64,000 bases of DNA, from NCBI GenBank assembly GCA_041486085.1, contig JBGPKU010000005.1, positions 16,402-80,401 on the forward strand, in the 5' to 3' direction. The notes under the pieces are model-generated. The model worked only from the letters and a program-made list of their open reading frames with translations. It was not told where the DNA came from and did not search any database. The stretch comes from Candidatus Limnocylindria bacterium (lineage in GTDB: Bacteria > Chloroflexota > Limnocylindria > P2-11E). Shown piece by piece: positions 1 to 64,000 of this stretch. Each line of letters opens with the position of its first letter. The stretch's first letter is position 1. The position numbers and the translations under genes were made by a program.

Positions 1-453
1 CGCGCCGTCGTCCGAGTGGCCCGCGGGATCGACGAGGCGAGCGAGCACACGGACGCGGTAGCCGGCCGCACCGGCCGGCGGATCGATCGGCACGGCGACG
101 AGAGCACGCTCCCCGGCCTGGACCGGCCGGCTATCCGTCGTGGCGAGCTGGCGTGTCCGCGTGGCGGCGGAGGCGTAGTAGGCGACGCGCACGAAAGCTT
201 CGCGGACCGCCTCATCGGCGACGGCGAGGCGCACGATGAGCGTCGTGCCGGCTGGCGGGAGCGGTCGCAGCTCGCTCTCGATGCCCCACGCCCGGCCTCC
301 GGGAATGCCTATCACGAGCGCTCCGGCAGAGTCGTCGAGCGCTGCGCGGGGCGTCGTCCGGCGGAAGCGCGGTGGCCCGTCCTCGGCCGCGGCACCGGTC
401 GTGGTCGCGAGAACGCTCGCGAGGCACGCGATCACGATGAGCGAGCGCTTCAC
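1..453 (-). CDS. Secreted hypothetical protein, truncated at the window edge
   Basis: Manual translation from GTG at 453 gives MKRSLIVIACLASVLATTTGAAAEDG..., a signal-peptide-like start. The frame stays open to position 1. A TAGGGT -10-like hexamer lies 6 nt upstream. Confidence 0.65.
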   Translation of the reverse strand, partial: MKRSLIVIACLASVLATTTGAAAEDGPPRFRRTTPRAALDDSAGALVIGIPGGRAWGIESELRPLPPAGTTLIVRLAVADEAVREAFVRVAYYASAATRTRQLATTDSRPVQAGERALVAVPIDPPAGAAGYRVRVLARLVDPAGHSDDGA

Positions 454-617
454 CCGGTCACCCTACGCGGAGAGGCAGCCTGTGTCCGCCCGGATGCGCG
501 CGTCGTTGTCGCACGTCCGTGCGCGGCGTCGTCGCACGTTGGTGCGACGCGATCACCCCACGCGGCGCGCGGCGATCACGCACCCAGACGCTGTGAGAAC
601 CGCCGCCTGCTGGAGCC

Positions 618-3587
618 TCAGACGAGCGTGATCTGATACGTGCCGATCTCGTAGGGAGCGAGCCGCATGACAAGCGTGCCGTCCTCGATCTGCGGCGGAG
701 TCGCGGTGCGGATCACATCAAGACCGGTGTTCCCCAGAACGGTGTCGCCCTCGCGCAGATCCACCGCGCGCGCATCAGCGACCGGCCCCGCGAATCGCAG
801 CGAGGCGCTCTCGTCTCCGCCGCGCGGATTGAAGAGTCGGAGGATCAGCGTGCCGTCCGGGCCCGCGCGCAGCGCGGACACCTGGAGCGCGCTGTCGCGC
901 GGCAGATCGACGAGTGGACCGGCCGCGTGCGCGCCGCGAACGACGCGCGCCGGTGTCAGGAACTCGCGGATCTCGCGTCCGGCGCGCGCGAGCGTCATGT
1001 CGCCGGCCAGCGGCACGACGCAGTAGCGGTAGGTCCGCTCGCCGATGCCCTGAGCGCTCGGGGTCTCGAGCGCGGGTCCGGCGTGGCCGCGCCGCTCCGG
1101 CATGTCGCCGCGAGAGAGCCAGCCCACCGCGCGCAGCAGCGTGACCGCGATCGTCCTGCCGTCGTGCAGCACCGCGTACTCGCGCATGCCGTCGACGCCG
1201 ATGGCGATCGCGCCGTCGATGGCGACGAGGTCGTGGACGCAGCGCTCGGCGGTGGGCTGTTCGATCCATCCGCTCCGACCGGATACGCGCGTAGTGCGAT
1301 CGAGCCACCCGAACGCCGCACCGGCGACGTGCGTCAGAGCTCGCGTGCCCGTCTCACACAGCACTCGCAGCCGATGGTCGCGCGCGGTGTTGTCCACCGT
1401 GAGCGCGACGTCCACACGGCGCGCGCCCGCGTCGAGCGAGATCTCCGCGTGGATCGCGCAGCCGACGACGACGGGGGACCTCGCGAGACGGTCCTCGCGC
1501 AGCCCGACCGGCAGATCGAGCGACAGCTCGACGATGACCGTGGCGCGATCGCCCGCGACGACTACTCGTCGAGCGCCGACGATCCCCTGCGAGCCGACGG
1601 TGGGGCCCGCGTATGAATAGGTGTACTCGTCACCCTTGTCGCCGTCGTCCACCAGGAGGTTCTGCCGGCCACTCCGTGTCCCGGTGGCCCGATCGATGAC
1701 GACGAAGGTGCCGTCCCTCCCGACCTCGACGCGCAGCGCCTCGTTCTCGACCACGCCGTCTTCGGGCGACGCCACACCGCCGCCGGGCGCCCGCTCCGCG
1801 ATGACGGCGCCCAACGCGGCGCACCGGACCCGGGTGAGGGTGCCATCGAACTCGACGACGGCCTCACGCCTCCACGGCAGGTCGTTCCAGATCATCGCTC
1901 GGCCGCCGTCGCCGAGCAGCTGCCGTTCCAGTCGCGCCGCGAGCGCTTCGCCGGCCAGGCGCACCCGCGCGAAGCGCGGCGCCATGTCGAGGTCATGGAC
2001 CGCGTCGATCGAGCAGCCGCAGATCGAGTCGTGCGGATGGTTCTGCAGCAGGGTGCGCCAGAGAGCGCGGATCTCTTCTCGGGCGGTGCCGCCAGTGAGC
2101 GCATCGAGGGGCTCGCAACGCTCGAGCAGCAGACGCTCGCAGGCGACGTTCTCCTGCTTGATCCACACGCGTGTGGAGTTGACGCCACGGAGGATCGGCC
2201 GGTAGCGGCCGCTGATGATCTCGCCGGCGTGGGAGGTCGAGGGCGGCGGGACCGCGGCGATGTACTCCTCGAGTCCGCTGATCCGCGCGTCGAGGTTCGG
2301 GGCAAGCTGACGCATCGCCGCGACGACCTCGGGCAGGCGTTCATACGCCTCGACGTGATCGTCGCCCTCCATGAAGAGCAGATTCGGGCTGTTCGCGTAA
2401 CGCGTCGGAATGTCGAGCATCTTCGGGAGTCGACGGCGCACCCGCGCGCGAAGCTCCGCAACCGTCTCGGAGAGCTCGCCGACGAGCGCGAGCCCGCCGG
2501 CGTAGTGATCGACCAGATGCGAGGCGAGCACGCGATCGCCGGACGGCGACTCCCACATGAACTCGGCGCCGAGCTCCTCGCCTTCGTCGCCGATGCCGCG
2601 CGAGAAGACGTAGGTCCCGTAGCCGAAGCCACGCAGGAGCTGCGGGAGCTGGGCCGGATGGCCGAACGGGTCGGCCACGTACCCAACCCGAAGCGCGCGC
2701 CCGAAGGACGACGACACGCGCAGGCCTTCTTGAAAGTTCCGGACGAGCGATTCGCCAGAGACGAGCAGGTTGTCGGCGAGCACGTACCACGGACCGACGA
2801 ACAGACGCTCCGCCCGGACGAGGGCCGCGACGCGGGCTCGATCGGCGGGACGCACCTCGAGGTGGTCCTCGATGGCGATGGTCTGTCCGTCGAAGGTGAA
2901 CGATCGGAAGTCCGGATCCCGCTCGAGGAGGTCGAGGAGCTTGGACACCATCGGCACCAGGCGCGCGCGATAGCCCTCGAAGCGCTCGTACCACTCGCGA
3001 TCCCAGTGGGTGTGCGGCACGACGAAGACGCGCCAGCGCGCGCGCCGGCGGACCAGCGCGACGATGCGCGGGGCGAGGAGACCCGACGCCGTGCCGATCG
3101 CCGCGCCGGCGAGCACGTCGAGCGGGCGGTGTACGCCCACGGCGACTCGCTCGAAGCAGACGGCCAGCGCCATGAGGTACGCGGGCCAGCGCCAGCGCGG
3201 TGCGACCGACGCGAGCGCCACCGCCGCGCCGGTCGCGAAGGCCGCGTCACCCGAGGGGAACGCGAAGCTCGAGGGAGGCTCGATCAGCGTCGGCGGAAGG
3301 TCGAGCAGCAGGTTGAAGGGACGCGGCCGGCGGACGACTGGCTTCAGCACCAGCTCGGTGACCGCCCACCCCGTCAGTATCCCGAGGTAGACGGTGAGCA
3401 GCGCCCACCAGCCGCGGCGGCCGAATCCGCGCGCGCGAGCGAGCCACAGCCCGGCGACCCACCACAGGAGACCGTTCCAGTTGATCCAGTAGACCACGAC
3501 GGCGAGCGCGGATAGCACGGGCGACGCGACGGCCGCGTTGAAGATCGCGCGATAGAGCTGGTCGTCGAGCGCGAGCAGTCCGTCCAC
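618..3587 (-). CDS. Fusion of a PAP2-family membrane phosphatase and a GH38 alpha-mannosidase (MngB-like)
   Basis: The hydrophobic N-terminal ~180 aa carry the PAP2 motifs KPVVRRPRP, FPSGD and ERVAVGVHRPLD. They are followed by the GH38 motifs VVPHTHWDREWY, VGPWYVLAD, ADPFGH, NHPHDSICG and TLLRAVGWLSRGD. Confidence 0.9.
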   Translation of the reverse strand: MDGLLALDDQLYRAIFNAAVASPVLSALAVVVYWINWNGLLWWVAGLWLARARGFGRRGWWALLTVYLGILTGWAVTELVLKPVVRRPRPFNLLLDLPPTLIEPPSSFAFPSGDAAFATGAAVALASVAPRWRWPAYLMALAVCFERVAVGVHRPLDVLAGAAIGTASGLLAPRIVALVRRRARWRVFVVPHTHWDREWYERFEGYRARLVPMVSKLLDLLERDPDFRSFTFDGQTIAIEDHLEVRPADRARVAALVRAERLFVGPWYVLADNLLVSGESLVRNFQEGLRVSSSFGRALRVGYVADPFGHPAQLPQLLRGFGYGTYVFSRGIGDEGEELGAEFMWESPSGDRVLASHLVDHYAGGLALVGELSETVAELRARVRRRLPKMLDIPTRYANSPNLLFMEGDDHVEAYERLPEVVAAMRQLAPNLDARISGLEEYIAAVPPPSTSHAGEIISGRYRPILRGVNSTRVWIKQENVACERLLLERCEPLDALTGGTAREEIRALWRTLLQNHPHDSICGCSIDAVHDLDMAPRFARVRLAGEALAARLERQLLGDGGRAMIWNDLPWRREAVVEFDGTLTRVRCAALGAVIAERAPGGGVASPEDGVVENEALRVEVGRDGTFVVIDRATGTRSGRQNLLVDDGDKGDEYTYSYAGPTVGSQGIVGARRVVVAGDRATVIVELSLDLPVGLREDRLARSPVVVGCAIHAEISLDAGARRVDVALTVDNTARDHRLRVLCETGTRALTHVAGAAFGWLDRTTRVSGRSGWIEQPTAERCVHDLVAIDGAIAIGVDGMREYAVLHDGRTIAVTLLRAVGWLSRGDMPERRGHAGPALETPSAQGIGERTYRYCVVPLAGDMTLARAGREIREFLTPARVVRGAHAAGPLVDLPRDSALQVSALRAGPDGTLILRLFNPRGGDESASLRFAGPVADARAVDLREGDTVLGNTGLDVIRTATPPQIEDGTLVMRLAPYEIGTYQITLV

Positions 3588-3605
3588 GCGTGGCTTCGGT
3601 CTGCG

Positions 3606-4238
3606 CTACCGCTTCACGTGACGCCAGACGAAGATACCGACGGCCGCGAGGATCAGCGCCGCAACGAGGTAATCGAGGCCCTTGAGCGAGTGCTTGAGCT
3701 CGAGCCAGTGATCGCCGAGGACCATGCCACCCCACACCAGCAGCATCACCCACGGGATCGCGCCCAGGATCGAGAAGAGCGTGAAGCGCCAGAGCGGCAT
3801 TCCGGCGATACCGGCGGGACCGGAGATGAAGGTCCGCACGATGGGAAGCATGCGCGAGAAGAAGACCGTTGCCTCGCCGTACGTTTCGAACCAACGCTCC
3901 GCGACCTCGAGGTCGTGAGCGCTGATGAGGACGTACTTTCCGTATCGCTCGACCAGCGGGCGACCGCCGAATGCCCCGATCGCGTAGGAGAGGAGCGACC
4001 CGGCGGTGTTGCCGATCACGCCCGCGATGACCGCGCCGGCGTATGACCAGGGCGCGTTCGTGAGAGGCTCGACGAGACCCCGCGAGACGCTCCACCCGGC
4101 GAAGGGCAGGATGAGCTCGGACGGGAGCGGTATCGCGGCACTTTCGATGGTCATCGCGATCACGACCCCGATGTATCCGAACTGCGAGTACAGCGAGTCG
4201 ATGAAAGGCAGCACGATGGCGTCGATGGCTTCGAGCAC
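3606..4238 (-). CDS. DedA family membrane protein
   Basis: Motifs ESAAIPLPSELILPFAG, VFFSRMLPIVRTFISGPAG and GAIPW are present. The start was moved to GTG 4238 because the longer ORF overlaps the opposite-strand gene. Confidence 0.92.
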   Translation of the reverse strand: MLEAIDAIVLPFIDSLYSQFGYIGVVIAMTIESAAIPLPSELILPFAGWSVSRGLVEPLTNAPWSYAGAVIAGVIGNTAGSLLSYAIGAFGGRPLVERYGKYVLISAHDLEVAERWFETYGEATVFFSRMLPIVRTFISGPAGIAGMPLWRFTLFSILGAIPWVMLLVWGGMVLGDHWLELKHSLKGLDYLVAALILAAVGIFVWRHVKR

Positions 4239-4286
4239 TTCCGTATGATGGCCGAGGGACGGGCAGGGCATCTCGAAGGAGGGCAC

Positions 4287-5513
4287 ATGTCCGTTCAAAG
4301 CGCGCTCGATGACCAGCTTCGCCAGGGGATCGCCCGGGTACGCAGGGCCGACCTGCTCGTCGGCATACCGAGCTTCCGCAATGCCGCGACCATCGGCCAC
4401 GTCGCGTCGACGGTCGCGCGCGGCCTGCGCGAGCACTTTCCCGATGCGCGGGTGGTCCTGGTCAACGCCGACGGAGGATCCGAGGACGGCACGCCGGACC
4501 GCGTCGTCGAGGCCGCGAAGGACATTCCGGTGGTCGTGGGACGCTACGTCGGCCCACCCGGAAAGGGATCGGCCTTCCGCGCCATCTTCGAGGTCGCCAT
4601 CGCGCTGGATGTGCGGGCGTGTGCGGTGGTCGACTCCGACCTTCGCAGCATCACGCCGATCTGGATCGAGCGTCTGCTCGGACCGGTCGTCCGCGCCGAG
4701 GCGGACTACGTGACGCCGATGTATGCGCGTCATAAGCACGACGGGACGATCACGAACTCGATCGCGTATCCGCTCACGCGCGCGCTCTACGGCTGGCGGG
4801 TCCGGCAGCCGATAGGCGGCGAGTTTGGCTTTCACTCCGATCTCGCGCGTACCTACCTCGCGCAGCCGGTCTGGGAGAGCGACGTCGCTCGCTTTGGCAT
4901 CGATATCTTCATGACGACGACCGCGCTCGCCCGCCACTCGCGCGTCGCGCAGGCATTCCTTGGGGCAAAGATCCACGATCCCAAGGACCCGGCAGCGGAT
5001 CTCGGGCCGATGTTCACGCAGGTCGTCGGCACGCTCTTCCGCATGGCCGCTGAGAACGAGCCGGAGTGGCGCGAGGTCATCGGGTCACGACCGGTGCGGG
5101 TCGTCGGCGAGCTCGCTGCGGTCGACCCCGAGGCGATCGCGGTCGATCCGCGCCGGCTGCGTGCGAAGTACGAAGCCTCCGCGCCCGAGCATCGCGCGCT
5201 GTGGGCCGAAGTGCTGTCGTCGCCCATACCGGCGGCCATCGGTCCCGACGCATGGGCACGGATCGTCTTCGACTTCCTCGAAGTGGCACTCGCGCACCCG
5301 GGCGAGAGCGAGACGCTCGCGCGTGGACTGCTTCCTCTCTACTACGCGCGGGTCGCTGAGTTCGTCGATGAGGCCAAGAGCCTGACCACGGCGCAGGCGG
5401 AGGACATCGTCGAGGTCGGCGCTCTCGCGATGGAGAAAGAGAAGGCGGAACACGCCGAGCTGGACCGAACTGGGCGGGAGGCGGAGCGGGCACAGCCGAG
5501 CGCGTCTGGATGA
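4287..5513 (+). CDS. GT2-like glycosyltransferase of the glucosylglycerate/mannosylglycerate synthase (Ggs/Mgs) type
   Basis: Motifs VGIPSFRNAATI, NADGGSEDGT, GKGSA, VVDSDLRSI, RQPIGGEFG, VARFGIDIFMTT and KIHDPKDP are present. A GAAGGAGG RBS precedes ATG 4287. Confidence 0.8.
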   Translation: MSVQSALDDQLRQGIARVRRADLLVGIPSFRNAATIGHVASTVARGLREHFPDARVVLVNADGGSEDGTPDRVVEAAKDIPVVVGRYVGPPGKGSAFRAIFEVAIALDVRACAVVDSDLRSITPIWIERLLGPVVRAEADYVTPMYARHKHDGTITNSIAYPLTRALYGWRVRQPIGGEFGFHSDLARTYLAQPVWESDVARFGIDIFMTTTALARHSRVAQAFLGAKIHDPKDPAADLGPMFTQVVGTLFRMAAENEPEWREVIGSRPVRVVGELAAVDPEAIAVDPRRLRAKYEASAPEHRALWAEVLSSPIPAAIGPDAWARIVFDFLEVALAHPGESETLARGLLPLYYARVAEFVDEAKSLTTAQAEDIVEVGALAMEKEKAEHAELDRTGREAERAQPSASG

Positions 5514-7627
5514 CCACGAGCCTCAAGGAAGACCAGCTCGTCCTCATCACCGACGACGACGGCAGCCTGCCGCTCGGCACCTCAACGCCACTCGGGCTCT
5601 ACTACCACGACACGCAGTTCCTCTCGGGCTACAGGCTCCGGATCAACGGTCGGGAGCCGCTCCTGCTGTCCTCGAACACCGAGCAGAACTACGTCGCGAC
5701 GTTCCAGCTCATGCACACCGAAGGCGGCGCGACGCACGGGACTGCGCGCCACGCAGCCGACACGCTCTCGATCCGCCGGACGCGTTTCCTCGCCGACGGG
5801 CTGCGCGAGCGCATCGGCGTGCTCAACGCGAACCCCAGGCCGGTGCGTCTGGTGATCGAGCTCGAGTTCGAATCCTCCTTCCGCGACATGTTCGCCGTCC
5901 GCGGCTACCACCAGGCGCAGACGGACGCGCCGGAGACAAAGGTCGAGCAGCGCGCGGAGGGCATCCTGTTCGAGCGCCTCGGCCGCGACGGCGTGCGCCG
6001 GACGAGCGAGGTCACGATGCGGCCGGCCCCCGACGCGATCGTCGGGACATGCATGCGCATCGAGCGCGAGCTCGCCGCGCAGCAGGTTCTGACGCTCGAG
6101 CTCTCGGTCATCCCACGCGAGGATGGCGCGGGCGAGGCGCCGTCGCCGAGTCGCTTCGACGACGCGCTCGACGCGCTCAACGCGAGGTACCGGCGATTCA
6201 TTCGCTCGTGCACGCGTTACACGACGAGCTCCGAGACGCTGGATGAGGGACTCATCGCGCGGAGCGCGCTCGACCTGCGCGCGCTCCTCGAGTTCCACGA
6301 GGGCGGTCCCTTTCCCACCGCGGGGATCCCGTGGTACGCGGTGCCCTTTGGCCGCGACGCGCTCATCTGCGCGTACCAGACGCTGGGGTGGAACCCCGAC
6401 CTCGCTCGCGGAACGCTACGTCTGCTCGCGCGCTACCAGGGCGTGAAGGTGGACGAGTACACCGAGGAGGAGCCGGGCAAGATATTCCACGAGCTCCGGC
6501 GCGGCGAGCTCGCGCGATTGGGCGAGATCCCGCACCGCCCCTTCTACGGATCGGTCGACTCGACGCCGCTCTTCGCGCTCCTCTTCGCCGAAACGGTGAA
6601 GTGGACGGGGGATCGCGCGCTGTGGCGCGAGCTCCTGCCGGCCGCCGAGCGCGCGCTCACGTGGAGCGACAGCCCGTACGGCGATCCCGATCGCGATGGC
6701 TACGTCGAGTACGGACAGCGCGGCGCGACGCTGCGCAGTCAGGGCTGGAAGGACTCGCAGGACTCGCTCTCGCAGCCGGACGGCAGCTGGTCCGCGCTTC
6801 CCGCGGCGCTGGTGGAGGTGCAGGCCTACGTCTATGCCGCGAAGACGGGCCTGGCGGATCTCTACGCGATCGACGGCGACTCCAAGCGCGCCGAACGTCT
6901 TCGGGCAGAGGCCGCGGAGCTGCGGGAGCGTTTCGAGCGCGACTTCTGGATGCCCGACCAATCCAGTTACGCGCAGGCGCTCGACGCGAAGAAGCGGCAG
7001 GTGCCGGCGGTGACGAGCAACGCGGCGCACGCGCTCTGGGGCGGCATCAGCACGCCGGAGCACGCCGCCCTGCTGGTGCGCAGGCTGATGGAGCCCGACA
7101 TGTACACCGGCTGGGGGCTGCGCACCCTGTCGTCGCGCTATCCCACGTACAACCCGATGAGCTATCACAACGGCTCGGTCTGGCCGCACGACTCCGCGAT
7201 CGCGGCGCAGGGCATGGCGCGATATGGCTTTCGGGAGGAGGCCAACGAGATCGTGAGCGGGCTCGTTGAGGCGGGCCGGCGCTTCCCCAATGCGCAGCTG
7301 CCGGAGCTCTTCTGCGGATTCCAGCGGGACCTGCGCTTCTCATCGCGCCCCGCGGACTACCTCGTGTCGTGCATCCCGCAGGCCTGGTCGGCGGGCATGA
7401 TCTTCCACAACCTGCGCACTCTGCTCGGGATGCAGCCGGACCTCCAGCGGCAACGCCTGCTGCTCGATCCGGCGCTGCCCGCGTGGCTCGACCGGATCGA
7501 CGTGCGCGACCTCCGCGTCTTCGACGCACCGGTCACGTTCCGCGTGCGGCGCGGCCGGAACGGCGACGATCGCGTCATCGGAGGGCGCGGCCGCGTGGCG
7601 CGCGCGACGGTCACATCGCCCGCCTGA
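5510..7627 (+). CDS. Amylo-alpha-1,6-glucosidase / glycogen-debranching-like (alpha/alpha)6 glycoside hydrolase
   Basis: Motifs GLYYHDTQFLS, AGIPWYAVPFGRD, EEPGKIFHE, QGWKDS, YHNGSVWPHDS and PQAWSA are present. Confidence 0.88.
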   Translation: MTTSLKEDQLVLITDDDGSLPLGTSTPLGLYYHDTQFLSGYRLRINGREPLLLSSNTEQNYVATFQLMHTEGGATHGTARHAADTLSIRRTRFLADGLRERIGVLNANPRPVRLVIELEFESSFRDMFAVRGYHQAQTDAPETKVEQRAEGILFERLGRDGVRRTSEVTMRPAPDAIVGTCMRIERELAAQQVLTLELSVIPREDGAGEAPSPSRFDDALDALNARYRRFIRSCTRYTTSSETLDEGLIARSALDLRALLEFHEGGPFPTAGIPWYAVPFGRDALICAYQTLGWNPDLARGTLRLLARYQGVKVDEYTEEEPGKIFHELRRGELARLGEIPHRPFYGSVDSTPLFALLFAETVKWTGDRALWRELLPAAERALTWSDSPYGDPDRDGYVEYGQRGATLRSQGWKDSQDSLSQPDGSWSALPAALVEVQAYVYAAKTGLADLYAIDGDSKRAERLRAEAAELRERFERDFWMPDQSSYAQALDAKKRQVPAVTSNAAHALWGGISTPEHAALLVRRLMEPDMYTGWGLRTLSSRYPTYNPMSYHNGSVWPHDSAIAAQGMARYGFREEANEIVSGLVEAGRRFPNAQLPELFCGFQRDLRFSSRPADYLVSCIPQAWSAGMIFHNLRTLLGMQPDLQRQRLLLDPALPAWLDRIDVRDLRVFDAPVTFRVRRGRNGDDRVIGGRGRVARATVTSPA

Positions 7628-8844
7628 CGCGACGCGCGAGGCGCATCCTGCTCATCCACTACACCACGCCCACCGTCGTTGGCGGTGTGGAGCAGGTGAT
7701 GGGCAAGCACGCCGGGGCGCTCCGCGACGCCGGCGCCGCCGTCACGATCCTGGCCGGGCGCGGCGGTGCGGCGCCGAAGGGCGTACGGATCGCGCGCGTG
7801 CGCGAGGCCGACTCGCGCACACCCACCGTCGAGCGGGACCTCGAGGCGCTCGCGCGGGGAGAGCGCACCGAGCGGCACGACGCGCTCGTCGATCGTCTGG
7901 TGAAGCGGGTGGGCACCGAATTCGAGCGGGCGGACCGCGTCGTCGTGCACAACGTGATGACCATGCCGCTGAACCTCGCCCTGACCGAGGCCATCGCGCG
8001 GCTCGCCCGCGCGCAGCGCGGAAAGACCATCGCCTGGACCCACGACATCGCCGGGTTCGACAAGCGATACGACGCGTTCCGCCATCCCGGCGAGCCCTGG
8101 GACCTCATCACGCGCGCCCTGCCCGGGATCCGCTACGTCACCGTATCGGAGACGCGCGCCGGACAGCTGAGCCAGCTGACCGGCCTGCCGCGGACCGCGA
8201 TCTCGGTCGTCCCGAACGGCATCGACGTCGCAGAGGTCCTCGGGCTGTCGATCGCCGGCGCGCGCCTCGCGCGGCGCCTCGGGATCATGGAAGCGGAGCC
8301 GCTCCTGATCCAGCCCGTCCGCCTGACACGGCGCAAGCGGGTCGAGGCGGCGATCGACGCCACCGCGGCGCTGCGCGCTCGCGGACGCGACGCGATGCTC
8401 GTGGTGACCGGCGTGATCGGTCCACACGACGCGCGGAACAGGACGTACCTCAAGGAGCTCGCGGCGCGCGCCGCGACGGTCGAGGGGGTGCGGCTGCTCG
8501 CGGCGATGGGGATCCGCATCCACTACGAGCAGGTCGTGGACCTTTACGCGCTGGCCGACGTCCTCGTGTTCCCGAGCGAGAGCGAGGGCTTCGGCATCCC
8601 GCTGCTCGAGGCCGGCATCCACCGGGTGCCGATCGTCTGCAGCGACATACCGGTGTTCCGGGAGATCGGCGGCGAAGGCCCGATCTACGTCCCGCCCGAC
8701 GCGAGCGGAGAGGTCATCGCCGACGCGGTCGAGCACGCGATGGACTCGCTGATCATGCGGACGCGGTCCCGTGCGCGCGCTCATGCCTGGCCGCGAGTCG
8801 TCCGCGAGCGCGTCCTGCCGGTGATCCTCGAGGACGCGCCATGA
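7624..8844 (+). CDS. GT4 family glycosyltransferase (MggS-like N-terminus); start uncertain
   Basis: Motifs ILLIHYTTPTVVGGVEQV, WTHD, QPVRLTRRKRVE and PSESEGFGIPLLEA are present. The nearest plausible start is an in-frame CTG overlapping the upstream TGA. Confidence 0.8.
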   Translation: MTRRARRILLIHYTTPTVVGGVEQVMGKHAGALRDAGAAVTILAGRGGAAPKGVRIARVREADSRTPTVERDLEALARGERTERHDALVDRLVKRVGTEFERADRVVVHNVMTMPLNLALTEAIARLARAQRGKTIAWTHDIAGFDKRYDAFRHPGEPWDLITRALPGIRYVTVSETRAGQLSQLTGLPRTAISVVPNGIDVAEVLGLSIAGARLARRLGIMEAEPLLIQPVRLTRRKRVEAAIDATAALRARGRDAMLVVTGVIGPHDARNRTYLKELAARAATVEGVRLLAAMGIRIHYEQVVDLYALADVLVFPSESEGFGIPLLEAGIHRVPIVCSDIPVFREIGGEGPIYVPPDASGEVIADAVEHAMDSLIMRTRSRARAHAWPRVVRERVLPVILEDAP

Positions 8845-10634
8845 AGTGCCTCGTCGTCGTCGACGATCCCGAGCGAGCGAGCGCGCTCGTGGGTCTCGGG
8901 GCCAGTCTCGCGTCGGGCGACGAGCTGCAGCTCGTCTCGGTGATCGAGGTCCCCGAGGGCGAGCCGCTCGCGTCCGCACAGCCCGAGGCGAAGCGGCGCC
9001 GGCGCGAGCTCGGCGAGCTCGTGCCCGACGGTTCGGGCGCGCGCACCCACGTGACCGTCGGACGGCAGGGCTGGGACGCGATCCTCGAGCACATCTCGAA
9101 GGAGCGGCCGGATCTCCTCGTGATCGGCTGGCGCCGGCCGGGGTGGGACTTCCTTGGCACGACGGTCGAGGACATCCTGCGGACGCCGCCCTGCGACCTC
9201 GCGGTCGTCAAGGGCGCGTTTCCGCGCGTCCGCCGGATCCTGGTCCCCGTTCGCGGCGGCCGTTACGCGGAGCTCGCGGCGCGCGTCGCGACCGGCTGGG
9301 CGGTCGCGAACAAGGGCAGCGTCACGCTGCTGCATGTGCGCGCCAGCGGATCACGCCGCGCGCCGACCCTCTATCAGCTGCTCGGCGAGCGCGCGCTCGA
9401 CGAACACGTCGAGCGGCTCGTCACGCGCACGGGCGAGCCGGCGGAGGTGATCATCGAGGAGCTCGCGACGCACGACGGCATCGTGTTCGGCGCCACGGGC
9501 CGCGAGAACGCCGAGGACCCGCTCGGCCCGGTGGGGCACGCGATCCTCGACGCCGCGCGCGCCGCGATCATCGTCCGCACCGCCGTCCCTGTCGCGTCAC
9601 CGCCCGTGCGCACGCGGACCGCCCTGCCGCTGGATCGCGCCTCGCGCAGCACGGCGGTGGGCGAGCTCGTCGACGCATGGTTCGTGCGCAACACGTTCAC
9701 CTCGAGCGAGTTCGCGCGCCTCGACAAGCTCGTCGAGGCGAAGCAGCGTCAGGGGCACCGCATCTCGGTCGCCCTCCCCACCCTGAACGAGGAGGCCACG
9801 ATCCGGAAGGTCATCCACGCCATCCGTTCACGCCTGATGGAGCGCGTGCCGCTGGTCGACGAGCTCGTCGTCGTCGATTCGCGCTCCGAGGACCGGACCC
9901 GAGAGATCGCGCGCGAGGAGGGCGTGCCGGTCTTCATCCACGACGAGATCCTTCCGGAGTACGGCTCGTTTCGCGGGAAGGGCGAGGGTCTCTGGAAGAG
10001 CCTCCACGTGACGACCGGCGACCTCGTCGTCTGGATCGACACCGACGTGTCGAACACGCACCCGAAATTCGTCTACGGGATCCTCGGTCCGCTGCTCATG
10101 CGCCCGGAGATCGAATTCGTAAAGGCCTTTTACCAGCGTCCGCTGCGCGTCGGCACCGAGCTCCAGGCCACCGGCGGTGGCCGCGTCACCGAACTCGCCG
10201 CGCGCCCGATCCTGAACCTCTTCTTCCCCGAGCTCTCGGGTCTGGTGCAGCCGCTCTCCGGCGAGCAGGGTGGGCGCCGGGCGCTCCTCGAGCAGCTGCC
10301 GTTCTTCACCGGCTACGGAGTGGAGACCGGCCTGCTCATCGACACCCTCCAGCGCAAGGGACTCGACGCGATCGCGCAGGTGGACATGAAGCAGCGCATC
10401 CACCGGAATCAGACTCTCCTGGCGTTGTCCAAAATGAGCTTCGAGATCCTGCAGGTCGCGCTCCGTCGAGTGGGCGAGGCGCACGGCGCGCGCCTCTGGG
10501 AGGAGGCGAACTCGAGCCTCAAGCTCATCACCGCGAAGGAGGGAAGGCTGCACCTCGAGCTGTACGACATCGGTGCGAACGAGCGTCCGCCGATCATGAC
10601 CGTTCCCGCGTATCGCGCCTCGCACCCGCGTTGA
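8841..10634 (+). CDS. gpgS: Tandem universal-stress-protein domains fused to glucosyl-3-phosphoglycerate synthase
   Basis: The N-terminus has USP-like motifs (DLLVIGW...FLGTTVEDILRTPPCDLAVVK; RILVPVRGG...GIVFGAT). The C-terminus has the GpgS motifs ISVALPTLNEEATI, GKGEGLWKSL, WIDTD, GGGRVTEL, QPLSGE and GYGVETGLLID. Confidence 0.88.
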   Translation: MKCLVVVDDPERASALVGLGASLASGDELQLVSVIEVPEGEPLASAQPEAKRRRRELGELVPDGSGARTHVTVGRQGWDAILEHISKERPDLLVIGWRRPGWDFLGTTVEDILRTPPCDLAVVKGAFPRVRRILVPVRGGRYAELAARVATGWAVANKGSVTLLHVRASGSRRAPTLYQLLGERALDEHVERLVTRTGEPAEVIIEELATHDGIVFGATGRENAEDPLGPVGHAILDAARAAIIVRTAVPVASPPVRTRTALPLDRASRSTAVGELVDAWFVRNTFTSSEFARLDKLVEAKQRQGHRISVALPTLNEEATIRKVIHAIRSRLMERVPLVDELVVVDSRSEDRTREIAREEGVPVFIHDEILPEYGSFRGKGEGLWKSLHVTTGDLVVWIDTDVSNTHPKFVYGILGPLLMRPEIEFVKAFYQRPLRVGTELQATGGGRVTELAARPILNLFFPELSGLVQPLSGEQGGRRALLEQLPFFTGYGVETGLLIDTLQRKGLDAIAQVDMKQRIHRNQTLLALSKMSFEILQVALRRVGEAHGARLWEEANSSLKLITAKEGRLHLELYDIGANERPPIMTVPAYRASHPR

Positions 10635-10668
10635 GGCTCCTGCCAGCTCTCTTTGAGAGCGTCGCGCG

Positions 10669-11517
10669 TTGAAGGTGCTGCGAACGGCGACGGAGGTGCG
10701 TGCATGGCGCGCGATCGCTGGTTCCGTCGCCCTCGTGCCGACGATGGGCGCGTTGCACGCCGGGCACCTGTCGCTCGTGGAGCGCGCGAAGCGCGACAGC
10801 GCTGCGGTGATCGTCTCCATCTTCGTCAATCCCGCCCAGTTCGGACCGCACGAGGATTTCACCAGGTACCCCCGTCGTGAGGCCGAGGACGTCGCGTCGC
10901 TCGAGCGCGCCGGCGCGGCCGCGGCGTTCGTGCCGAGCCTGGCTGAGATGTACCCGCCCGGCGACGCGGCGCGCGTGCAGCCCGGCCCGATCGCGGATCA
11001 GCTCGAGGGCGCGGCGCGCCCTGGGCACTTCGTCGGTGTCGCCACCGTCGTGGTGAAGCTGCTTTCGATCGTGGATCCGGATCGGGCGCTCTTTGGACAG
11101 AAGGACTTCCAGCAGCTGCGCGTCATTCAGACGGTCGCGCGCGACCTTCGCCTCCGCGCTCACATCGTGGGCTGCCCGACGATCCGCGAGCCGGACGGCC
11201 TCGCGCTGTCGTCGCGCAATGCGTACCTGTCGCCGGAGCAGCGCAGGAGCGCGCTCGTCCTGTCGCGCGGCTTGTTCGCGGCACGCGACGAATGGACGAG
11301 AGGCGAGCGCCACCCTGACCGCCTCACGAACGCCGTCCGTGGCAGGGCCGACGATCCGGGCGTCTCGCTCGAGTACGTCTCCGCCGCGGACCCGATCACG
11401 CTCGCGGAGCTCCGCGAGCCGGCCGAGCGGATCGTGCTCTCGCTCGCCGCGCGTGTAGGCACGGCGCGCCTCATCGACAATGCGCTCCTGGGTATGGACG
11501 TGAGCGACCTTTCGTGA
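10669..11517 (+). CDS. panC: Pantoate--beta-alanine ligase
   Basis: Motifs VPTMGALHAGHLSL, SIFVNPAQF, RPGHFVGV, FGQKDFQQ, REPDGLALSSRN and RLIDN are present. Confidence 0.97.
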   Translation: MKVLRTATEVRAWRAIAGSVALVPTMGALHAGHLSLVERAKRDSAAVIVSIFVNPAQFGPHEDFTRYPRREAEDVASLERAGAAAAFVPSLAEMYPPGDAARVQPGPIADQLEGAARPGHFVGVATVVVKLLSIVDPDRALFGQKDFQQLRVIQTVARDLRLRAHIVGCPTIREPDGLALSSRNAYLSPEQRRSALVLSRGLFAARDEWTRGERHPDRLTNAVRGRADDPGVSLEYVSAADPITLAELREPAERIVLSLAARVGTARLIDNALLGMDVSDLS

Positions 11518-12698
11518 GACAGCGAAGCCTCCTGGTGGCGTTCAGCGTCGCCCACTTCGCGCATCACGTGACGAACAGCCTCTTGTCCGCTCTCCTGCCA
11601 TTCATGGTGGGCGACGGGCTGGTGGGGTCGAACACACTCGCGGGCTTCGCCGTGACCGCGTCGGCGGTCGCGTCCGGATTGACCAGTCCGCCCCTGGGTG
11701 TGCTCGCCGATCGCGTCGGCGCCCGCAGGGTCATCGTGGGCGGTCTCCTCTTGATGGGCCTCTCGAGCGTCGCGATCGGACTTTCAGGTGCGTATTGGAT
11801 GCTCCTCCTCGGTCTGCTGGTCATGGGCATCGCGAGCGGTACGTATCACGCGCCGGCGTCCGCGCTCATCGCCGAGACCTTCCCCTTCGCACGGCGCGGC
11901 GTCGCGCTCGGGACGCACACGACCGCGGGACATCTCGCGTTCTTCGCGGCGCCGCTCGTCGCGGGCGCGCTCGCCGCGACCGGCACCTGGCGGCTGCCCT
12001 ACATCAGCTTCGCGATCGCTCCGGTGCTGTGCGCCGTGCTCGTCCTCCGTGTGGCGCCGCAGGGCGCACGCTCCACGGAGGGGCATCAATGGCTCGCGAC
12101 GTTCGCCGACATCGGCCGCGTCGCTCGGGCCGTCGGTTCGCTCGTGTCCCTGTCGATCCTGGCGCAGGTGCTCATCTCGAGCGCGCTGGCGTTCCTGGCG
12201 CTCTACCTCGTGAACGCGCGCGGCGTGTCGCCACCGGACGCCGCAGGTCTCTTCGGCGAACAGCAGCTCGCCGGATTGTTCGCGGCGCCCAAGTCCGGTG
12301 TGCTGTCCGACCGCTTCGGCCGGCCGGCGATCCTGCTCGGCGCGCTCATCGTCAGCGGACCCGCGCTCTGGCTGCTCACGGTGACGCCCGTGGAGCTCAT
12401 CGTGATCCCGCTGCTGCTCATCGGAGCGTGCCTTTCATTCCGCGCGACGACGACCGAGGTCCTGATCATCGACAACACACCGGTGACGAAGCGCTCGACC
12501 GTCCTGGGAACCTACTACCTCATCAATCAGCCCGTCGGTGGCATCGCGGCACCGATCTTCGGCGCGGTCGCGGACTCCGCCGGCCTGGAGACGGCGTTCT
12601 CGTGGCTGGCCCTCGTCTTCGTCGGGCTCTCGATCATCGCGCTCGTAGCCTCCGCTACGGGTGCAGCGCGGATACGAGCAGCGTCATCGCCTGGTTGA
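11514..12698 (+). CDS. MFS transporter
   Basis: About 12 hydrophobic segments, with MFS motif A as GVLADRVGARR and GVLSDRFGRP. Confidence 0.9.
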   Translation: MRQRSLLVAFSVAHFAHHVTNSLLSALLPFMVGDGLVGSNTLAGFAVTASAVASGLTSPPLGVLADRVGARRVIVGGLLLMGLSSVAIGLSGAYWMLLLGLLVMGIASGTYHAPASALIAETFPFARRGVALGTHTTAGHLAFFAAPLVAGALAATGTWRLPYISFAIAPVLCAVLVLRVAPQGARSTEGHQWLATFADIGRVARAVGSLVSLSILAQVLISSALAFLALYLVNARGVSPPDAAGLFGEQQLAGLFAAPKSGVLSDRFGRPAILLGALIVSGPALWLLTVTPVELIVIPLLLIGACLSFRATTTEVLIIDNTPVTKRSTVLGTYYLINQPVGGIAAPIFGAVADSAGLETAFSWLALVFVGLSIIALVASATGAARIRAASSPG

Positions 12699-13482
12699 GC
12701 GGAGCTTCCACGCCGCGCCGCTGACCCTCGCGGTACACGGCGCCACAGATCGCGTCGATCTCGGTCGCTCGCTTCGCCTCGACGTCCTGGAGCATCGAGC
12801 TCCGATTCGCGCCGGTGAGCTGCGCCATGTCGCGCCACCACTTCACCGCATCGTCCTCCGGCATCAGCACGCCGCTCGCCGTCGCGACGCGCGCGACCTC
12901 CCGCGCGAGGGCGTCGGCGATGCGCGCGGCGGCCGCATCGTTCAGGAGCTCCGAGTTGACGCAGCCGAGCAACGCGGTCGTCGGGTTCACCGCCGCGTTG
13001 GTCGCGACCTTTCGCCACACCGACGGCCACGGATCCGCGGGCACGGTGACGGTCATTCCCCCGTCTGCGAGCAGTCCCGCGAGCTCTTCAAGGTCATGAT
13101 TCCCGGTGCCATCAGTGGCTCCAAGCTCGATCCGGCCAGGACCGGTCGCGAGCAGCTTGTTCTGCTCATCAAGGCGCGCACCGACATAGATGACGCCGAC
13201 CGCCGCGCGAGCGCCGCCCACGGCCTCGCGGAGGATCTCGAAGTTGCCCAGGCCGTTCTGGATCGTCACCGCGTAACCGTCGCCCTTCACCACTCGTTTC
13301 GCGACGTTGGCGGCCCAGGCCGTGCCGTGCGTCTTCACGCACACGATCGCGGCGTCGACCCGCTTCTCGCCACCTCGAAGTGGTGCTTTCGTGCGATCGA
13401 TGATCACGAGCTCGGCGCGCCCACTCAGTGCGCGCTCGACGACGTGACCGATCGCCCCGTATCCAATGATCGCTACGCGCAC
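12655..13482 (-). CDS. panE: 2-dehydropantoate 2-reductase
   Basis: Motifs IIGYGAIG, IQNGLG, WRKVATNAAVNP and SSMLQDVEAKRATEIDAICG are present. Confidence 0.92.
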   Translation of the reverse strand: MRVAIIGYGAIGHVVERALSGRAELVIIDRTKAPLRGGEKRVDAAIVCVKTHGTAWAANVAKRVVKGDGYAVTIQNGLGNFEILREAVGGARAAVGVIYVGARLDEQNKLLATGPGRIELGATDGTGNHDLEELAGLLADGGMTVTVPADPWPSVWRKVATNAAVNPTTALLGCVNSELLNDAAAARIADALAREVARVATASGVLMPEDDAVKWWRDMAQLTGANRSSMLQDVEAKRATEIDAICGAVYREGQRRGVEAPLNQAMTLLVSALHP

Positions 13483-13531
13483 GAGCGACCAGCCATTCGC
13501 ACGCGCCTCGTTCCGTGCGCCGAGGGTCTCG

Positions 13532-14440
13532 TCACACGGCTCTTGGACGCGAGAGGCCCTGCCGCAGCGCGTCGAGCTCTGACTCCTTCATCGTGAAGCT
13601 GTGCTCGGCGTCGGGGAATTTCCCTGAGCGCACCTCCGCATCGAACGCCTGCAACGCCTCGACGACCTGTGCGCCGATGTCGGCGTATCGCTTGGCGAAC
13701 TTCGGCTTGAAGTCCCCATACAGCCCGAGGACGTCGTGGAGCACGAGCACCTGGCCGTCGCAGTCGATGCCCGCACCGATGCCGATGGTCGGGATGTGGA
13801 GGCGCTCCGTCACCATCGCGGCGACCGGCGCCGGGATCGATTCGAGGACGACCGCGAAGGCTCCGGCATCCTCGAGCGCGATGGCGTCATCGATGAGGCG
13901 CCGCGCGGCGCGTGCGCTCTTCGCCTGCGTCTTGAAGCCGCCGAGCTGCGCGACGCGCTGGGGTGTGAGGCCGACGTGCGCCATCACCGAGATGCCGTTT
14001 TCGACCAGCGCCTTCACGGTGTCGACCGTCTCGTGGCCGCCCTCGATCTTCACCGCGTCCATACCGGCTTCCTTCAGGAAGCGGGCGGCGTTCCGCAGCG
14101 CGTCCTGCGGACCGGTCTGGTACGAGCCGAAGGGCATGTCGCCGATGAGCAGCGGGCGCGTCGCGCCGCGCGAGACGGCCGCGGCGTGGCGGACCATGTC
14201 GTCCATCGTCACCGGCACCGTGTTCGGGTATCCGAGCACGACCATTCCGAGCGAGTCCCCGACGAGGAGCACGTCGATTCCCGCGCGATCGACGAGGCGC
14301 GCGAATGCCGCGTCGTACGCGGTCATCATGGTGATGCGCTTGCCGGACTGCTTCATCGCGACGACGTCGGGAACGGTGAGCTTCTTCTGTGGCACCGCGG
14401 CACCGCCGTAGGCGGATACGTCTGCCAGCTTCTCGCCCAT
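13532..14440 (-). CDS. panB: 3-methyl-2-oxobutanoate hydroxymethyltransferase
   Basis: Motifs TAYDA, LVGDSLGMV, GDMPFGSY, AVKIEGG, HVGLTPQ and TIGIGAG...DGQVLV are present. Confidence 0.97.
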   Translation of the reverse strand: MGEKLADVSAYGGAAVPQKKLTVPDVVAMKQSGKRITMMTAYDAAFARLVDRAGIDVLLVGDSLGMVVLGYPNTVPVTMDDMVRHAAAVSRGATRPLLIGDMPFGSYQTGPQDALRNAARFLKEAGMDAVKIEGGHETVDTVKALVENGISVMAHVGLTPQRVAQLGGFKTQAKSARAARRLIDDAIALEDAGAFAVVLESIPAPVAAMVTERLHIPTIGIGAGIDCDGQVLVLHDVLGLYGDFKPKFAKRYADIGAQVVEALQAFDAEVRSGKFPDAEHSFTMKESELDALRQGLSRPRAV

Positions 14441-14446
14441 GTCATA

Positions 14447-14502
14447 CCTCCGTCCAGGCCGACTCGCGTCGGTCCCGGCGTCTACCTGAGGATGCTAGCG
14501 GA
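14447..14502 (-). ncRNA. pan RNA motif-like cis-regulatory leader of panB
   Basis: The minus strand reads CG-CCGGG-A-CCGAC-GCGA-GTCGG-CCTGG-A-CG, a hairpin with a bulged A on each arm. It runs into the GGAGG RBS of panB. A weaker similar hairpin lies just upstream. Confidence 0.6.
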
Positions 14503-14562
14503 CGTACAGTCTCGCGGGTGCGGCGCAGAGAGCTTGCCGGTCACATGCAGCGCGCCGAGGGG

Positions 14563-15324
14563 ATGAGCGTCAACCTCTACCTCGACGCTGGCGAGCAGAT
14601 CGCGAAGGGCGCGGGCACGGCCACAAGGCGCATCGACGGCGTCATCTGTCTTGGGGCGAGGAACATCGATGAGCCATTCCTCAACCGGGCGCTCGGGTTC
14701 GGCACCCTCGCCGACGCAACACCCAGCCTGCTCGATCGGATCGAGCGCTTCTACGAGTCGATCGGCAAGCCGCCACGAGTCGCGATGGCGACGGGTAGCG
14801 TGGCGCTCGGCGCGATGCGTCTCCTCGAGCGCCGCGGATACGCGCCCGCCGGCCATCCGGTCCTGACCTACGTCTACGACCGTAAACGTCCGCCCAGCGT
14901 GCCGGCGATCCCGGACCTCGCGATCGAGCGCGTCGGACCGGAGCACGCGACCGTGTACGCGCGGACCAGCTTCGAAAGCTTCAGCGAGCGCGGACCGCAG
15001 TTCGTGCGGATCATCGAGGCCCTCATCCGCTCGCGTCGCCGCGGCGTCCACGCTTTCCTCGGTCGGATCGACGACGAGCCGGCGGCCACCGGCCTGCTCT
15101 TCGACGTGCGGCCGGTCGGTGCGCTCGGCAACGGGAGCGTGCGCCGGAAGTTTCGCGGTCGGGGCCTGCAGCGGGCCCTGCTCGCGCACCGCATCGCCGA
15201 AGGCTGGGCACGAGGCTATCGGCTGTTCTTCAGCGAGACCGAGAACCCGGCGTCCGCGCACAACATGGAGACGGTCGGTTGGCGAAAGCTGTACGACGAG
15301 CAGGACTGGGTGCGGCCTGCCTGA
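14563..15324 (+). CDS. GNAT family N-acetyltransferase
   Basis: The C-terminus has the acetyl-CoA motif VRRKFRGRGLQRALL and NPASAHNMETVGW. The start was moved to ATG 14563. Confidence 0.8.
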   Translation: MSVNLYLDAGEQIAKGAGTATRRIDGVICLGARNIDEPFLNRALGFGTLADATPSLLDRIERFYESIGKPPRVAMATGSVALGAMRLLERRGYAPAGHPVLTYVYDRKRPPSVPAIPDLAIERVGPEHATVYARTSFESFSERGPQFVRIIEALIRSRRRGVHAFLGRIDDEPAATGLLFDVRPVGALGNGSVRRKFRGRGLQRALLAHRIAEGWARGYRLFFSETENPASAHNMETVGWRKLYDEQDWVRPA

Positions 15325-15337
15325 CGCGCCCGCGGAT

Positions 15338-16582
15338 CTAGGACCGGGCCGTGGTCAGACGATCGGCGAGCTTGGTGACGAGCCTGCGAGCGACCTCCGT
15401 CTTGAGGAGCAGGGGCAACGCCTCGACGCCATCCGCGCTCACGAACGTGACGCGATCGGTGTCGCTGCCAAAGACGGAGCCTGCCTCGCTGATGTCGTTC
15501 GCGACGACCAGGTCGAGCTTCTTGTCGCGAAGCATGCGCTCGGCCTCCTTCGTCGCGTCGCCGGTCTCAGCTTTGAAGCCGACGACGATCGTGCCGGGCT
15601 TGCGCGCCGCGACCACGGCCTTCAGCACGTCGGGGTTTTCGGTCATCTTGATCGTGAGCTCGGAGCCGGCGTCGCGCTTCTTGAGCTTTCGCACCGAGGT
15701 CTCCGTCGGCCGGTAGTCCGCGACGGCCGCGGCCATCACGACCGCGTCGGCCTCGGGAAGCAGCGCGAGCACGGCGTCCTTCATGTCCTCGGCGCTCTCC
15801 ACGGCGATCGTGCGCACGCCTGGCGACGCGGTCAGCGCGGTCGGCCCGGTGATGAGAGTGACATCGGCGCCCGCGCGCCGAGCCGCATCGGCGATGGCAT
15901 AACCCATCTTGCCGCTCGAGCGATTCGAGACGAAGCGCACCGGGTCGATCGCCTCGACCGTCGGCCCTGCCGTCACGATGATCCTGCGGCCGGCGAGCGC
16001 CGCCTCGTTGAGCGGCTCGGTGTGCGCCGGCGTTCCCAGCGCATCGATGATCGCAGCCTCGATGCGCTCCAGAGACGCGAGACGCCCGGGACCGACGTCG
16101 CCGGACGCCAGCGGGCCTGACTCGGGGTCGACGACACGCACGCCACGGGCACGAAGCCGCGCGACGTTGTCGCGCGTCGCGGCGTTCTGCCACATGTGCG
16201 TCTCCATCGCCGGTGCGACGATGACCGGCGCCTCGGTGGCCAGCACCGTCGTCGCGATGAGATCGTCCGCCAGACCGCCCGCGAGCTTGGCGAGCACGTG
16301 GGCCGTCGCCGGCGCGACGACCACGATGTCCGCCTGCCGGCCCATCGCGATGTGACCTGCGGCGCGTTCGTCCTGGATCTGGAACATCTCGACCTCGACC
16401 GGGCGGTACGTCAACGCCTGGAACGTGAGCGGCCGCACGAATTCCGTGGCCGAGCGGCTCATCACGACCTGCACCGTCGCACCGGCCTGTGTGAGGCGGC
16501 GTGCCAGCTCGATCGACTTGTACGCGGCGATCGAGCCGGTGACGCCGAGCACGACGAAGCGGCCGCGCAGCGCGTCGTTCAC
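15338..16582 (-). CDS. coaBC: Bifunctional phosphopantothenoylcysteine decarboxylase / phosphopantothenate--cysteine ligase
   Basis: Motifs [52 protein letters not shown] and VGFKAET are present. Confidence 0.97.
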
Positions 16583-17349
16583 ACGTTCAGCTCGTACAGG
16601 AGCCGGAGACCCTCGAGGGTCAGATCCTCATCCACCGTCTCGATGCCTTTGGCGAGCGGTGCGATGGTCGGCGCCAGGCCGCCGGTCGCGATGACCCGCG
16701 GCGCGGCCGGGAGCTCCGCGACGATGCGCGCGAGGAGCCCCTCGACGAGGCCGACGTAGCCGAAGACGATGCCCGAGCGCAGGCAGTCGGCGGTGTTCTT
16801 TCCGATCGCCGTCGCCGGTGGCGTGAGCGCGACGCGGAACAGGCGCGAGGCGCGGCCAAACAGCGACTCCGCCGAGAGCTCGAGTCCCGGCGCGAACGAC
16901 CCACCGAGAAAGTCTCCGTCCTCGCTGACGACATCGAAGTTCGTCGTGGTACCGAAGTCGACGACCACCGCGGGACCGCCGTAGCGGCGGTGGGCCGCGA
17001 GCGTGTTGGCGATGCGGTCCGCGCCGACCTCCGCCGGGTTGTCGACGCGCAGGCGCACCCCCGTCTTGACCCCGGGACCGACGATGAACGCGGGCCGCTC
17101 GAGGTAGCGTTCTGCGAGTCTCGTGAACGCCTGCGTGAGCGGCGGCACGACGCTGCCCACCACCAGCGCGTCGAGCTCGGCCAGGGCGAGGTCCTCCTGC
17201 TCGAGCAGGGCGTCGATCGAGACGGCGAGCTCGTCCTCGGTCCGGTCGTGCACGGTCGCCAGGCGCCAGGTGCGAAGCAGCTTCGCGTTCTCGTAGACGC
17301 CGAGGACGACGTTGGTGTTGCCGACATCGACCACGAGCACGCTTGTCAC
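16579..17349 (-). CDS. coaX: Type III pantothenate kinase
   Basis: Motifs [32 protein letters not shown] and LTLEGL are present. Confidence 0.96.
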
Positions 17350-17350
17350 G

Positions 17351-17872
17351 TCAATCGTTCGCTTCGGTCGCGCCGGTGCGCAGGCCTCCCTGCCCCGAGT
17401 GCGCCTTGAGCGCCTTCGCGACGTTGGCCGGCACGAACTTGTCGACAGGCGCGCCGAAGGCGACGAGCTCCTTGACGCGCGACGCGGACAGAAAGAGGAA
17501 CTCCGGCGCCGTCATCAGGTAGACCATCTCGATGCTTGGCGCGAGCGTCCGGTTCATGTTCCCCATCTCGAACTCGAACTCGAAGTCCGACAGGGCGCGG
17601 ATCCCGCGGATGATGAACGTGGCGCCGCACTCCTTGGCGAAGTCCACCTGCAGCCCCTCGAACGAGCGGGCCTCGACGTTGCTCCACTTCTTGCACGCGT
17701 CGCGCATGAGGGCAACGCGCTCGTCCGCATCGAACACCGTCTTCTTCGTGAGATTGCGGCCGACGCCGACCACGACCAGGTCGAAGAGACGCGATGACCG
17801 CGCCACGATGTCGAGGTGACCGTTCGTCGGCGGGTCGAATGAGCCGGGGTAGATAGCCACGCGCGCGCTCAT
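17351..17872 (-). CDS. coaD: Pantetheine-phosphate adenylyltransferase
   Basis: Motifs AIYPGSFDPPTNGHLDI, IRGIRALSDFEFE and LSASRVKE are present. A GAGGAGG RBS precedes ATG 17872. Confidence 0.97.
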   Translation of the reverse strand: MSARVAIYPGSFDPPTNGHLDIVARSSRLFDLVVVGVGRNLTKKTVFDADERVALMRDACKKWSNVEARSFEGLQVDFAKECGATFIIRGIRALSDFEFEFEMGNMNRTLAPSIEMVYLMTAPEFLFLSASRVKELVAFGAPVDKFVPANVAKALKAHSGQGGLRTGATEAND

Positions 17873-18030
17873 GACGGTCGCGCCTCCTCTTCCATGTGGC
17901 CTCGGTAGTGCACGCCGCTCGGCATCGTAGCGCCTAGAGCCCGCGAACCGGTGCTGGTCGCGTGCCATCGGGCCGCGAGGGCGCGCCGGCCGGAACCAGC
18001 GAAGCACGCCGCGGCCCTATCGGAGCGCCT

Positions 18031-19494
18031 TCAGGGACGATGGAGCTGCGGGTCAGCGAGACGACGCGGATAGGCCGCGACCGCGTCGACCGTGTGCGTG
18101 CCCCTCCGATGCGCTCGATCCGGGCCTTGCGATGACGCGACGTAGCGCGGGATCCGGACCACGGCACACGCGCCGGGTCCGTCGTTCGACTCGAGCTCGA
18201 TCGTGCCGTCGTGTCGAAGGACGATCCAGCGCGCGATCGCGAGCCCCAACCCACTCCCCGACGGATCGAGCGCCCGTGCGGCGTCACCACGGTACGACCG
18301 TTCGAAAAGCTGGGCGCTCGGCACGCTCGGAAGGCCGATTCCTTCGTCGACGACGCGAAGCACCGCGTCGCATCCCTCATCCCTGATCGACAGGCAAACG
18401 CGGCCAGGGGCAGGTGTGTAGCGGAGCGCATTGTCGAGCAGCACCACGATCAGCTGCTTCAGCCGGTCACGTTCGCCGCTGACCGCCACGGCGTCGATCC
18501 AGCGCACCTGGAGGCGTCCGCCGGCAAGAGCGCGCAGCTCATCGAACGTCTCCATCGCGACCTCGTCGAGCTGCACCGCCTGGCCGGCGAACGGTTGTGC
18601 AGCGTCGGCGCGTGCGAGCACGAGCAGCTTGTCGACGAGTCGCGCCAGTCGCTCAGACTCGCGCACGATGTGGGAAGCGGCGTCGCGTTGCGCTTCCCTA
18701 TCGGGCTCCTGTCCCACGAGCAGCTGTGCGTTGCCGTGGATGACCGAGAGCGGCGTCCGCAGCTCGTGCGACACGTCGCGGAGGAAGCGTTGCTGCTGCT
18801 GATACGCGTCATCGAGGCTCGCCAGCATCTCGTCGAACGCCGCGCCTAGATTCACGAGCTCATCCTCGGGGTCGCCGACGACCCGGACCCGTCGAGCGAA
18901 ATCGCGAGATGCCGAGATCCCGCTCGCGGCGGCGGTGAGCTGTGCCACCGGTCGCAGCGCGTGAGAAGCGAGCTCGGAGATCACCGCGGTGCCGACTCCG
19001 ACCGACAACAGTCCGAGGAACAAATAGGCCCAACGCAGCTGCGCGTTCGCCGCATCGATCGCGCTGAGGTCGGCGGCGATGACGACACGCCCGTCACTGC
19101 TCGCCAGCGGCGTGGCGAGCGTCCGGATGCGGCCGAGCTCCGTCCATCGCGTCTGCCAACCATCGCCCACCGACGGCGCGTCGAGCAGAGCGAACAACGC
19201 GTCGGATGTCGCGCCGGCGGCTGCGATCGTGTTCGCACCGACGACGAGCCATGCGGCGTGTGGCTCGTCAATGGCGCGGTGCAGATCAAGGAGCGTCACA
19301 TCCGGCAAAGCGACGCCGTCGGTGAGCTGAGCGTTCACCTCCGCGGTCGCGCGCGTGGCTATGTCATTGAGAGCGGCGTCGACGTCGGAGTCATGCGCTT
19401 CGGCATGGAGCACATACGCCAAGGTGAGCGCGATCGCAAGCACGCTCGCGAGTAGGACGCCGTAGGCGAGCGTGATCCGGCGGCGAAGGCTCAC
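18031..19494 (-). CDS. Membrane sensor histidine kinase (2 TM, HAMP, HisKA, HATPase)
   Basis: It has two TM helices and the motifs VSHELRTPL, LLDNALRY, VVDEGIG and GSGLGLAI. Confidence 0.95.
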   Translation of the reverse strand: MSLRRRITLAYGVLLASVLAIALTLAYVLHAEAHDSDVDAALNDIATRATAEVNAQLTDGVALPDVTLLDLHRAIDEPHAAWLVVGANTIAAAGATSDALFALLDAPSVGDGWQTRWTELGRIRTLATPLASSDGRVVIAADLSAIDAANAQLRWAYLFLGLLSVGVGTAVISELASHALRPVAQLTAAASGISASRDFARRVRVVGDPEDELVNLGAAFDEMLASLDDAYQQQQRFLRDVSHELRTPLSVIHGNAQLLVGQEPDREAQRDAASHIVRESERLARLVDKLLVLARADAAQPFAGQAVQLDEVAMETFDELRALAGGRLQVRWIDAVAVSGERDRLKQLIVVLLDNALRYTPAPGRVCLSIRDEGCDAVLRVVDEGIGLPSVPSAQLFERSYRGDAARALDPSGSGLGLAIARWIVLRHDGTIELESNDGPGACAVVRIPRYVASSQGPDRAHRRGTHTVDAVAAYPRRLADPQLHRP

Positions 19495-20177
19495 GACGCC
19501 GCTCGCAACGAGTAGCCGAGACCCCGGACGGTAAGGATGAGCCGCGGCTCTCCGGCCGCCTCGAGCTTATCGCGCAGGTATCCCACATAGACCTCAAGGA
19601 CGTTCCCGTTGCCCTCGAAGTCGTAACCCCACACGCGTTCCGTGAGCTCGCGCTTCGGAACGACCTTCCCCGCCTCTCGCATGAGCTGCAGGAGCAATCG
19701 GTACTCGGTGTTCGTCAGAGCGATCTCGCGGAGGCCGCGGCGCGCGCGGCGCGATCCGGTATCGAGCTCGAGGTCGCCCGCGGCGAGCAGCTCGGGCGAC
19801 GGCGCGCGACGCCGTAGCACCGAGCGAAGATGCGCGGCGAGCACCGCGAGACTGAACGGTTTCACCAGATAGTCGTCGGCGCCGGCGTCGAGGCCACTTA
19901 CCTGATCGTCGGTGCCGTCCTTGGCCGTGAGCAGGACGATCCCCACGTCCGGGCGCTCCGCGCGAACGAGCCGACAGAGCGACAGGCCGTCCGTGCCGGG
20001 CATCACGACGTCGAGCACGAGCGCATCGGGTTTCCAGCCGCGGACAGTCTCGAGGGCGCGAGCCGCGTCCCCGGCGGCTGCGACGTCGTAGCCTTCGCGC
20101 CGCAAGCCGCGCGCGAGGATGCTCGTGACGCCGTCGTCGTCGTCGACGACGAGCACGCGCGACCGTCGATCGTCCAT
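19491..20177 (-). CDS. OmpR/MprA-like response regulator
   Basis: Motifs VLVVDDD, LDVVMP, GADDYLVKPF, VWGYDFEG..NVLEVYVGYLRDKLE and TVRGLGY are present. Confidence 0.95.
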   Translation of the reverse strand: MDDRRSRVLVVDDDDGVTSILARGLRREGYDVAAAGDAARALETVRGWKPDALVLDVVMPGTDGLSLCRLVRAERPDVGIVLLTAKDGTDDQVSGLDAGADDYLVKPFSLAVLAAHLRSVLRRRAPSPELLAAGDLELDTGSRRARRGLREIALTNTEYRLLLQLMREAGKVVPKRELTERVWGYDFEGNGNVLEVYVGYLRDKLEAAGEPRLILTVRGLGYSLRAAS

Positions 20178-20193
20178 CGCCTGCGGATGGTGT

Positions 20194-20210
20194 TCTCAGG
20201 TTCCTCTCAG
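20194..20210 (+). promoter_or_regulatory. Direct-repeat operator TCTCAG-N5-TCTCAG (MprA-box type), site 1
   Basis: The sequence TCTCAG GTTCC TCTCAG lies in the divergent intergenic region. Confidence 0.75.
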
Positions 20211-20255
20211 CGGAACTGCCGGTCGGACCAGACCTTGAGGGTCGTTCGGTCCTTC

Positions 20256-20272
20256 TCTCAGGTGGCTCTCAG
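20256..20272 (+). promoter_or_regulatory. Direct-repeat operator TCTCAG-N5-TCTCAG (MprA-box type), site 2
   Basis: The sequence TCTCAG GTGGC TCTCAG ends 17 nt upstream of the Fe-S gene start. Confidence 0.75.
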
Positions 20273-20289
20273 GGAGAGGCTGCGCTGCG

Positions 20290-21054
20290 ATGGCTGGACC
20301 ACTGACACGGCGCCAGATCCTCGCCGCGCTGGGCGGCGCCGGTGCCACGGCGCTTGCCGCCGGGCTCTCTCCGATCTCCTTCCCTGAGGCGGATGCCGCC
20401 GACCCGAGCAAGCCGGAGCGCCAGTGGGCCATGGTCATCGACCTCCGCAAGTGCGACGGCTGCCGAAAATGCACCCAGGCCTGCCAGGAGACGCACGAGC
20501 TTCCCACGAATTTCGAGTGGATCAAGGTCTTCGAGGTCACGGACAAGCAGGGCCAGTCGTACTTCATGCCCCGGCCCTGCTTCCAATGCGAGAACGCTCC
20601 GTGCCTGCGCGTGTGCCCCGTTGCCGCGACGTTCCGCGACAGCGAAGGCGTCGTCCTTGTCGATCAGAACAGGTGCATCGGCTGCCGGATGTGCATGGCG
20701 GCCTGCCCCTACGGGGCTCGGTACTTCAACTACAAGGATCCGCCCGGCACGCCGAACCCGTTCGCGCACCCGACGCCCGAATTCCCCGTGCCTCAACAGA
20801 AGGGAACGGTCGGCAAGTGCATGTTCTGCGTGCATCGCACCGAGAACGGCCAGCTGCCAGCCTGCGTCGAAGCCTGCGGGATGCAGGCCCTCTGGATCGG
20901 CGATCTCACCACGGACGTCGCGACGAATGGCACGGAGACGGTGCGCCTCTCGCAGCTGATAAAGGAAAACGACGCCTTCCGCTACAAGGAAGAGCTCGGG
21001 ACCGGCCCGCGCGTGTACTACATCGCGGGTCACGGCCAGCACCTGGACCTCTGA
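20290..21054 (+). CDS. Tat-exported NrfC/DmsB-type 4x[4Fe-4S] electron-transfer subunit
   Basis: It has the Tat motif LTRRQIL and the Cys groups CDGCRKCTQAC, CFQCENAPCLRVC, CIGCRMCMAAC and KCMFC...PACVEAC. The C-terminus reads ELGTGPRVYY. Confidence 0.93.
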   Translation: MAGPLTRRQILAALGGAGATALAAGLSPISFPEADAADPSKPERQWAMVIDLRKCDGCRKCTQACQETHELPTNFEWIKVFEVTDKQGQSYFMPRPCFQCENAPCLRVCPVAATFRDSEGVVLVDQNRCIGCRMCMAACPYGARYFNYKDPPGTPNPFAHPTPEFPVPQQKGTVGKCMFCVHRTENGQLPACVEACGMQALWIGDLTTDVATNGTETVRLSQLIKENDAFRYKEELGTGPRVYYIAGHGQHLDL

Positions 21055-21056
21055 GC

Positions 21057-22391
21057 ATGGACCGCAGGACGCACGACCGCTATCTCGAGCGCGCGATGTG
21101 GTCGATCGGGCGTGGCGATCGCAACTTCTGGATCGCCGTCGTCGGGCTCGGCACCCTCGTGGCCGCCGGTATCTACGCCTGGATCTATCAGATCCAGCGC
21201 GGCCTCTGGGTCACCGGGCTGAACCAGAAGGTCTCGTGGGGCTTCTACATCATCAACTGCGTTTTCTTCATCGGCATCAGCTACGGAGGCGCGATGACGA
21301 GCGCCATCCTGCGGCTGACCAATGCGAAGTGGCGGGCGCCGCTCACGCGCCTCGCCGAGACGACGGCGGTCGCGGCGCTCCTTGTCGGAGCGGTCTACCC
21401 GATCGTCGACATGGGCCGACCCGATCGCTTCCTCTTCATCCTGCTGTACCCGCAGGCCGGCTCTCCCGTGGTGTGGGACGTCGTCGCGATCAGCACATAC
21501 ATGCTCGCGAGCCTCGTGTTCCTGTACCTGCCGCTCATTCCTGACCTCGCGATCACCCGTGACTCATTGGGCGCGGGGTGGCTCCGCCGCATCTACAACG
21601 TGCTCTCACTGGGCTGGAAGGGCACGCCGGGCCAGGAGCGCTCCCTCGCGCGTGGCATCGGGATCATGGCCGTCCTCATCATCCCACTCGCGGTCTCGGT
21701 GCACTCGGTGCTGGCGTGGCTCTTCGCGGTCACCGCGCGCGGCGGATGGCACAGCACCATCTTCGCACCGCTCTTCGTGCTCGCCGCCATGCTGTCAGGC
21801 GTCGCTGCGGTCATCCTCGTCGTCGCCGCCTTCCGCAAGGTGTACGGCCTTCACGAATTCATCACCGCGAAGCACTTCCGCTACCTGAGCTATCTCCTGG
21901 TGGCGCTTGGCATCGGCTACCTCTACTTCATGGTCAGCGAATACCTGACCGAGGGATATCTCCTTGAGGAGAGCACCACGCCGGTGCTTGAAGCGATCTT
22001 CATCGGCAGCTACGCCCCGGCCTTCTGGTCGTTCACGATCATCGGACTCATCTTCCCGCTCTGCCTCGTCGCGTTGCCGGGTCGCTTCGCGATCGCGCGC
22101 GCCTGCACCGCCTCGGGCCTGGTCATCGCGGGGATGTGGCTCAAGCGGTTCCTCATCGTCGTCCCCGGCATGGCTGAGCCCGTGATGCCGTGGGACTGGG
22201 GCCGGTACTCACCGACGTGGGTCGAGGTCACCATCACGATCGGGTCGGCGGCCGCCATCCCGCTCATCCTGATCATCTTCTTCCGCTTCTTCCCGGTCAT
22301 GTCGGTCCACGAGATGGAAGAGGTCGAGGGCGCCGTCGAGACACCGCGCGCGGCGCTGCGGCCGGCACTCGCCGAGGGGGGCAATGGATGA
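21057..22391 (+). CDS. NrfD/PsrC (ActC/QrcD-like) quinol-interacting membrane subunit
   Basis: About 10 TM segments, with motifs WGFYIINCVFFIGISYGG, DMGRPDR, SPVVWDVVAISTY, VSVHSVLAW, GWHSTIFAP and GMWLKRFLIVVP. The start was moved to ATG 21057. Confidence 0.92.
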   Translation: MDRRTHDRYLERAMWSIGRGDRNFWIAVVGLGTLVAAGIYAWIYQIQRGLWVTGLNQKVSWGFYIINCVFFIGISYGGAMTSAILRLTNAKWRAPLTRLAETTAVAALLVGAVYPIVDMGRPDRFLFILLYPQAGSPVVWDVVAISTYMLASLVFLYLPLIPDLAITRDSLGAGWLRRIYNVLSLGWKGTPGQERSLARGIGIMAVLIIPLAVSVHSVLAWLFAVTARGGWHSTIFAPLFVLAAMLSGVAAVILVVAAFRKVYGLHEFITAKHFRYLSYLLVALGIGYLYFMVSEYLTEGYLLEESTTPVLEAIFIGSYAPAFWSFTIIGLIFPLCLVALPGRFAIARACTASGLVIAGMWLKRFLIVVPGMAEPVMPWDWGRYSPTWVEVTITIGSAAAIPLILIIFFRFFPVMSVHEMEEVEGAVETPRAALRPALAEGGNG

Positions 22392-23056
22392 AGAAGCTCG
22401 TTTGCGCGATCGTCGCGCTCGGCATCATCGGTCTGTCAGTCGTCGTGGCCGGTCCCTTCGCCGCGGGAACACGGACTCCACGAGTCGCGACGCAACCCGC
22501 GGACGCCGGCCACGATCACGGCACCGTCGTCGGGCTCGCGCCCGCACCGATCACCGATCCCGCCGCGACCGCCGCTCGCCTCGTCGTCACGGCGCAGCCG
22601 TTCGAAAAGACGGAGCGGGGTTACGCCCTCCAGGTCAACATCGTCGCGCCGGACGGCAAGCCGGTCGCCGACGCCCAAGTGAAGTTCTACGAGCTGGTCG
22701 ACCTCTTCGGCACGCGCGAGATGCTCCTCGCGGCCGCGACCACCGACGGCCGCGGCGCCGCCTCGTATGGCTACCTCCCCGCCCATCCTGGCTCGCATCC
22801 CCTCATCGTGCGCTTCACCGGTCGCGATCGGACCCTCACCGCCGGAGAGGGCCGTCTGACACTTGAGGCGACGGTCTCCGCCGAACGGCCAGCTCCCGAG
22901 CGCTCCGGATTCGCCGCGTTCAGCGACAAGGTCCCGTACGCCGCAGGCGCCCTCGTCCTCACGGTCTGGGGCCTCATCGCATTTGCGCTCATTGCCACGG
23001 CGCGCGGCGTCATTGGCGCCGCGCCCAGAACTTCGACGAAAGGAGAAACAGCGTGA
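22388..23056 (+). CDS. Hypothetical membrane-anchored exported protein (His patch, Ig-like domain, C-terminal TM)
   Basis: ATG 22388 overlaps the upstream TGA. The protein has an N-terminal hydrophobic segment, AGHDHG, a beta-rich core (TTDGRGAASYGY) and a hydrophobic C-terminal helix. Confidence 0.75.
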   Translation: MKKLVCAIVALGIIGLSVVVAGPFAAGTRTPRVATQPADAGHDHGTVVGLAPAPITDPAATAARLVVTAQPFEKTERGYALQVNIVAPDGKPVADAQVKFYELVDLFGTREMLLAAATTDGRGAASYGYLPAHPGSHPLIVRFTGRDRTLTAGEGRLTLEATVSAERPAPERSGFAAFSDKVPYAAGALVLTVWGLIAFALIATARGVIGAAPRTSTKGETA

Positions 23057-23652
23057 CCTTACGCACACGCATCCTCGCAAGCACCGTCGTCGCCCTCATG
23101 ATCGCCGCCTCCTGCGGCGGAACCACGGGCGAAGGCGCCGCGCCCACGGCCGCGGCGAAAGCCTCGCCGGCAGCACCGGCGGCGACGCAGGCCGCTCCGG
23201 TCCTCGCGAGAAGCCTCGTCATCCTCGGCGACACCATCCGCAGCCAGGCAGGCCTCACCGATGTTGAGAAGAACATCAACGCACCCGGGATCCACTGCAC
23301 CGAGCAGAGCCGCTTCCCACAGGGTGGCCGGATCGTCTGGCGAATGAAGGCGCTTGACCCGATCTCGGGCAAGTTCCTCGATGACAAGGACATCGCGTCG
23401 TTCACGATCACCTTCCCCGACGGGAAGAGCGACAAGCTCGCGTACGGCGGGCACGGCGGCACCAAGGAAGCTCCACAGGACTTCCTCTGGGCCGTTGGGT
23501 ACACCATCCCGCTCGACTACCCGACAGGCGCCTTCAACGTGAAGATCGAGGCCAAGAGCATCGCGGGTGCGGTCGGCACCTTCGAGTCGTTCAAGGTCGC
23601 GGCCGCGCAGCTCACCATCACGAAGGCCGGCCAGGACTACCCGCGCCAGTAA
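23053..23652 (+). CDS. Hypothetical lipoprotein
   Basis: It has an AAAGGAG RBS, the lipobox IAASC and an Ala/Pro linker, then a globular domain (HCTEQSRF, YGGHG, FLWAVGYTIPLDYPTG). Confidence 0.8.
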   Translation: MTLRTRILASTVVALMIAASCGGTTGEGAAPTAAAKASPAAPAATQAAPVLARSLVILGDTIRSQAGLTDVEKNINAPGIHCTEQSRFPQGGRIVWRMKALDPISGKFLDDKDIASFTITFPDGKSDKLAYGGHGGTKEAPQDFLWAVGYTIPLDYPTGAFNVKIEAKSIAGAVGTFESFKVAAAQLTITKAGQDYPRQ

Positions 23653-23673
23653 GGGATCGAAAGGAAACGTGAA

Positions 23674-25194
23674 ATGACAGGCCACGAGCGTCTAGCGCGT
23701 CTGGCGATCTCGCTTGTCGCTACGACGCTCGTGGCGGCAGCGTGCACCGCACAGACCGCACCGAGCACACCCTCGCAGCCCGCGGCACCAAAGGCATCCG
23801 CGCCCGCGGCCGTTGCCTCGGCCGCAGCCGCGGTTCCGAGCGCTGCGGTCCCGGCGATGGAGATCGTCGGCAAGTTCGCGCTCGAGCCCGCGCACGGCGC
23901 GTGGGACGCGAAGGTCACCGCGACCGCGACCGGACTGAAGCCGGCGACGAAGTACGACCTCATGTGGACGACCGGCAAGGTCGCCTGGAAGCTCTCGGAC
24001 GATAAGAGCAAGTATCTGGGCCGCGATGCGAAGACGCTCCAGAACATGATCGGTTCCTACACGACTAACGGGAACGGCGCCTTCGTGGCGACCTTCGCGG
24101 TGCCGCAGGGCTTCGGCTACGCGCACGACGTGACGGTCGTCGACGCGGAGAAGACGATCCGCAACAAGGCGCTCTTCGATGTCGACATGATCACGACCAT
24201 GACGCCGACGAGCGGCCCGGTCGGTACGCCGATCACGGTCGAAGTGAAGGGCATCGGCTACCAGTCCTACCAGAACAGCTTCCAGCTCGACTATGACAAC
24301 GCCTACACCGGCTGGGTCTCGTCGATCACGACCGACGGCTATGCGAAGTTCGTGATCCCCGCCACCGGTGCCGTGGGAACGCACATCATCACGCTCGGCC
24401 ACTCCGAGTTCGGGGCGCCCTACATGAACCCGAACCAGCAGCCTGTGGTCGCTTCGCGGCCGTTCCCGCATCTTCCATTCACGGTCACGGACGGCCCGGC
24501 GGTCGCGCCAACGGCGGCCGAGCTGCAGGGCTTCGCGCAGATCCCTGCGAAGCCCGTCTCACAGGGCATCTGGTCCGCGCCGTACGGTGCCGCGGTCGGT
24601 ACGCTGGCGACCCTCAACGGCAAGGCCCTCACCGCGAACAGCGAACTCGAGATCCTCTGGACGACGATGGTCGGCAATCGCTCCGTCACCGGCTTCGAGG
24701 AGCGCACCAAGTCGCTCGGTAAGGTGAGGACCGACACGACGGGCACATTCAGCTGGTCCTTCCCGATCCCCGATGATCTCGGCGGCACGCACACCGTGAT
24801 CGCGAAGCTCGGCGACACGGAGATCGCGAAGACGACGGTCTACATCCTGGCGAACGCCTTCCCGCTCAGCGTCGATCGCGGACCTTCGGGCACGAAGACG
24901 ACGCTGCATCTGAAGGGCGTGGGCTGGACCGAGACCGAGCAGATCTATCACGTCGTCTATGACAACGCCTTCGCGGGCTACGCCTGCGCCTTCCAGAGCG
25001 CCGGCGACTTGACGATCTTCTTGACCGCATCCGGAGCGCCAGGCTGGCACTACATCGACATGTACCCCGGCATCTATCAGGGAAGCGAGACGCGGCCCGC
25101 GAACTACAAGATGCCGCAACTCACCGCCCTCACCGATCATCCCGGCGAGCCGCTACCCATCTTCCGTTGGGCCTTCTTGATCACCGCGCCGTAA
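23674..25194 (+). CDS. Hypothetical lipoprotein with internally duplicated beta-rich (Ig/IPT-like) domains
   Basis: It has an AAGGAA RBS, the lipobox VAAAC and an Ala/Pro linker, followed by two homologous halves. Codon usage looks strongly coding. Confidence 0.85.
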   Translation: MTGHERLARLAISLVATTLVAAACTAQTAPSTPSQPAAPKASAPAAVASAAAAVPSAAVPAMEIVGKFALEPAHGAWDAKVTATATGLKPATKYDLMWTTGKVAWKLSDDKSKYLGRDAKTLQNMIGSYTTNGNGAFVATFAVPQGFGYAHDVTVVDAEKTIRNKALFDVDMITTMTPTSGPVGTPITVEVKGIGYQSYQNSFQLDYDNAYTGWVSSITTDGYAKFVIPATGAVGTHIITLGHSEFGAPYMNPNQQPVVASRPFPHLPFTVTDGPAVAPTAAELQGFAQIPAKPVSQGIWSAPYGAAVGTLATLNGKALTANSELEILWTTMVGNRSVTGFEERTKSLGKVRTDTTGTFSWSFPIPDDLGGTHTVIAKLGDTEIAKTTVYILANAFPLSVDRGPSGTKTTLHLKGVGWTETEQIYHVVYDNAFAGYACAFQSAGDLTIFLTASGAPGWHYIDMYPGIYQGSETRPANYKMPQLTALTDHPGEPLPIFRWAFLITAP

Positions 25195-25375
25195 GCCGAC
25201 AACCTCCGTTGCCGTTCACGGCGCCGGGCTCTCGAGCTCAGCGCCGCGGCGAGTCCGACTCGAAGCAACGGACCGCAGGCGCGTCGGCCGACGAGGGCTA
25301 CGCGCCGGTCTCGACGATGAATCGCCACGGACCGGTGTCGGTCCGGGCTACCTCGGGACCACGCTGGAGCTCAAG

Positions 25376-25740
25376 CCGGCCGCTGCGCGACGCCGCCGTG
25401 GAGTGCTACGAGCGGATGGCCGCGACGCTGCGGGATGGCGCGACGGTCGCTGCGGTGCTCGGCGCGGCCCAGGTCGTGCACGAGCGGGTTCACGGTGTAC
25501 GACGACCTGCTCCACGGCACCGACCCGCTCCCGCCGGTGATCCAGACCCGGCCCACGGCGCGGGCCCCGCAGAACGAGGCGTTCGTGTTCCGCGAGAACA
25601 CGGTGGTCGTGCTCCAGCCCAACGTGGTCCGCGACTCCACTGGGACAATGGGGCTGCAGGTGGGTGAGACCGTCCGCGTGACCCGGGACGGCGTCGAGCG
25701 CCTGCACGAATATCCGATGACCTTCGTGCGTTGCGGATAG
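25376..25740 (+). pseudogene. C-terminal remnant of an M24 (Xaa-Pro peptidase/creatinase-fold) protein, frameshifted
   Basis: LRDAAVECYERMAATLRDGATV..VHE shifts frame near 25485 into GFTVYDDLLHG...FRENTVVVLQPNV...GLQVGETVRVTRDGVERLH. No N-terminal domain is present. Confidence 0.7.
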
Positions 25741-25753
25741 CGGAGGGGACGCG

Positions 25754-26473
25754 ATGAGCACGCCGGCGCCATTGGAGATGCGACCCGCCTCGGCGATCTA
25801 TTCGATCGATGGCGGCTGGTTCCGCGCGCGCTGGCACTTCTCCTTCGACCACTACCGCGACCCAGACCACATGGGCATCGGCACGATGCGCGTGTTCAAC
25901 CACGACACGCTGATCCCCGGCGCCGTGTGGCCGATGCATCCACATCGCGACATCGAGGGGATCACGTATGTCGTCGCCGGCGAGTTCGAGCACAAAGACA
26001 GCCTGGGCAACGGCGGGATCCTGCTGCCCGGTGGCGTCCAGCGCATGCGTCTTGGCTCGGGCGCGGAGCACTCCGAGGGCAACCACTCGCAGACCGAAGA
26101 GATGCAGTTCATCCAGATGTGGATCCTGCCGTGGAAGCGGGGCCTCGAGCCGGACATCGAGCAGCGGCAGTACACGATGGCGGACCGCACGGACCGGCTG
26201 CTCCGGTTTCTCAAGCCGGAGGGCGCCGAGGGCGAGGGCATCACCGTCGCGCAGGACACGTCCATGTACGCCTCGCGCCTGTCGACGGGAAAACGTGCGC
26301 GCCACGACTTCGGCCCGGCGCGCGGCGGCTACCTCTACCTCATCAGCGGCGCGATGACGGCGAACGGCGCCGCGATGAGCACCGGCGACGCCGCGTACGT
26401 GCGCGGCGCAGGATCGCTCGAGCTCGCCGCGAGCGCCACGAGCGAGCTGCTCATCGTGGACACGCCGCTGTAG
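25754..26473 (+). CDS. Pirin family protein (YhhW-like cupin)
   Basis: Motifs HFSFDHY, MHPHRDIEGITYV, HKDSLGN, GSGAEHSEGN and FIQMWI are present. Confidence 0.93.
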   Translation: MSTPAPLEMRPASAIYSIDGGWFRARWHFSFDHYRDPDHMGIGTMRVFNHDTLIPGAVWPMHPHRDIEGITYVVAGEFEHKDSLGNGGILLPGGVQRMRLGSGAEHSEGNHSQTEEMQFIQMWILPWKRGLEPDIEQRQYTMADRTDRLLRFLKPEGAEGEGITVAQDTSMYASRLSTGKRARHDFGPARGGYLYLISGAMTANGAAMSTGDAAYVRGAGSLELAASATSELLIVDTPL

Positions 26474-26494
26474 CTCGCCGCCCTGGTCGTGGCC

Positions 26495-27751
26495 TCACGC
26501 CGAGACCAGGCGTCCTCGGGCGTACACGGCCGCGACCAGGGGCGCGCCGAGGCCGTAGGCCAGCTCGCGCTCGTCATCGGTGCGCAACATCACCAGGTCG
26601 GCGCGTCGCCCCTTTACCAGGGCACCGGTGCGCTCGCCACGGCCGAGCGCGTGCGCCGCGTTGATCGTCGCCGCAACGATCGCCTGGTGCGGCGTGAGAC
26701 CGCACAACGTCACGGCGAGCGCGATCGCCGTCGGCATGCCCACGAGCGGCGAAGTCCCGGGATTGTGATCGGTCGCGATCGCCACGGGCACGTCGGCGGC
26801 GAGGAAGCGGCGGGCGTCCGGGGGCGCGTAGCCGACGAAGAACGCGCTGCCCGGTAGGAGCACCGCCGGGATCGCCGCACGCGCGAGCGCGCGCAGGCCC
26901 TCGGCCGACGCGTTCGCGACATGGTCGGCCGAACGCGCCTTCATCCGCGCAGCGAATTCCGTCGCGCCGACGTCGTTGAGCTGGTCGGCATGCAGCGTGA
27001 GGGCGAGTCCCGCCTGCTTCGCCGCCTTCGCGATCGGGCGCACCTCCTCCGTGTCGAAGACGCCCCTCTCCACGAACGCGTCGACCGCTTCTGCCAGCCC
27101 CTCGGACGCGACGATCTGGACCGTTGCGGCGACCTCGCGCAGGAAGCTCCGTCGATCCTCGGCGTGCTGCGTCGGAAGGGCATGGAGGCCGAGGTACGTC
27201 GGCGCGACGTCGATGCGCGCCGGGCCCTTCGCGCGGGCGATGACGCGCAGCTGGCGCAGCTCCTCGGCCGGCTCGAGGCCGTACCCGCTCTTCACCTCGA
27301 TGGTCGTCGTCCCGAGCGCGGCGACCACAGCGAGGCGACGCACCATGAGCGCGAGCAGGTCCTCGTCGCTCGTCTCGCGCGTCGCCCGCACGGTGGAGTG
27401 GATGCCGCCACCCTGCCCCAGGACCGCGAGGTAGTCCGCTCCGCTCTTCCGCGCGACGAACTCATCCCACCGGTGCCCCGCGTAGCAGAGATGCGTATGC
27501 GGATCGACGAAGCCGGGCATGACGACGGCGCCGTCCGCATCCACGATCGTCGCCGTCGGGGTCAGGTCCAGCCGCTCCCACGCGTCGTCGCGACCGGTCG
27601 CGACGATGACGCCGTCGCGCGCGGCCACCCAGCCGCCGTCGATCGCGCCAACGTCGCCGGCCGACACGCCGACGCGAGGGCGTTCATCGCGGAGCGGCGC
27701 GAGCGTAAGCAGGCGCGCACCGCGGACGACGAGATCGGCTTCGGTGGTCAT
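26495..27751 (-). CDS. hutI: Imidazolonepropionase
   Basis: Motifs PGFVDPHTH, GGGIHSTV, EVKSGYGL, LHADQL and ATDHNPGTS are present. Confidence 0.95.
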   Translation of the reverse strand: MTTEADLVVRGARLLTLAPLRDERPRVGVSAGDVGAIDGGWVAARDGVIVATGRDDAWERLDLTPTATIVDADGAVVMPGFVDPHTHLCYAGHRWDEFVARKSGADYLAVLGQGGGIHSTVRATRETSDEDLLALMVRRLAVVAALGTTTIEVKSGYGLEPAEELRQLRVIARAKGPARIDVAPTYLGLHALPTQHAEDRRSFLREVAATVQIVASEGLAEAVDAFVERGVFDTEEVRPIAKAAKQAGLALTLHADQLNDVGATEFAARMKARSADHVANASAEGLRALARAAIPAVLLPGSAFFVGYAPPDARRFLAADVPVAIATDHNPGTSPLVGMPTAIALAVTLCGLTPHQAIVAATINAAHALGRGERTGALVKGRRADLVMLRTDDERELAYGLGAPLVAAVYARGRLVSA

Positions 27752-27793
27752 GATCCCAGCGTCGCGCAGCACGCCGGTGTGACGCACATGTCT

Positions 27794-28689
27794 TTACTCG
27801 AGGAAGCGCGCTTCGATCACGCGCGACCGGTCGAAGCCATCGAGCTTCAGCGCGTCCGCGGTGACCTGGAGCGCAGCGTCGAGCGGGATGAGCCCGATGA
27901 GCTCGCCCCGCAGCACGCGCGCGCCGGCCGCCGTCGCGCGCGACTCGACCTCGCGCCACACCGTCGCGAGTGAGGTGAGATGGAAGTCCAGGACATTCAT
28001 CGATACCTGAACGCGTGGCGGTCCCGAGAGCTCGAATCCCAGCGCCTGGACCGCGGGAAGCCCGCCGGACGACTCGCGGATCTCCTTCGCGATGCGTTTC
28101 GCGAGCTTCAGGTCCGTCGTGTCGAGCTCGATGTTGAACGCGATGAGGAACGGTCGGGCACCGACGACGATCGCGCCGGCCTTCTCGTGGAAGACGGCGG
28201 GGCCCGCGTCGGGAACGTGTGTCGTGCCGATCGCCGCGGCCAGTCCCTCGTACTGCGTCTTGTTGCGGATGTCGCCGAGCTTCACGCGATCCGGCCGCGA
28301 CGCGGCGTTCGCGTAGAAGTACACCGGCACTCGGTGTTTCGCCGCGACCTCTTCGCCGAACCGGCGCGCCAGCGCGACCGCCTCGTCCAGCTCGAGGCCG
28401 CTGATCGGCACGAACGGCACGAGGTCGACCGCGCCCCGCGCGGGTGCTCACCGTGATGTATCCGCATGTCGATGAGGCGCAGCGCGACGTCCACCAGCGC
28501 GTGGGCCGCGGCGACGACCGCGGCGGGCTCGCCCGCGAACGTGAAGACCGAGCGGTTGTGATCGGCGTCACTGGTCTGATCGAGGAGTCGCACGCCCGCG
28601 ACGCTCGTGATCGCAGCCGAGACCTGCGAGATCACCTCCGCGCGACGACCCTCGCTGATGTTCGGCACGCATTCGACGAGCGCAGGCAC
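27794..28689 (-). pseudogene. ftcd: Glutamate formimidoyltransferase (FTCD N-terminal type) split by a 1-nt frameshift (real or an assembly error)
   Basis: LVECVPNISEGR...DADHNRSV...GEHPR changes frame near 28435 and continues as GAVDLVPFVP...VGARPFLIAFN...QVSMN...ELIGLIP. Confidence 0.85.
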
Positions 28690-28769
28690 GTCGCAGAGGG
28701 TAGCCGCATCCCCACTTCGGGGGGCATTCGGCCGACCTGGCGCTCCCTACTATCCGCAGCACGCAAGGC

Positions 28770-29755
28770 ATGAGTTTCGCGCTGCTGCAGTTCAACCCCT
28801 CGTCGGTCGTGCTGATGGACAACGAGGGGCGCATCCGTTCGCTCAACCGCAACGCCGAGCGCCTTCTCTCGACCAGCGAATCCGATGCGATCGGCAAGGT
28901 CTACACCGACGTGTTCGGGCCGTCACTGTCGTCGCGCGTGTTCGCGCTGATGCTGAAGGGGACGGCGGGCGACGTGCGAACGATCGAAGCGACGCTGCCC
29001 GACGGGCGTCGCGCGACGCTTCGTGCCACCGCCGGTCCGCTGCGCGATGCGCGCGGGGCGGTGGACGGCATCGTCTTCGTCGCCGACGAGGACACGTCTT
29101 CGCCGAAGCTGGAGCGCCTCGCGGAGCAGCAGGTGCGTTATCGCGACGCGCTGCGGCGCTACCTCGGCGACAACGTCGCGGAGATGGTCGACGCGCGCCC
29201 ATCGTTCGTCGACGTTGGCGGCGTAACCCAGACGGTGAGCGTGCTCCACGCCGACGTGCGTGGCTACACGACCATGGCCGAGCAGCTGGCACCCGACAAG
29301 GTCGTGGCGCTGCTCCTGCGCTATCACGGCGCGGCCGCGAAGGCGATCCGCGCCTCCGGCGGCACGATCGACCGCTTCGCCGGCGACGCGATCCTGGCGC
29401 TCTGGAACGCGCCGACGCCGCAGAAGGACCACGTGCGGCGGGCGCTCACAGGCGCCCTGGCGATGCGCGATGCCGCTGCCCTGGCCGGCGCGGACCTCGG
29501 CTACGGCATCGGGGTCCACACCGGCGAGGCCATGGTGGGCAATCTGGGATCGGATCAATACCAAAACTTCACGGCAATTGGCGACACGGTGAACGTCGCG
29601 GCGCGTTTACAAGGGCAGGCAAAGGTCGGTGAAGTGATCTGTTCCGCTGCGGTCCTCTCGGCTGCCGGCGACGGCATCCGCGCCGTATCGCTGGGCGCCC
29701 TCGAGCTCAGGGGCCGCCGGGCGCCGGTCGAGGCCTACCGGGTGGAGGAGCTGAG

Positions 29756-29759
<4 letters not shown>
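28770..29759 (+). CDS. PAS domain + class III adenylate/guanylate cyclase
   Basis: An N-terminal PAS-like region (VVLMDNEGRIRSLNRNAERLL) precedes the motifs LHADVRGYT, IDRFAGDAILALW, GIGVHTG and FTAIGDTVNVAARLQ. Confidence 0.92.
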
Positions 29760-31456
<1,697 letters not shown>

Positions 31457-31475
31457 GAAAGACGACTCAAGGGGT

Positions 31476-31510
31476 CGAGCGAGGAGCGGCTTTGCCGCGA
31501 CGAGCGAGTC
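31476..31510. repeat. 35-bp REP-like repeat, copy 1
   Basis: The sequence CGAGCGAGGAGCGGCTTTGCCGCGACGAGCGAGTC contains a GCGGC-TTT-GCCGC hairpin. Confidence 0.7.
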
Positions 31511-31526
31511 CTCCTAGCGAGCGGTG

Positions 31527-31970
31527 CTAGTGCCGGACGGCTTGGTGCGGGAGAGAGCCCTCAGCCGAGCGGATGCGCCGGGTGAGGATCGGGAGCAACG
31601 CGAGCGCGAGCTGCGGATGGCTCTCGAGGATCCCTCTGAAGTGCCAGCGCTGGATGCCGAGCGCGGTCGTCGGCTCGGACGCACGAACGCTGGCCGAGCG
31701 CGGGAATTCATCGAGGAGCGCCATCTCGCCGACGACGTCACCCGGACCGAGGGTCGCGAGCTTCGTCTCCTTGCCGTCGCGGTCCTGAATGACGTCGACC
31801 TTGCCCGAGCGGATGATGAAGGCACCGACTCCGGTGTCGCCCTGCCGCATGATGAACTGGCCGGGCGCGTAGCTCTGCTCGACCGCGGCGTTCGCGATCG
31901 CGTCGAGCGACTTCTGATCGAGGTCCTCGAACCACGACACGCGCTTCAGGAATTCCGCGTTCCCAGCCAC
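31527..31970 (-). CDS. Stand-alone cyclic-nucleotide-binding domain protein
   Basis: Motifs IMRQGDTG..AFIIRSGKV and LGPGDVVGEMALLDEFPRSASV are present, with no HTH. GTG 31970 follows a TACCAT -10 hexamer; ATG 31979 is an alternative start. Confidence 0.9.
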   Translation of the reverse strand: MAGNAEFLKRVSWFEDLDQKSLDAIANAAVEQSYAPGQFIMRQGDTGVGAFIIRSGKVDVIQDRDGKETKLATLGPGDVVGEMALLDEFPRSASVRASEPTTALGIQRWHFRGILESHPQLALALLPILTRRIRSAEGSLPHQAVRH

Positions 31971-32048
31971 GCGCGGCATGGTATCGCTTCGCTCACGGCC
32001 CCGTCGCCCCACGCCTGATACTTCGGCAGAAGATTGAACATGTTGACC

Positions 32049-32083
32049 CGAGCGACGAGCGGCTGTGCCGCGAGGAGCGAGTC
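32049..32083. repeat. 35-bp REP-like repeat, copy 2
   Basis: The sequence is CGAGCGACGAGCGGCTGTGCCGCGAGGAGCGAGTC. Confidence 0.7.
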
Positions 32084-32122
32084 ACCCAGCCCTGAGCGCT
32101 TCTCCTCGCCGCAGGCGAGAGA

Positions 32123-32980
32123 TTGAGCAAGGCTACCTTTCGCATCGAGGTGGCGCGGGATATCACCGGGTGTGTCGCCACCGTCCCGCTGCAAGAAGAG
32201 GTCTGGAGCGGCGACGTGATCGTGCCGCCACAGCTCATGCTGGCCGCGGCGCACAACGGCGGCTTCGTCGCGCTGGGCTACGCCGACGGCGATCCGGTGC
32301 CCGCGGGGTTCGTGTTCGGGTTCCTGGGCATCCACGACTACCACTTCCGCCATCACTCGCACATGCTTGCGGTGCGCGAGCGGTACCGCGGCTCCACGCT
32401 CGCGCGCGAGCTCAAGGAGGCCCAGCGCGATCACTGCCTCGATCAGGGCATCGAGATCATCGGCTGGACGATGGATCCGCTCGAGGCTCGCAACGCGTCA
32501 TTCAACTTCGCGAAGCTCGGCGCGTACACGCGCGAGTACCACCGCGACTTCTACGGCGCGATGCCCGACAAGCTGAACGCGGGCCTCCCGTCGGATCGCA
32601 TCTACGTCGAGTGGCCCATCGGCCATGACCGCACGTACAAGCGCCTGCGCGGCGAGGACAAGGCGCCGGCCCTCGAAGACGCCGAGAAGGAGGACATCCA
32701 CTACGTCCTGGCCGCCGACGGCGAGCGTCCGGGCGCGGTCGCACCGGCGACCGACGAGTCGCATCTCCTCGTGGCAATCCCGTCGCGATTCCAGGAGCTG
32801 AAGTCACGCGACAAGGATCTGGCGCTCGCGTGGCGGATGGCCGCGCGCGAGGCGTTCGAGAGCACCTTCGCGAAGGGCTACGCCGCCGTGGAGTTCCTCC
32901 GCTCGGCCGACGGCCGTGGCGCCTACCTGCTCGTGCCCCAACCACGCCGCGACCAACCCATCGATACTGACGACGCATGA
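32123..32980 (+). CDS. GNAT family acyltransferase (putative D-amino acid N-succinyltransferase)
   Basis: Motifs HHSHMLAV, WTMDPLEARNASFNFAKLGA, DFYGAM and LPSDR are present. The gene sits directly upstream of NSAR/OSBS. Confidence 0.8.
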   Translation: MSKATFRIEVARDITGCVATVPLQEEVWSGDVIVPPQLMLAAAHNGGFVALGYADGDPVPAGFVFGFLGIHDYHFRHHSHMLAVRERYRGSTLARELKEAQRDHCLDQGIEIIGWTMDPLEARNASFNFAKLGAYTREYHRDFYGAMPDKLNAGLPSDRIYVEWPIGHDRTYKRLRGEDKAPALEDAEKEDIHYVLAADGERPGAVAPATDESHLLVAIPSRFQELKSRDKDLALAWRMAAREAFESTFAKGYAAVEFLRSADGRGAYLLVPQPRRDQPIDTDDA

Positions 32981-33008
32981 CATCGAGGACGGAAGGCCCG
33001 CGGCGGCC

Positions 33009-34118
33009 ATGAAGCTTGAACGCGTTGAATTGTTCGTGGTTCGCCTGCCGCTCAAGGCCGCGTACGAGACGAGCGGCTCGCGCGAGACGCATCAGACACG
33101 CGTCATCGCGCGCATCGAGTCTCAGGGGATCGTCGGATGGGGCGAGAGCGTGGCACCGGAGACGCCGTGGTACTCGGGCGAGACGCCGGAGACGGTGTGG
33201 TGGCTCCTGGACGAGATCGCCATCCCACGACTGCTGACCACCGAGCTCGGCGCTCCGGAGAACGCGAGCGCGGCGCTCGGCTGGATCAAGGATCACCGCA
33301 TGGCGAAGGCCACGCTCGAGATGGCGATCTGGGATCTCTTCGCGAAAGCCGCGAAGGTGCCGCTCTCGGCGCTCCTCGGCGGCACCCGCGATCGCATCCT
33401 CTGTGGAGTGGCGATCGGAATCCAACCGTCGGTCGATGCATTGCTTGACAAGATCGCGATGGAGCTCGAGGGCGGCTATCAGCGGGTGAAGGTGAAGATC
33501 AAGCCGGGGTGGGACGGCCACGTCGCCGAGGCGATCCGTAATCGCTTTCCCGACCTGCCCTTCCAGCTCGACGCGAACTCCGCCTACACGCTCGCCGATG
33601 TTCATCTCTTCAAACGGATGGACGCCTACACGCCGCTCCTCGTCGAGCAGCCCCTGGCGGCGGACGACATCATCGACCACGCGACCCTGCAGAAGCAGAT
33701 CCTGACGCCGGTCTGTCTCGACGAGTCGATCCATTCGGCGGAGGACGCGCGAAAGGCGATCGAGATCGGCGCGACACGCGTGATCAACATCAAGGCGGGA
33801 CGCGTGGGCGGGTTGCTCGAGTCGAAGAAGATCCACGACGTGTGCCAGGAGCGGGACATACCGGTGTGGTGCGGCGGCATGCTCGAAATGGGCATCGGTC
33901 GCGCGGCGAACGTGCACCTGGCGTCTCTCCCGAACTTCCGCCTCCCGGGAGACGTGAGCGCATCGGCCCGCTACTTCGAGACCGAGATCATCGCCGAGCC
34001 GTTCACCGTCGACAAGGACGGCACGATGAAAGTGCCGACCGGCCCGGGGCTCGGAGTGACTGTCCTCGAGAAAGTGATCCGCGAGATCGCGCTCAAAACC
34101 AAGGAGTACCGCCCGTAG
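33009..34118 (+). CDS. menC: o-succinylbenzoate synthase / N-succinylamino acid racemase (enolase superfamily)
   Basis: Motifs RVKVKIKPGWD, LDANSAY, VEQPL, CLDESI, INIKAGRVGG, WCGGMLE and PGDVSAS are present. Confidence 0.92.
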   Translation: MKLERVELFVVRLPLKAAYETSGSRETHQTRVIARIESQGIVGWGESVAPETPWYSGETPETVWWLLDEIAIPRLLTTELGAPENASAALGWIKDHRMAKATLEMAIWDLFAKAAKVPLSALLGGTRDRILCGVAIGIQPSVDALLDKIAMELEGGYQRVKVKIKPGWDGHVAEAIRNRFPDLPFQLDANSAYTLADVHLFKRMDAYTPLLVEQPLAADDIIDHATLQKQILTPVCLDESIHSAEDARKAIEIGATRVINIKAGRVGGLLESKKIHDVCQERDIPVWCGGMLEMGIGRAANVHLASLPNFRLPGDVSASARYFETEIIAEPFTVDKDGTMKVPTGPGLGVTVLEKVIREIALKTKEYRP

Positions 34119-34282
34119 CGCAACGCGACGCCGGAGGCGAAGCGTCGGGCACTCCTCGAGTGAGCTCTCGAGCCCAGCCCGTCCGTCCAGTCGCGTGCGG
34201 TTGTCAGCGGACGGGCGTAGCAAGAAAACGAACGAGAGGAGTGCCCGGCGCTGAGCGACGTGGCGTCGCGTCGCGCTACGGG
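34112..34282. repeat. ~170-bp palindromic (MITE-like) element, copy 1
   Basis: It has terminal IRs CCCGTAGCGC..CGCGACGCC / GGCGTCGCG..GCGCTACGGG and nested IRs CGGGCACTC/GAGTGCCCG and GCCCGTCCG/CGGACGGGC. Confidence 0.8.
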
Positions 34283-34560
34283 AAGATCAGACCTTCTCTG
34301 GCATCGAACGACGTTCCCTCGGCCCAAATGACTTCCCACACACATTTCCTTCTGGATCCATCTACTCGAATCCGCGGCCGCCGATGGAGATCCGTCGGCG
34401 GGCAATCGACGTGGACTCAGCGATCGCCATCAGCGTGTCGTAGGTCCGGGCGACTTCGGCGGCATCGCGGTTGATCGAGAGCACGAGGCCGCGGAACGCG
34501 CCTCGTGTGGGGATCGCGCCGCGTGTTGGCTCGTGGTCCTCGACGGCGAAGAGGCCGAGC
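34276..34560 (-). pseudogene. Degraded VOC/glyoxalase family gene remnant
   Basis: It reads LGLFAVED...GLVLSINR...GGRGFE*MDPEGNV, then shifts frame to WEVIWAEGTSFDAREGLIFP*. The 5' end is replaced by repeat copy 2. Confidence 0.55.
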
Positions 34561-34720
34561 ACCGCGACGCCAGAAGCGGAGCGCCGGGCGCTCGTCGAGT
34601 GAGCTCTTGAGCCCAGCCCGTCCGTCCAGTCGCGTGTGGTCGTCAGCGGACGGGCGCAGCGAGAAAGCGAACGAGAGGAGTGCCCGGCGCGGAGCTGCTG
34701 GCGTCGCGGTCCGCTACGGG
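34561..34720. repeat. Palindromic (MITE-like) element, copy 2, left end truncated
   Basis: It is a diverged direct repeat of 34112-34282. It shares GAGCCCAGCCCGTCCGTCCAGTCGCGTG and CGAACGAGAGGAGTGCCCGGCGC, and ends in CGCTACGGG. Confidence 0.8.
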
Positions 34721-34726
34721 CGCGCC

Positions 34727-35203
34727 TCAGGCCTTCGCGGGGGCCTGCGTCGGCGCGGCCTCGGGCGGCCACACGACGATCTCGTCGATGACCGTCCCGA
34801 ACGCGTCCACCAGCCGCGCGTAGTCGCCGCGGGTCCACAGGAGGCGCGAGGCGGCGATCGGTCCGGCGGCGTAGACGTGCTTTCGGCCAGGTGCCAGATC
34901 GTCGGGCAGCGGATGCGTCGCCGCGCGCACGCGGGAGCCAGAGTGGATCCGGTAGATCTCGCCTTCGCGGACGAACGCCGGAGAGCCCCACGTGTAGACC
35001 CACTCCCACTCGACGGGTCTCGCAAGCTCCTCGCGCCAAAGAGCCCGCAGGTGCTGCACGCGCCAGTTCGCGAGATCCGAATCCAGCATGACCACGATCT
35101 CGATCCACTCGGCGTTCGCACCCTCGAGCGGCGTACCGTCCGTGGCCGGTCGGATCGTCAGGATGCGCGCCTTCGTCGCCTCGACGGGACGGAAATCGGC
35201 CAT
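34727..35203 (-). CDS. Lamin-tail-domain-like hypothetical protein
   Basis: The pattern NAEWIEI...DLANW, RIHSG and W..GDYARLVDAFGTVID resembles an LTD. A TATTCT -10 hexamer lies 7 nt before ATG 35203. Confidence 0.6.
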   Translation of the reverse strand: MADFRPVEATKARILTIRPATDGTPLEGANAEWIEIVVMLDSDLANWRVQHLRALWREELARPVEWEWVYTWGSPAFVREGEIYRIHSGSRVRAATHPLPDDLAPGRKHVYAAGPIAASRLLWTRGDYARLVDAFGTVIDEIVVWPPEAAPTQAPAKA

Positions 35204-35240
35204 CGGCGCGAGAATACCTGACCGTGGACGGAGGGACTTC

Positions 35241-35930
35241 ATGACGCAGCACACGCGCGCGCTCCTTGCGGAGGCTTGCGGGACGTTCTGGTTCTTCTTC
35301 ATCGGCGCCGGGGCGATCATCACGGCGGCCATCAGCGACGGAACGCTGCTCAACATTGCGCTCGCTCACGGCATCGCGCTCGCGGTCGCGATCTCGGCTT
35401 TCGGCGGCCTCTCGGGCGGGCACTTCAATCCGGCGGTGACGTTCGGGCTCGCGATCGCAGGCAAGCACCCGTGGGCGCGCGTGCCGACATATTGGGCAGC
35501 TCAGCTCTTCGGCGGTGTGCTCGCCGGCTTCGCGCTCCGATATGTGTTCGACTACGCGATCGCCGCGATCGACAAGACCCATCTCGGCACGCCGGCGCTC
35601 ACGACGATCACCCCGGCGGTCGGCATCGTGGTGGAGGCGATCCTCACGCTGTTCCTGGTGTGGGCCGTGTACGGAACGGCGGTGTCACCGCTCGCACCGC
35701 GGATCGCCGGCTTCGGCATCGGCCTCACGGTGATGACCGACATCCTGCTCGGCGGCCCGCTCACCGGTGCGGCGATGAACCCTGCGCGGTGGTTCGCCAC
35801 GGCCGTCCCTGCGGGCTTCTACGAGAACTGGTACGTCTATTGGATCGGGCCGCTCCTCGGCGCGGCCATCGGCGGACTGTCGATCCGCTACATCTTCGGG
35901 ACGCCGCCGGATCCGGCCAGGCCCGGATAG
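35241..35930 (+). CDS. MIP family channel (aquaporin)
   Basis: Both NPA motifs are present (SGGHFNPAVT, GAAMNPARW), plus YWIGPLLG. A GGAGGG RBS precedes the start. Confidence 0.95.
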   Translation: MTQHTRALLAEACGTFWFFFIGAGAIITAAISDGTLLNIALAHGIALAVAISAFGGLSGGHFNPAVTFGLAIAGKHPWARVPTYWAAQLFGGVLAGFALRYVFDYAIAAIDKTHLGTPALTTITPAVGIVVEAILTLFLVWAVYGTAVSPLAPRIAGFGIGLTVMTDILLGGPLTGAAMNPARWFATAVPAGFYENWYVYWIGPLLGAAIGGLSIRYIFGTPPDPARPG

Positions 35931-35938
35931 TCGCCGCC

Positions 35939-36254
35939 TCAGCCCGTCTCCGTCGCGACCAGGGCGATCTCGACGCGGATGTCGTCATCGAACGAGAGGA
36001 CTGAGGCCACTCGCGGTACGGTCATGCCGAAGTCGGCGACTTCCACGCTCTTTGGTCGCGCCGTGCACGGTCATCTCTCCGGCGAGCGTGAACCTCATCT
36101 CACCGGAGAGCGGAAGCGGCAGCGAGAGGCCGGTGGTCCTCGTCGGCACGAACTCCGCGGCTGTCGCTGCGCTGGGCGTCGCCGCGCCGCGGCACGCGGC
36201 CACCGAGGCCGCCACCAGGCACGCGCTCGTCAGGCTACGGGCATGTCCCATCAC
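35939..36254 (-). pseudogene. Internally deleted YceI-like lipoprotein remnant
   Basis: The lipobox SVAAC is joined almost directly to AEFVPT...FTLAGEMTVHGATK. The frame then changes to DFGMTVPRVASVLSFDDDIRVEIALVA, which resembles a YceI C-terminus. Confidence 0.55.
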
Positions 36255-36630
36255 AGACCTGGATGACTCCCGTCATCTGCGGATGGACTCCGCAGTGGTA
36301 CGCGAACATCCCCACCTTGTCGAACGTGAAGCTCACCGTCCTGTCGGCGTCGATGCTGATGTCGAAGAGCCGGGCGGGATCGTCCGACGTGACGGTGTGG
36401 AACTCCTTGCCGCGATTCACGATGCTGACGGCGGTCCCCTTCGCGACTTTCAGCACGGCCGGCGCGTAGGTCCACTTGTCCTGCTGGCCGGTCGGCTCGA
36501 TGACCTGGAGCTCGTTCGGCTTGAAGGTGCGCGCCGGCTCGCCAGTGGAGGCCGCGCATGTGGTGAGCGCCCCAGTAAGAACGAGGAGCGCTGCGCAGAG
36601 GGTCACTCGACCGGACCAGCGCACGCTCAC
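36235..36630 (-). CDS. Exported cupredoxin (plastocyanin/amicyanin-like blue copper protein)
   Basis: It has a signal/lipoprotein-like N-terminus and the type-1 Cu ligands FHTVT and YHCGVHPQMTG. Confidence 0.9.
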   Translation of the reverse strand: MSVRWSGRVTLCAALLVLTGALTTCAASTGEPARTFKPNELQVIEPTGQQDKWTYAPAVLKVAKGTAVSIVNRGKEFHTVTSDDPARLFDISIDADRTVSFTFDKVGMFAYHCGVHPQMTGVIQVCDGTCP

Positions 36631-36683
36631 ATCTCCCCTACGCGGCCGGGGCCTCCGCGGATGTCCCGGCCGCCCGTGATGCG

Positions 36684-39600
36684 CTACGGGAGCAGGGTGC
36701 GCGCCAGCGCGATGAGCAGGTCGGCGTTCGCGTTGGTGAGCGCCCTGCCGCGCTGCTTCTCGACCTCCTTGATGAACGAGTTGATGCGCTTTGTCGCTTT
36801 CTTGCCGTCGCGCTCGCTGTCCTCCTGGCGACCGCGCTCTTCGTCGCGTCCGTTGTTGACGCGGCCGTCCTCACGATCGCGGTCACCCTGATCGCGATCC
36901 TCCGAGTCGCCGAGGAGCTTCTCGCAGAGATCCCATCCGACATCGGCTTTGGTCACGAGCTTCTTCGCGAGGGCGCAGAGGCTGGGGGCGTCGACCTTCA
37001 CCGTATACGTGAGCTGCGCGGTCGCCACGTTGCTCGCGAGATCGGTCGCGTTGGCGCCGAGCGTGTGCGCGCCGAGCCCGAAGGTGTACGCGGGACCCGC
37101 GGCGCCGGGACACGACGTGTGGGCGGCGTCGATGCCGGACAGGGCATCGGCTGCGGCGCAGGTGATCGCGACGATCTGATCGACGGTATAGGAGGTCGCG
37201 CCGGCGAACGTGATCGTCGGTGCGGTCCGGTCGATATCGATGTCGCCGACCGTGACGGATGCGGAGTTCCCCGCGGCGTCGGTCGCCGTGCCGGTCACGC
37301 CCTGATCCGCGCCGTCACCGCTGAGCGTGACGTCGGCTGGACAGGTGACCAGGCCGGAGTTGTCGGTGCAGGTGAAGTGGACCGTGACCGGCGTGTTCCA
37401 CCAGTGATTCGCGTTCGGGCTCGTGGTCGGCGCGCCGGTGATCGTCGGAAGCGTGGTATCGATGACCGTGATCGTCTGGGTCGCGGCCGCGCTGTTCCCG
37501 GCCGCGTCGGTCGCGGTGTAGGTGCGGGTGAGCACGAGCGGGCTGGCCGGTGAGCCCGCTCCGCCGTTGCTCGCCTGCGAGACGGTAACGGTGGCGCCGC
37601 AGTTGTCGGTCGCGGTCGCGTCCACGGTGTTCGCCGCGGGCACGAGGCTGAGGAGCTGGTACGAGGCGTTCGCCGGCGTCGCGATCACCGGCACGGTGTC
37701 ATCGGTGACCGTGACGGTCTGCATGGCACTCGCGCTGTTCCCGGCGCTGTCGCTCGCGGTGTACGTCACTGTCGTGCTGCCCACCGGGAAGGCGTTTCCC
37801 GACGGCACCCCGGAGCGGATGACGGTCGGTATGCCAGGCGCATCGTCCGTGGCGGTCGCCGTGCCCAGCGCGACATCGCTCACGACGGTCGCGCAGGACG
37901 TCGCCAGCGGACCGGTGAACGCGTGCACGTCGGCGGGGGCGGTGATCGTCGGCGGTGTGCGGTCGAGCAGCGGCAGTGTCGCGACCTGCGGCTCGTGGTC
38001 GCTCGCCGCGTCCCAGAACTCGGAGTTCACGTGGACGATGTCGGTGCGCGCGCCCAGTGCGAGAAGCCGATCGCTCACGAGGATGTGGTCGAGCGACTGT
38101 GAGTTGCCTTCGAACACGTACGTGTAGCGCTCGCCTGGAGCCAGTGTCTCGATCAGGTCGTCGAGCGGGGTGCCCTTCAGGATCACGATCGGATTCGAGA
38201 ATTCGAAGTCGTTGAGGTCGCCGAGCACGACCACCATCGCGTTCGCGTCCACGGCGAGGACCTGCCGAACGAAGTCCCGCACGATGGTCGCCTGCGCGCG
38301 CCGCTGCACCTCGCTGCTCAGGACCGGCGGCTGCCGGTGACCCCAGAGCGCGTCATCGCCGCCCTTCGAGTTGAAGTGGTTCGCGACGATGACGAGGCGG
38401 TGGCCGTTGTAGGTGAACTCGCCCGCCAGCGGTTTGCGGCTGCTGTTGAACGCCGAGTTGGCCGGGTCGATGCGCCCGGGGCTGTACAGGAGCTGCGGGC
38501 GTCCTCCGACGGTGACGACGCTGTTCGCCGTCGTCGAGCCGGCGCCCGGGCGGTCGACGAACGCCACGCCGGTGTCGGTGCGGAAGAAAAAGACCTGGCG
38601 GATGTTCCCGCCCGGCGCGCCGCCGTCCTGTTGATCGACCGGGTCGATCTCGCGCCAGGAGTACGTCGGGCCGCCCGCCGCGACGATCGCGTCGGGCAGC
38701 GTGGTGAGCGTGACCGTCGCATCGACGGTGCCGTCGTTGGTCTCGCCGTTGTTGTCCTGGATCTCCTCGATGCTGATGACATCCGGTGACCGCAGGTTGT
38801 TCACGATCAGGCTGGCCATCGTGCCGAACGTCGCGTCGCCCGGATCGAGGTTCTGCACGTTGAAGGTCGCGACCGTGAGCTCGTGCGCGCCCGGCAGCGC
38901 TGTCACCTCGCGCGCGAGGCCGCCGCGCACCACGGTGGGCGAAGTCGAGACTTGGATCATGAAGTTGCCGAAGTCGTAGTCGACGACGCCGATGACCGCC
39001 GCGCCGGCCGGGCCGGTGAGGCGATCTCCGACGCTCAGGTCGCCGGGCATGGTGAATCCGACGCCCTTGATGATCACGCGCTCGGGGTTCTTGTCGGTCG
39101 CGCTGATGATGACGCCTCCTCGCGCGGACGGGCTGTTCGTGCCGCCGTTGGCGACGACCGAGATCTCGCCGAAGCGATTCGAGGGACCGACGACCGCGGC
39201 CGTGCCGAGATCGACCCTCATGCCCTCGAGGCTTTCCCAGAAGTCGATGCCATCACTCGCCGGGTCGAACACGCCGCCCGTCTCGACGTCGGCCGGTGCG
39301 TCGTCCTCGATGACCGACTTCGGAACGCTGCGATCGATGTCGATCCGCAGGGCGGCCGGCAGCGGGTTCCCATGACTGACCACGACCACGGTCGGCGATC
39401 CAGCGAGCGTGGTCGTACTGAGGTTGCCACTGCCGGTGCGGACCTCGCTGACCAGACCGCTGACCGTGACGCTGTCGCCGACGGCGACGGCCGCCCCGGA
39501 GGTGACCGAGATGCCTTCGGAGGTACGAGCGTCGGCGTCCGGCGACGGATCCTGCAGGTAGAAGCCGCCCGCGCGCAGCTGCGTCACGATCCCAGGGACT

Positions 39601-40598
39601 CCGCTGACGCTCGTCCCGAGGAACGATGAGAGATGCGCGGCGCCCTGCACGTCGTGGATGCGGAAGCTGACAGCCGCGATGACCACCGCGAAGGACCACT
39701 GGAAGTCCTGTCGCATGAGGTCGGGCGGGTCCTCGGTGTCCTGATCGGACACATTCGCCGCGATCACGCGAACGATGCACGTCTCCCCGGCCGCGTCGAA
39801 GTCCTCGGTCGGGTCGAGGGTGAGCGTGGTCGGGCCACCCGTGACCGCCGCTGCGTGGGTCCCGGTGAGGCTGCAGCTGATCGCATACCAGCTGCCGGTG
39901 ACGTTCACCGGCTCGCTGAAGGTGACGGTGATGTTCGCGGACGGCGAGATGGCGCCCTGGTTGTTCGCCGGCGAGGTCGAAACGACCGCCGGCGCGTGAT
40001 CCGCGGTCGAGCGTGGGTTCGGCGCCGCGACGTCGAAGTCACCCGCGTTGTTGTCGGTATCCTGCTCGCCGAGGAGCTTGCGGATCGCGGCGGTGGTGTT
40101 CGAGAGCGCGGCCGTGGGTGCGGTCTCGCTGCAGTTGGCCGTGCCGTATCCAACGAAGTCGATCGGCGCTGCCGGGCACGTCCCGGTGAAGGCCGCCGTG
40201 CTGTCGCGGAGCGCGACCTTCGCCGCGCCAGCCGCCATCGCGATCGTCCCGACCGCGTTCGGCGCGGGAAGGTCGACGGTCCCGCCCGCGCCGGCGGACT
40301 CCTGCACGAGGTAGTAGCGGCCGGGTGCGATGACGCCCGCGATGGCCGTGACCTGCCAGGTCGTGCCGGCGGAGGAGGCGTACTGAACGCTCCAGCCTGT
40401 GACGTCGAGGGAGGCCGCGGTCGGGTTGTACAACTCGATGAAATCGTTCTTGAGCGTCGCGCCGGCGTTGCCGCCGCCGCCGTACACCTGGCTGATCACC
40501 AGATGCGTGCCGGCCGCTCGAGCGTCGATCGCTCCGAGCGGCAAGCTCAACAAGACCAATGCGAGCGTGACGAACGCGGAAAGACACCGACGACCCAT
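36684..40598 (-). CDS. Large secreted nuclease: lamin tail + Ig-like + OB-fold + endonuclease/exonuclease/phosphatase + HYR/Ig repeats
   Basis: A signal peptide begins at ATG 40598. The LTD reads VISQVYGGGGN...DFIELYN. The EEP motifs are TFNVQNL, EEIQD, NHFNSK, GDLND, LDHIL and SDHEP. The HYR repeats read FPVGSTTVTYTASD. Confidence 0.9.
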   Translation of the reverse strand: MGRRCLSAFVTLALVLLSLPLGAIDARAAGTHLVISQVYGGGGNAGATLKNDFIELYNPTAASLDVTGWSVQYASSAGTTWQVTAIAGVIAPGRYYLVQESAGAGGTVDLPAPNAVGTIAMAAGAAKVALRDSTAAFTGTCPAAPIDFVGYGTANCSETAPTAALSNTTAAIRKLLGEQDTDNNAGDFDVAAPNPRSTADHAPAVVSTSPANNQGAISPSANITVTFSEPVNVTGSWYAISCSLTGTHAAAVTGGPTTLTLDPTEDFDAAGETCIVRVIAANVSDQDTEDPPDLMRQDFQWSFAVVIAAVSFRIHDVQGAAHLSSFLGTSVSGVPGIVTQLRAGGFYLQDPSPDADARTSEGISVTSGAAVAVGDSVTVSGLVSEVRTGSGNLSTTTLAGSPTVVVVSHGNPLPAALRIDIDRSVPKSVIEDDAPADVETGGVFDPASDGIDFWESLEGMRVDLGTAAVVGPSNRFGEISVVANGGTNSPSARGGVIISATDKNPERVIIKGVGFTMPGDLSVGDRLTGPAGAAVIGVVDYDFGNFMIQVSTSPTVVRGGLAREVTALPGAHELTVATFNVQNLDPGDATFGTMASLIVNNLRSPDVISIEEIQDNNGETNDGTVDATVTLTTLPDAIVAAGGPTYSWREIDPVDQQDGGAPGGNIRQVFFFRTDTGVAFVDRPGAGSTTANSVVTVGGRPQLLYSPGRIDPANSAFNSSRKPLAGEFTYNGHRLVIVANHFNSKGGDDALWGHRQPPVLSSEVQRRAQATIVRDFVRQVLAVDANAMVVVLGDLNDFEFSNPIVILKGTPLDDLIETLAPGERYTYVFEGNSQSLDHILVSDRLLALGARTDIVHVNSEFWDAASDHEPQVATLPLLDRTPPTITAPADVHAFTGPLATSCATVVSDVALGTATATDDAPGIPTVIRSGVPSGNAFPVGSTTVTYTASDSAGNSASAMQTVTVTDDTVPVIATPANASYQLLSLVPAANTVDATATDNCGATVTVSQASNGGAGSPASPLVLTRTYTATDAAGNSAAATQTITVIDTTLPTITGAPTTSPNANHWWNTPVTVHFTCTDNSGLVTCPADVTLSGDGADQGVTGTATDAAGNSASVTVGDIDIDRTAPTITFAGATSYTVDQIVAITCAAADALSGIDAAHTSCPGAAGPAYTFGLGAHTLGANATDLASNVATAQLTYTVKVDAPSLCALAKKLVTKADVGWDLCEKLLGDSEDRDQGDRDREDGRVNNGRDEERGRQEDSERDGKKATKRINSFIKEVEKQRGRALTNANADLLIALARTLLP

Positions 40599-40720
40599 GC
40601 CCCACCCCTCTAAACGACCTCGCGTGACTCTGGCGCCAACGAGAGCGGCCCCGAGACTAGCCGACGCCGGTGGAGACCTTGGTGGTCGTCCCGTGCGCCG
40701 CGCGTGAAAGACTCGAGGGC

Positions 40721-41827
40721 GTGAGTCTGTGGCTCGACGGCGCGGAGCGGGCCTACGCGCCGCTGGAAGGTGACGGCACCGCCGAGGTCGCGATCGTCGG
40801 TGGCGGCATCGCCGGCATCGCGACCGCGTACTTCCTCGCGCGCGCGGGCGTGCGCGCGGTGGTGCTCGAGGCGCGCGGCGTGGCCGAGGCGGCAAGCGGG
40901 CGCAACGCCGGGTTCCTCCTCGCCGGAGTGGCCGAGAACTTCGTGGCGGCTTCGCGTCGCTACGGCGCCGCGAACGCCCTGCGCATCTGGCGGCTGACCG
41001 AGCACACGCAGGCACTCGTCCGCTCGTTGGTCGCCGAGCACTCGATCGAGTGCGAGCTGCGCTGGCGAGGCTCCGATCAGATCGCGGGCGACAATGAGGA
41101 ATGGGGCGAGGTCGCGGAGGGCGCGCGGCTCCTCGCCGCGGAGGGAGTTTCCGTGAGCGTCGATCCGACGGCACGAAGTGCCACGTATGCGGATGACGGC
41201 GAGCTCCACCCGGTCCGGTGGGTGCGCGGGCTCGCGGCCGCCGCCGCGCGCGCCGGCGCGCGCATCCACGAGGGAACGTCCGTCACCGGGATCGAGAACG
41301 ATCAGGTGCGCACCGCGGCGGGAACGGTGACCGCCGGCGCGGTGATCCTCTGCACGAACGCGTACACCAGACACCTCCGACCGTCGCGGGTGCGGCCCGT
41401 CCGCGGCCAGATGCTCGCGACCGCGCCGGCGCGCCCGGCTTTCGAGCGGCCCGCGTACGCCAAGCGCGGGTACCGGTACTGGCGGCAGCGCGCCGACGGG
41501 CGCGTGCTCGTCGGAGGATGGCGCGACGTGGCCGTGGATGAAGAGGTCGGCCAGGAGGAGCGCGTCACCGATCGGGTGCAACGCCACCTGGACACGTTCC
41601 TGATCGAGCACGGCATCGACGCCCCGGTCACGCACCGCTGGGCAGGGACGATGGGCTTCTCGCACGATGCGCTTCCCTATGTCGGACAGACCGGCCCTCG
41701 TCTGTTCGTCTGCGGCGGATTCACCGGTCACGGCATGGCATTCGGTCCGGCGTGCGCCGAGCTCGTCGCCGCGATGGTCCGCGGTGGATCTCCACGAGAC
41801 CACGACCTCTTCGATCCCGCGCGGTGA
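40721..41827 (+). CDS. FAD-dependent oxidoreductase (DAO/PuuB-like)
   Basis: Motifs IVGGGIAG, ASGRNAG, RPVRGQM and GGFTGHGM are present. Confidence 0.9.
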   Translation: MSLWLDGAERAYAPLEGDGTAEVAIVGGGIAGIATAYFLARAGVRAVVLEARGVAEAASGRNAGFLLAGVAENFVAASRRYGAANALRIWRLTEHTQALVRSLVAEHSIECELRWRGSDQIAGDNEEWGEVAEGARLLAAEGVSVSVDPTARSATYADDGELHPVRWVRGLAAAAARAGARIHEGTSVTGIENDQVRTAAGTVTAGAVILCTNAYTRHLRPSRVRPVRGQMLATAPARPAFERPAYAKRGYRYWRQRADGRVLVGGWRDVAVDEEVGQEERVTDRVQRHLDTFLIEHGIDAPVTHRWAGTMGFSHDALPYVGQTGPRLFVCGGFTGHGMAFGPACAELVAAMVRGGSPRDHDLFDPAR

Positions 41828-42043
41828 CCCGGTCGCGTGATACGTGTCCGAAGCGCGCGTTGCGCGCATGACTGGACGTTTCCAGATCGCCGCGCTCACA
41901 CCGCCGTGGTTCCCGTTCCAGGGTCAGCGCGAGCCCGTGATCACCGCGGCGCTCATCGCTCTCGTCGTCGGGGCGACCGTGAACGCGGCGCTGTGGTCAC
42001 GATCGGGCACGCCGGCGCGCAGCCGCCTCACTAGACTTTGCGT

Positions 42044-42115
42044 GGGGGGTTAGCTCAGCGGTAGAGCAGGGGACTTTTAATCCCTTGGTCATGGGTTCGA
42101 ATCCCATACCCCTCA
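42044..42115 (+). tRNA. tRNA-Lys(UUU)
   Basis: It folds as a cloverleaf: acceptor GGGGGGT/ACCCCTC, D arm GCTC..GAGC, anticodon loop CTTTTAA, T arm ATGGG-TTCGAAT-CCCAT. CCA is not encoded. A TAGACT -10 hexamer lies at 42032-42037. Confidence 0.96.
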
Positions 42116-42118
42116 CGG

Positions 42119-43378
42119 TGTGATGTGTCGCGACATCGGAGACACATCACCTCAGGCCGACTGCCGCTGGTAATCGCGCGTCGGATCCAGCACCAGTGAG
42201 CGCAGCAGCTCGCCGTCCTCGGTGAGGATGCGCACGTCGCGATCGGCCACCAACAGCACGATCGGCTTGCCGCGGTGCTTTGCGCCAAGACCGATGTGGC
42301 GCAGCCGCGAGTCGTAGCGCAGCGTGACCACGCCGTGCTGGTCGACCTGGTCGTAGCGCACGCGGTAGTGCACCGGTCGGGCGGCTGATCCGGGCCCGGC
42401 CTTGACCTTGGCGTCGAAGATCTCCTGCGGTGTGCGTCGTCCGAGTGCGCGGTGCGGGCGGTGCTGGTCGTACTGGATGCGGAAACGGTCCAGCTGGCCG
42501 TGCAGCTCCGCGAGCGTGGCCGCCTTGGGCCGTGCTGCCAGCCAGCGCTTTTGGGTCTGGTGGAGGCGCTCGACCTTGCCGCAGGTCTGCGGGTGGTAGG
42601 GCCGGGAGTGCTTGCCCAGGATCCCGAGGCGCTCCAGCTCGCTCTCCAGCAGCACCTTGCCGCCGCGCGAGGCACCCGAGAACACCGCGGCGTTGTCGCT
42701 GAGCAGCGCGGCGGGATAGCCGAGCCGTGCTGCGGCCTGATGGAACACCGCCACGACGTCGGCGGCCTTGACCGTGCGCAGTGGCGTGGCCGCGGCCAGC
42801 AGGCGCGAGTGGTCGTCGATCAGGTTGAGGATCTCCACGCTCGAGCCATCGGCCAGCGACCAGTGCGTGGCATCGGTCTGTCAGAGCTGGTTGGGCAGTG
42901 CCGCCGCGAAGCGGATGAGCGAGGAGCGTGGCCGCTTGCGCGGCTGCGGAGTGACCAGCGCGTGCCGGCGCAGCACGCGCATGATCGAGCTGGGCGAGGG
43001 CGCGGCCCCGCGCTCGCACAGCAGATGCCACTGGATGGTCAGCGCACCGGCATCCAGTCCTTGCGCGAGAAGATCGCCGCGCAGCCGCACGATCTGCGCT
43101 TCGACCTCGGGGGCCATCTGCCTGGGCGAGCGACGCGGCCGCCGCGAGCGCGGCAACAGCGCCGCTTCACCGCCGCCGCGGTAGCGCGCCAGCAGCTTGT
43201 ACCGCCAGCTCCGATGGACACCGTGCGATCGCGCCAGCTCACCGACCGATCGACCATCGCGCAGATGCGCCTCGACCAGGAACCGCGCCGCATCCATCCG
43301 GAGACCCCCTCACCAGGTTGTCTCCGATGTCTTGACACATCCGCGGATCAGGTGTCGCCTATCTCCTGAACTCGCACA
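42119..43378 (-). mobile_element. IS481-family insertion sequence
   Basis: It has TGT...ACA ends with imperfect IRs (TGTGATGTGTCGCGACATCGGAGACA). It is flanked by the direct repeat CCATACCCCTCAC(C)GG at 42104-42118 and 43379-43394. Confidence 0.88.
42152..43297 (-). pseudogene. IS481-family DDE transposase with an in-frame TGA
   Basis: After an HTH N-terminus it reads PNQL*QTD (TGA at 42881-42883 where Trp is expected), then IDDHSR, LSDNAAVF, HPQTCGKVERLHQT and RPHRAL. Both ORF pieces are in the same frame. Confidence 0.88.
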
Positions 43379-43394
43379 CCATACCCCTCACCGG

Positions 43395-43800
43395 TGTGAT
43401 GTCTCAGGACATCGAGGACACCTGTCGCACGACATTGTGGACAGGTCGCGTTTTCCCGAAGTAGAGGCGGTCCTGCTCCAGAGTCAGCTCACGCAGGAGC
43501 TCGCCGTCCTCACGAACGATCCGCACGTCCGCGCCGGCCACCAACAGGCGGATCCGCGCACCGCGGTACGCGCGCCCGATGTGGATGTGCCGCAGCACGC
43601 TGAGGTAGCGCAGCGTCACCTGGCCCCACTGGTCGACGGTGTCGTGACGCACGCGGAAGTGCGTGACCTCGACCGGCGCGTCCGGCCTGGCCTTGATCGG
43701 CTTGCTCCATGCGGCAAGTGGCGTGCGGCCACCGAGCGTGCGATGCGGCCGGCGCTGGTTGTAGTAGACGCGGAAGGCGTCGAGCTGGGCCTGCAGCTGT
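43395..43800 (-). mobile_element. Truncated second IS481-family element (one end plus the transposase C-terminus)
   Basis: The end reads TGTGATGTCTCAGGACATCGAGGACA. The peptide LQAQLDAFRVYYNQRRPHRTLGGRTP...VTLRY...DGELLRELTL is paralogous to the first transposase. Confidence 0.82.
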
Positions 43801-43864
43801 CACTGCCGGGATGGCCTGGCGCACGGGCCTACTGGGCGCGGTCGCGTCGCCGTTGGGCTAAAGA

Positions 43865-44040
43865 ATGTGGATCCGAGCGCCGGGTGGGGAGTGGCATCAA
43901 CAAGCGGAGGCTCCGAATCTGACCGTGTGCGGTCGCAAGCTTCCCGTCGCGTCCCTGGAGCAGATGAGCAGTCCGCCGACTCGATCAGGCTCTGCGCTAT
44001 CTGCCGACGCACGCCGACTAAACCCGCACGCCGACGATGA
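43865..44040 (+). pseudogene. Small putative zinc-binding protein, apparently frameshifted
   Basis: It reads MWIR..GEWH...TVCGRKL...SSPP. One added base would continue it as DSIRLCAICRR..*, giving H/C/CxxC. Confidence 0.35.
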
Positions 44041-44162
44041 ACTCGACCAGCACTCAGACCCGCTCTTCGGAAGACCGCCGCACGGGCGAGTCGTGTGGGT
44101 AGCCGTTCATCATTAGCGAACTCGCCCCGCCTGTTCGACCGAATTGACCGGAGGTTGATCGG

Positions 44163-44549
44163 GTGCACTACGGCGCATCGACCTATGCTCCGGCCCTGCC
44201 CAACCTTCCGCGGCCGAGCACCCGCGTGGCTCCGTTGCGCTTCGGCGATCTAGAGATCGACGCTCTGCATCAACAGGTGCATCAGGGCAGACGGCAAATC
44301 CACCTTTCACGGACTGAGCACCTCATCCTCTATGCGCTGGCCTCGAGGGCCGGCGCGATCGTGAGCTATCGCGATGTCGAGGATGTCCTCGCGCACACGA
44401 CCGCCGAGATCCGAACAAACAACATCGCGCGCCATGTCTATAGCCTGCGTCGGAAACTCGGGGACAGCGCTCGACGACCTCAGTACATCGAAACCATCGA
44501 CGGAGTGGGCTATCGCCTGGTGCCAGCTAAGCCGCTGCGCATCGCGTAG
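44163..44549 (+). CDS. Stand-alone OmpR-type winged-helix DNA-binding protein
   Basis: Motifs LRFGDLEID, LSRTEHLIL, HVYSLRRKLGD and IETIDGVGYRL are present, with no receiver domain. Confidence 0.8.
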   Translation: MHYGASTYAPALPNLPRPSTRVAPLRFGDLEIDALHQQVHQGRRQIHLSRTEHLILYALASRAGAIVSYRDVEDVLAHTTAEIRTNNIARHVYSLRRKLGDSARRPQYIETIDGVGYRLVPAKPLRIA

Positions 44550-44610
44550 TGACTTTGAGGACCTGACCGTGGGATTCGTCCTATCTCAAGCGCCGCGTGG
44601 CGGTGTTCTG

Positions 44611-45189
44611 TTACTTCGCCGTCGCCAGGTAGTCGCGTTTCTTGATGTCGAACTCAACTTGGGTCAGGACTCCGGCCTTTCTCAGGTCGTTAAGGCCCGT
44701 GAGCGTTCGCAGCATGGCCTCCCGCTCATTCGGGTCGCGGCCCAGATAACGTCCCTTGGCGCGGTCGAACTCGTCCTCGCTCAGCACACCGTCGTCGCGA
44801 AGCTGCTTGAGACGCCGGATGAGATCCGCAAGATCCCCGGAGGAGCTGTCGCGTGCCATGTCGACAGCCGCACGAATGGCCTCGGCCATCGTGACCGTCT
44901 CCTTCTTGCCTAGCCGACCAAAGCGAATCGTGCGTCCACTCATCGACAGGGCAATCTCGCCCATCAACATGCCGGTGCTCGACGAGACCGCGTCTATTCG
45001 CTCAAGGGGAAACTCATCGACAGCCAGATGGAACCAGTTGCTGCGCACATACACGACGCGCTCAGTCGTCAGGACAAGGTCGCCGTACTGAGGACCATTC
45101 CTCGCACGCCTAATGACGAGCTGACTCTGCTCACCGGACCGGAGAACCTTGGCTGAACGCTTGAACGGCTCGCGCCCTTCGCCTGCCAC
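44611..45189 (-). CDS. Bacterial PH-domain protein with two SHOCT-like C-terminal repeats
   Basis: It reads LVLTTERVVY...FPLERIDAVSSSTGMLMGEI, then LKQLRDDGVLSEDEFDRAK and LNDLRKAGVLTQVEFDIKK. Confidence 0.75.
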   Translation of the reverse strand: MAGEGREPFKRSAKVLRSGEQSQLVIRRARNGPQYGDLVLTTERVVYVRSNWFHLAVDEFPLERIDAVSSSTGMLMGEIALSMSGRTIRFGRLGKKETVTMAEAIRAAVDMARDSSSGDLADLIRRLKQLRDDGVLSEDEFDRAKGRYLGRDPNEREAMLRTLTGLNDLRKAGVLTQVEFDIKKRDYLATAK

Positions 45190-45213
45190 TCTCAGCCTCC
45201 CATTCCCACGTCG

Positions 45214-45672
45214 CTAGCGAACGGTGAATGTTGCGCGCGCAGAGCTCCCGCCACACCTCACGTCGATCGGCCAGTCTCCAAGCGTGGTGTTGGTCCCTAC
45301 CGTCCAGGTCCACGACGCGCTACCTGCGGCGTCGGCCGTCTTCGGCGTCAGGCCGGTCGCCGAGCTCGGTCCGCTCGCGTACGTGACCGTGATCGTGCAC
45401 GACGCTCCCGGCAGCGTCGCGACGGTCACAGCAGCCGCGCCGCCGCGCGACACGGGCGATCGCACCGACGTGAAGCGAACGAACGCACCCGGCGTTGGTG
45501 TGGGTGTGGGCGACGGCGTTCGTGTGACGGTCGGCGTTGGCGACGGGCTCGCTGTTGCAGACGAAGTCGTCGTTGTCGCATTACTCGGGCGCGCGGTCGA
45601 TCCGGCCACGTCTCCCGTACTCGTCGGCCCAGACGATCCGCAGGCGCACGAAAGCGCCAGCGTCAGACCCAG
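45214..45672 (-). CDS. Putative exported/lipoprotein with a Thr/Pro linker and an Ig-like domain; start uncertain
   Basis: An in-frame lipobox-like segment LGLTLALSCAC lacks a canonical start codon. It is followed by TPSPTPTP and CTITVTYASG...SWTWTVG...GDWPIDVRC. Confidence 0.5.
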   Translation of the reverse strand: MGLTLALSCACGSSGPTSTGDVAGSTARPSNATTTTSSATASPSPTPTVTRTPSPTPTPTPGAFVRFTSVRSPVSRGGAAAVTVATLPGASCTITVTYASGPSSATGLTPKTADAAGSASWTWTVGTNTTLGDWPIDVRCGGSSARATFTVR

Positions 45673-46106
45673 CGACCACCTTCGAGCACACGGCCAGAGG
45701 CTACCAGCAGGCTTAAGAAGCGCTTAACCCGCGAACTCAATTCTTGGAGGACAACCCCATGTTCACGCGAACCTTCGGATCCACTGCGACTGCAACCCGA
45801 CGCACCCTCGCGAGCGCGGGTGCAGGCGGCCGCACCTACCACGACAGCCCGTCCGCCCGCTCGAGATCCGCACCGGCTCTCTCCGTGAGGAGCACGTCCA
45901 CGCACTGATGACCTACGCGGCCTTCGTGCATATGGCTATCGCGATGCAGCTCCGATCGGTCGAAGCCGGGGGTCCAGAGATGGCCCGCGACGTCCGCGAG
46001 GTTGCCCGCAGTACCACCCGGCCACAGAGGCCCGCCGCATGTGCCGGCCCTATGGAGCAACGAGCTGATGGATATCGGCTCGCGTCCGCGCCACGGCTGG
46101 ATGAGC

Positions 46107-46364
46107 TCACAACCCGCGTAGGAGCGAGGCCAGACTCGTTCCGAGACGCTTCGCGATGTGGGAGAGCGCCGCGAGAGATGGCGTCACGCGACCGGTCTCC
46201 ATCTTCCAGATGTATTGCTTTTCGAAGTAGACGCGCCCGCGGCGATCCGCACCGAGCTCCGCCATCGTGAGTCCCTTCTTCTGCCTCTGTGCGCGGATGC
46301 GCTCCCCGACCTTGCGTGCGAGCCTGGCTTCCCCCGGAACGTCCGGGTGCACCCGCGCCGGCAT
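46107..46364 (-). CDS. XRE-family HTH transcriptional regulator
   Basis: It reads VGERIRAQRQKKGLTMAELG...YIWKMETGRVTPSLAALSHIAKRLG from ATG 46364. Confidence 0.85.
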   Translation of the reverse strand: MPARVHPDVPGEARLARKVGERIRAQRQKKGLTMAELGADRRGRVYFEKQYIWKMETGRVTPSLAALSHIAKRLGTSLASLLRGL

Positions 46365-46406
46365 CAGCGGCTCACGAGCCTCGCGCGACGAAGGCAACAA
46401 GAAGGC

Positions 46407-46441
46407 CGAGCGACGAGCAGCCGTGCTGGCAGGAGCGAGTC
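46407..46441. repeat. 35-bp REP-like repeat, copy 3 (diverged)
   Basis: The sequence is CGAGCGACGAGCAGCCGTGCTGGCAGGAGCGAGTC. Confidence 0.55.
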
Positions 46442-46512
46442 CTGACGGGAGCGAAGCGAGGCTGCGAGCTGCAGGCCGCCGTAGGCGGGCCGAAGCGAGC
46501 GCGACAAAGAAC

Positions 46513-47139
46513 TCAGAGCCTTCGCGCAACGAAGGCGACGATCGCCTCCAGCGCCTCTTCGCCGTAGGGGGCGGCGAACACGCCTCGCGAATGCTCCTTG
46601 CCGCCGAAGACCAGCAGCGTCTTGGGAGCCCCGGCGGCGGCGAAGGCGCGCCGCACGTGCGCCATGGCGCCGGTGGCATCTGCCTCGGCGCAGACAAAGA
46701 GCTTGCGGCCCGTCACGCGGCGCGAGAGATCGTCGGGTGTCTCGAGGACGGGCGCCGACACGCTCACCACGCACTCGATGTCGCCCTCGAAGCTCGACGC
46801 GAGCACCGCGTGTCCGCCGAGCGAGCATCCGACGAGCGCGATCTCCGAAACGCCATGCCCGCGCAGCAGCTTCTTGGTGGCGTGAAGGTCGACGGCCGGG
46901 GACCACGGCGCGGGGGGAGCGTACTCGTCGGTCGCGCCTGTCGAGCCGTCATACCCGCGCATGTTGAGCGCGAGCGCCGCGACGCCACGAGCGGCGAAGC
47001 GCGGTGCGATGTCCCGCCAACCGCTCGCGTCCCAGTCCTTTCCGTGCACGAGGACGACCGCGCGCTTCGCGGGCAGCTCGCCATACAGATCCGCCTGGAG
47101 CGTCTCCGCGCCGCTGGCGATGCGGAGCGTCCGGCTCAT
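46513..47139 (-). CDS. Alpha/beta hydrolase
   Basis: It has VVLVHG, the nucleophile elbow GCSLGG and a C-terminal His (GKEHS). Confidence 0.85.
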   Translation of the reverse strand: MSRTLRIASGAETLQADLYGELPAKRAVVLVHGKDWDASGWRDIAPRFAARGVAALALNMRGYDGSTGATDEYAPPAPWSPAVDLHATKKLLRGHGVSEIALVGCSLGGHAVLASSFEGDIECVVSVSAPVLETPDDLSRRVTGRKLFVCAEADATGAMAHVRRAFAAAGAPKTLLVFGGKEHSRGVFAAPYGEEALEAIVAFVARRL

Positions 47140-48098
47140 GGGACCGGGTCGAGCAGCGGCTTGTCGTCGAGGAATGCGAGGATGTTCTCGGCCGCGCGCA
47201 CGGCCATGCGAACGCGTGTGCGCTCCGAGGCGGACGCGATGTGCGGAAGGAGCACGGCCCTCTCCTGTTCGAGGAGCAGCGGATCGACCTGCGGCTCGCG
47301 CTCGTACACGTCGACGCCGGCACCGGCGATGACCCCGTCGCGGAGCGCCTCGGCGAGCGCCCGCTCGTCGACCACCGGGCCGCGCGATCCGTTGATCAGG
47401 ATCGCGGTCTTCTTCATCTGGCGCAACCGCTTCGCGTCGATGAGATGCCGCGTCTCGGCCATGAGCGGGACGTGCAGCGTGACGAAGTCCGATCGTGCGA
47501 GGACCTCGTCGAGGGTGACGAACGACGCGCCGAACTCCTTCTCCGCTGCCTCGTTCCGCATCGCATCGGCGTACAGGATCTTCATGCGGAACCCCATCGC
47601 GCGTCGCGCCATGGCCCGCCCGATCCGGCCCATGCCCACGATGCCGAGCGTCGCCTCATACACGTCGACGCCGAGGAAGAGGAACGGCGTCCAGCCTCGA
47701 TAGCGGCCGGCGCGAAGAAAGCGCTCCGATTCGGGAAGGCGTCTCGCGGCGGCCAGCAGGAGCGCGAAGATGCCGTCGGCCGTCGTCTCGTCCAGGATCC
47801 CGGGCGCGAAAGTGACCGGGATCCCGCGCTCGCGCGCGGCCGCCAGGTCGATGTTGTCGTAGCCGGTGCCCATCGTGGCGATCATCCGCAGCTTTGCCGC
47901 GCCGCGGATCGCGTCGGCCGTGAGCGGATTCGCGGGAAGCGTGTAGATGATGTCGGCCTCGCGCACCAGCGGGACGACCTCGGCGGGCGTCGGTAGTGGT
48001 GGCTCGGATGGCCCGACGACGACCTTCGCGCGGGGCCTCAGCATTTCCAGCGCCTGCTCGGGGACCGGTCGAGTCACGACGATCGTCGTCTCTGCCAC
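47136..48098 (-). CDS. D-2-hydroxyacid dehydrogenase (glyoxylate/hydroxypyruvate reductase-like)
   Basis: Motifs GTGYDNID, GIVGMGRIG, LINGSRGPVVDE, DVYEREP and LPHIASAS are present. Confidence 0.93.
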   Translation of the reverse strand: MAETTIVVTRPVPEQALEMLRPRAKVVVGPSEPPLPTPAEVVPLVREADIIYTLPANPLTADAIRGAAKLRMIATMGTGYDNIDLAAARERGIPVTFAPGILDETTADGIFALLLAAARRLPESERFLRAGRYRGWTPFLFLGVDVYEATLGIVGMGRIGRAMARRAMGFRMKILYADAMRNEAAEKEFGASFVTLDEVLARSDFVTLHVPLMAETRHLIDAKRLRQMKKTAILINGSRGPVVDERALAEALRDGVIAGAGVDVYEREPQVDPLLLEQERAVLLPHIASASERTRVRMAVRAAENILAFLDDKPLLDPVP

Positions 48099-48141
48099 GG
48101 GCCGTGAGCATACGTCGCCCGCGCGGCCGACAATTGGCCCG

Positions 48142-48834
48142 ATGCCACGACGGCGACAGCGCTCGCGTCACGGTCGATCGAGTGAGACCGCATCCACGCC
48201 GCCGGCCGACTCGACGCGGCCCGCGCCGTCGCAGCGCACGGCGCGACCCGGAGCGCCATCCGATGCGAGCAAGAGAAGCGGGGCGGCGCGGCCGCACCGG
48301 CGGTCGAACTACGCGTGGCATCGCCGAGTCCCGTGGATCGCGGTCGGCGCGCTCGCGGTCGTGCTCGTCGCGGGCGCACTCGTCGCGCGGCAGATGGGCG
48401 TCGGTGTGACAGCGGGTCGATACATCGCGGGCGGTGGCGTCGGAGACCACGTGCCGGTCGGCCAGACGATCGCATATCCCTCGTATCCGCCGACGTCGGG
48501 GCGGCACTCCGACTCTCCCGCGACCTGGGGCTTCCACACCGAGCCCGTGGTGGACGAGCTCGCGGTGCACAACCTCGAGCACGGCGGCGTCGTGGTGTCG
48601 CACAACAACATCCCGGCCGATGACCTCGTGAGGATCCGCGCGCTCCTCACGTCGTATCCGAGGGACAAGTACGGGGAGGTCAAGCTGCTGATCCGTCCCT
48701 ACGACAAGATCGCGCCTGGCACCATCGTGCTGACCGCGTGGAACTGGCTCGACGAGCTCGCCACGTACGACGAAGCGCGTCTGAAGGCGTTCATGGACGC
48801 GCACCTGAACAAATGCTGCGAGGACCAGCGCTAG
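48142..48834 (+). CDS. DUF3105-like membrane-anchored protein
   Basis: A basic N-terminus and a TM helix precede YPSYPPTSGRH, VHNLEHGGVVV and IVLTAWN. Confidence 0.8.
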   Translation: MPRRRQRSRHGRSSETASTPPADSTRPAPSQRTARPGAPSDASKRSGAARPHRRSNYAWHRRVPWIAVGALAVVLVAGALVARQMGVGVTAGRYIAGGGVGDHVPVGQTIAYPSYPPTSGRHSDSPATWGFHTEPVVDELAVHNLEHGGVVVSHNNIPADDLVRIRALLTSYPRDKYGEVKLLIRPYDKIAPGTIVLTAWNWLDELATYDEARLKAFMDAHLNKCCEDQR

Positions 48835-48881
48835 GTCCGGCCAGTTCGCAAGCGCGGGCCGTCCGAGGCTATCGTCGCCGG

Positions 48882-49766
48882 GTGCCGAGTGACCGCGCGA
48901 CCTCACCGACACCAGGCAAGCGTGTGGCGGTCGACGCGGTCGGCGAGCACAACCGGCGCATGTGGGAGCGGCTCGCCGACGCCGGCATCCCGTACACGCG
49001 TCCGCTGGGAAGGCCGCCGCGGGACGTCAAGGGAAAGCGGCGCTTTCTCGACGAGCTTACCTATGGACGTATCCGCGGCTTGCGCCTCGACGGAAAGAGA
49101 GTGCTCTCGCTCGCCGGCGGGGGCGGCTGGGACGCGATCCTCTTCGCGGAGCTCGGGGCCGAGACGACGCTCTTCGATCTCTCGCGGGGACAGCTTCGCA
49201 CCGTGCGTTCGCTCGCGAAGGATCGGGGCACGAAGCTCCGGTTCGTGCAGGGAGACATGCGCGACCTCTCGAAGCTCGCGGCCGGCGGATTCGATCTCGT
49301 CTACCACCACCACTCGCTGGTATTCGTACCGGATGCGGCGCGCGTGATCCGCGAGGTGGCGCGGGTGCTCGCGCCCGGCGGCATCTATGTGTTCTCGACG
49401 ATGCATCCGGTCACGCTCCGGATGTACGAGACCTGGACCGGATCGGGTTGGGGATTCAAACAGCGCTACTTCGAGAACGGACCCGTCCCCGTGAAGAACG
49501 CGACGTGGGATTTCGACGACGTGAAGGTCGAAGCGCCGACGCTCGAATACGCGCATCGCTTCTCGGATCTGGTCAACGCCTGTGTGCGTGCGAAGCTCGT
49601 CGTCGACGGTCTTTGGGAGTGGTCGCCCGGCGACATGGGTGGGCCCGCGGGTTCGGACGACGAGCTGGAGCGCTACCTGCCGGCGTACATCGCGATCAGG
49701 GCGCGTCGTCCCCCCGCCGCCGCGGCTTCGCGCTCGCGTCCGCGTACTGCGAAACGATCTCGCTGA
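48882..49766 (+). CDS. Class I SAM-dependent methyltransferase
   Basis: Motifs VLSLAGGGG, FDLS, GDMRDLS and VARVLAPGG are present. Confidence 0.88.
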   Translation: MPSDRATSPTPGKRVAVDAVGEHNRRMWERLADAGIPYTRPLGRPPRDVKGKRRFLDELTYGRIRGLRLDGKRVLSLAGGGGWDAILFAELGAETTLFDLSRGQLRTVRSLAKDRGTKLRFVQGDMRDLSKLAAGGFDLVYHHHSLVFVPDAARVIREVARVLAPGGIYVFSTMHPVTLRMYETWTGSGWGFKQRYFENGPVPVKNATWDFDDVKVEAPTLEYAHRFSDLVNACVRAKLVVDGLWEWSPGDMGGPAGSDDELERYLPAYIAIRARRPPAAAASRSRPRTAKRSR

Positions 49767-50022
49767 TCCTCCGCATCGCGACGGGAATGTTGACGGCCCA
49801 GCCCACGCCGACGACCTTCTCCGAGAACACGCGATCCGTGTCGGGGTCCCAGTACGCCTCGCGGAATCGCTCGAGCGTCGGAACGCGGAAGTCGTAGGGC
49901 ACGACACCGGCGACCTTTCCCTGCCAGCTCCGCTCCTCCGGTGGCTTCCTCAGCTCCTGGTAGATCGCCGCGACCAGCGCGAGCCACGCGAAGGTGCGTA
50001 CGAGCTTCACCAGGTCGGTCAT
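49696..50022 (-). CDS. Small membrane-associated hypothetical protein (DUF5808-like C-terminus)
   Basis: ATG 50022 overlaps the pyrE stop. The protein reads VPYDFRVPT...YWDPD..VFSEKVVGVGWAVN. Confidence 0.7.
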   Translation of the reverse strand: MTDLVKLVRTFAWLALVAAIYQELRKPPEERSWQGKVAGVVPYDFRVPTLERFREAYWDPDTDRVFSEKVVGVGWAVNIPVAMRRISEIVSQYADASAKPRRRGDDAP

Positions 50023-50615
50023 GCCGTCGCCGCCTGAGCAGGGGTCGTGCCAGGCTTCGTCACGGAGATCCCACGCGCACAGAGCGGACACTCCGACGGC
50101 GCGTACGTCGCGATGTCGAGCGACCACAGCGCGTGGAGCGGCACGTCGAGCGTCGCGTTGCCACCCGAGCGATCGACCAGCACCGCGACGCCGATCACGT
50201 CGGCGCCGGGCGAGCGCACCGCCGCGATCGTCTCGTGCACCGAGCCGCCGGTGGTCATGATGTCGTCGACCACGAGGACGCGCTCGCCGCGCGCGAGCTG
50301 GAAGCCACGACGAAAGATGCGACCCGGCGCGCCGTCGACTCGCTCCGCGTAGACCGCGCGCGTTCCGAGCTGTCTTGAGACCTCATGCGCCAAGATAATT
50401 CCGCCGGTCGTCGGGCCGGCGACGGTCTCCACGTTCCGCGAACGCGCCCATTCCGCGATCGCGGCGCAGAGACGCTCGGTCTGGCGCGGCCACTGCAGCA
50501 CCTGGAACTTCTCGAGGTAGCGCGGGGAATGCTTGCCCGACGCGAGCACGAAGTGCCCCTGGCGGAACGCGCCCGCATCGCTGAAGATGCGTTCGACTTC
50601 ATCGGGTCCGATCAC
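50019..50615 (-). CDS. pyrE: Orotate phosphoribosyltransferase
   Basis: It has GHFVLASGKHSPRY, the PRPP motif VLVVDDIMTTGGS, and LVDRS. Confidence 0.93.
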   Translation of the reverse strand: MIGPDEVERIFSDAGAFRQGHFVLASGKHSPRYLEKFQVLQWPRQTERLCAAIAEWARSRNVETVAGPTTGGIILAHEVSRQLGTRAVYAERVDGAPGRIFRRGFQLARGERVLVVDDIMTTGGSVHETIAAVRSPGADVIGVAVLVDRSGGNATLDVPLHALWSLDIATYAPSECPLCARGISVTKPGTTPAQAATA

Positions 50616-50652
50616 GGTGCCGACAGTATCCTGCGGAGATGGAGAGCGTGCG

Positions 50653-51309
50653 GTGAGGGTGCGCGACGTCACGCTCACGCTGCGACCCGGTATGACGACG
50701 TGGGGCGATGAGCCAGGCCCGACGATCACGCCGCTGCGCCGTATCGCGCGAGGCGAAGGGGTGAATGTGTCACTCGTCTCGTTCGCGAACCACAGCGGCA
50801 CGCACGTCGATCCGCCGAGCCACTTTATCGAGGGCGGCGCCACCGCGGACGAGCTTCCGCTCGACGCGATGCTCGGTCCGTGCCTCGTGCTCGTCTACGA
50901 CGGAGCCGGGCATGTGTCCGGCGAGTGGCTCGAGCAGGCGGCCGTGCCCGCGGGGACGACGCGGCTGCTCATCAGGACCAGGAACAGCGAGCTGTGGAAC
51001 GACCCGCTGCAGAGGTTCACGCGCGAGATCGTCGCGGTCAACGCCTCCGCGGCCCGCTGGTGCGTCTCGCGCGGCGTGCGCCTGGTCGGAGTCGACTACC
51101 TGACGATCGAGCCGCAGGGTCCCGAGAAGGTCGGTTACCCCACGCACATGACGCTGCTGGGCGCCGGTGTCGTGATCATCGAGGGTCTCGACCTGCGTGG
51201 CGTGCCCGCCGGCGCCTATGACCTCATCTGCGCGCCGATCAAGATCGAAAGCGGCGACGGAGCCCCTGCCCGCGTGCTCCTCGTCGAGCCCGACCGCCCG
51301 ATACGATAG
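50653..51309 (+). CDS. Cyclase family metallohydrolase (kynurenine formamidase-like)
   Basis: Motifs HSGTHVDPPSH, GVDYLTI, IIEGLDL and DGAPARV are present. Confidence 0.9.
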   Translation: MRVRDVTLTLRPGMTTWGDEPGPTITPLRRIARGEGVNVSLVSFANHSGTHVDPPSHFIEGGATADELPLDAMLGPCLVLVYDGAGHVSGEWLEQAAVPAGTTRLLIRTRNSELWNDPLQRFTREIVAVNASAARWCVSRGVRLVGVDYLTIEPQGPEKVGYPTHMTLLGAGVVIIEGLDLRGVPAGAYDLICAPIKIESGDGAPARVLLVEPDRPIR

Positions 51310-51314
51310 GTCTG

Positions 51315-51989
51315 ATGGCCGTCTCACAGCACCCGATCGCTCTGCGCCGCGACCTCATCCGCATCTTCTCCGAGGATCGACTCGTCGCGGTCATCCGCAC
51401 GCCCACGGTCGAGGCGGCCGAGAGCGCGGCACGCGCGATGGCGCGCGCCGGCGTGCGCCTGGTCGAGATCACCCTCACCGTGCCGGACGCCTACGAGCTC
51501 ATCGCGAAGCTCGCGACCGACGACGACTTCGCTCGACAGGGTGCGGTCGTCGGCGCAGGCACGGTGCTGTCGGGTGCGCAGGCCGAGGATTCGCTGATCG
51601 CGGGGGCGCGCTTCCTGGTGTCACCCGCGCTGGTCCCCGAGATGATCGCCGTGGCGCGGGCCCGCGACGCGATGACGATGCCCGGGACCATGACGCCCAC
51701 CGAGATGGTCAAGGCCGCCGAGCTCGGTGCCGACTACATCAAGGTCTATCCGCTCGCGACGATCGGCGGGCCCGACTTCATCACCAACGTCCGCCGTGCG
51801 CTGATGCACCTTCCACTGGTGGCGACCGGCAACGTCGAGTACGACGAGATCCCCGCCTACCTCAAGGCGGGCGTCGTCGGCTTCGGCATAGGCGGACCGC
51901 TCATCCGTCCGGATCTGCTCGCGAAGGGTGATCTGGACGGCGTGGTCGCGAACGCCAAGCGGTTCCTCGCGGCGACGCGCCGGGGCTAA
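51315..51989 (+). CDS. eda: KDPG/KHG aldolase family protein
   Basis: Motifs VAVIR, VEITLT, VGAGTVL, FLVSP, PGTMTPTE and IKVYP are present. Confidence 0.85.
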   Translation: MAVSQHPIALRRDLIRIFSEDRLVAVIRTPTVEAAESAARAMARAGVRLVEITLTVPDAYELIAKLATDDDFARQGAVVGAGTVLSGAQAEDSLIAGARFLVSPALVPEMIAVARARDAMTMPGTMTPTEMVKAAELGADYIKVYPLATIGGPDFITNVRRALMHLPLVATGNVEYDEIPAYLKAGVVGFGIGGPLIRPDLLAKGDLDGVVANAKRFLAATRRG

Positions 51990-51990
51990 C

Positions 51991-54006
51991 GTGCCTCGCG
52001 ACCTCCCACTGGGCAACGGGGACTTCCTCGTCACCTTCGACGCCAGCTACACGCTCCGCGACGTCTATTACCCCAACGTCGGTCAGGAGAACCACACCGG
52101 TGGCGAGCCGTGCCGCTTTGGCGTCTGGGCCGACGGTGCGTTCAGCTGGATCTCGGAGGACGGCTGGGAGCGGCGCATCGACTACGAGCACGAGACACTC
52201 GTCGGCGAGACGCATCTGCGTCATGCCGGCCTCGGACTGGCGTTGCACTGCCGCGACGCGGTGGACTTCGACCGGAACATCTACTTCAAAGAGGTCACGG
52301 TCGAGGACGAGCTCGGTCGCGATCGCGACGTGCGTCTGTTCCAGCACTTCGACGCGCATCTCTACGGCAACGATGTCGGCGATTCCGCGTACTACGACCC
52401 GCGCTCGCAGGCGATCGTCCACTACAAGGGCCGTCGCTACTTCCTCCTGTCGGGCACGAGCGGCGGGCACGCCTTCGGGCTGTCCTCGTTCGCCATCGGT
52501 CAAAAGGACGCGCCGGGCCGGGAGGGAACCTGGCGCGACGCGGAGGACGGCGCGCTCTCCCGCAACCCGGTCGCGCAGGGCTCCATCGACAGCGTCGGCA
52601 TGCTCGCGACCACCGTGCCCGCGAGCGGCAGCGAGACGTGCGTCTTCTGGCTCGCGGCCGGCACCGCGTATGACGAGGTGCGGGAGCTCGACAAGCTGGT
52701 GCGCGAGCGCACGCCCGCGTCGTTCCTCGCGCGCACGAAGGACTACTGGCGCCTCTGGGCGAACAAGGATGAGACGATCGCCGAGCACGTCTCGCCCGAG
52801 CTTGCGCGCTTGTACAAGCGATCGACGCTCGTGATCCGCACCCAGACCGACAACCGCGGAGCGATCATCGCCGGCAACGATTCGGACGTGCTGCGCTTCA
52901 ACCGCGACACGTACTCGTACCTGTGGCCGCGCGATGGCGCGCTCGTCGCCGACGCGCTCGACCTCGCCGGCTATGGGGAGGTCACGCGCCGCTTCTTCTA
53001 TCTGTGCGGCGACCTCATCACCCGCGAGGGCTACCTCCTGCACAAGTACAACCCCGACGGATCGCTCGGATCCTCATGGCATGCCTGGTCGACGCCGGAC
53101 GGGCGCCTCGAGCTGCCGATCCAGGAGGACGAGACGGGCCTGCCGATCTGGGCGCTGTGGCAGCACTACGACCGCGATCGCGACATCGAGTTCGTGCGGC
53201 CGCTCTATCGAAAGCTCGTGAGGGCGGGCGCGGATTTCATGGCGACGTACCGCGAAGCGCGGACGAAGCTGCCGGCCGCGTCGTTCGATCTCTGGGAGGA
53301 GCGGCGAGGGATCCACGCCTTCACGACGGCGGCGGTCTTCGCGGGCCTGACGGCCGCGGCGAACTTCGCCGTCGCCTTCGGCCAGCACGAGTACGCGAAG
53401 CGGTACGCCGTGGCGGCGCAGGAGATCCGCGAAGCGGCACTGACGCATCTCTGGGATGCGGAACGCGGCCGGTTCGTGCGCAGTCTCGCGGTGCTGTCCG
53501 ACGGGCTGATCGTGAAGGACGCGACCGTGGACATCTCGCTCGCCGGCATCTTCCTCTTCGGGCTGCTGCCGGCGGACGACCCGCGCGTCGTCTCGACGAT
53601 GAAGGCGGTGGAAGCGCGCTTGACCGTGCGAACAGACGTCGGCGGCGTGGCGCGCTACGAGGACGACCACTACTTCCAGATCTCGTCGGACATCGCGACG
53701 GTGCCCGGCAACCCCTGGTTCATCAGCACGCTGTGGCTGGCGGAGTGGTACATCGCCACTGCCCGCACGCTCGACGATCTGGAGCGGCCGCGCGGGCTGC
53801 TCGAGTGGTGCCGAACCAAGGCGCTGCCGTCCGGTGTACTCCCGGAGCAGGTGCATCCTTATTCCGGTGAGCCACTGTCGGTGTCTCCACTCACCTGGTC
53901 GCATGGAGCGTTCGTGAGCGCGGTCCAGCACTACGCGCGGGCCTCGGCGGCGATCCGCGGTCGCATGCGCGATCGCGCGACGCGCTCGGGCGAGGTGATC
54001 GCGTGA
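51991..54006 (+). CDS. GH15 glycoside hydrolase (glucoamylase/trehalase-like)
   Basis: Motifs YSYLWPRDG, IQEDETG, FDLWEE, GGVARYEDD and LPEQV..SVSPLTWSH are present. Confidence 0.92.
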   Translation: MPRDLPLGNGDFLVTFDASYTLRDVYYPNVGQENHTGGEPCRFGVWADGAFSWISEDGWERRIDYEHETLVGETHLRHAGLGLALHCRDAVDFDRNIYFKEVTVEDELGRDRDVRLFQHFDAHLYGNDVGDSAYYDPRSQAIVHYKGRRYFLLSGTSGGHAFGLSSFAIGQKDAPGREGTWRDAEDGALSRNPVAQGSIDSVGMLATTVPASGSETCVFWLAAGTAYDEVRELDKLVRERTPASFLARTKDYWRLWANKDETIAEHVSPELARLYKRSTLVIRTQTDNRGAIIAGNDSDVLRFNRDTYSYLWPRDGALVADALDLAGYGEVTRRFFYLCGDLITREGYLLHKYNPDGSLGSSWHAWSTPDGRLELPIQEDETGLPIWALWQHYDRDRDIEFVRPLYRKLVRAGADFMATYREARTKLPAASFDLWEERRGIHAFTTAAVFAGLTAAANFAVAFGQHEYAKRYAVAAQEIREAALTHLWDAERGRFVRSLAVLSDGLIVKDATVDISLAGIFLFGLLPADDPRVVSTMKAVEARLTVRTDVGGVARYEDDHYFQISSDIATVPGNPWFISTLWLAEWYIATARTLDDLERPRGLLEWCRTKALPSGVLPEQVHPYSGEPLSVSPLTWSHGAFVSAVQHYARASAAIRGRMRDRATRSGEVIA

Positions 54007-55022
54007 TGGCGCGCCCCGTCGCCGTGGTGCTGCTCCTCGCCGCGATCGTTGCCGCGGGCTGCACGTCGCTCGAGAGCGCGGCGCCGACCCCCGCCCCGGG
54101 CGTCGGGCCGCGATCGACCTTCATCCTCGCGAACCCCGGAGGGCTCTCGGGGCTCGACGACGCCGGTCGGCTCATCGGCAAGGTGACCAAGCTGCCCGAC
54201 CAGAGCGCGCCCTCCACGCCGGTGTTCCACCCGTCGGGCAAGGCGCTCGCGTTCGCGTTGATCCAGCAGGATCCCAAGCGCGGGTTCGGATCGGATATCT
54301 ACACGGTCGACCTGGACGGCACGAATCTGAGGCCGGTGCTGCAGCACGAGGACAACAACGTCTTTTACGCGAGCCCCCGGTACGACGCCAGCGGCAACGT
54401 CCTCTACGTGCATCGCCGGGCGGCGATCATCACGAACGGCACGTACACCGGCAACGAGGACAGCATCGAGCGGGTCGATCTGCGGACGAACCAGCGCGCG
54501 CGTGTGGTGAAGGACGGCGCCGACCCGACGATCAGCCCGGACGGCAAGACGCTCGTCTACATCCACCTGAAAGACAGCCAGGTGGACACGCTGTGGCGCG
54601 CCGACATCGATGGAACCAACGCCCGTCCGCTCCTCAAGACCAAGGACGCCTTCTGGTACCTGCAGGCGCCGCGCTTCGCGCCGGCGGGCTGCGACGTGAT
54701 CTTCTCCGCCGCCGGGCACACCGTCGGCGGGATCGCAGGCGGTGCGACCTATGCGCTGCACCAGAGCACCGGGACCTCCGGGGTCCGGCTCGCGCATCTC
54801 TCCGTTCCGTCGGAGCTGTTCATGGTCCCCTGCGATGGCACAAGCATTCGTTCGGTCGGCCAAACCGGCGACGACGTGGTCCCGGCATGGTCGCCCGACG
54901 GCGGACGCGTCGCGTACGTGGGCTCCGGCGGGTTCTTCGTGCTCGACGTGAAGACGCAGAGCACGCGCACGCTGGCACAGGGGCAGGACTTCTTCTTCGG
55001 CGACCTCGTCTGGCTCAAGTAG
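54003..55022 (+). CDS. TolB-like beta-propeller lipoprotein
   Basis: It has the lipobox VAAGC and PD40-like repeats PVFHPSGK, PTISPDGK and PAWSPDGGRVAY. Confidence 0.8.
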   Translation: MMARPVAVVLLLAAIVAAGCTSLESAAPTPAPGVGPRSTFILANPGGLSGLDDAGRLIGKVTKLPDQSAPSTPVFHPSGKALAFALIQQDPKRGFGSDIYTVDLDGTNLRPVLQHEDNNVFYASPRYDASGNVLYVHRRAAIITNGTYTGNEDSIERVDLRTNQRARVVKDGADPTISPDGKTLVYIHLKDSQVDTLWRADIDGTNARPLLKTKDAFWYLQAPRFAPAGCDVIFSAAGHTVGGIAGGATYALHQSTGTSGVRLAHLSVPSELFMVPCDGTSIRSVGQTGDDVVPAWSPDGGRVAYVGSGGFFVLDVKTQSTRTLAQGQDFFFGDLVWLK

Positions 55023-55025
55023 CGG

Positions 55026-56141
55026 CTACGCGCTCGGCGGCAGCCGATAGCCGGCGAGCGCGGGCTCGCCGCGAAGCTTCGCGAAGCCCGGCTTGATCCG
55101 GTCATAGATGATCGCGAGGCGCTCGTCGTAGCCCACGAACGCAGACTTCATGGCGTTGATCGAGAGCTTCTCGACATCGTCGAGCGTGAGGGGAAGCACC
55201 TCCGCCAGACGCCGGAACTCCTCTGACAGCGTGACGTTCGACATGAGGCGGTTGTCGGTGTTCACCGTGACCCGGAACCGCTGGGCCAGGAAGTGCCGGA
55301 TGGGATGTTCTGCGAGCGAGGGCGCCGCGCCCGTATCGACGTTGCTCGAGGGACAGAGCTCGAGCGGGATCCGCTTGTCGCGGATGTACGTCGCGAGCGG
55401 ACCAAGGCCGGTGACCCGTTCAGCTATCCCGGTCCCCTCGACGATGACCTCCTCGATCAGCCGCACCCCGTGGCCGATGCGATGCGCGCCGCAGACCTGG
55501 ATCGCCTGCCAGATCGACTGCGGCCCGTAGCCCTCGCCGGCGTGGATGGTGATCGAGAAGTTCTCGCGATGGCAGAGCTGGAACGCGTCGAGGTGTTCCT
55601 TCGCCGGATGGCCGGCCTCCTCGCCGGCGATGTCGAAACCGACGACTCCGCGCTCGCGGTTGGCGATGGCGAGCTGCGCCATCTCGAGCGAGTCGGTTCG
55701 ATCGCGCATCGCGCAGACGATCTGACGGACGGTGATGCCGTGGCGCGACTCGGCTCGCGCGAAACCTCGCGCGACGGCCGCGACGACCTGCTGCAGCGAC
55801 AACCCGCGCGCGGTGCTGAAGATCGGCGCGTAGCGGCTCTCCGCGTACACCACGCCATCGCGTGCGAGATCCTCAGCGCATTCGTACGCCACACGCTCGA
55901 TCGCGTCGTCGGTCTGCATCACGCCGATCGTGTGCACGAAGCCGCGCAGGTACAGCGCGAGCGACCCGCTCGCGGCGCTCGCGTGGAGCCAGCGGCGGAG
56001 CTCGGTCGGGTCGGTCGTCGGAAGCGCGCCGTAGCCCTGTTCGCGCGCGAGCTCGACGACGGTCTCGGCACGCAGGCCGCCGTCGAGGTGATCGTGGAGG
56101 AGCACCTTCGGGGCGGCGCGCAATGTCTCGAGCGGGATCAC
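55026..56141 (-). CDS. add: Adenosine deaminase
   Basis: Motifs PKVLLHDHLDG, GFDIAGEE, TIHAGE, RIGHG, LELCPSSN and VNTDN are present. Confidence 0.93.
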   Translation of the reverse strand: MIPLETLRAAPKVLLHDHLDGGLRAETVVELAREQGYGALPTTDPTELRRWLHASAASGSLALYLRGFVHTIGVMQTDDAIERVAYECAEDLARDGVVYAESRYAPIFSTARGLSLQQVVAAVARGFARAESRHGITVRQIVCAMRDRTDSLEMAQLAIANRERGVVGFDIAGEEAGHPAKEHLDAFQLCHRENFSITIHAGEGYGPQSIWQAIQVCGAHRIGHGVRLIEEVIVEGTGIAERVTGLGPLATYIRDKRIPLELCPSSNVDTGAAPSLAEHPIRHFLAQRFRVTVNTDNRLMSNVTLSEEFRRLAEVLPLTLDDVEKLSINAMKSAFVGYDERLAIIYDRIKPGFAKLRGEPALAGYRLPPSA

Positions 56142-56577
56142 GCGCCGCCATGATGCTCCACGGCGCGAGCGTTTCGCCGCGGCCCGCGCGGGCGTTGGGG
56201 AACTCCAGGCCCAAGCGCTCAGCACGGCGCGATGACCGACGTGCCTCGGCCGGTCACGAGGAACCGGCCGCCCTCGAGCGGTTGGAAGGTCGACGTCGCG
56301 GGGAGCCCGCCGACGATGCGTTCGCTGCCGGTCGAGAGATCGACCAGGTGCGCCTCGCCCGCGGCGGGCCTGAACCAGAGCGTGACGCCATCCGAGACCG
56401 CGCGCAGCGCGGACCAGGCCTCGTCGTCAAGCACCGCATAGAGGTCCCGGCGCGCGAACGTAGGACGCGCGAGGACCGTCCGATGGGTGCGTAAGCCGGT
56501 TGACACCCCACGCGTCATCCGAGTGGCTTTCGCCGCGTGCGCCCGCACGCCTACGATTCCCGCGGCAAGGGGGGTTG

Positions 56578-59500
56578 ATGACGAAGACGAGCCGGGGCGT
56601 GAGCGCGCTCGAAACGGAGCTTGCGCGCGCGCGCGAGCAGCAGTCCGCTCTGGCGGACGTCCTCCGAACGATGAGCCGCGCGCCGTATGAGCTCGGACCG
56701 ACGCTCGGAACGATCCTCGAGCACGCGACGCGCCTCTGCAACGCGAGCAAGGGCTACATCTACATCCTCGAGAACGGCCTGTATCGCATGGTCCAAGCGA
56801 CCGGTATCGAGGACGACTTCTTCCGCTGGGCGCAGGATCATCCGCTCCAGCCCGGCGACCCGGGCAAGGCCTCGACGCGCGCGGCGACACTCGGCAAGCT
56901 GGTCCACATCCCCGACGTGCTGAACGATCCCGAATACACGTTCTACGAGGCGCAGCAGCGCGGGAACTTCCGCTCGATCCTGTGCGTGCCCCTCATGCGC
57001 GACGGAGTCGCCGTCGCCGTCATTTCGATGTGGCGCACGGTCCAGCAGCCGTTCACCGAGAGCGAGATCGCGCTGCTGTCGACCTTCGCGGATCAGGCGC
57101 TGATCGCGATCGAGAACGTCAGGCTCGCGAAGGAGACGAAGGAGTCGCTCGAGCGTCAGACCGCGACCAGCGAGATCCTCGAGTCGATAAGCCAGACACG
57201 GGGCGACGTCCAGCCGGTCCTTCAGACGATCGTCGAAGCCGCAGTGCATCTGTGCCGAGGGGACCACGCGGGCTTTTTCCGGCGCGACGGCGATCACTTG
57301 GTGCTCGAGGCGACGACCGGCGACTGGCACGGCGTCGTCAAGCCGGGTTTTCGGGGCCAGCTCGCGCGCATGGCATTCGCGGGCTTGGCGATCATCGAAG
57401 AGCGCACCCAGCATGTTCGGGACGTCCTGGATCCGGACACGGTCGCTCGTTACCCCGGCTTCGTGGACCGCGCCAGCGAGCACGGCTGGAGCAGGTCGCG
57501 CCTCGCCGTGCCCGTGTTCCAGCGCGGCACGGTGGTGGGCGTGATCTGGCTAGGCCGCAAAGAGGCCGGGGGGTTCACGGACCGGCAGATCGAGCTGGTG
57601 GAATCGTTCGGGGCGCAGGCCGCCATCGCCATCGAGAACGTCGCGCTCTTCAACGAGACGAATGAATCGCTCGAGCGGCAGACCGCCCTCGCCGAGGTCC
57701 TGAAGGCGATCGCCGCGTCGCCCACGGCCGTCGAGCCGGTCCTCGACGCGATCGCCGAGAACGCCGCTCGGTTCTGCGGCGCCGAGGACGTCTCCGTCCT
57801 CATGGTGCGCGGCAACGAGATGGCTGTCGTCGCGCACCACGGCCCGATCCCATCCTCGGTCGCCATACTCCGGCTGGAGCGCGACTCGATCGCCGGCGAC
57901 GCGGCGCTCGAACGAAAAACGGTCCACGTGGCCGATATCACCGGCCCGGAAGGCGAGCGCTACGCGCAGGCACGGACGCGCGCCGCCGGAACGGGACACC
58001 GCGGATTGCTCGGCACGCCACTGATCCGCGACGGCGTCGCCATCGGAGCGATCCTCCTGCGCAAGCTCGACCCGTCGGGATTCGACTCAAAGCAGATCAA
58101 GCTCGTGGAAGCCTTCGCCGACCAGGCGGTCATCGCGATCGAGAACGTGCGCCTGTTCAACGAGACGAGGGAGTCGCTCGAGCGGCAGACTGCGGTGAGC
58201 GAGATCCTCGAAGTGATGTCACGGTCGCCCGAGGACCTTCAGCCGGTTCTCGATGTGATCGCCCGGAGCGCCCGGCAGTTTTGCGCGGCCGAGGACGCAA
58301 TGATCATCGTGGCGGAGCGCGGTCGCATCTCCGCCAGTGCCCACGACGGGCCGGTCGCATTCATGAGCAGCAACGAGCCCCTAGGCCGGGATCTGCCCGC
58401 CACACGGGCGGTCGTCGATGCCCAGACGATCCACATCCCGGACATGCAGACCGTTGAGGGCGACGACTTCGCTGCCGCGAGGCGACTCGCGGAGCGTTAC
58501 GGAATCCACTCCGTGCTGGCGACGCCGATGCTCCACGACGGCGCCGCGATCGGCTCGATCACGCTGCGCCGCAAAGAGGTCCGTCCATTCACCGACGTGC
58601 AGATTGGCCTGCTTCGCACCTTCGCTGATCAGGCCGTGATCGCCTTTGAGAACGTGCGCCTCTTCAACGAGACGAAGGAGAGCCTTGAGCGCCAGACCGC
58701 GGTCAGCGAGATCCTCCGCGTGATCTCGGAGTCGCCGACCGACGTGCAGCCGGTGCTCGACGCCATCGCCGCGAACGCACTGCGTTTCTGCTCGGCTGAG
58801 AACGCCATCGTCGTGCTGCGGCGGGGCGACACACTCGACCCGGTCGCGACGAGCGGTCCAGCCCGCCCTGCGCCCTTCCCGCTGGACCGCGAGACCGTCA
58901 TCGGGCGATCGGTCGTCGATCGACGCACGCACTCGGTCGTGGACCTCCGTGCGGAGGGCGACGACTACGCCCGCGGAAAGTCGCAATCGGCGATCTACAA
59001 CGAGCGGACGGTCATCGGCACGCCGCTGCTGCATGAGGGCGAGGCGATCGGCGGAATCGTCCTCTGGCGGACCGAGGTCCGACCGTTCAGCGAGCGCCAG
59101 ATCGAGCTCGCGGAGACGTTCGCCCGGCAGGCTGTGATCGCGATAGAGAACGTGCGCCTCTTCAACGAGACGAAGGCCGCGTTGGAGCAGCAGACCGCGG
59201 TCGGCGACGTGCTGAGGACAATCAGCCAGACGGCCTTTGATCTCCAAGCGGTCTTCGACGTCGTCGTCGACAACGCGCGACAGCTCTGCCGCGGCGACTT
59301 CGGCTACCTGTTCCGGCGAGAGGGCGACACGTTTCAGATGACCGCATCGTCGGGCGGAACGCAGGAGCTCGTGGAGTACGAGCGCGCGCATCCCACGCCC
59401 ATGGACCCGACGACGCTCATCGGCCGCACGGCGCTGGCGCGTGCGACCGTCCACATCCCGGATTTTTTCACCGAGCCCGGCTACAGCTGGCAGATCAACA

Positions 59501-62500
59501 TCGAGAGCGGCGTGCACACTGGCCTGGCCGTTCCGATCTTTGGTGCGGGTGAGGTCGTCGCGGTCATCGGCGTCGCACGATTCGAAGTGAGCCCGTTCAC
59601 CGGCGACGAGATCCGGCTCGTCGAGACTTTCGCAGATCAGGCCGCGATCGCGATGGAGAACGCGCGCCTCTTCGGCGAGACCAAGGAGTCCCTCGAGCAG
59701 CAGACCGCGCTCGCCGAGGTGCTGGGCACGATCAGCCAGTCGGCCTTCGACCTCGACACCGTCCTTCAAACCATCGCGGACCGGGCCGCGACGCTCGTCG
59801 GCGCGCAACGCGCGACGATCTCCGCGCGAGATGGAGCGCACGCGGTCGTACGTGCGGTCACCGGTCACGCGCGGGACGGACTAGACGTCGGAGCCCGCTT
59901 TTCCATCGACGACGGAACGCTCGTCGGTCGCGCGTTCAACGATGGCGAGCGCCACTACGTGGCGGACACGCGTCTGGCCCCGGAGCTGCCCCAGGGCGGC
60001 ACGCTCTCCCGTCTGATCATCCCGTTCAAACGAGACGGGCGCGTCACGGGCGTACTCGCGACCGCGCATGCGGACGCGAACGCGTTCTCCGAGCGCGAGG
60101 TACAGGTCCTCCAGGTGTTCGCCGACCAGGCCGCCATCGCGATCGAGAACGTGCGCCTCTTCAACGAGACGAAGGAATCGCTGGAGCAGCAGCGCGCGAT
60201 CAGCGAGATCCTGCAGGTGATCTCGAGCTCACCGACCGATATCCAGCCAGTGCTCGACGCGATCGCGCGGAACGCCGCTCGCTACTGCGCCGCTGAGGAC
60301 TGCGGCGTCGCGCTGGTACGCGAGGACGGCCTGCTCGAGCAGGTCGCGCAATACGGGCCGATCAGTAGACGCCTCGCGCCGTGGCCGGTCGATCGAGGAT
60401 CGGTGCGCGGGCGCGCGATCGTCGAGCGGCGCGTGATCCACGTACCGGACATGCTTGCGGAGAGCCCGGACGAGTACGCGATCGGCTTCAGCCGCGCCCG
60501 CGAGCTCGGCCAGCGGTCGATACTCGCCGCGCCGCTGCTTCGCGAGGGGGTGCCGCTCGGCGCCATCGCGCTGCGGCGCACGGAGATGAAGCCGTTCACC
60601 GAGAAGCAGATCGCGCTTCTCCGCACATTCGCCGACCAGGCCGCGATCGCCATCGAGAACGTCCGGCTCTTCAACGAGACGAAGGAGTCGCTCGAGCAGC
60701 AGACCGCCGTTGCAGGCGTGCTCGAGGTCATCAACGCGGCCGGCTTCGACCAGCAGCCCGTCCTGCAGGAGCTCGTCGATCGCGCCACGCTGTTGTGCGA
60801 AGCGCGGTCCGCATCGATCAGCCTCTGGGACGGTGAGGTCTACGCGACCCGCGCCTGGACGGCCTCCGACGTGCCCGCCGGATACGCCGATCACATGCGC
60901 GCTGAACGGCGGGTGCCCGAGCGAGGCACGCTCATCGGGAGGACGGCGCTCGAGAGACGCACGGTCCACATCCAGGACGTGCTGAAGGATCCGGAGTACA
61001 CGCTCACCGACCTCCAGAAGGTCGCGGGGTTTCGCACTCTGCTCGGCGTCCCGCTGATGCGCGATGGCTTCCCCATCGGCGTCTTCGGCCTCGACCGCAG
61101 CGACGCGCGCCCGTTCACCGCTCGCCAGATCCAGCTCGTCGAGACCTTCGCCAAACAGGCCGTGATCGCGATCGAGAACGTGCGCCTCTTCAACGAGACG
61201 AAGGAGTCGCTGGAACGGCAGACCGCAACGGCCGAGATCCTGCGCGCCATCTCGGCATCGCCCACCGACGTTCAACCGGTGCTCGATGCGATCGCCGCGA
61301 ATGCCGTTCGCTACTGCGGCGCGGAGGATGCCGCGATCCATCTGCTCCGCGATGGCCTGATAACCGGTTGGGCGCACGCCGGTCCGGTCGATGAGAGCGA
61401 GCATGACGCCAAGGTGATGGCGCGCTCGCCCGCCGAGCGCCAGATTGCCATCCGGCGTGATCGGGTCCAGGGCCGGGCCATCATCGACCGCGTCACAATC
61501 CACATCCCCGATGTGCAGGACCCCGCGACGGTCGCGGACTTCCCGGATGCTCTCGGTCACGGTCGGGCCGCAGCACTGCCCCTCCGCGCAGCACTGGTGA
61601 CCCCCCTGCTGCGGCATGAGGACGCGATCGGCACGATCATGCTGCGGCGCAAGGCACCGGGCCCGTTCACCGCCGAACAGATCGCGCTCGTCGAGACGTT
61701 CGCGGCGCAGGCGGTCATCGCCATCGAGAACGTCCGCCTCTTCAACGAGACGAGGGAAGCCCTCGAGCGTCAGACGGCGACGAGCGAGCTGCTCGGAGCC
61801 ATGAGCCAGAGCGCGTTCGATCTGGGACCGGTGTTCGAGATGGTGCTCGACAAGTCGCTCGCGCTCTGTCATGCGCAGTACGGGTGGATCCACGAATACG
61901 CCGACCACGATCAAACGGTGCACAACGTCGCGGCGAAGATGTCCGAGTCGATGGCACCGATCGGCGGTCAAGGCGAGTGGTGGCGGCCGTCTGAGCGGTC
62001 GGTCGTGGGTCGGGTCTGCCGCGAACGGCGGACGGTGCACGTCGCGGATGTCACAGCCGATCCAGCGTTCGCCCAATCGACCGCGATCATCTCCAACGGC
62101 GCCCGCACCGCATTGGGCGTTCCACTGCTGCGGGGTGACCATCTGCTCGGCGCGATCATCATCGTGCGCACCGAGGTCCGTCCGTTCGAGCCGCGCGCGG
62201 TCGAGCTGGTCGAGTCGTTCGCCAAACAAGCCGTGATCGCGATCGAGAACGTCCGCCTCTTCAACGAGACGACGGAGTCGCTCGAGCGCCAGACCGCGAC
62301 GGCCGAGGTCCTCAAGGTCATCAGCAGCAGCGCGTTCGATCTGCCGCGGGTCCTCGACACCGTGATCAGCCACGCGACGCGGCTCAGCGCCGCTGAGGCC
62401 GGCTTCGTGTATCAGGCCGACGGCGAGTTCCTGCGAATGAGCTCCGCCTTCGGCGAGCGCGCCGAGCTCATGCGCGAGTGGCAGCGGGAGCATCCGATCC

Positions 62501-64000
62501 GGGTGGACTATCTTGGCTCCTCGACCGGCCGCGCCTTCAGCGAGAAGCGCACGGTCCACATCCCAGATGTGCTGGCGGACGACAGCTATACCTATCGCGA
62601 GGCACAGGAGCTCGGTCGCTTCCGCACGCTCCTGTCGGTGCCGCTCCTTCAACAGGGTCGTGCCATCGGCGTCATCGCGCTCTGGCGCACGGTGGCGCGG
62701 TCGTTCGGCGCCGAGGAGATCGCCCTGGTGGAAAGCTTCGCCGATCAGGCGGTCATCGCGATCCAGAACGTCCGCTTCTTCGAGGAGACCCGCACCGCAC
62801 TCGAGCGGCAGACCGCGGTGAGCGAGGTGCTCAAAACGATCAGCAGCACCGTGTTCGACCTGGAGCCGACGCTGCAGACGGTCATGGAGAACGCTGCGCG
62901 CCTGTGCGACGCCGACATCGCATGGATGATGCATCGCGACAGCGACAGCGTCGACATCCGCGGTGGGTTCCGGTACGCCCGCACGCCAGAGCTCTTGGAC
63001 CTGCTCGGCCCCTCGCGCGGCCCTGTGACGCCGGCGATGAGGAGTAGCGGCGACTGGCCCCAGTCCGTGATAGGGCGCGTGTACGCGGCGGGCCGCACCA
63101 TCAACGTCGACGATGCCGAGGCGGACGCCGAGCTCTACCGGGCGTCCCACCGCGTGCGGGAGACGGGCAGCCGGTCCATCCTCGCTGTGCCGGTGCTGAC
63201 GGACGGCCAGGTCGGCGAGGTGATGGTGCTGTCGCGGCGGACGGTCCGACCGTTCACCGAGCGCGAGGTCGCGCTGGTGGAGACATTCGCGGACCAAGCC
63301 GCCATCGCGATCAAGAACGTGAAGCTGTTCACGGAGATCCAGCAGAAGGGCCGCGAGCTCGAGGTCGCGAATCGCCACAAGAGCGAGTTCCTCGCGAACA
63401 TGAGCCACGAGCTCAGGACGCCACTCAACGCGATCATCGGGTTCACTGAGGTGCTCCTGCAGGGGATCTTCGGACCACTGAACGAGAAGCAGCGTGAGTA
63501 CCAGGACGACGTCCTCACTTCGGGCAAGCACCTGCTCACGCTGATCAACGACATCCTCGATCTGTCCAAGATCGAGGCCGGGCGGATGGAGCTCGAGCCC
63601 ACCACGTTCACGATGGCGGCGGCGCTCGACAGCGGCTTCACGATCGTCCGCGAGCGCGCGGCGCGCCATGGCATCGTGCTGCGGGCCGACCTCCCGAGCG
63701 ATCTGCCGCCGGTCGAGGCGGACGAACGCAAGGTGAAGCAGATCCTCTACAACCTGCTCTCGAACGCCGTGAAGTTCACGCCCGACGGTGGCCGGGTCGA
63801 TGTGCTCGCGACGGCACAGGACGGCGAGATGCGCGTCGACGTCATGGACACGGGCATCGGCATCGCCCGCGACGATCAAGCCAAGGTGTTCGAGGAGTTC
63901 CGTCAGGTCGGCCGCGAACGGTCTCGCGAGGGCACCGGTCTCGGACTCACCCTGACCAAGCGGTTCGTCGAGCTCCACGGCGGCCGCATCTGGCTCGAGA
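56578..64000 (+). CDS. Giant cytoplasmic sensor histidine kinase with 13 tandem GAF domains, truncated at the window edge
   Basis: The frame is open from ATG 56578 to the window end (>2470 codons). Thirteen repeats end in FADQAVIAIENVRLFNET-like motifs. They are followed by KSEFLANMSHELRTPLNAIIGF, NLLSNAVKFT, DTGIGI and GTGLGL. Confidence 0.93.
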   Translation, partial: MTKTSRGVSALETELARAREQQSALADVLRTMSRAPYELGPTLGTILEHATRLCNASKGYIYILENGLYRMVQATGIEDDFFRWAQDHPLQPGDPGKASTRAATLGKLVHIPDVLNDPEYTFYEAQQRGNFRSILCVPLMRDGVAVAVISMWRTVQQPFTESEIALLSTFADQALIAIENVRLAKETKESLERQTATSEILESISQTRGDVQPVLQTIVEAAVHLCRGDHAGFFRRDGDHLVLEATTGDWHGVVKPGFRGQLARMAFAGLAIIEERTQHVRDVLDPDTVARYPGFVDRASEHGWSRSRLAVPVFQRGTVVGVIWLGRKEAGGFTDRQIELVESFGAQAAIAIENVALFNETNESLERQTALAEVLKAIAASPTAVEPVLDAIAENAARFCGAEDVSVLMVRGNEMAVVAHHGPIPSSVAILRLERDSIAGDAALERKTVHVADITGPEGERYAQARTRAAGTGHRGLLGTPLIRDGVAIGAILLRKLDPSGFDSKQIKLVEAFADQAVIAIENVRLFNETRESLERQTAVSEILEVMSRSPEDLQPVLDVIARSARQFCAAEDAMIIVAERGRISASAHDGPVAFMSSNEPLGRDLPATRAVVDAQTIHIPDMQTVEGDDFAAARRLAERYGIHSVLATPMLHDGAAIGSITLRRKEVRPFTDVQIGLLRTFADQAVIAFENVRLFNETKESLERQTAVSEILRVISESPTDVQPVLDAIAANALRFCSAENAIVVLRRGDTLDPVATSGPARPAPFPLDRETVIGRSVVDRRTHSVVDLRAEGDDYARGKSQSAIYNERTVIGTPLLHEGEAIGGIVLWRTEVRPFSERQIELAETFARQAVIAIENVRLFNETKAALEQQTAVGDVLRTISQTAFDLQAVFDVVVDNARQLCRGDFGYLFRREGDTFQMTASSGGTQELVEYERAHPTPMDPTTLIGRTALARATVHIPDFFTEPGYSWQINIESGVHTGLAVPIFGAGEVVAVIGVARFEVSPFTGDEIRLVETFADQAAIAMENARLFGETKESLEQQTALAEVLGTISQSAFDLDTVLQTIADRAATLVGAQRATISARDGAHAVVRAVTGHARDGLDVGARFSIDDGTLVGRAFNDGERHYVADTRLAPELPQGGTLSRLIIPFKRDGRVTGVLATAHADANAFSEREVQVLQVFADQAAIAIENVRLFNETKESLEQQRAISEILQVISSSPTDIQPVLDAIARNAARYCAAEDCGVALVREDGLLEQVAQYGPISRRLAPWPVDRGSVRGRAIVERRVIHVPDMLAESPDEYAIGFSRARELGQRSILAAPLLREGVPLGAIALRRTEMKPFTEKQIALLRTFADQAAIAIENVRLFNETKESLEQQTAVAGVLEVINAAGFDQQPVLQELVDRATLLCEARSASISLWDGEVYATRAWTASDVPAGYADHMRAERRVPERGTLIGRTALERRTVHIQDVLKDPEYTLTDLQKVAGFRTLLGVPLMRDGFPIGVFGLDRSDARPFTARQIQLVETFAKQAVIAIENVRLFNETKESLERQTATAEILRAISASPTDVQPVLDAIAANAVRYCGAEDAAIHLLRDGLITGWAHAGPVDESEHDAKVMARSPAERQIAIRRDRVQGRAIIDRVTIHIPDVQDPATVADFPDALGHGRAAALPLRAALVTPLLRHEDAIGTIMLRRKAPGPFTAEQIALVETFAAQAVIAIENVRLFNETREALERQTATSELLGAMSQSAFDLGPVFEMVLDKSLALCHAQYGWIHEYADHDQTVHNVAAKMSESMAPIGGQGEWWRPSERSVVGRVCRERRTVHVADVTADPAFAQSTAIISNGARTALGVPLLRGDHLLGAIIIVRTEVRPFEPRAVELVESFAKQAVIAIENVRLFNETTESLERQTATAEVLKVISSSAFDLPRVLDTVISHATRLSAAEAGFVYQADGEFLRMSSAFGERAELMREWQREHPIRVDYLGSSTGRAFSEKRTVHIPDVLADDSYTYREAQELGRFRTLLSVPLLQQGRAIGVIALWRTVARSFGAEEIALVESFADQAVIAIQNVRFFEETRTALERQTAVSEVLKTISSTVFDLEPTLQTVMENAARLCDADIAWMMHRDSDSVDIRGGFRYARTPELLDLLGPSRGPVTPAMRSSGDWPQSVIGRVYAAGRTINVDDAEADAELYRASHRVRETGSRSILAVPVLTDGQVGEVMVLSRRTVRPFTEREVALVETFADQAAIAIKNVKLFTEIQQKGRELEVANRHKSEFLANMSHELRTPLNAIIGFTEVLLQGIFGPLNEKQREYQDDVLTSGKHLLTLINDILDLSKIEAGRMELEPTTFTMAAALDSGFTIVRERAARHGIVLRADLPSDLPPVEADERKVKQILYNLLSNAVKFTPDGGRVDVLATAQDGEMRVDVMDTGIGIARDDQAKVFEEFRQVGRERSREGTGLGLTLTKRFVELHGGRIWLE

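What the first reader, a model, noticed from the sequence alone, without database searches (positions are those of the whole stretch)
20290..25194. Orphan NrfC/NrfD quinol module wired to three unknown exported proteins instead of a catalytic subunit (best candidate for a novel system)
Seen: five tightly coupled genes (gaps of -4 to 21 nt) encode a Tat-exported 4x[4Fe-4S] protein, a ~10-TM NrfD/ActC-like protein, a His-patch membrane-anchored protein and two lipoproteins with no recognisable family. Established: NrfC/NrfD-type pairs normally pass electrons between quinones and a molybdopterin enzyme (Psr/Ttr/Dms/Qrc), a multiheme cytochrome (Nrf, ACIII) or a hydrogenase. I found no molybdopterin subunit, CxxCH heme motif or hydrogenase in the operon. 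Inference: the two lipoproteins form an uncharacterised extracytoplasmic redox enzyme or metal-handling module fed by the quinone pool and controlled by the adjacent two-component system.
Basis: partly seen in the sequence, partly recalled or inferred. Interest (0 to 1): 0.82.

Follow-up and report, generated by a model that had tools for sequence, protein, structure and literature searches.

The report
Quinol module with unknown lipoprotein partners
A soil/sediment Chloroflexota bacterium carries a conserved five-gene operon in which a quinone-linked iron-sulfur membrane module is joined to two unstudied lipoproteins instead of the usual cytochrome or molybdenum enzyme, so these lipoproteins may be a new kind of electron-transfer partner.

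Summary
Window 20290-25194 (+) holds five tightly coupled genes:
- a Tat-exported 4x[4Fe-4S] NrfC/DsrO-like protein;
- an ActC/DsrP-like NrfD with its quinone-site and gating residues intact;
- a bitopic Ig-like protein (Ig3);
- two lipoproteins, Lp199 and Lp506, with no Pfam, NCBIfam or PDB sequence match.

AlphaFold models show only Ig-like beta-sandwiches, four of them in Lp506.

Of 36 related loci with enough upstream DNA, 25 keep NrfC-NrfD directly upstream of Lp199-Lp506, down to 33% identity. In two Acidimicrobiia genomes the same pair overlaps qcrCAB instead.

Ig3 is homologous to a Big-domain subunit of sister NrfCD cassettes. There the following genes encode c-type cytochromes or a cupredoxin lipoprotein. 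Here Lp199-Lp506 hold that place.

Each mature lipoprotein keeps one universally conserved Cys plus conserved His. None of the homologues has CxxCH.

Best reading (0.45): a mini-ACIII-like quinol module whose exit partner is a new heme-free, possibly copper-binding lipoprotein pair. No cofactor, binding or activity is shown. Distant standalone pairs without any redox neighbour keep a non-redox accessory role open.

The parts
18031..19494 (-). Sensor histidine kinase (HAMP-HisKA-HATPase), divergent from the operon
   Evidence: Pfam HATPase_c, HisKA and HAMP. The best NCBIfam model is 'heavy metal sensor histidine kinase' over the full length, at 184.6 bits, below its cut-off of 292.55.
19491..20177 (-). 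OmpR-type response regulator, overlapping the kinase gene
   Evidence: Pfam Response_reg + Trans_reg_C. It is conserved next to the cassette in close relatives such as L012, L016, L021 and L029.
20178..20289 (.). Divergent intergenic region, presumed to hold the promoters of both units
   Evidence: Position only. The sigma-70 consensus scan found no site.
20290..21054 (+). NrfC/DsrO-like, Tat-exported 4x[4Fe-4S] ferredoxin (254 aa)
   Evidence: Fer4_11 at 1.1e-20. NCBIfam DsrO at 212.4 bits, above its cut-off of 200. 16 invariant Cys. Best solved relatives are ArrB, PsrB and the Fe-S part of ActB.
21057..22391 (+). NrfD-family integral membrane subunit, ActC/DsrP-like (444 aa)
   Evidence: Pfam NrfD at 1e-38. 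Best solved relatives are ACIII ActC: 6f0k_C at 5.5e-61, also 6lod_C and 6btm_C. D118, S136 and R364 align to ActC H139, S164 and R395. They are D/H, S and R in the rows compared: 23, 23 and 24 of 24, with one row masked at the first two positions.
22388..23056 (+). Ig3: bitopic protein (222 aa) with an N-terminal signal or anchor, one Ig-like domain and a C-terminal TM helix
   Evidence: Only sub-threshold Big_3_5 and CarboxypepD_reg hits. hhalign gives 97.8% to the Big_1 part of a cytochrome c-Big fusion (L071) and 93.7% to the Big_3_5 subunit of L076 in sister NrfCD cassettes. No conserved Cys or His.
23053..23652 (+). Lp199: lipoprotein with a single Ig-like beta-sandwich domain
   Evidence: No Pfam, NCBIfam or PDB sequence match. 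The AF2 model has pLDDT 78.4 and is all-beta. Foldseek returns only generic Ig/MG/filamin folds. Invariant C82, H134, W146 and Y156.
23674..25194 (+). Lp506: lipoprotein made of four Ig-like domains (an internal duplication of two)
   Evidence: The AF2 model has pLDDT 80.7. Foldseek returns generic macroglobulin/Ig arrays. Self-hits between the two halves appear. C438, H459, H373, H151, D430, D488, Y436, Y250, N252 and Q255 are kept even in homologues of 28-33% identity.

Best explanation
The operon encodes a small quinol-linked respiratory module of the NrfCD type.

Proposed mechanism:
1. The ActC/DsrP-like membrane subunit binds (mena)quinol.
2. The Tat-exported four-cluster ferredoxin carries the electrons along the outer face of the membrane.
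3. The bitopic Ig-like protein Ig3 is a conserved third subunit of this NrfCD clade.
4. The lipoprotein pair Lp199-Lp506 sits at the end of the chain, in the place that c-type cytochromes or a cupredoxin take in sister cassettes.
5. The pair acts as the electron acceptor, either a carrier or a terminal enzyme. It probably uses a metal centre loaded outside the cell (copper is the first guess), bound by the one conserved Cys plus conserved His of each protein.

What is shown and what is inferred:
- Shown: gene order, families, conserved residues, folds, synteny and the contents of the sister cassettes.
- Inferred: that the five proteins form one complex, the direction of electron flow, and any cofactor in the lipoproteins.
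For: 1. Tight coupling. The gaps are 2, -4, -4 and 21 nt.

2. Synteny.
- 25 of 36 loci with at least 4.2 kb upstream of Lp506 have NrfC and NrfD directly upstream. Lp506 identity in these loci ranges from 89% down to 33%.
- They include records titled Limnocylindria, Dehalococcoidia and Chloroflexia.
- L066 has NrfD upstream of a tandem duplication of the pair.
- NrfD and Lp506 identities co-vary (Spearman 0.91, n = 27). The loci are related, so this is descriptive only.

3. The NrfD is functional-looking. D118, S136 and R364 align to ActC H139, S164 and R395. Calisto and Pereira 2021 (PMC8076601, passages read) name these as the quinone-site and gating residues. They are D/H, S and R in the rows compared (23, 23 and 24 of 24, one row masked at the first two positions).

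4. Ig3 is homologous to the Big-domain subunit of sister cassettes (hhalign 97.8% and 93.7%).

5. Seven loci with the nearest non-cassette NrfD were examined (39-48% identity).
- L071: NrfC-NrfD-(cytochrome c + Big fusion, 1 CxxCH).
- L072: Big, then cytochrome c, then a 7-heme protein.
- L073: proteins with 7 and 9 CxxCH.
- L076: Big, then cytochrome c, then a cupredoxin lipoprotein.
- L074: a Tat molybdopterin-sized protein upstream, named from its size and signal only, not scanned.
- L077: tblastn hits to cytochromes c and b only.
- L075: cut by the contig end.

6. In two Acidimicrobiia loci (L044, L048) Lp199-Lp506 overlap the start of qcrC-qcrA-qcrB, another quinol-oxidising module.

7. 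Conserved Cys and His.
- 41 of 41 full-length Lp506 homologues have exactly one Cys beyond the lipobox, as do 39 of 42 Lp199 homologues.
- C438 and C82 are kept in every row, including homologues of 28-33% identity. So are H459, H373 and H151. H134 is kept in 27 of 28 rows.

8. Both lipoproteins have Sec-type signals without RR. A cofactor would therefore be loaded outside the cell, which fits copper rather than Fe-S. This last step is inference.
Against: - No known cofactor motif, family or fold with a redox function was found in Lp199, Lp506 or Ig3.
- hhalign against a real cupredoxin lipoprotein matched only the lipobox.
- 10 of the 36 loci lack NrfCD. Three have only a two-component system nearby (L037, L039, L041). 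Five distant ones (L062, L063, L064, L069, L070) have no recognised redox gene beside them. In four of those five, two ORFs with N-terminal signal-like leaders (about 180-210 aa, one Lp199-like) precede the Lp506-like gene, and two sit next to an MMPL transporter.
- The qcr-linked form rests on only two related genomes. Just 4 of 201 sampled Acidimicrobiia have any match.
- The genome already has cytochrome b genes, one heme-copper oxidase and c-type cytochromes, so the cassette is an accessory. It is patchy: 10 of 25 genomes of the genus and 10 of 301 sampled Chloroflexota.
- A single conserved Cys in each protein could equally be an intermolecular disulfide with no redox role.
Confidence: 0.45

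Rival explanations
1. Lp199-Lp506 are not redox-active. They are accessory or scaffold lipoproteins on the outer face of quinol-oxidising complexes in single-membrane bacteria: stabilising, substrate- or envelope-binding, or protective. The real electron acceptor of NrfC would be a cytochrome c or cupredoxin encoded elsewhere.
For: - All three unknown proteins are plain Ig-like sandwiches with no cofactor motif.
- The pair occurs with two different quinol modules and also alone.
- The genome has several c-type cytochromes that could serve as acceptors.
- From memory, not tested here: mycobacterial bc-aa3 supercomplexes carry accessory lipoproteins (LpqE, SodC).
Against: - In sister cassettes the slot after the Ig subunit holds true redox carriers, so a carrier is expected there.
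- One universally conserved Cys plus several conserved His in each protein is unusual for a pure scaffold.
- Across 25 loci no cytochrome c gene was seen in the cassette.
Confidence: 0.3
2. The cassette is a metal-handling system rather than a respiratory branch. Quinol-derived electrons, or electrons passed to quinone, would be used to reduce or oxidise an extracytoplasmic metal ion such as Cu(II)/Cu(I) held by the lipoproteins. The purpose would be detoxification or cofactor delivery, under control of the adjacent sensor.
For: - The best model for the window's kinase is the heavy-metal sensor kinase family over its full length, though below cut-off.
- His-rich linkers occur in Ig3 of many Limnocylindria.
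- The lipoproteins keep conserved Cys and His.
- From memory: CcoG/FixG is a polyferredoxin cupric reductase with an Ig-like domain.
Against: - The kinase hit is 184.6 bits against a cut-off of 292.55.
- 17 loci instead carry a HisKA_3-type kinase. The four scanned (L037, L039, L041, L019) have PAS or GAF-like sensor domains, and five loci have tandem universal-stress proteins. That pattern looks redox- or hypoxia-like rather than metal-specific.
- The His patch is not conserved.
- The FixH/YtkA lead failed: Pfam finds nothing, and hhalign gives 0.24% against a real YtkA protein of the same genome.
Confidence: 0.17
3. The NrfCD pair serves a molybdopterin enzyme or cytochrome encoded elsewhere in the genome, and the three downstream genes are unrelated passengers.
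For: Three PF00384 matches lie elsewhere in the genome (C6, C38 and C39). Two are at contig ends, so their neighbours are unknown.
Against: - The five-gene order is kept with overlapping stop and start codons in 25 loci down to 33% identity.
- The genome's second NrfD (C48) sits with its own Fe-S protein and FdhE. It is the likelier partner of the TGA-containing molybdenum enzyme at the end of C38.
- The C6 enzyme lies between acyl-CoA-ligase-like genes.
Confidence: 0.05

Closest known systems
Alternative complex III (ActABCDEF), core ActB(Fe-S)/ActC
   Same: NrfD here is most like ActC among solved structures: 6f0k_C at 5.5e-61, also 6lod_C, 6btm_C and 8k9e_C. The quinone-site and gating residues are kept. 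NrfC resembles the Fe-S half of ActB. The likely task is the same: take electrons from quinol to a carrier outside the membrane.
   Different: There is no ActB molybdopterin-like half, no multiheme ActA or monoheme ActE (no CxxCH), and no second NrfD-like ActF or ActD. Instead there is an Ig-like bitopic subunit and two Ig-fold lipoproteins.
DsrMKJOP complex (DsrO/DsrP)
   Same: NrfC scores above the curated DsrO cut-off (212.4 against 200). DsrP is the best NCBIfam model for the NrfD.
   Different: DsrP scores 122.9 against a cut-off of 350. No DsrM, DsrK or triheme DsrJ gene lies in the operon. dsrAB was not searched for in the genome.
Sister NrfC-NrfD-Big cassettes of Chloroflexota found here (L071, L072, L076)
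   Same: They share NrfC, NrfD (43-48% identity by tblastn) and a homologous Ig/Big subunit. L072 also has a PAS-kinase/LuxR-type regulator pair upstream by tblastn, not scanned by Pfam.
   Different: Their downstream genes are c-type cytochromes (1 to 7 CxxCH) or a cupredoxin lipoprotein. The window's cassette has Lp199-Lp506 there. As far as three literature searches show, these sister cassettes are themselves undescribed.
Psr/Nrf/Ttr/Arr-type complex iron-sulfur molybdoenzymes and NrfABCD
   Same: They use the same two-subunit membrane anchor logic: a four-cluster ferredoxin plus NrfD.
   Different: There is no Mo-bisPGD subunit and no pentaheme NrfA/NrfB next to the pair.
Actinobacterial cytochrome bc (QcrCAB) operons
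   Same: In L044 and L048 the same lipoprotein pair is the first part of a qcrC-qcrA-qcrB gene string with overlapping genes.
   Different: The window's organism links the pair to NrfCD, not to Qcr. Its cytochrome b genes are on other contigs.

Membership tests
NrfD family (PF03916) | Match to the family model above the curated cut-off | tested here: met
   134.2 bits against a cut-off of 25.8, E = 1e-38, covering model positions 1-309 of 313.
NrfD family (PF03916) | Conserved quinone-site acid/His and Ser, and the mid-membrane gating Arg. These are the residues listed by Calisto and Pereira 2021 (passages read). | tested here: met
   D118, S136 and R364 align with ActC H139, S164 and R395. 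They are D/H, S and R in 23, 23 and 24 of 24 cassette NrfD sequences, with one row masked at the first two positions.
NrfC-type four-cluster ferredoxin | Four Cys groups for 4x[4Fe-4S] and a Tat signal | tested here: met
   16 Cys in four groups, invariant in 16 sequences. Fer4_11 at 1.1e-20. The TRRQILA motif is present, although the Pfam TAT_signal hit is only sub-threshold.
DsrMKJOP | DsrO and DsrP equivalog scores above cut-off | tested here: inconclusive
   DsrO scores 212.4 against 200 (met). DsrP scores 122.9 against 350 (not met).
DsrMKJOP | DsrM, DsrK and the triheme DsrJ encoded with DsrOP | tested here: not met
   The three other operon genes are Ig-like proteins without CxxCH. Flanking genes are a two-component system and a pirin. 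The rest of the genome was not searched for dsr genes.
Alternative complex III | Heme subunits ActA/ActE, the ActB molybdopterin-like domain and a second NrfD-like ActF | tested here: not met
   There is no CxxCH in the operon. NrfC is only 254 aa. The operon has a single NrfD, and the genome's only other NrfD is on C48 with FdhE.
Complex iron-sulfur molybdoenzymes (Psr/Ttr/Arr/Dms) | Mo-bisPGD catalytic subunit encoded next to the Fe-S and NrfD subunits | tested here: not met
   No PF00384 match lies in the window's contig region. The three matches are on C6, C38 and C39.
Cupredoxin | Match to cupredoxin models or profile similarity to a cupredoxin | tested here: not met
   No Pfam hit. hhalign of A2 and A4 against the L076 cupredoxin lipoprotein aligned only the signal/lipobox.
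FixH/YtkA copper-chaperone-like domain | Match to PF13115 or profile similarity | tested here: not met
   0 of 24 Lp199 homologues hit YtkA at E up to 10. hhalign gives 0.24% against the genome's own YtkA protein. The only lead was an Atlas feature score of 0.81.
Bacterial lipoproteins | Signal peptide ending in a lipobox Cys | tested here: met
   Seen by eye in the sequences...ALMIAAS-C21 in Lp199 and ...LVAAA-C24 in Lp506. This Cys is invariant in A1 and A2. No lipoprotein predictor was run.
c-type cytochromes | CxxCH heme-attachment motif | tested here: not met
   0 motifs in the five proteins and 0 in 179 homologue sequences.

The most novel reading that the evidence does not exclude
Lp199 and Lp506 together form a new class of extracytoplasmic electron-transfer protein built only from Ig-like domains. 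Its redox metal centre (most plausibly copper) would be held between the two subunits by the single conserved Cys and the conserved His of each. It would be a plug-in, heme-free exit module that can dock either on an NrfCD-Ig quinol module or on a cytochrome bc complex. In single-membrane Terrabacteria it would replace the c-type cytochromes or cupredoxins used by sister systems.
Probability: 0.2. Interest if true: 0.85.

Novelty: new variant of a known kind. Interest (0 to 1): 0.62.

Why it matters
NrfCD-type modules are one of the main ways bacteria connect the quinone pool to chemistry outside the membrane. Every characterised one ends in a molybdenum enzyme, a multiheme cytochrome or a hydrogenase.

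Three things follow from this cassette:
- A clade of Chloroflexota NrfCD modules has a conserved Ig-like third subunit and swappable downstream partners.
- One of those partners is a protein pair with no known family, fold-level function or cofactor motif.
- If the pair is redox-active, it would add a new type of electron carrier or terminal enzyme to respiratory chains. It would also explain part of the unassigned respiratory potential of Limnocylindria and related soil and sediment Chloroflexota.

If the pair is only an accessory, it still defines a new subunit family of quinol-oxidising complexes, shared between NrfCD and bc complexes. Either way the family can be tested directly by expressing two soluble lipoprotein domains.

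Tried and rejected
Binding prediction
- NrfC (partner) was folded against Ig3, Lp199 and Lp506 as trimmed alignments. The verdict was 'no answer'.
- The median score was 0.55. Controls with the partner replaced scored 0.00 and 0.00. The control with Lp506 replaced scored 0.40.
- This is not evidence for or against binding.

Expression
- The look-up of sequencing runs listed no RNA holder, so nothing can be said about expression.
- Ten sediment-metagenome DNA runs hold at least half of the sampled words.

Fold searches
- Foldseek against the PDB gave only generic Ig, macroglobulin, filamin and PKD hits for both lipoproteins.
- The pdb_via_wide and pdb_via libraries were not available.
I could not measure whether C438, H459 and H489, or C82 and H134, lie together.

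Sequence-profile searches of the lipoproteins
- PDB sequences: nothing below E = 0.2.
- Pfam on all 24 Lp199 homologues at E up to 10: nothing consistent.
- Ten longer Lp506 relatives (543-634 aa) showed no informative fused domain. They gave only TIG and one sub-threshold Cu_amine_oxidN1 hit.

Leads tested and dropped
- FixH/YtkA, from the Atlas at score 0.81: rejected.
- Cupredoxin homology: rejected.
- L075's weak PSCyt1 hit: rejected because the protein has no CxxCH.

Promoters and terminators
- The scan gave nothing above shuffles.

Spacer after Lp506
- The 560-nt spacer holds only ORF fragments with no Pfam match.

Literature
- Three full-text searches found no description of this cassette or of the lipoproteins.
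- Of PMC8076601 I read only the passages returned by 'find'. Of bioRxiv 10.1101/2021.08.23.457424 I read only the passages.
- All other papers were seen as search listings only. Supplements were not requested.

Earlier findings

Full report
**What is there**

The window is 69% G+C. It lies on contig C5 of a 2.9-Mb, 82%-complete metagenome-assembled genome. Close protein relatives carry the source label Candidatus Limnocylindria or Chloroflexi/Chloroflexota.

Five co-directional genes lie between 20290 and 25194 on the + strand. The spacings are 2, -4, -4 and 21 nt.

Gene 1 (254 aa) has a twin-arginine leader and 16 Cys in four ferredoxin groups. It matches Fer4_11. It scores above the curated cut-off of the DsrO model (212.4 against 200). 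Its best solved relatives are ArrB, PsrB and the Fe-S half of ActB.

Gene 2 (444 aa) is an NrfD-family protein (1e-38). Its best solved relatives are the ActC subunits of alternative complex III (5.5e-61 to 8e-55). In that alignment D118, S136 and R364 fall on ActC H139, S164 and R395. Calisto and Pereira 2021 (PMC8076601, passages read) give these as the quinone-site acid/His, the quinone-site Ser and the mid-membrane gating Arg. They are D/H, S and R in the cassette NrfD sequences compared (23, 23 and 24 of 24 rows; one row is masked at the first two positions).

Gene 3 (Ig3, 222 aa) has an N-terminal hydrophobic leader, one Ig-like domain and a C-terminal membrane helix.

Genes 4 and 5 (Lp199, Lp506) have lipoboxes. 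Neither has a significant match in Pfam or NCBIfam.

No CxxCH occurs in any of the five proteins. None occurs in 179 homologue sequences either.

Upstream and divergent lie an OmpR-type response regulator and a HAMP histidine kinase. Downstream lies a pirin, after a 560-nt spacer.

**The unknown proteins**

AlphaFold2 models built from alignments of natural homologues are confident: pLDDT 80.7 for Lp506 and 78.4 for Lp199. Both are all-beta.
- Lp506 has four Ig-like domains. The two halves are an internal duplication, seen as self-hits between halves.
- Lp199 has one Ig-like domain.
- Foldseek against the PDB returns only generic Ig arrays: macroglobulin MG domains, filamin, PKD and the sulfite-oxidase dimerisation domain.

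Profile searches of PDB sequences found nothing. Pfam scans of all 24 Lp199 homologues at E up to 10 found nothing consistent.

Conservation is striking:
- Lp506 homologues of 40-85% identity keep H237, H373, H459, H489, C438 and a block of Asp, Asn, Tyr and Trp, mainly in the last domain.
- After adding six homologues of only 28-33% identity, C438, H459, H373, H151, D430, D488, Y436, Y250, N252 and Q255 are still present in every row.
- Lp199 keeps C82 and W146 in every row and H134 in 27 of 28 rows.
- 41 of 41 full-length Lp506 homologues have exactly one Cys after the lipobox. So do 39 of 42 Lp199 homologues.
- Ig3 has no conserved Cys or His. Its His-rich patch lies in a variable linker.

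**Is the wiring real?**

A scan of one genome per species for Lp506 relatives gave 39 loci. Sampling the phylum and one Acidimicrobiia class gave 12 more.

Lp199 is found by tblastn next to Lp506 in 39 of 45 loci with at least 0.9 kb upstream. In three of the six misses (L062, L063, L069) a diverged Lp199-like ORF is present. L067, a weak tblastn hit, has one too.

Of 36 loci with at least 4.2 kb upstream, 25 have NrfC and NrfD directly upstream in the same orientation. Lp506 identity in these loci spans 89% to 33%. L066 has NrfD beyond a tandem duplication of the pair.

NrfD and Lp506 identities track each other (Spearman 0.91, n = 27). The loci are related, so this is descriptive. The five genes are inherited as a unit.

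Exceptions among the 36:
- Three loci have only a PAS-kinase/LuxR-type regulator pair upstream: L037, L039 and L041.
- Two Acidimicrobiia loci, L044 and L048, are described below.
- Five distant loci have no recognised redox gene beside them. In four of them (L062, L063, L069, and L067, which has less flank) two ORFs with N-terminal signal-like leaders precede the Lp506-like gene. They are about 180-210 aa, and one is Lp199-like.
- Two of those five have a convergent MMPL gene. In L069 that gene is followed by ctaF-ctaD-ctaC-like genes.

**Two findings that bear on function**

First, in L044 and L048 the order is Lp199, Lp506, diheme QcrC, Rieske QcrA, cytochrome b QcrB, with overlapping genes. 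The same lipoprotein pair is thus attached to a second, unrelated quinol-oxidising machine.

Second, I looked at the nearest NrfD relatives that are not in Lp506-positive cassettes (39-48% identity by tblastn). Ig3 is homologous to a Big-domain protein encoded right after NrfD in these sister cassettes. hhalign gives 97.8% to L071 and 93.7% to L076. What follows is a recognised electron carrier:
- L071: a cytochrome c fused to the Big domain.
- L072: a monoheme and a 7-CxxCH cytochrome.
- L073: cytochromes with 7 and 9 CxxCH.
- L076: a monoheme cytochrome and a cupredoxin lipoprotein.

Of the other three sister loci:
- L074 is a classical arrangement with a large Tat protein upstream. I did not scan that protein.
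- L077 has cytochrome c and b hits by tblastn only.
- L075 is cut by the contig end, and its weak PSCyt1 hit has no CxxCH.

In the phylum sample, four of the five genomes with the closest NrfD (48-52%) are Lp506-positive. So there is a clade of NrfC-NrfD-Ig modules with exchangeable downstream partners. In the window's cassette that slot holds Lp199-Lp506.

**Most likely mechanism**

Quinol is oxidised at the ActC-like subunit, possibly with proton translocation because the gating Arg is kept. Electrons pass through the four clusters of NrfC on the outer face. Ig3 is a structural third subunit anchored beside NrfD. Lp199-Lp506, tethered to the same membrane face by lipid anchors, receive the electrons.

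Both lipoproteins have Sec-type leaders. Any cofactor must therefore be inserted outside the cell. With Cys/His ligands that points to copper rather than Fe-S.

Everything from 'receive the electrons' onward is inference. I put this reading at 0.45.

**Main rival (0.30)**

The pair may be a non-redox accessory of quinol-oxidising complexes, with the acceptor a cytochrome c encoded elsewhere. The genome has at least three c-type cytochrome matches, two cytochrome b matches and one heme-copper oxidase. No cytochrome bd was found in this 82%-complete genome. The standalone pairs and the lack of any cofactor motif favour this rival. The contents of the sister cassettes and the conserved Cys/His argue against it.

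**Metal-handling reading (0.17)**
- For: the window's kinase has the heavy-metal sensor family as its best model, but below cut-off (184.6 against 292.55).
- Against: 17 loci have a HisKA_3-type kinase instead. The four scanned (L037, L039, L041, L019) have PAS or GAF-like sensor domains, and five loci have tandem universal-stress proteins. That pattern looks more like a redox or hypoxia regulon.

**Hidden partner elsewhere (0.05)**

Three molybdopterin matches lie on other contigs. The second NrfD of the genome sits with its own Fe-S protein and FdhE. It is the likelier partner of the TGA-containing enzyme at the end of contig C38.

**Distribution and novelty**

The Lp506 family has 1349 representatives at 50% clustering with E up to 0.001. 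Of these, 175 have E up to 1e-30.

The family is patchy:
- 10 of 25 genomes of the window's genus, counting the window's own;
- 10 of 301 sampled Chloroflexota, in 10 of 172 genera;
- 4 of 201 sampled genomes of the Acidimicrobiia class, two of them distant.

Every source name seen was 'hypothetical protein'. Three full-text literature searches found no description.

I file the system as a new variant of a known kind: an NrfCD-type quinol module with a new Ig-like third subunit and a new, uncharacterised partner pair. The pair itself belongs to no known family.

**Limits**
- Cofactor, contacts, direction of electron flow and expression are all untested.
- The one binding prediction gave no verdict, and no RNA data were found. 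Both are reported under Tried and rejected only.

Noticed in passing
window 25195-25753: A 560-nt spacer lies between Lp506 and the pirin gene. It holds only ORF fragments in two frames, possibly a decayed gene. The longest fragment has no Pfam match.
   Followed up: partly
G000 contig C48:234-2752 (L055), with C38:24776-26476: The genome's only other NrfD sits with an FdhE-like gene and a four-cluster ferredoxin at the start of contig C48. A molybdopterin enzyme with one in-frame TGA (possibly selenocysteine) ends contig C38. Together they look like a split formate-dehydrogenase locus.
   Followed up: partly
G000 contig C10:20243-21539 (L079): Two tandem YtkA domains lie just upstream of a c-type cytochrome match. 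This is a real YtkA protein, unrelated to Lp199.
   Followed up: partly
L066 (G325:C547) and L011/L013/L031: L066 has two tandem Lp199-Lp506 pairs after NrfD. One assembly contributes three separate Lp506 loci at 83%, 86% and 52% identity. Cassettes can therefore be multi-copy.
   Followed up: no
L019, L025, L049 (record titles): Loci with 76-84% identity to the Limnocylindria protein carry record titles of Saccharimonadales and Acidiferrales, and a 38% one carries Gemmatimonadaceae. For the close ones, mis-binned contigs are likelier than transfer.
   Followed up: no
L062 and L069: In the distant form, two ORFs with signal-like leaders plus the Lp506-like gene lie next to a convergent MMPL transporter gene. 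This holds in a Chloroflexota and an Acidimicrobiia genome. In L069 the next genes are cytochrome oxidase subunits IV, I and II.
   Followed up: partly
L018:1604-2530 and four other loci: A tandem universal-stress-protein gene recurs near the cassette in five loci. With the HisKA_3 kinase/LuxR-type regulator pairs, this resembles a hypoxia-type regulon.
   Followed up: partly
L034:4389-5863 and L046: NrfD of L034 matches in two pieces with a gap of about 100 nt, so it may be frameshifted or carry an insertion. In L046, Ig3 contains a masked run (X) and Lp506 matches in two pieces.
   Followed up: no
window 15338-18007 (-) and 28770-29759 (+): Coenzyme A genes lie just beyond the kinase: CoaBC-like, type III pantothenate kinase and a cytidylyltransferase-like gene. 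A PAS-adenylate/guanylate cyclase lies downstream. Both look unrelated to the cassette.
   Followed up: no
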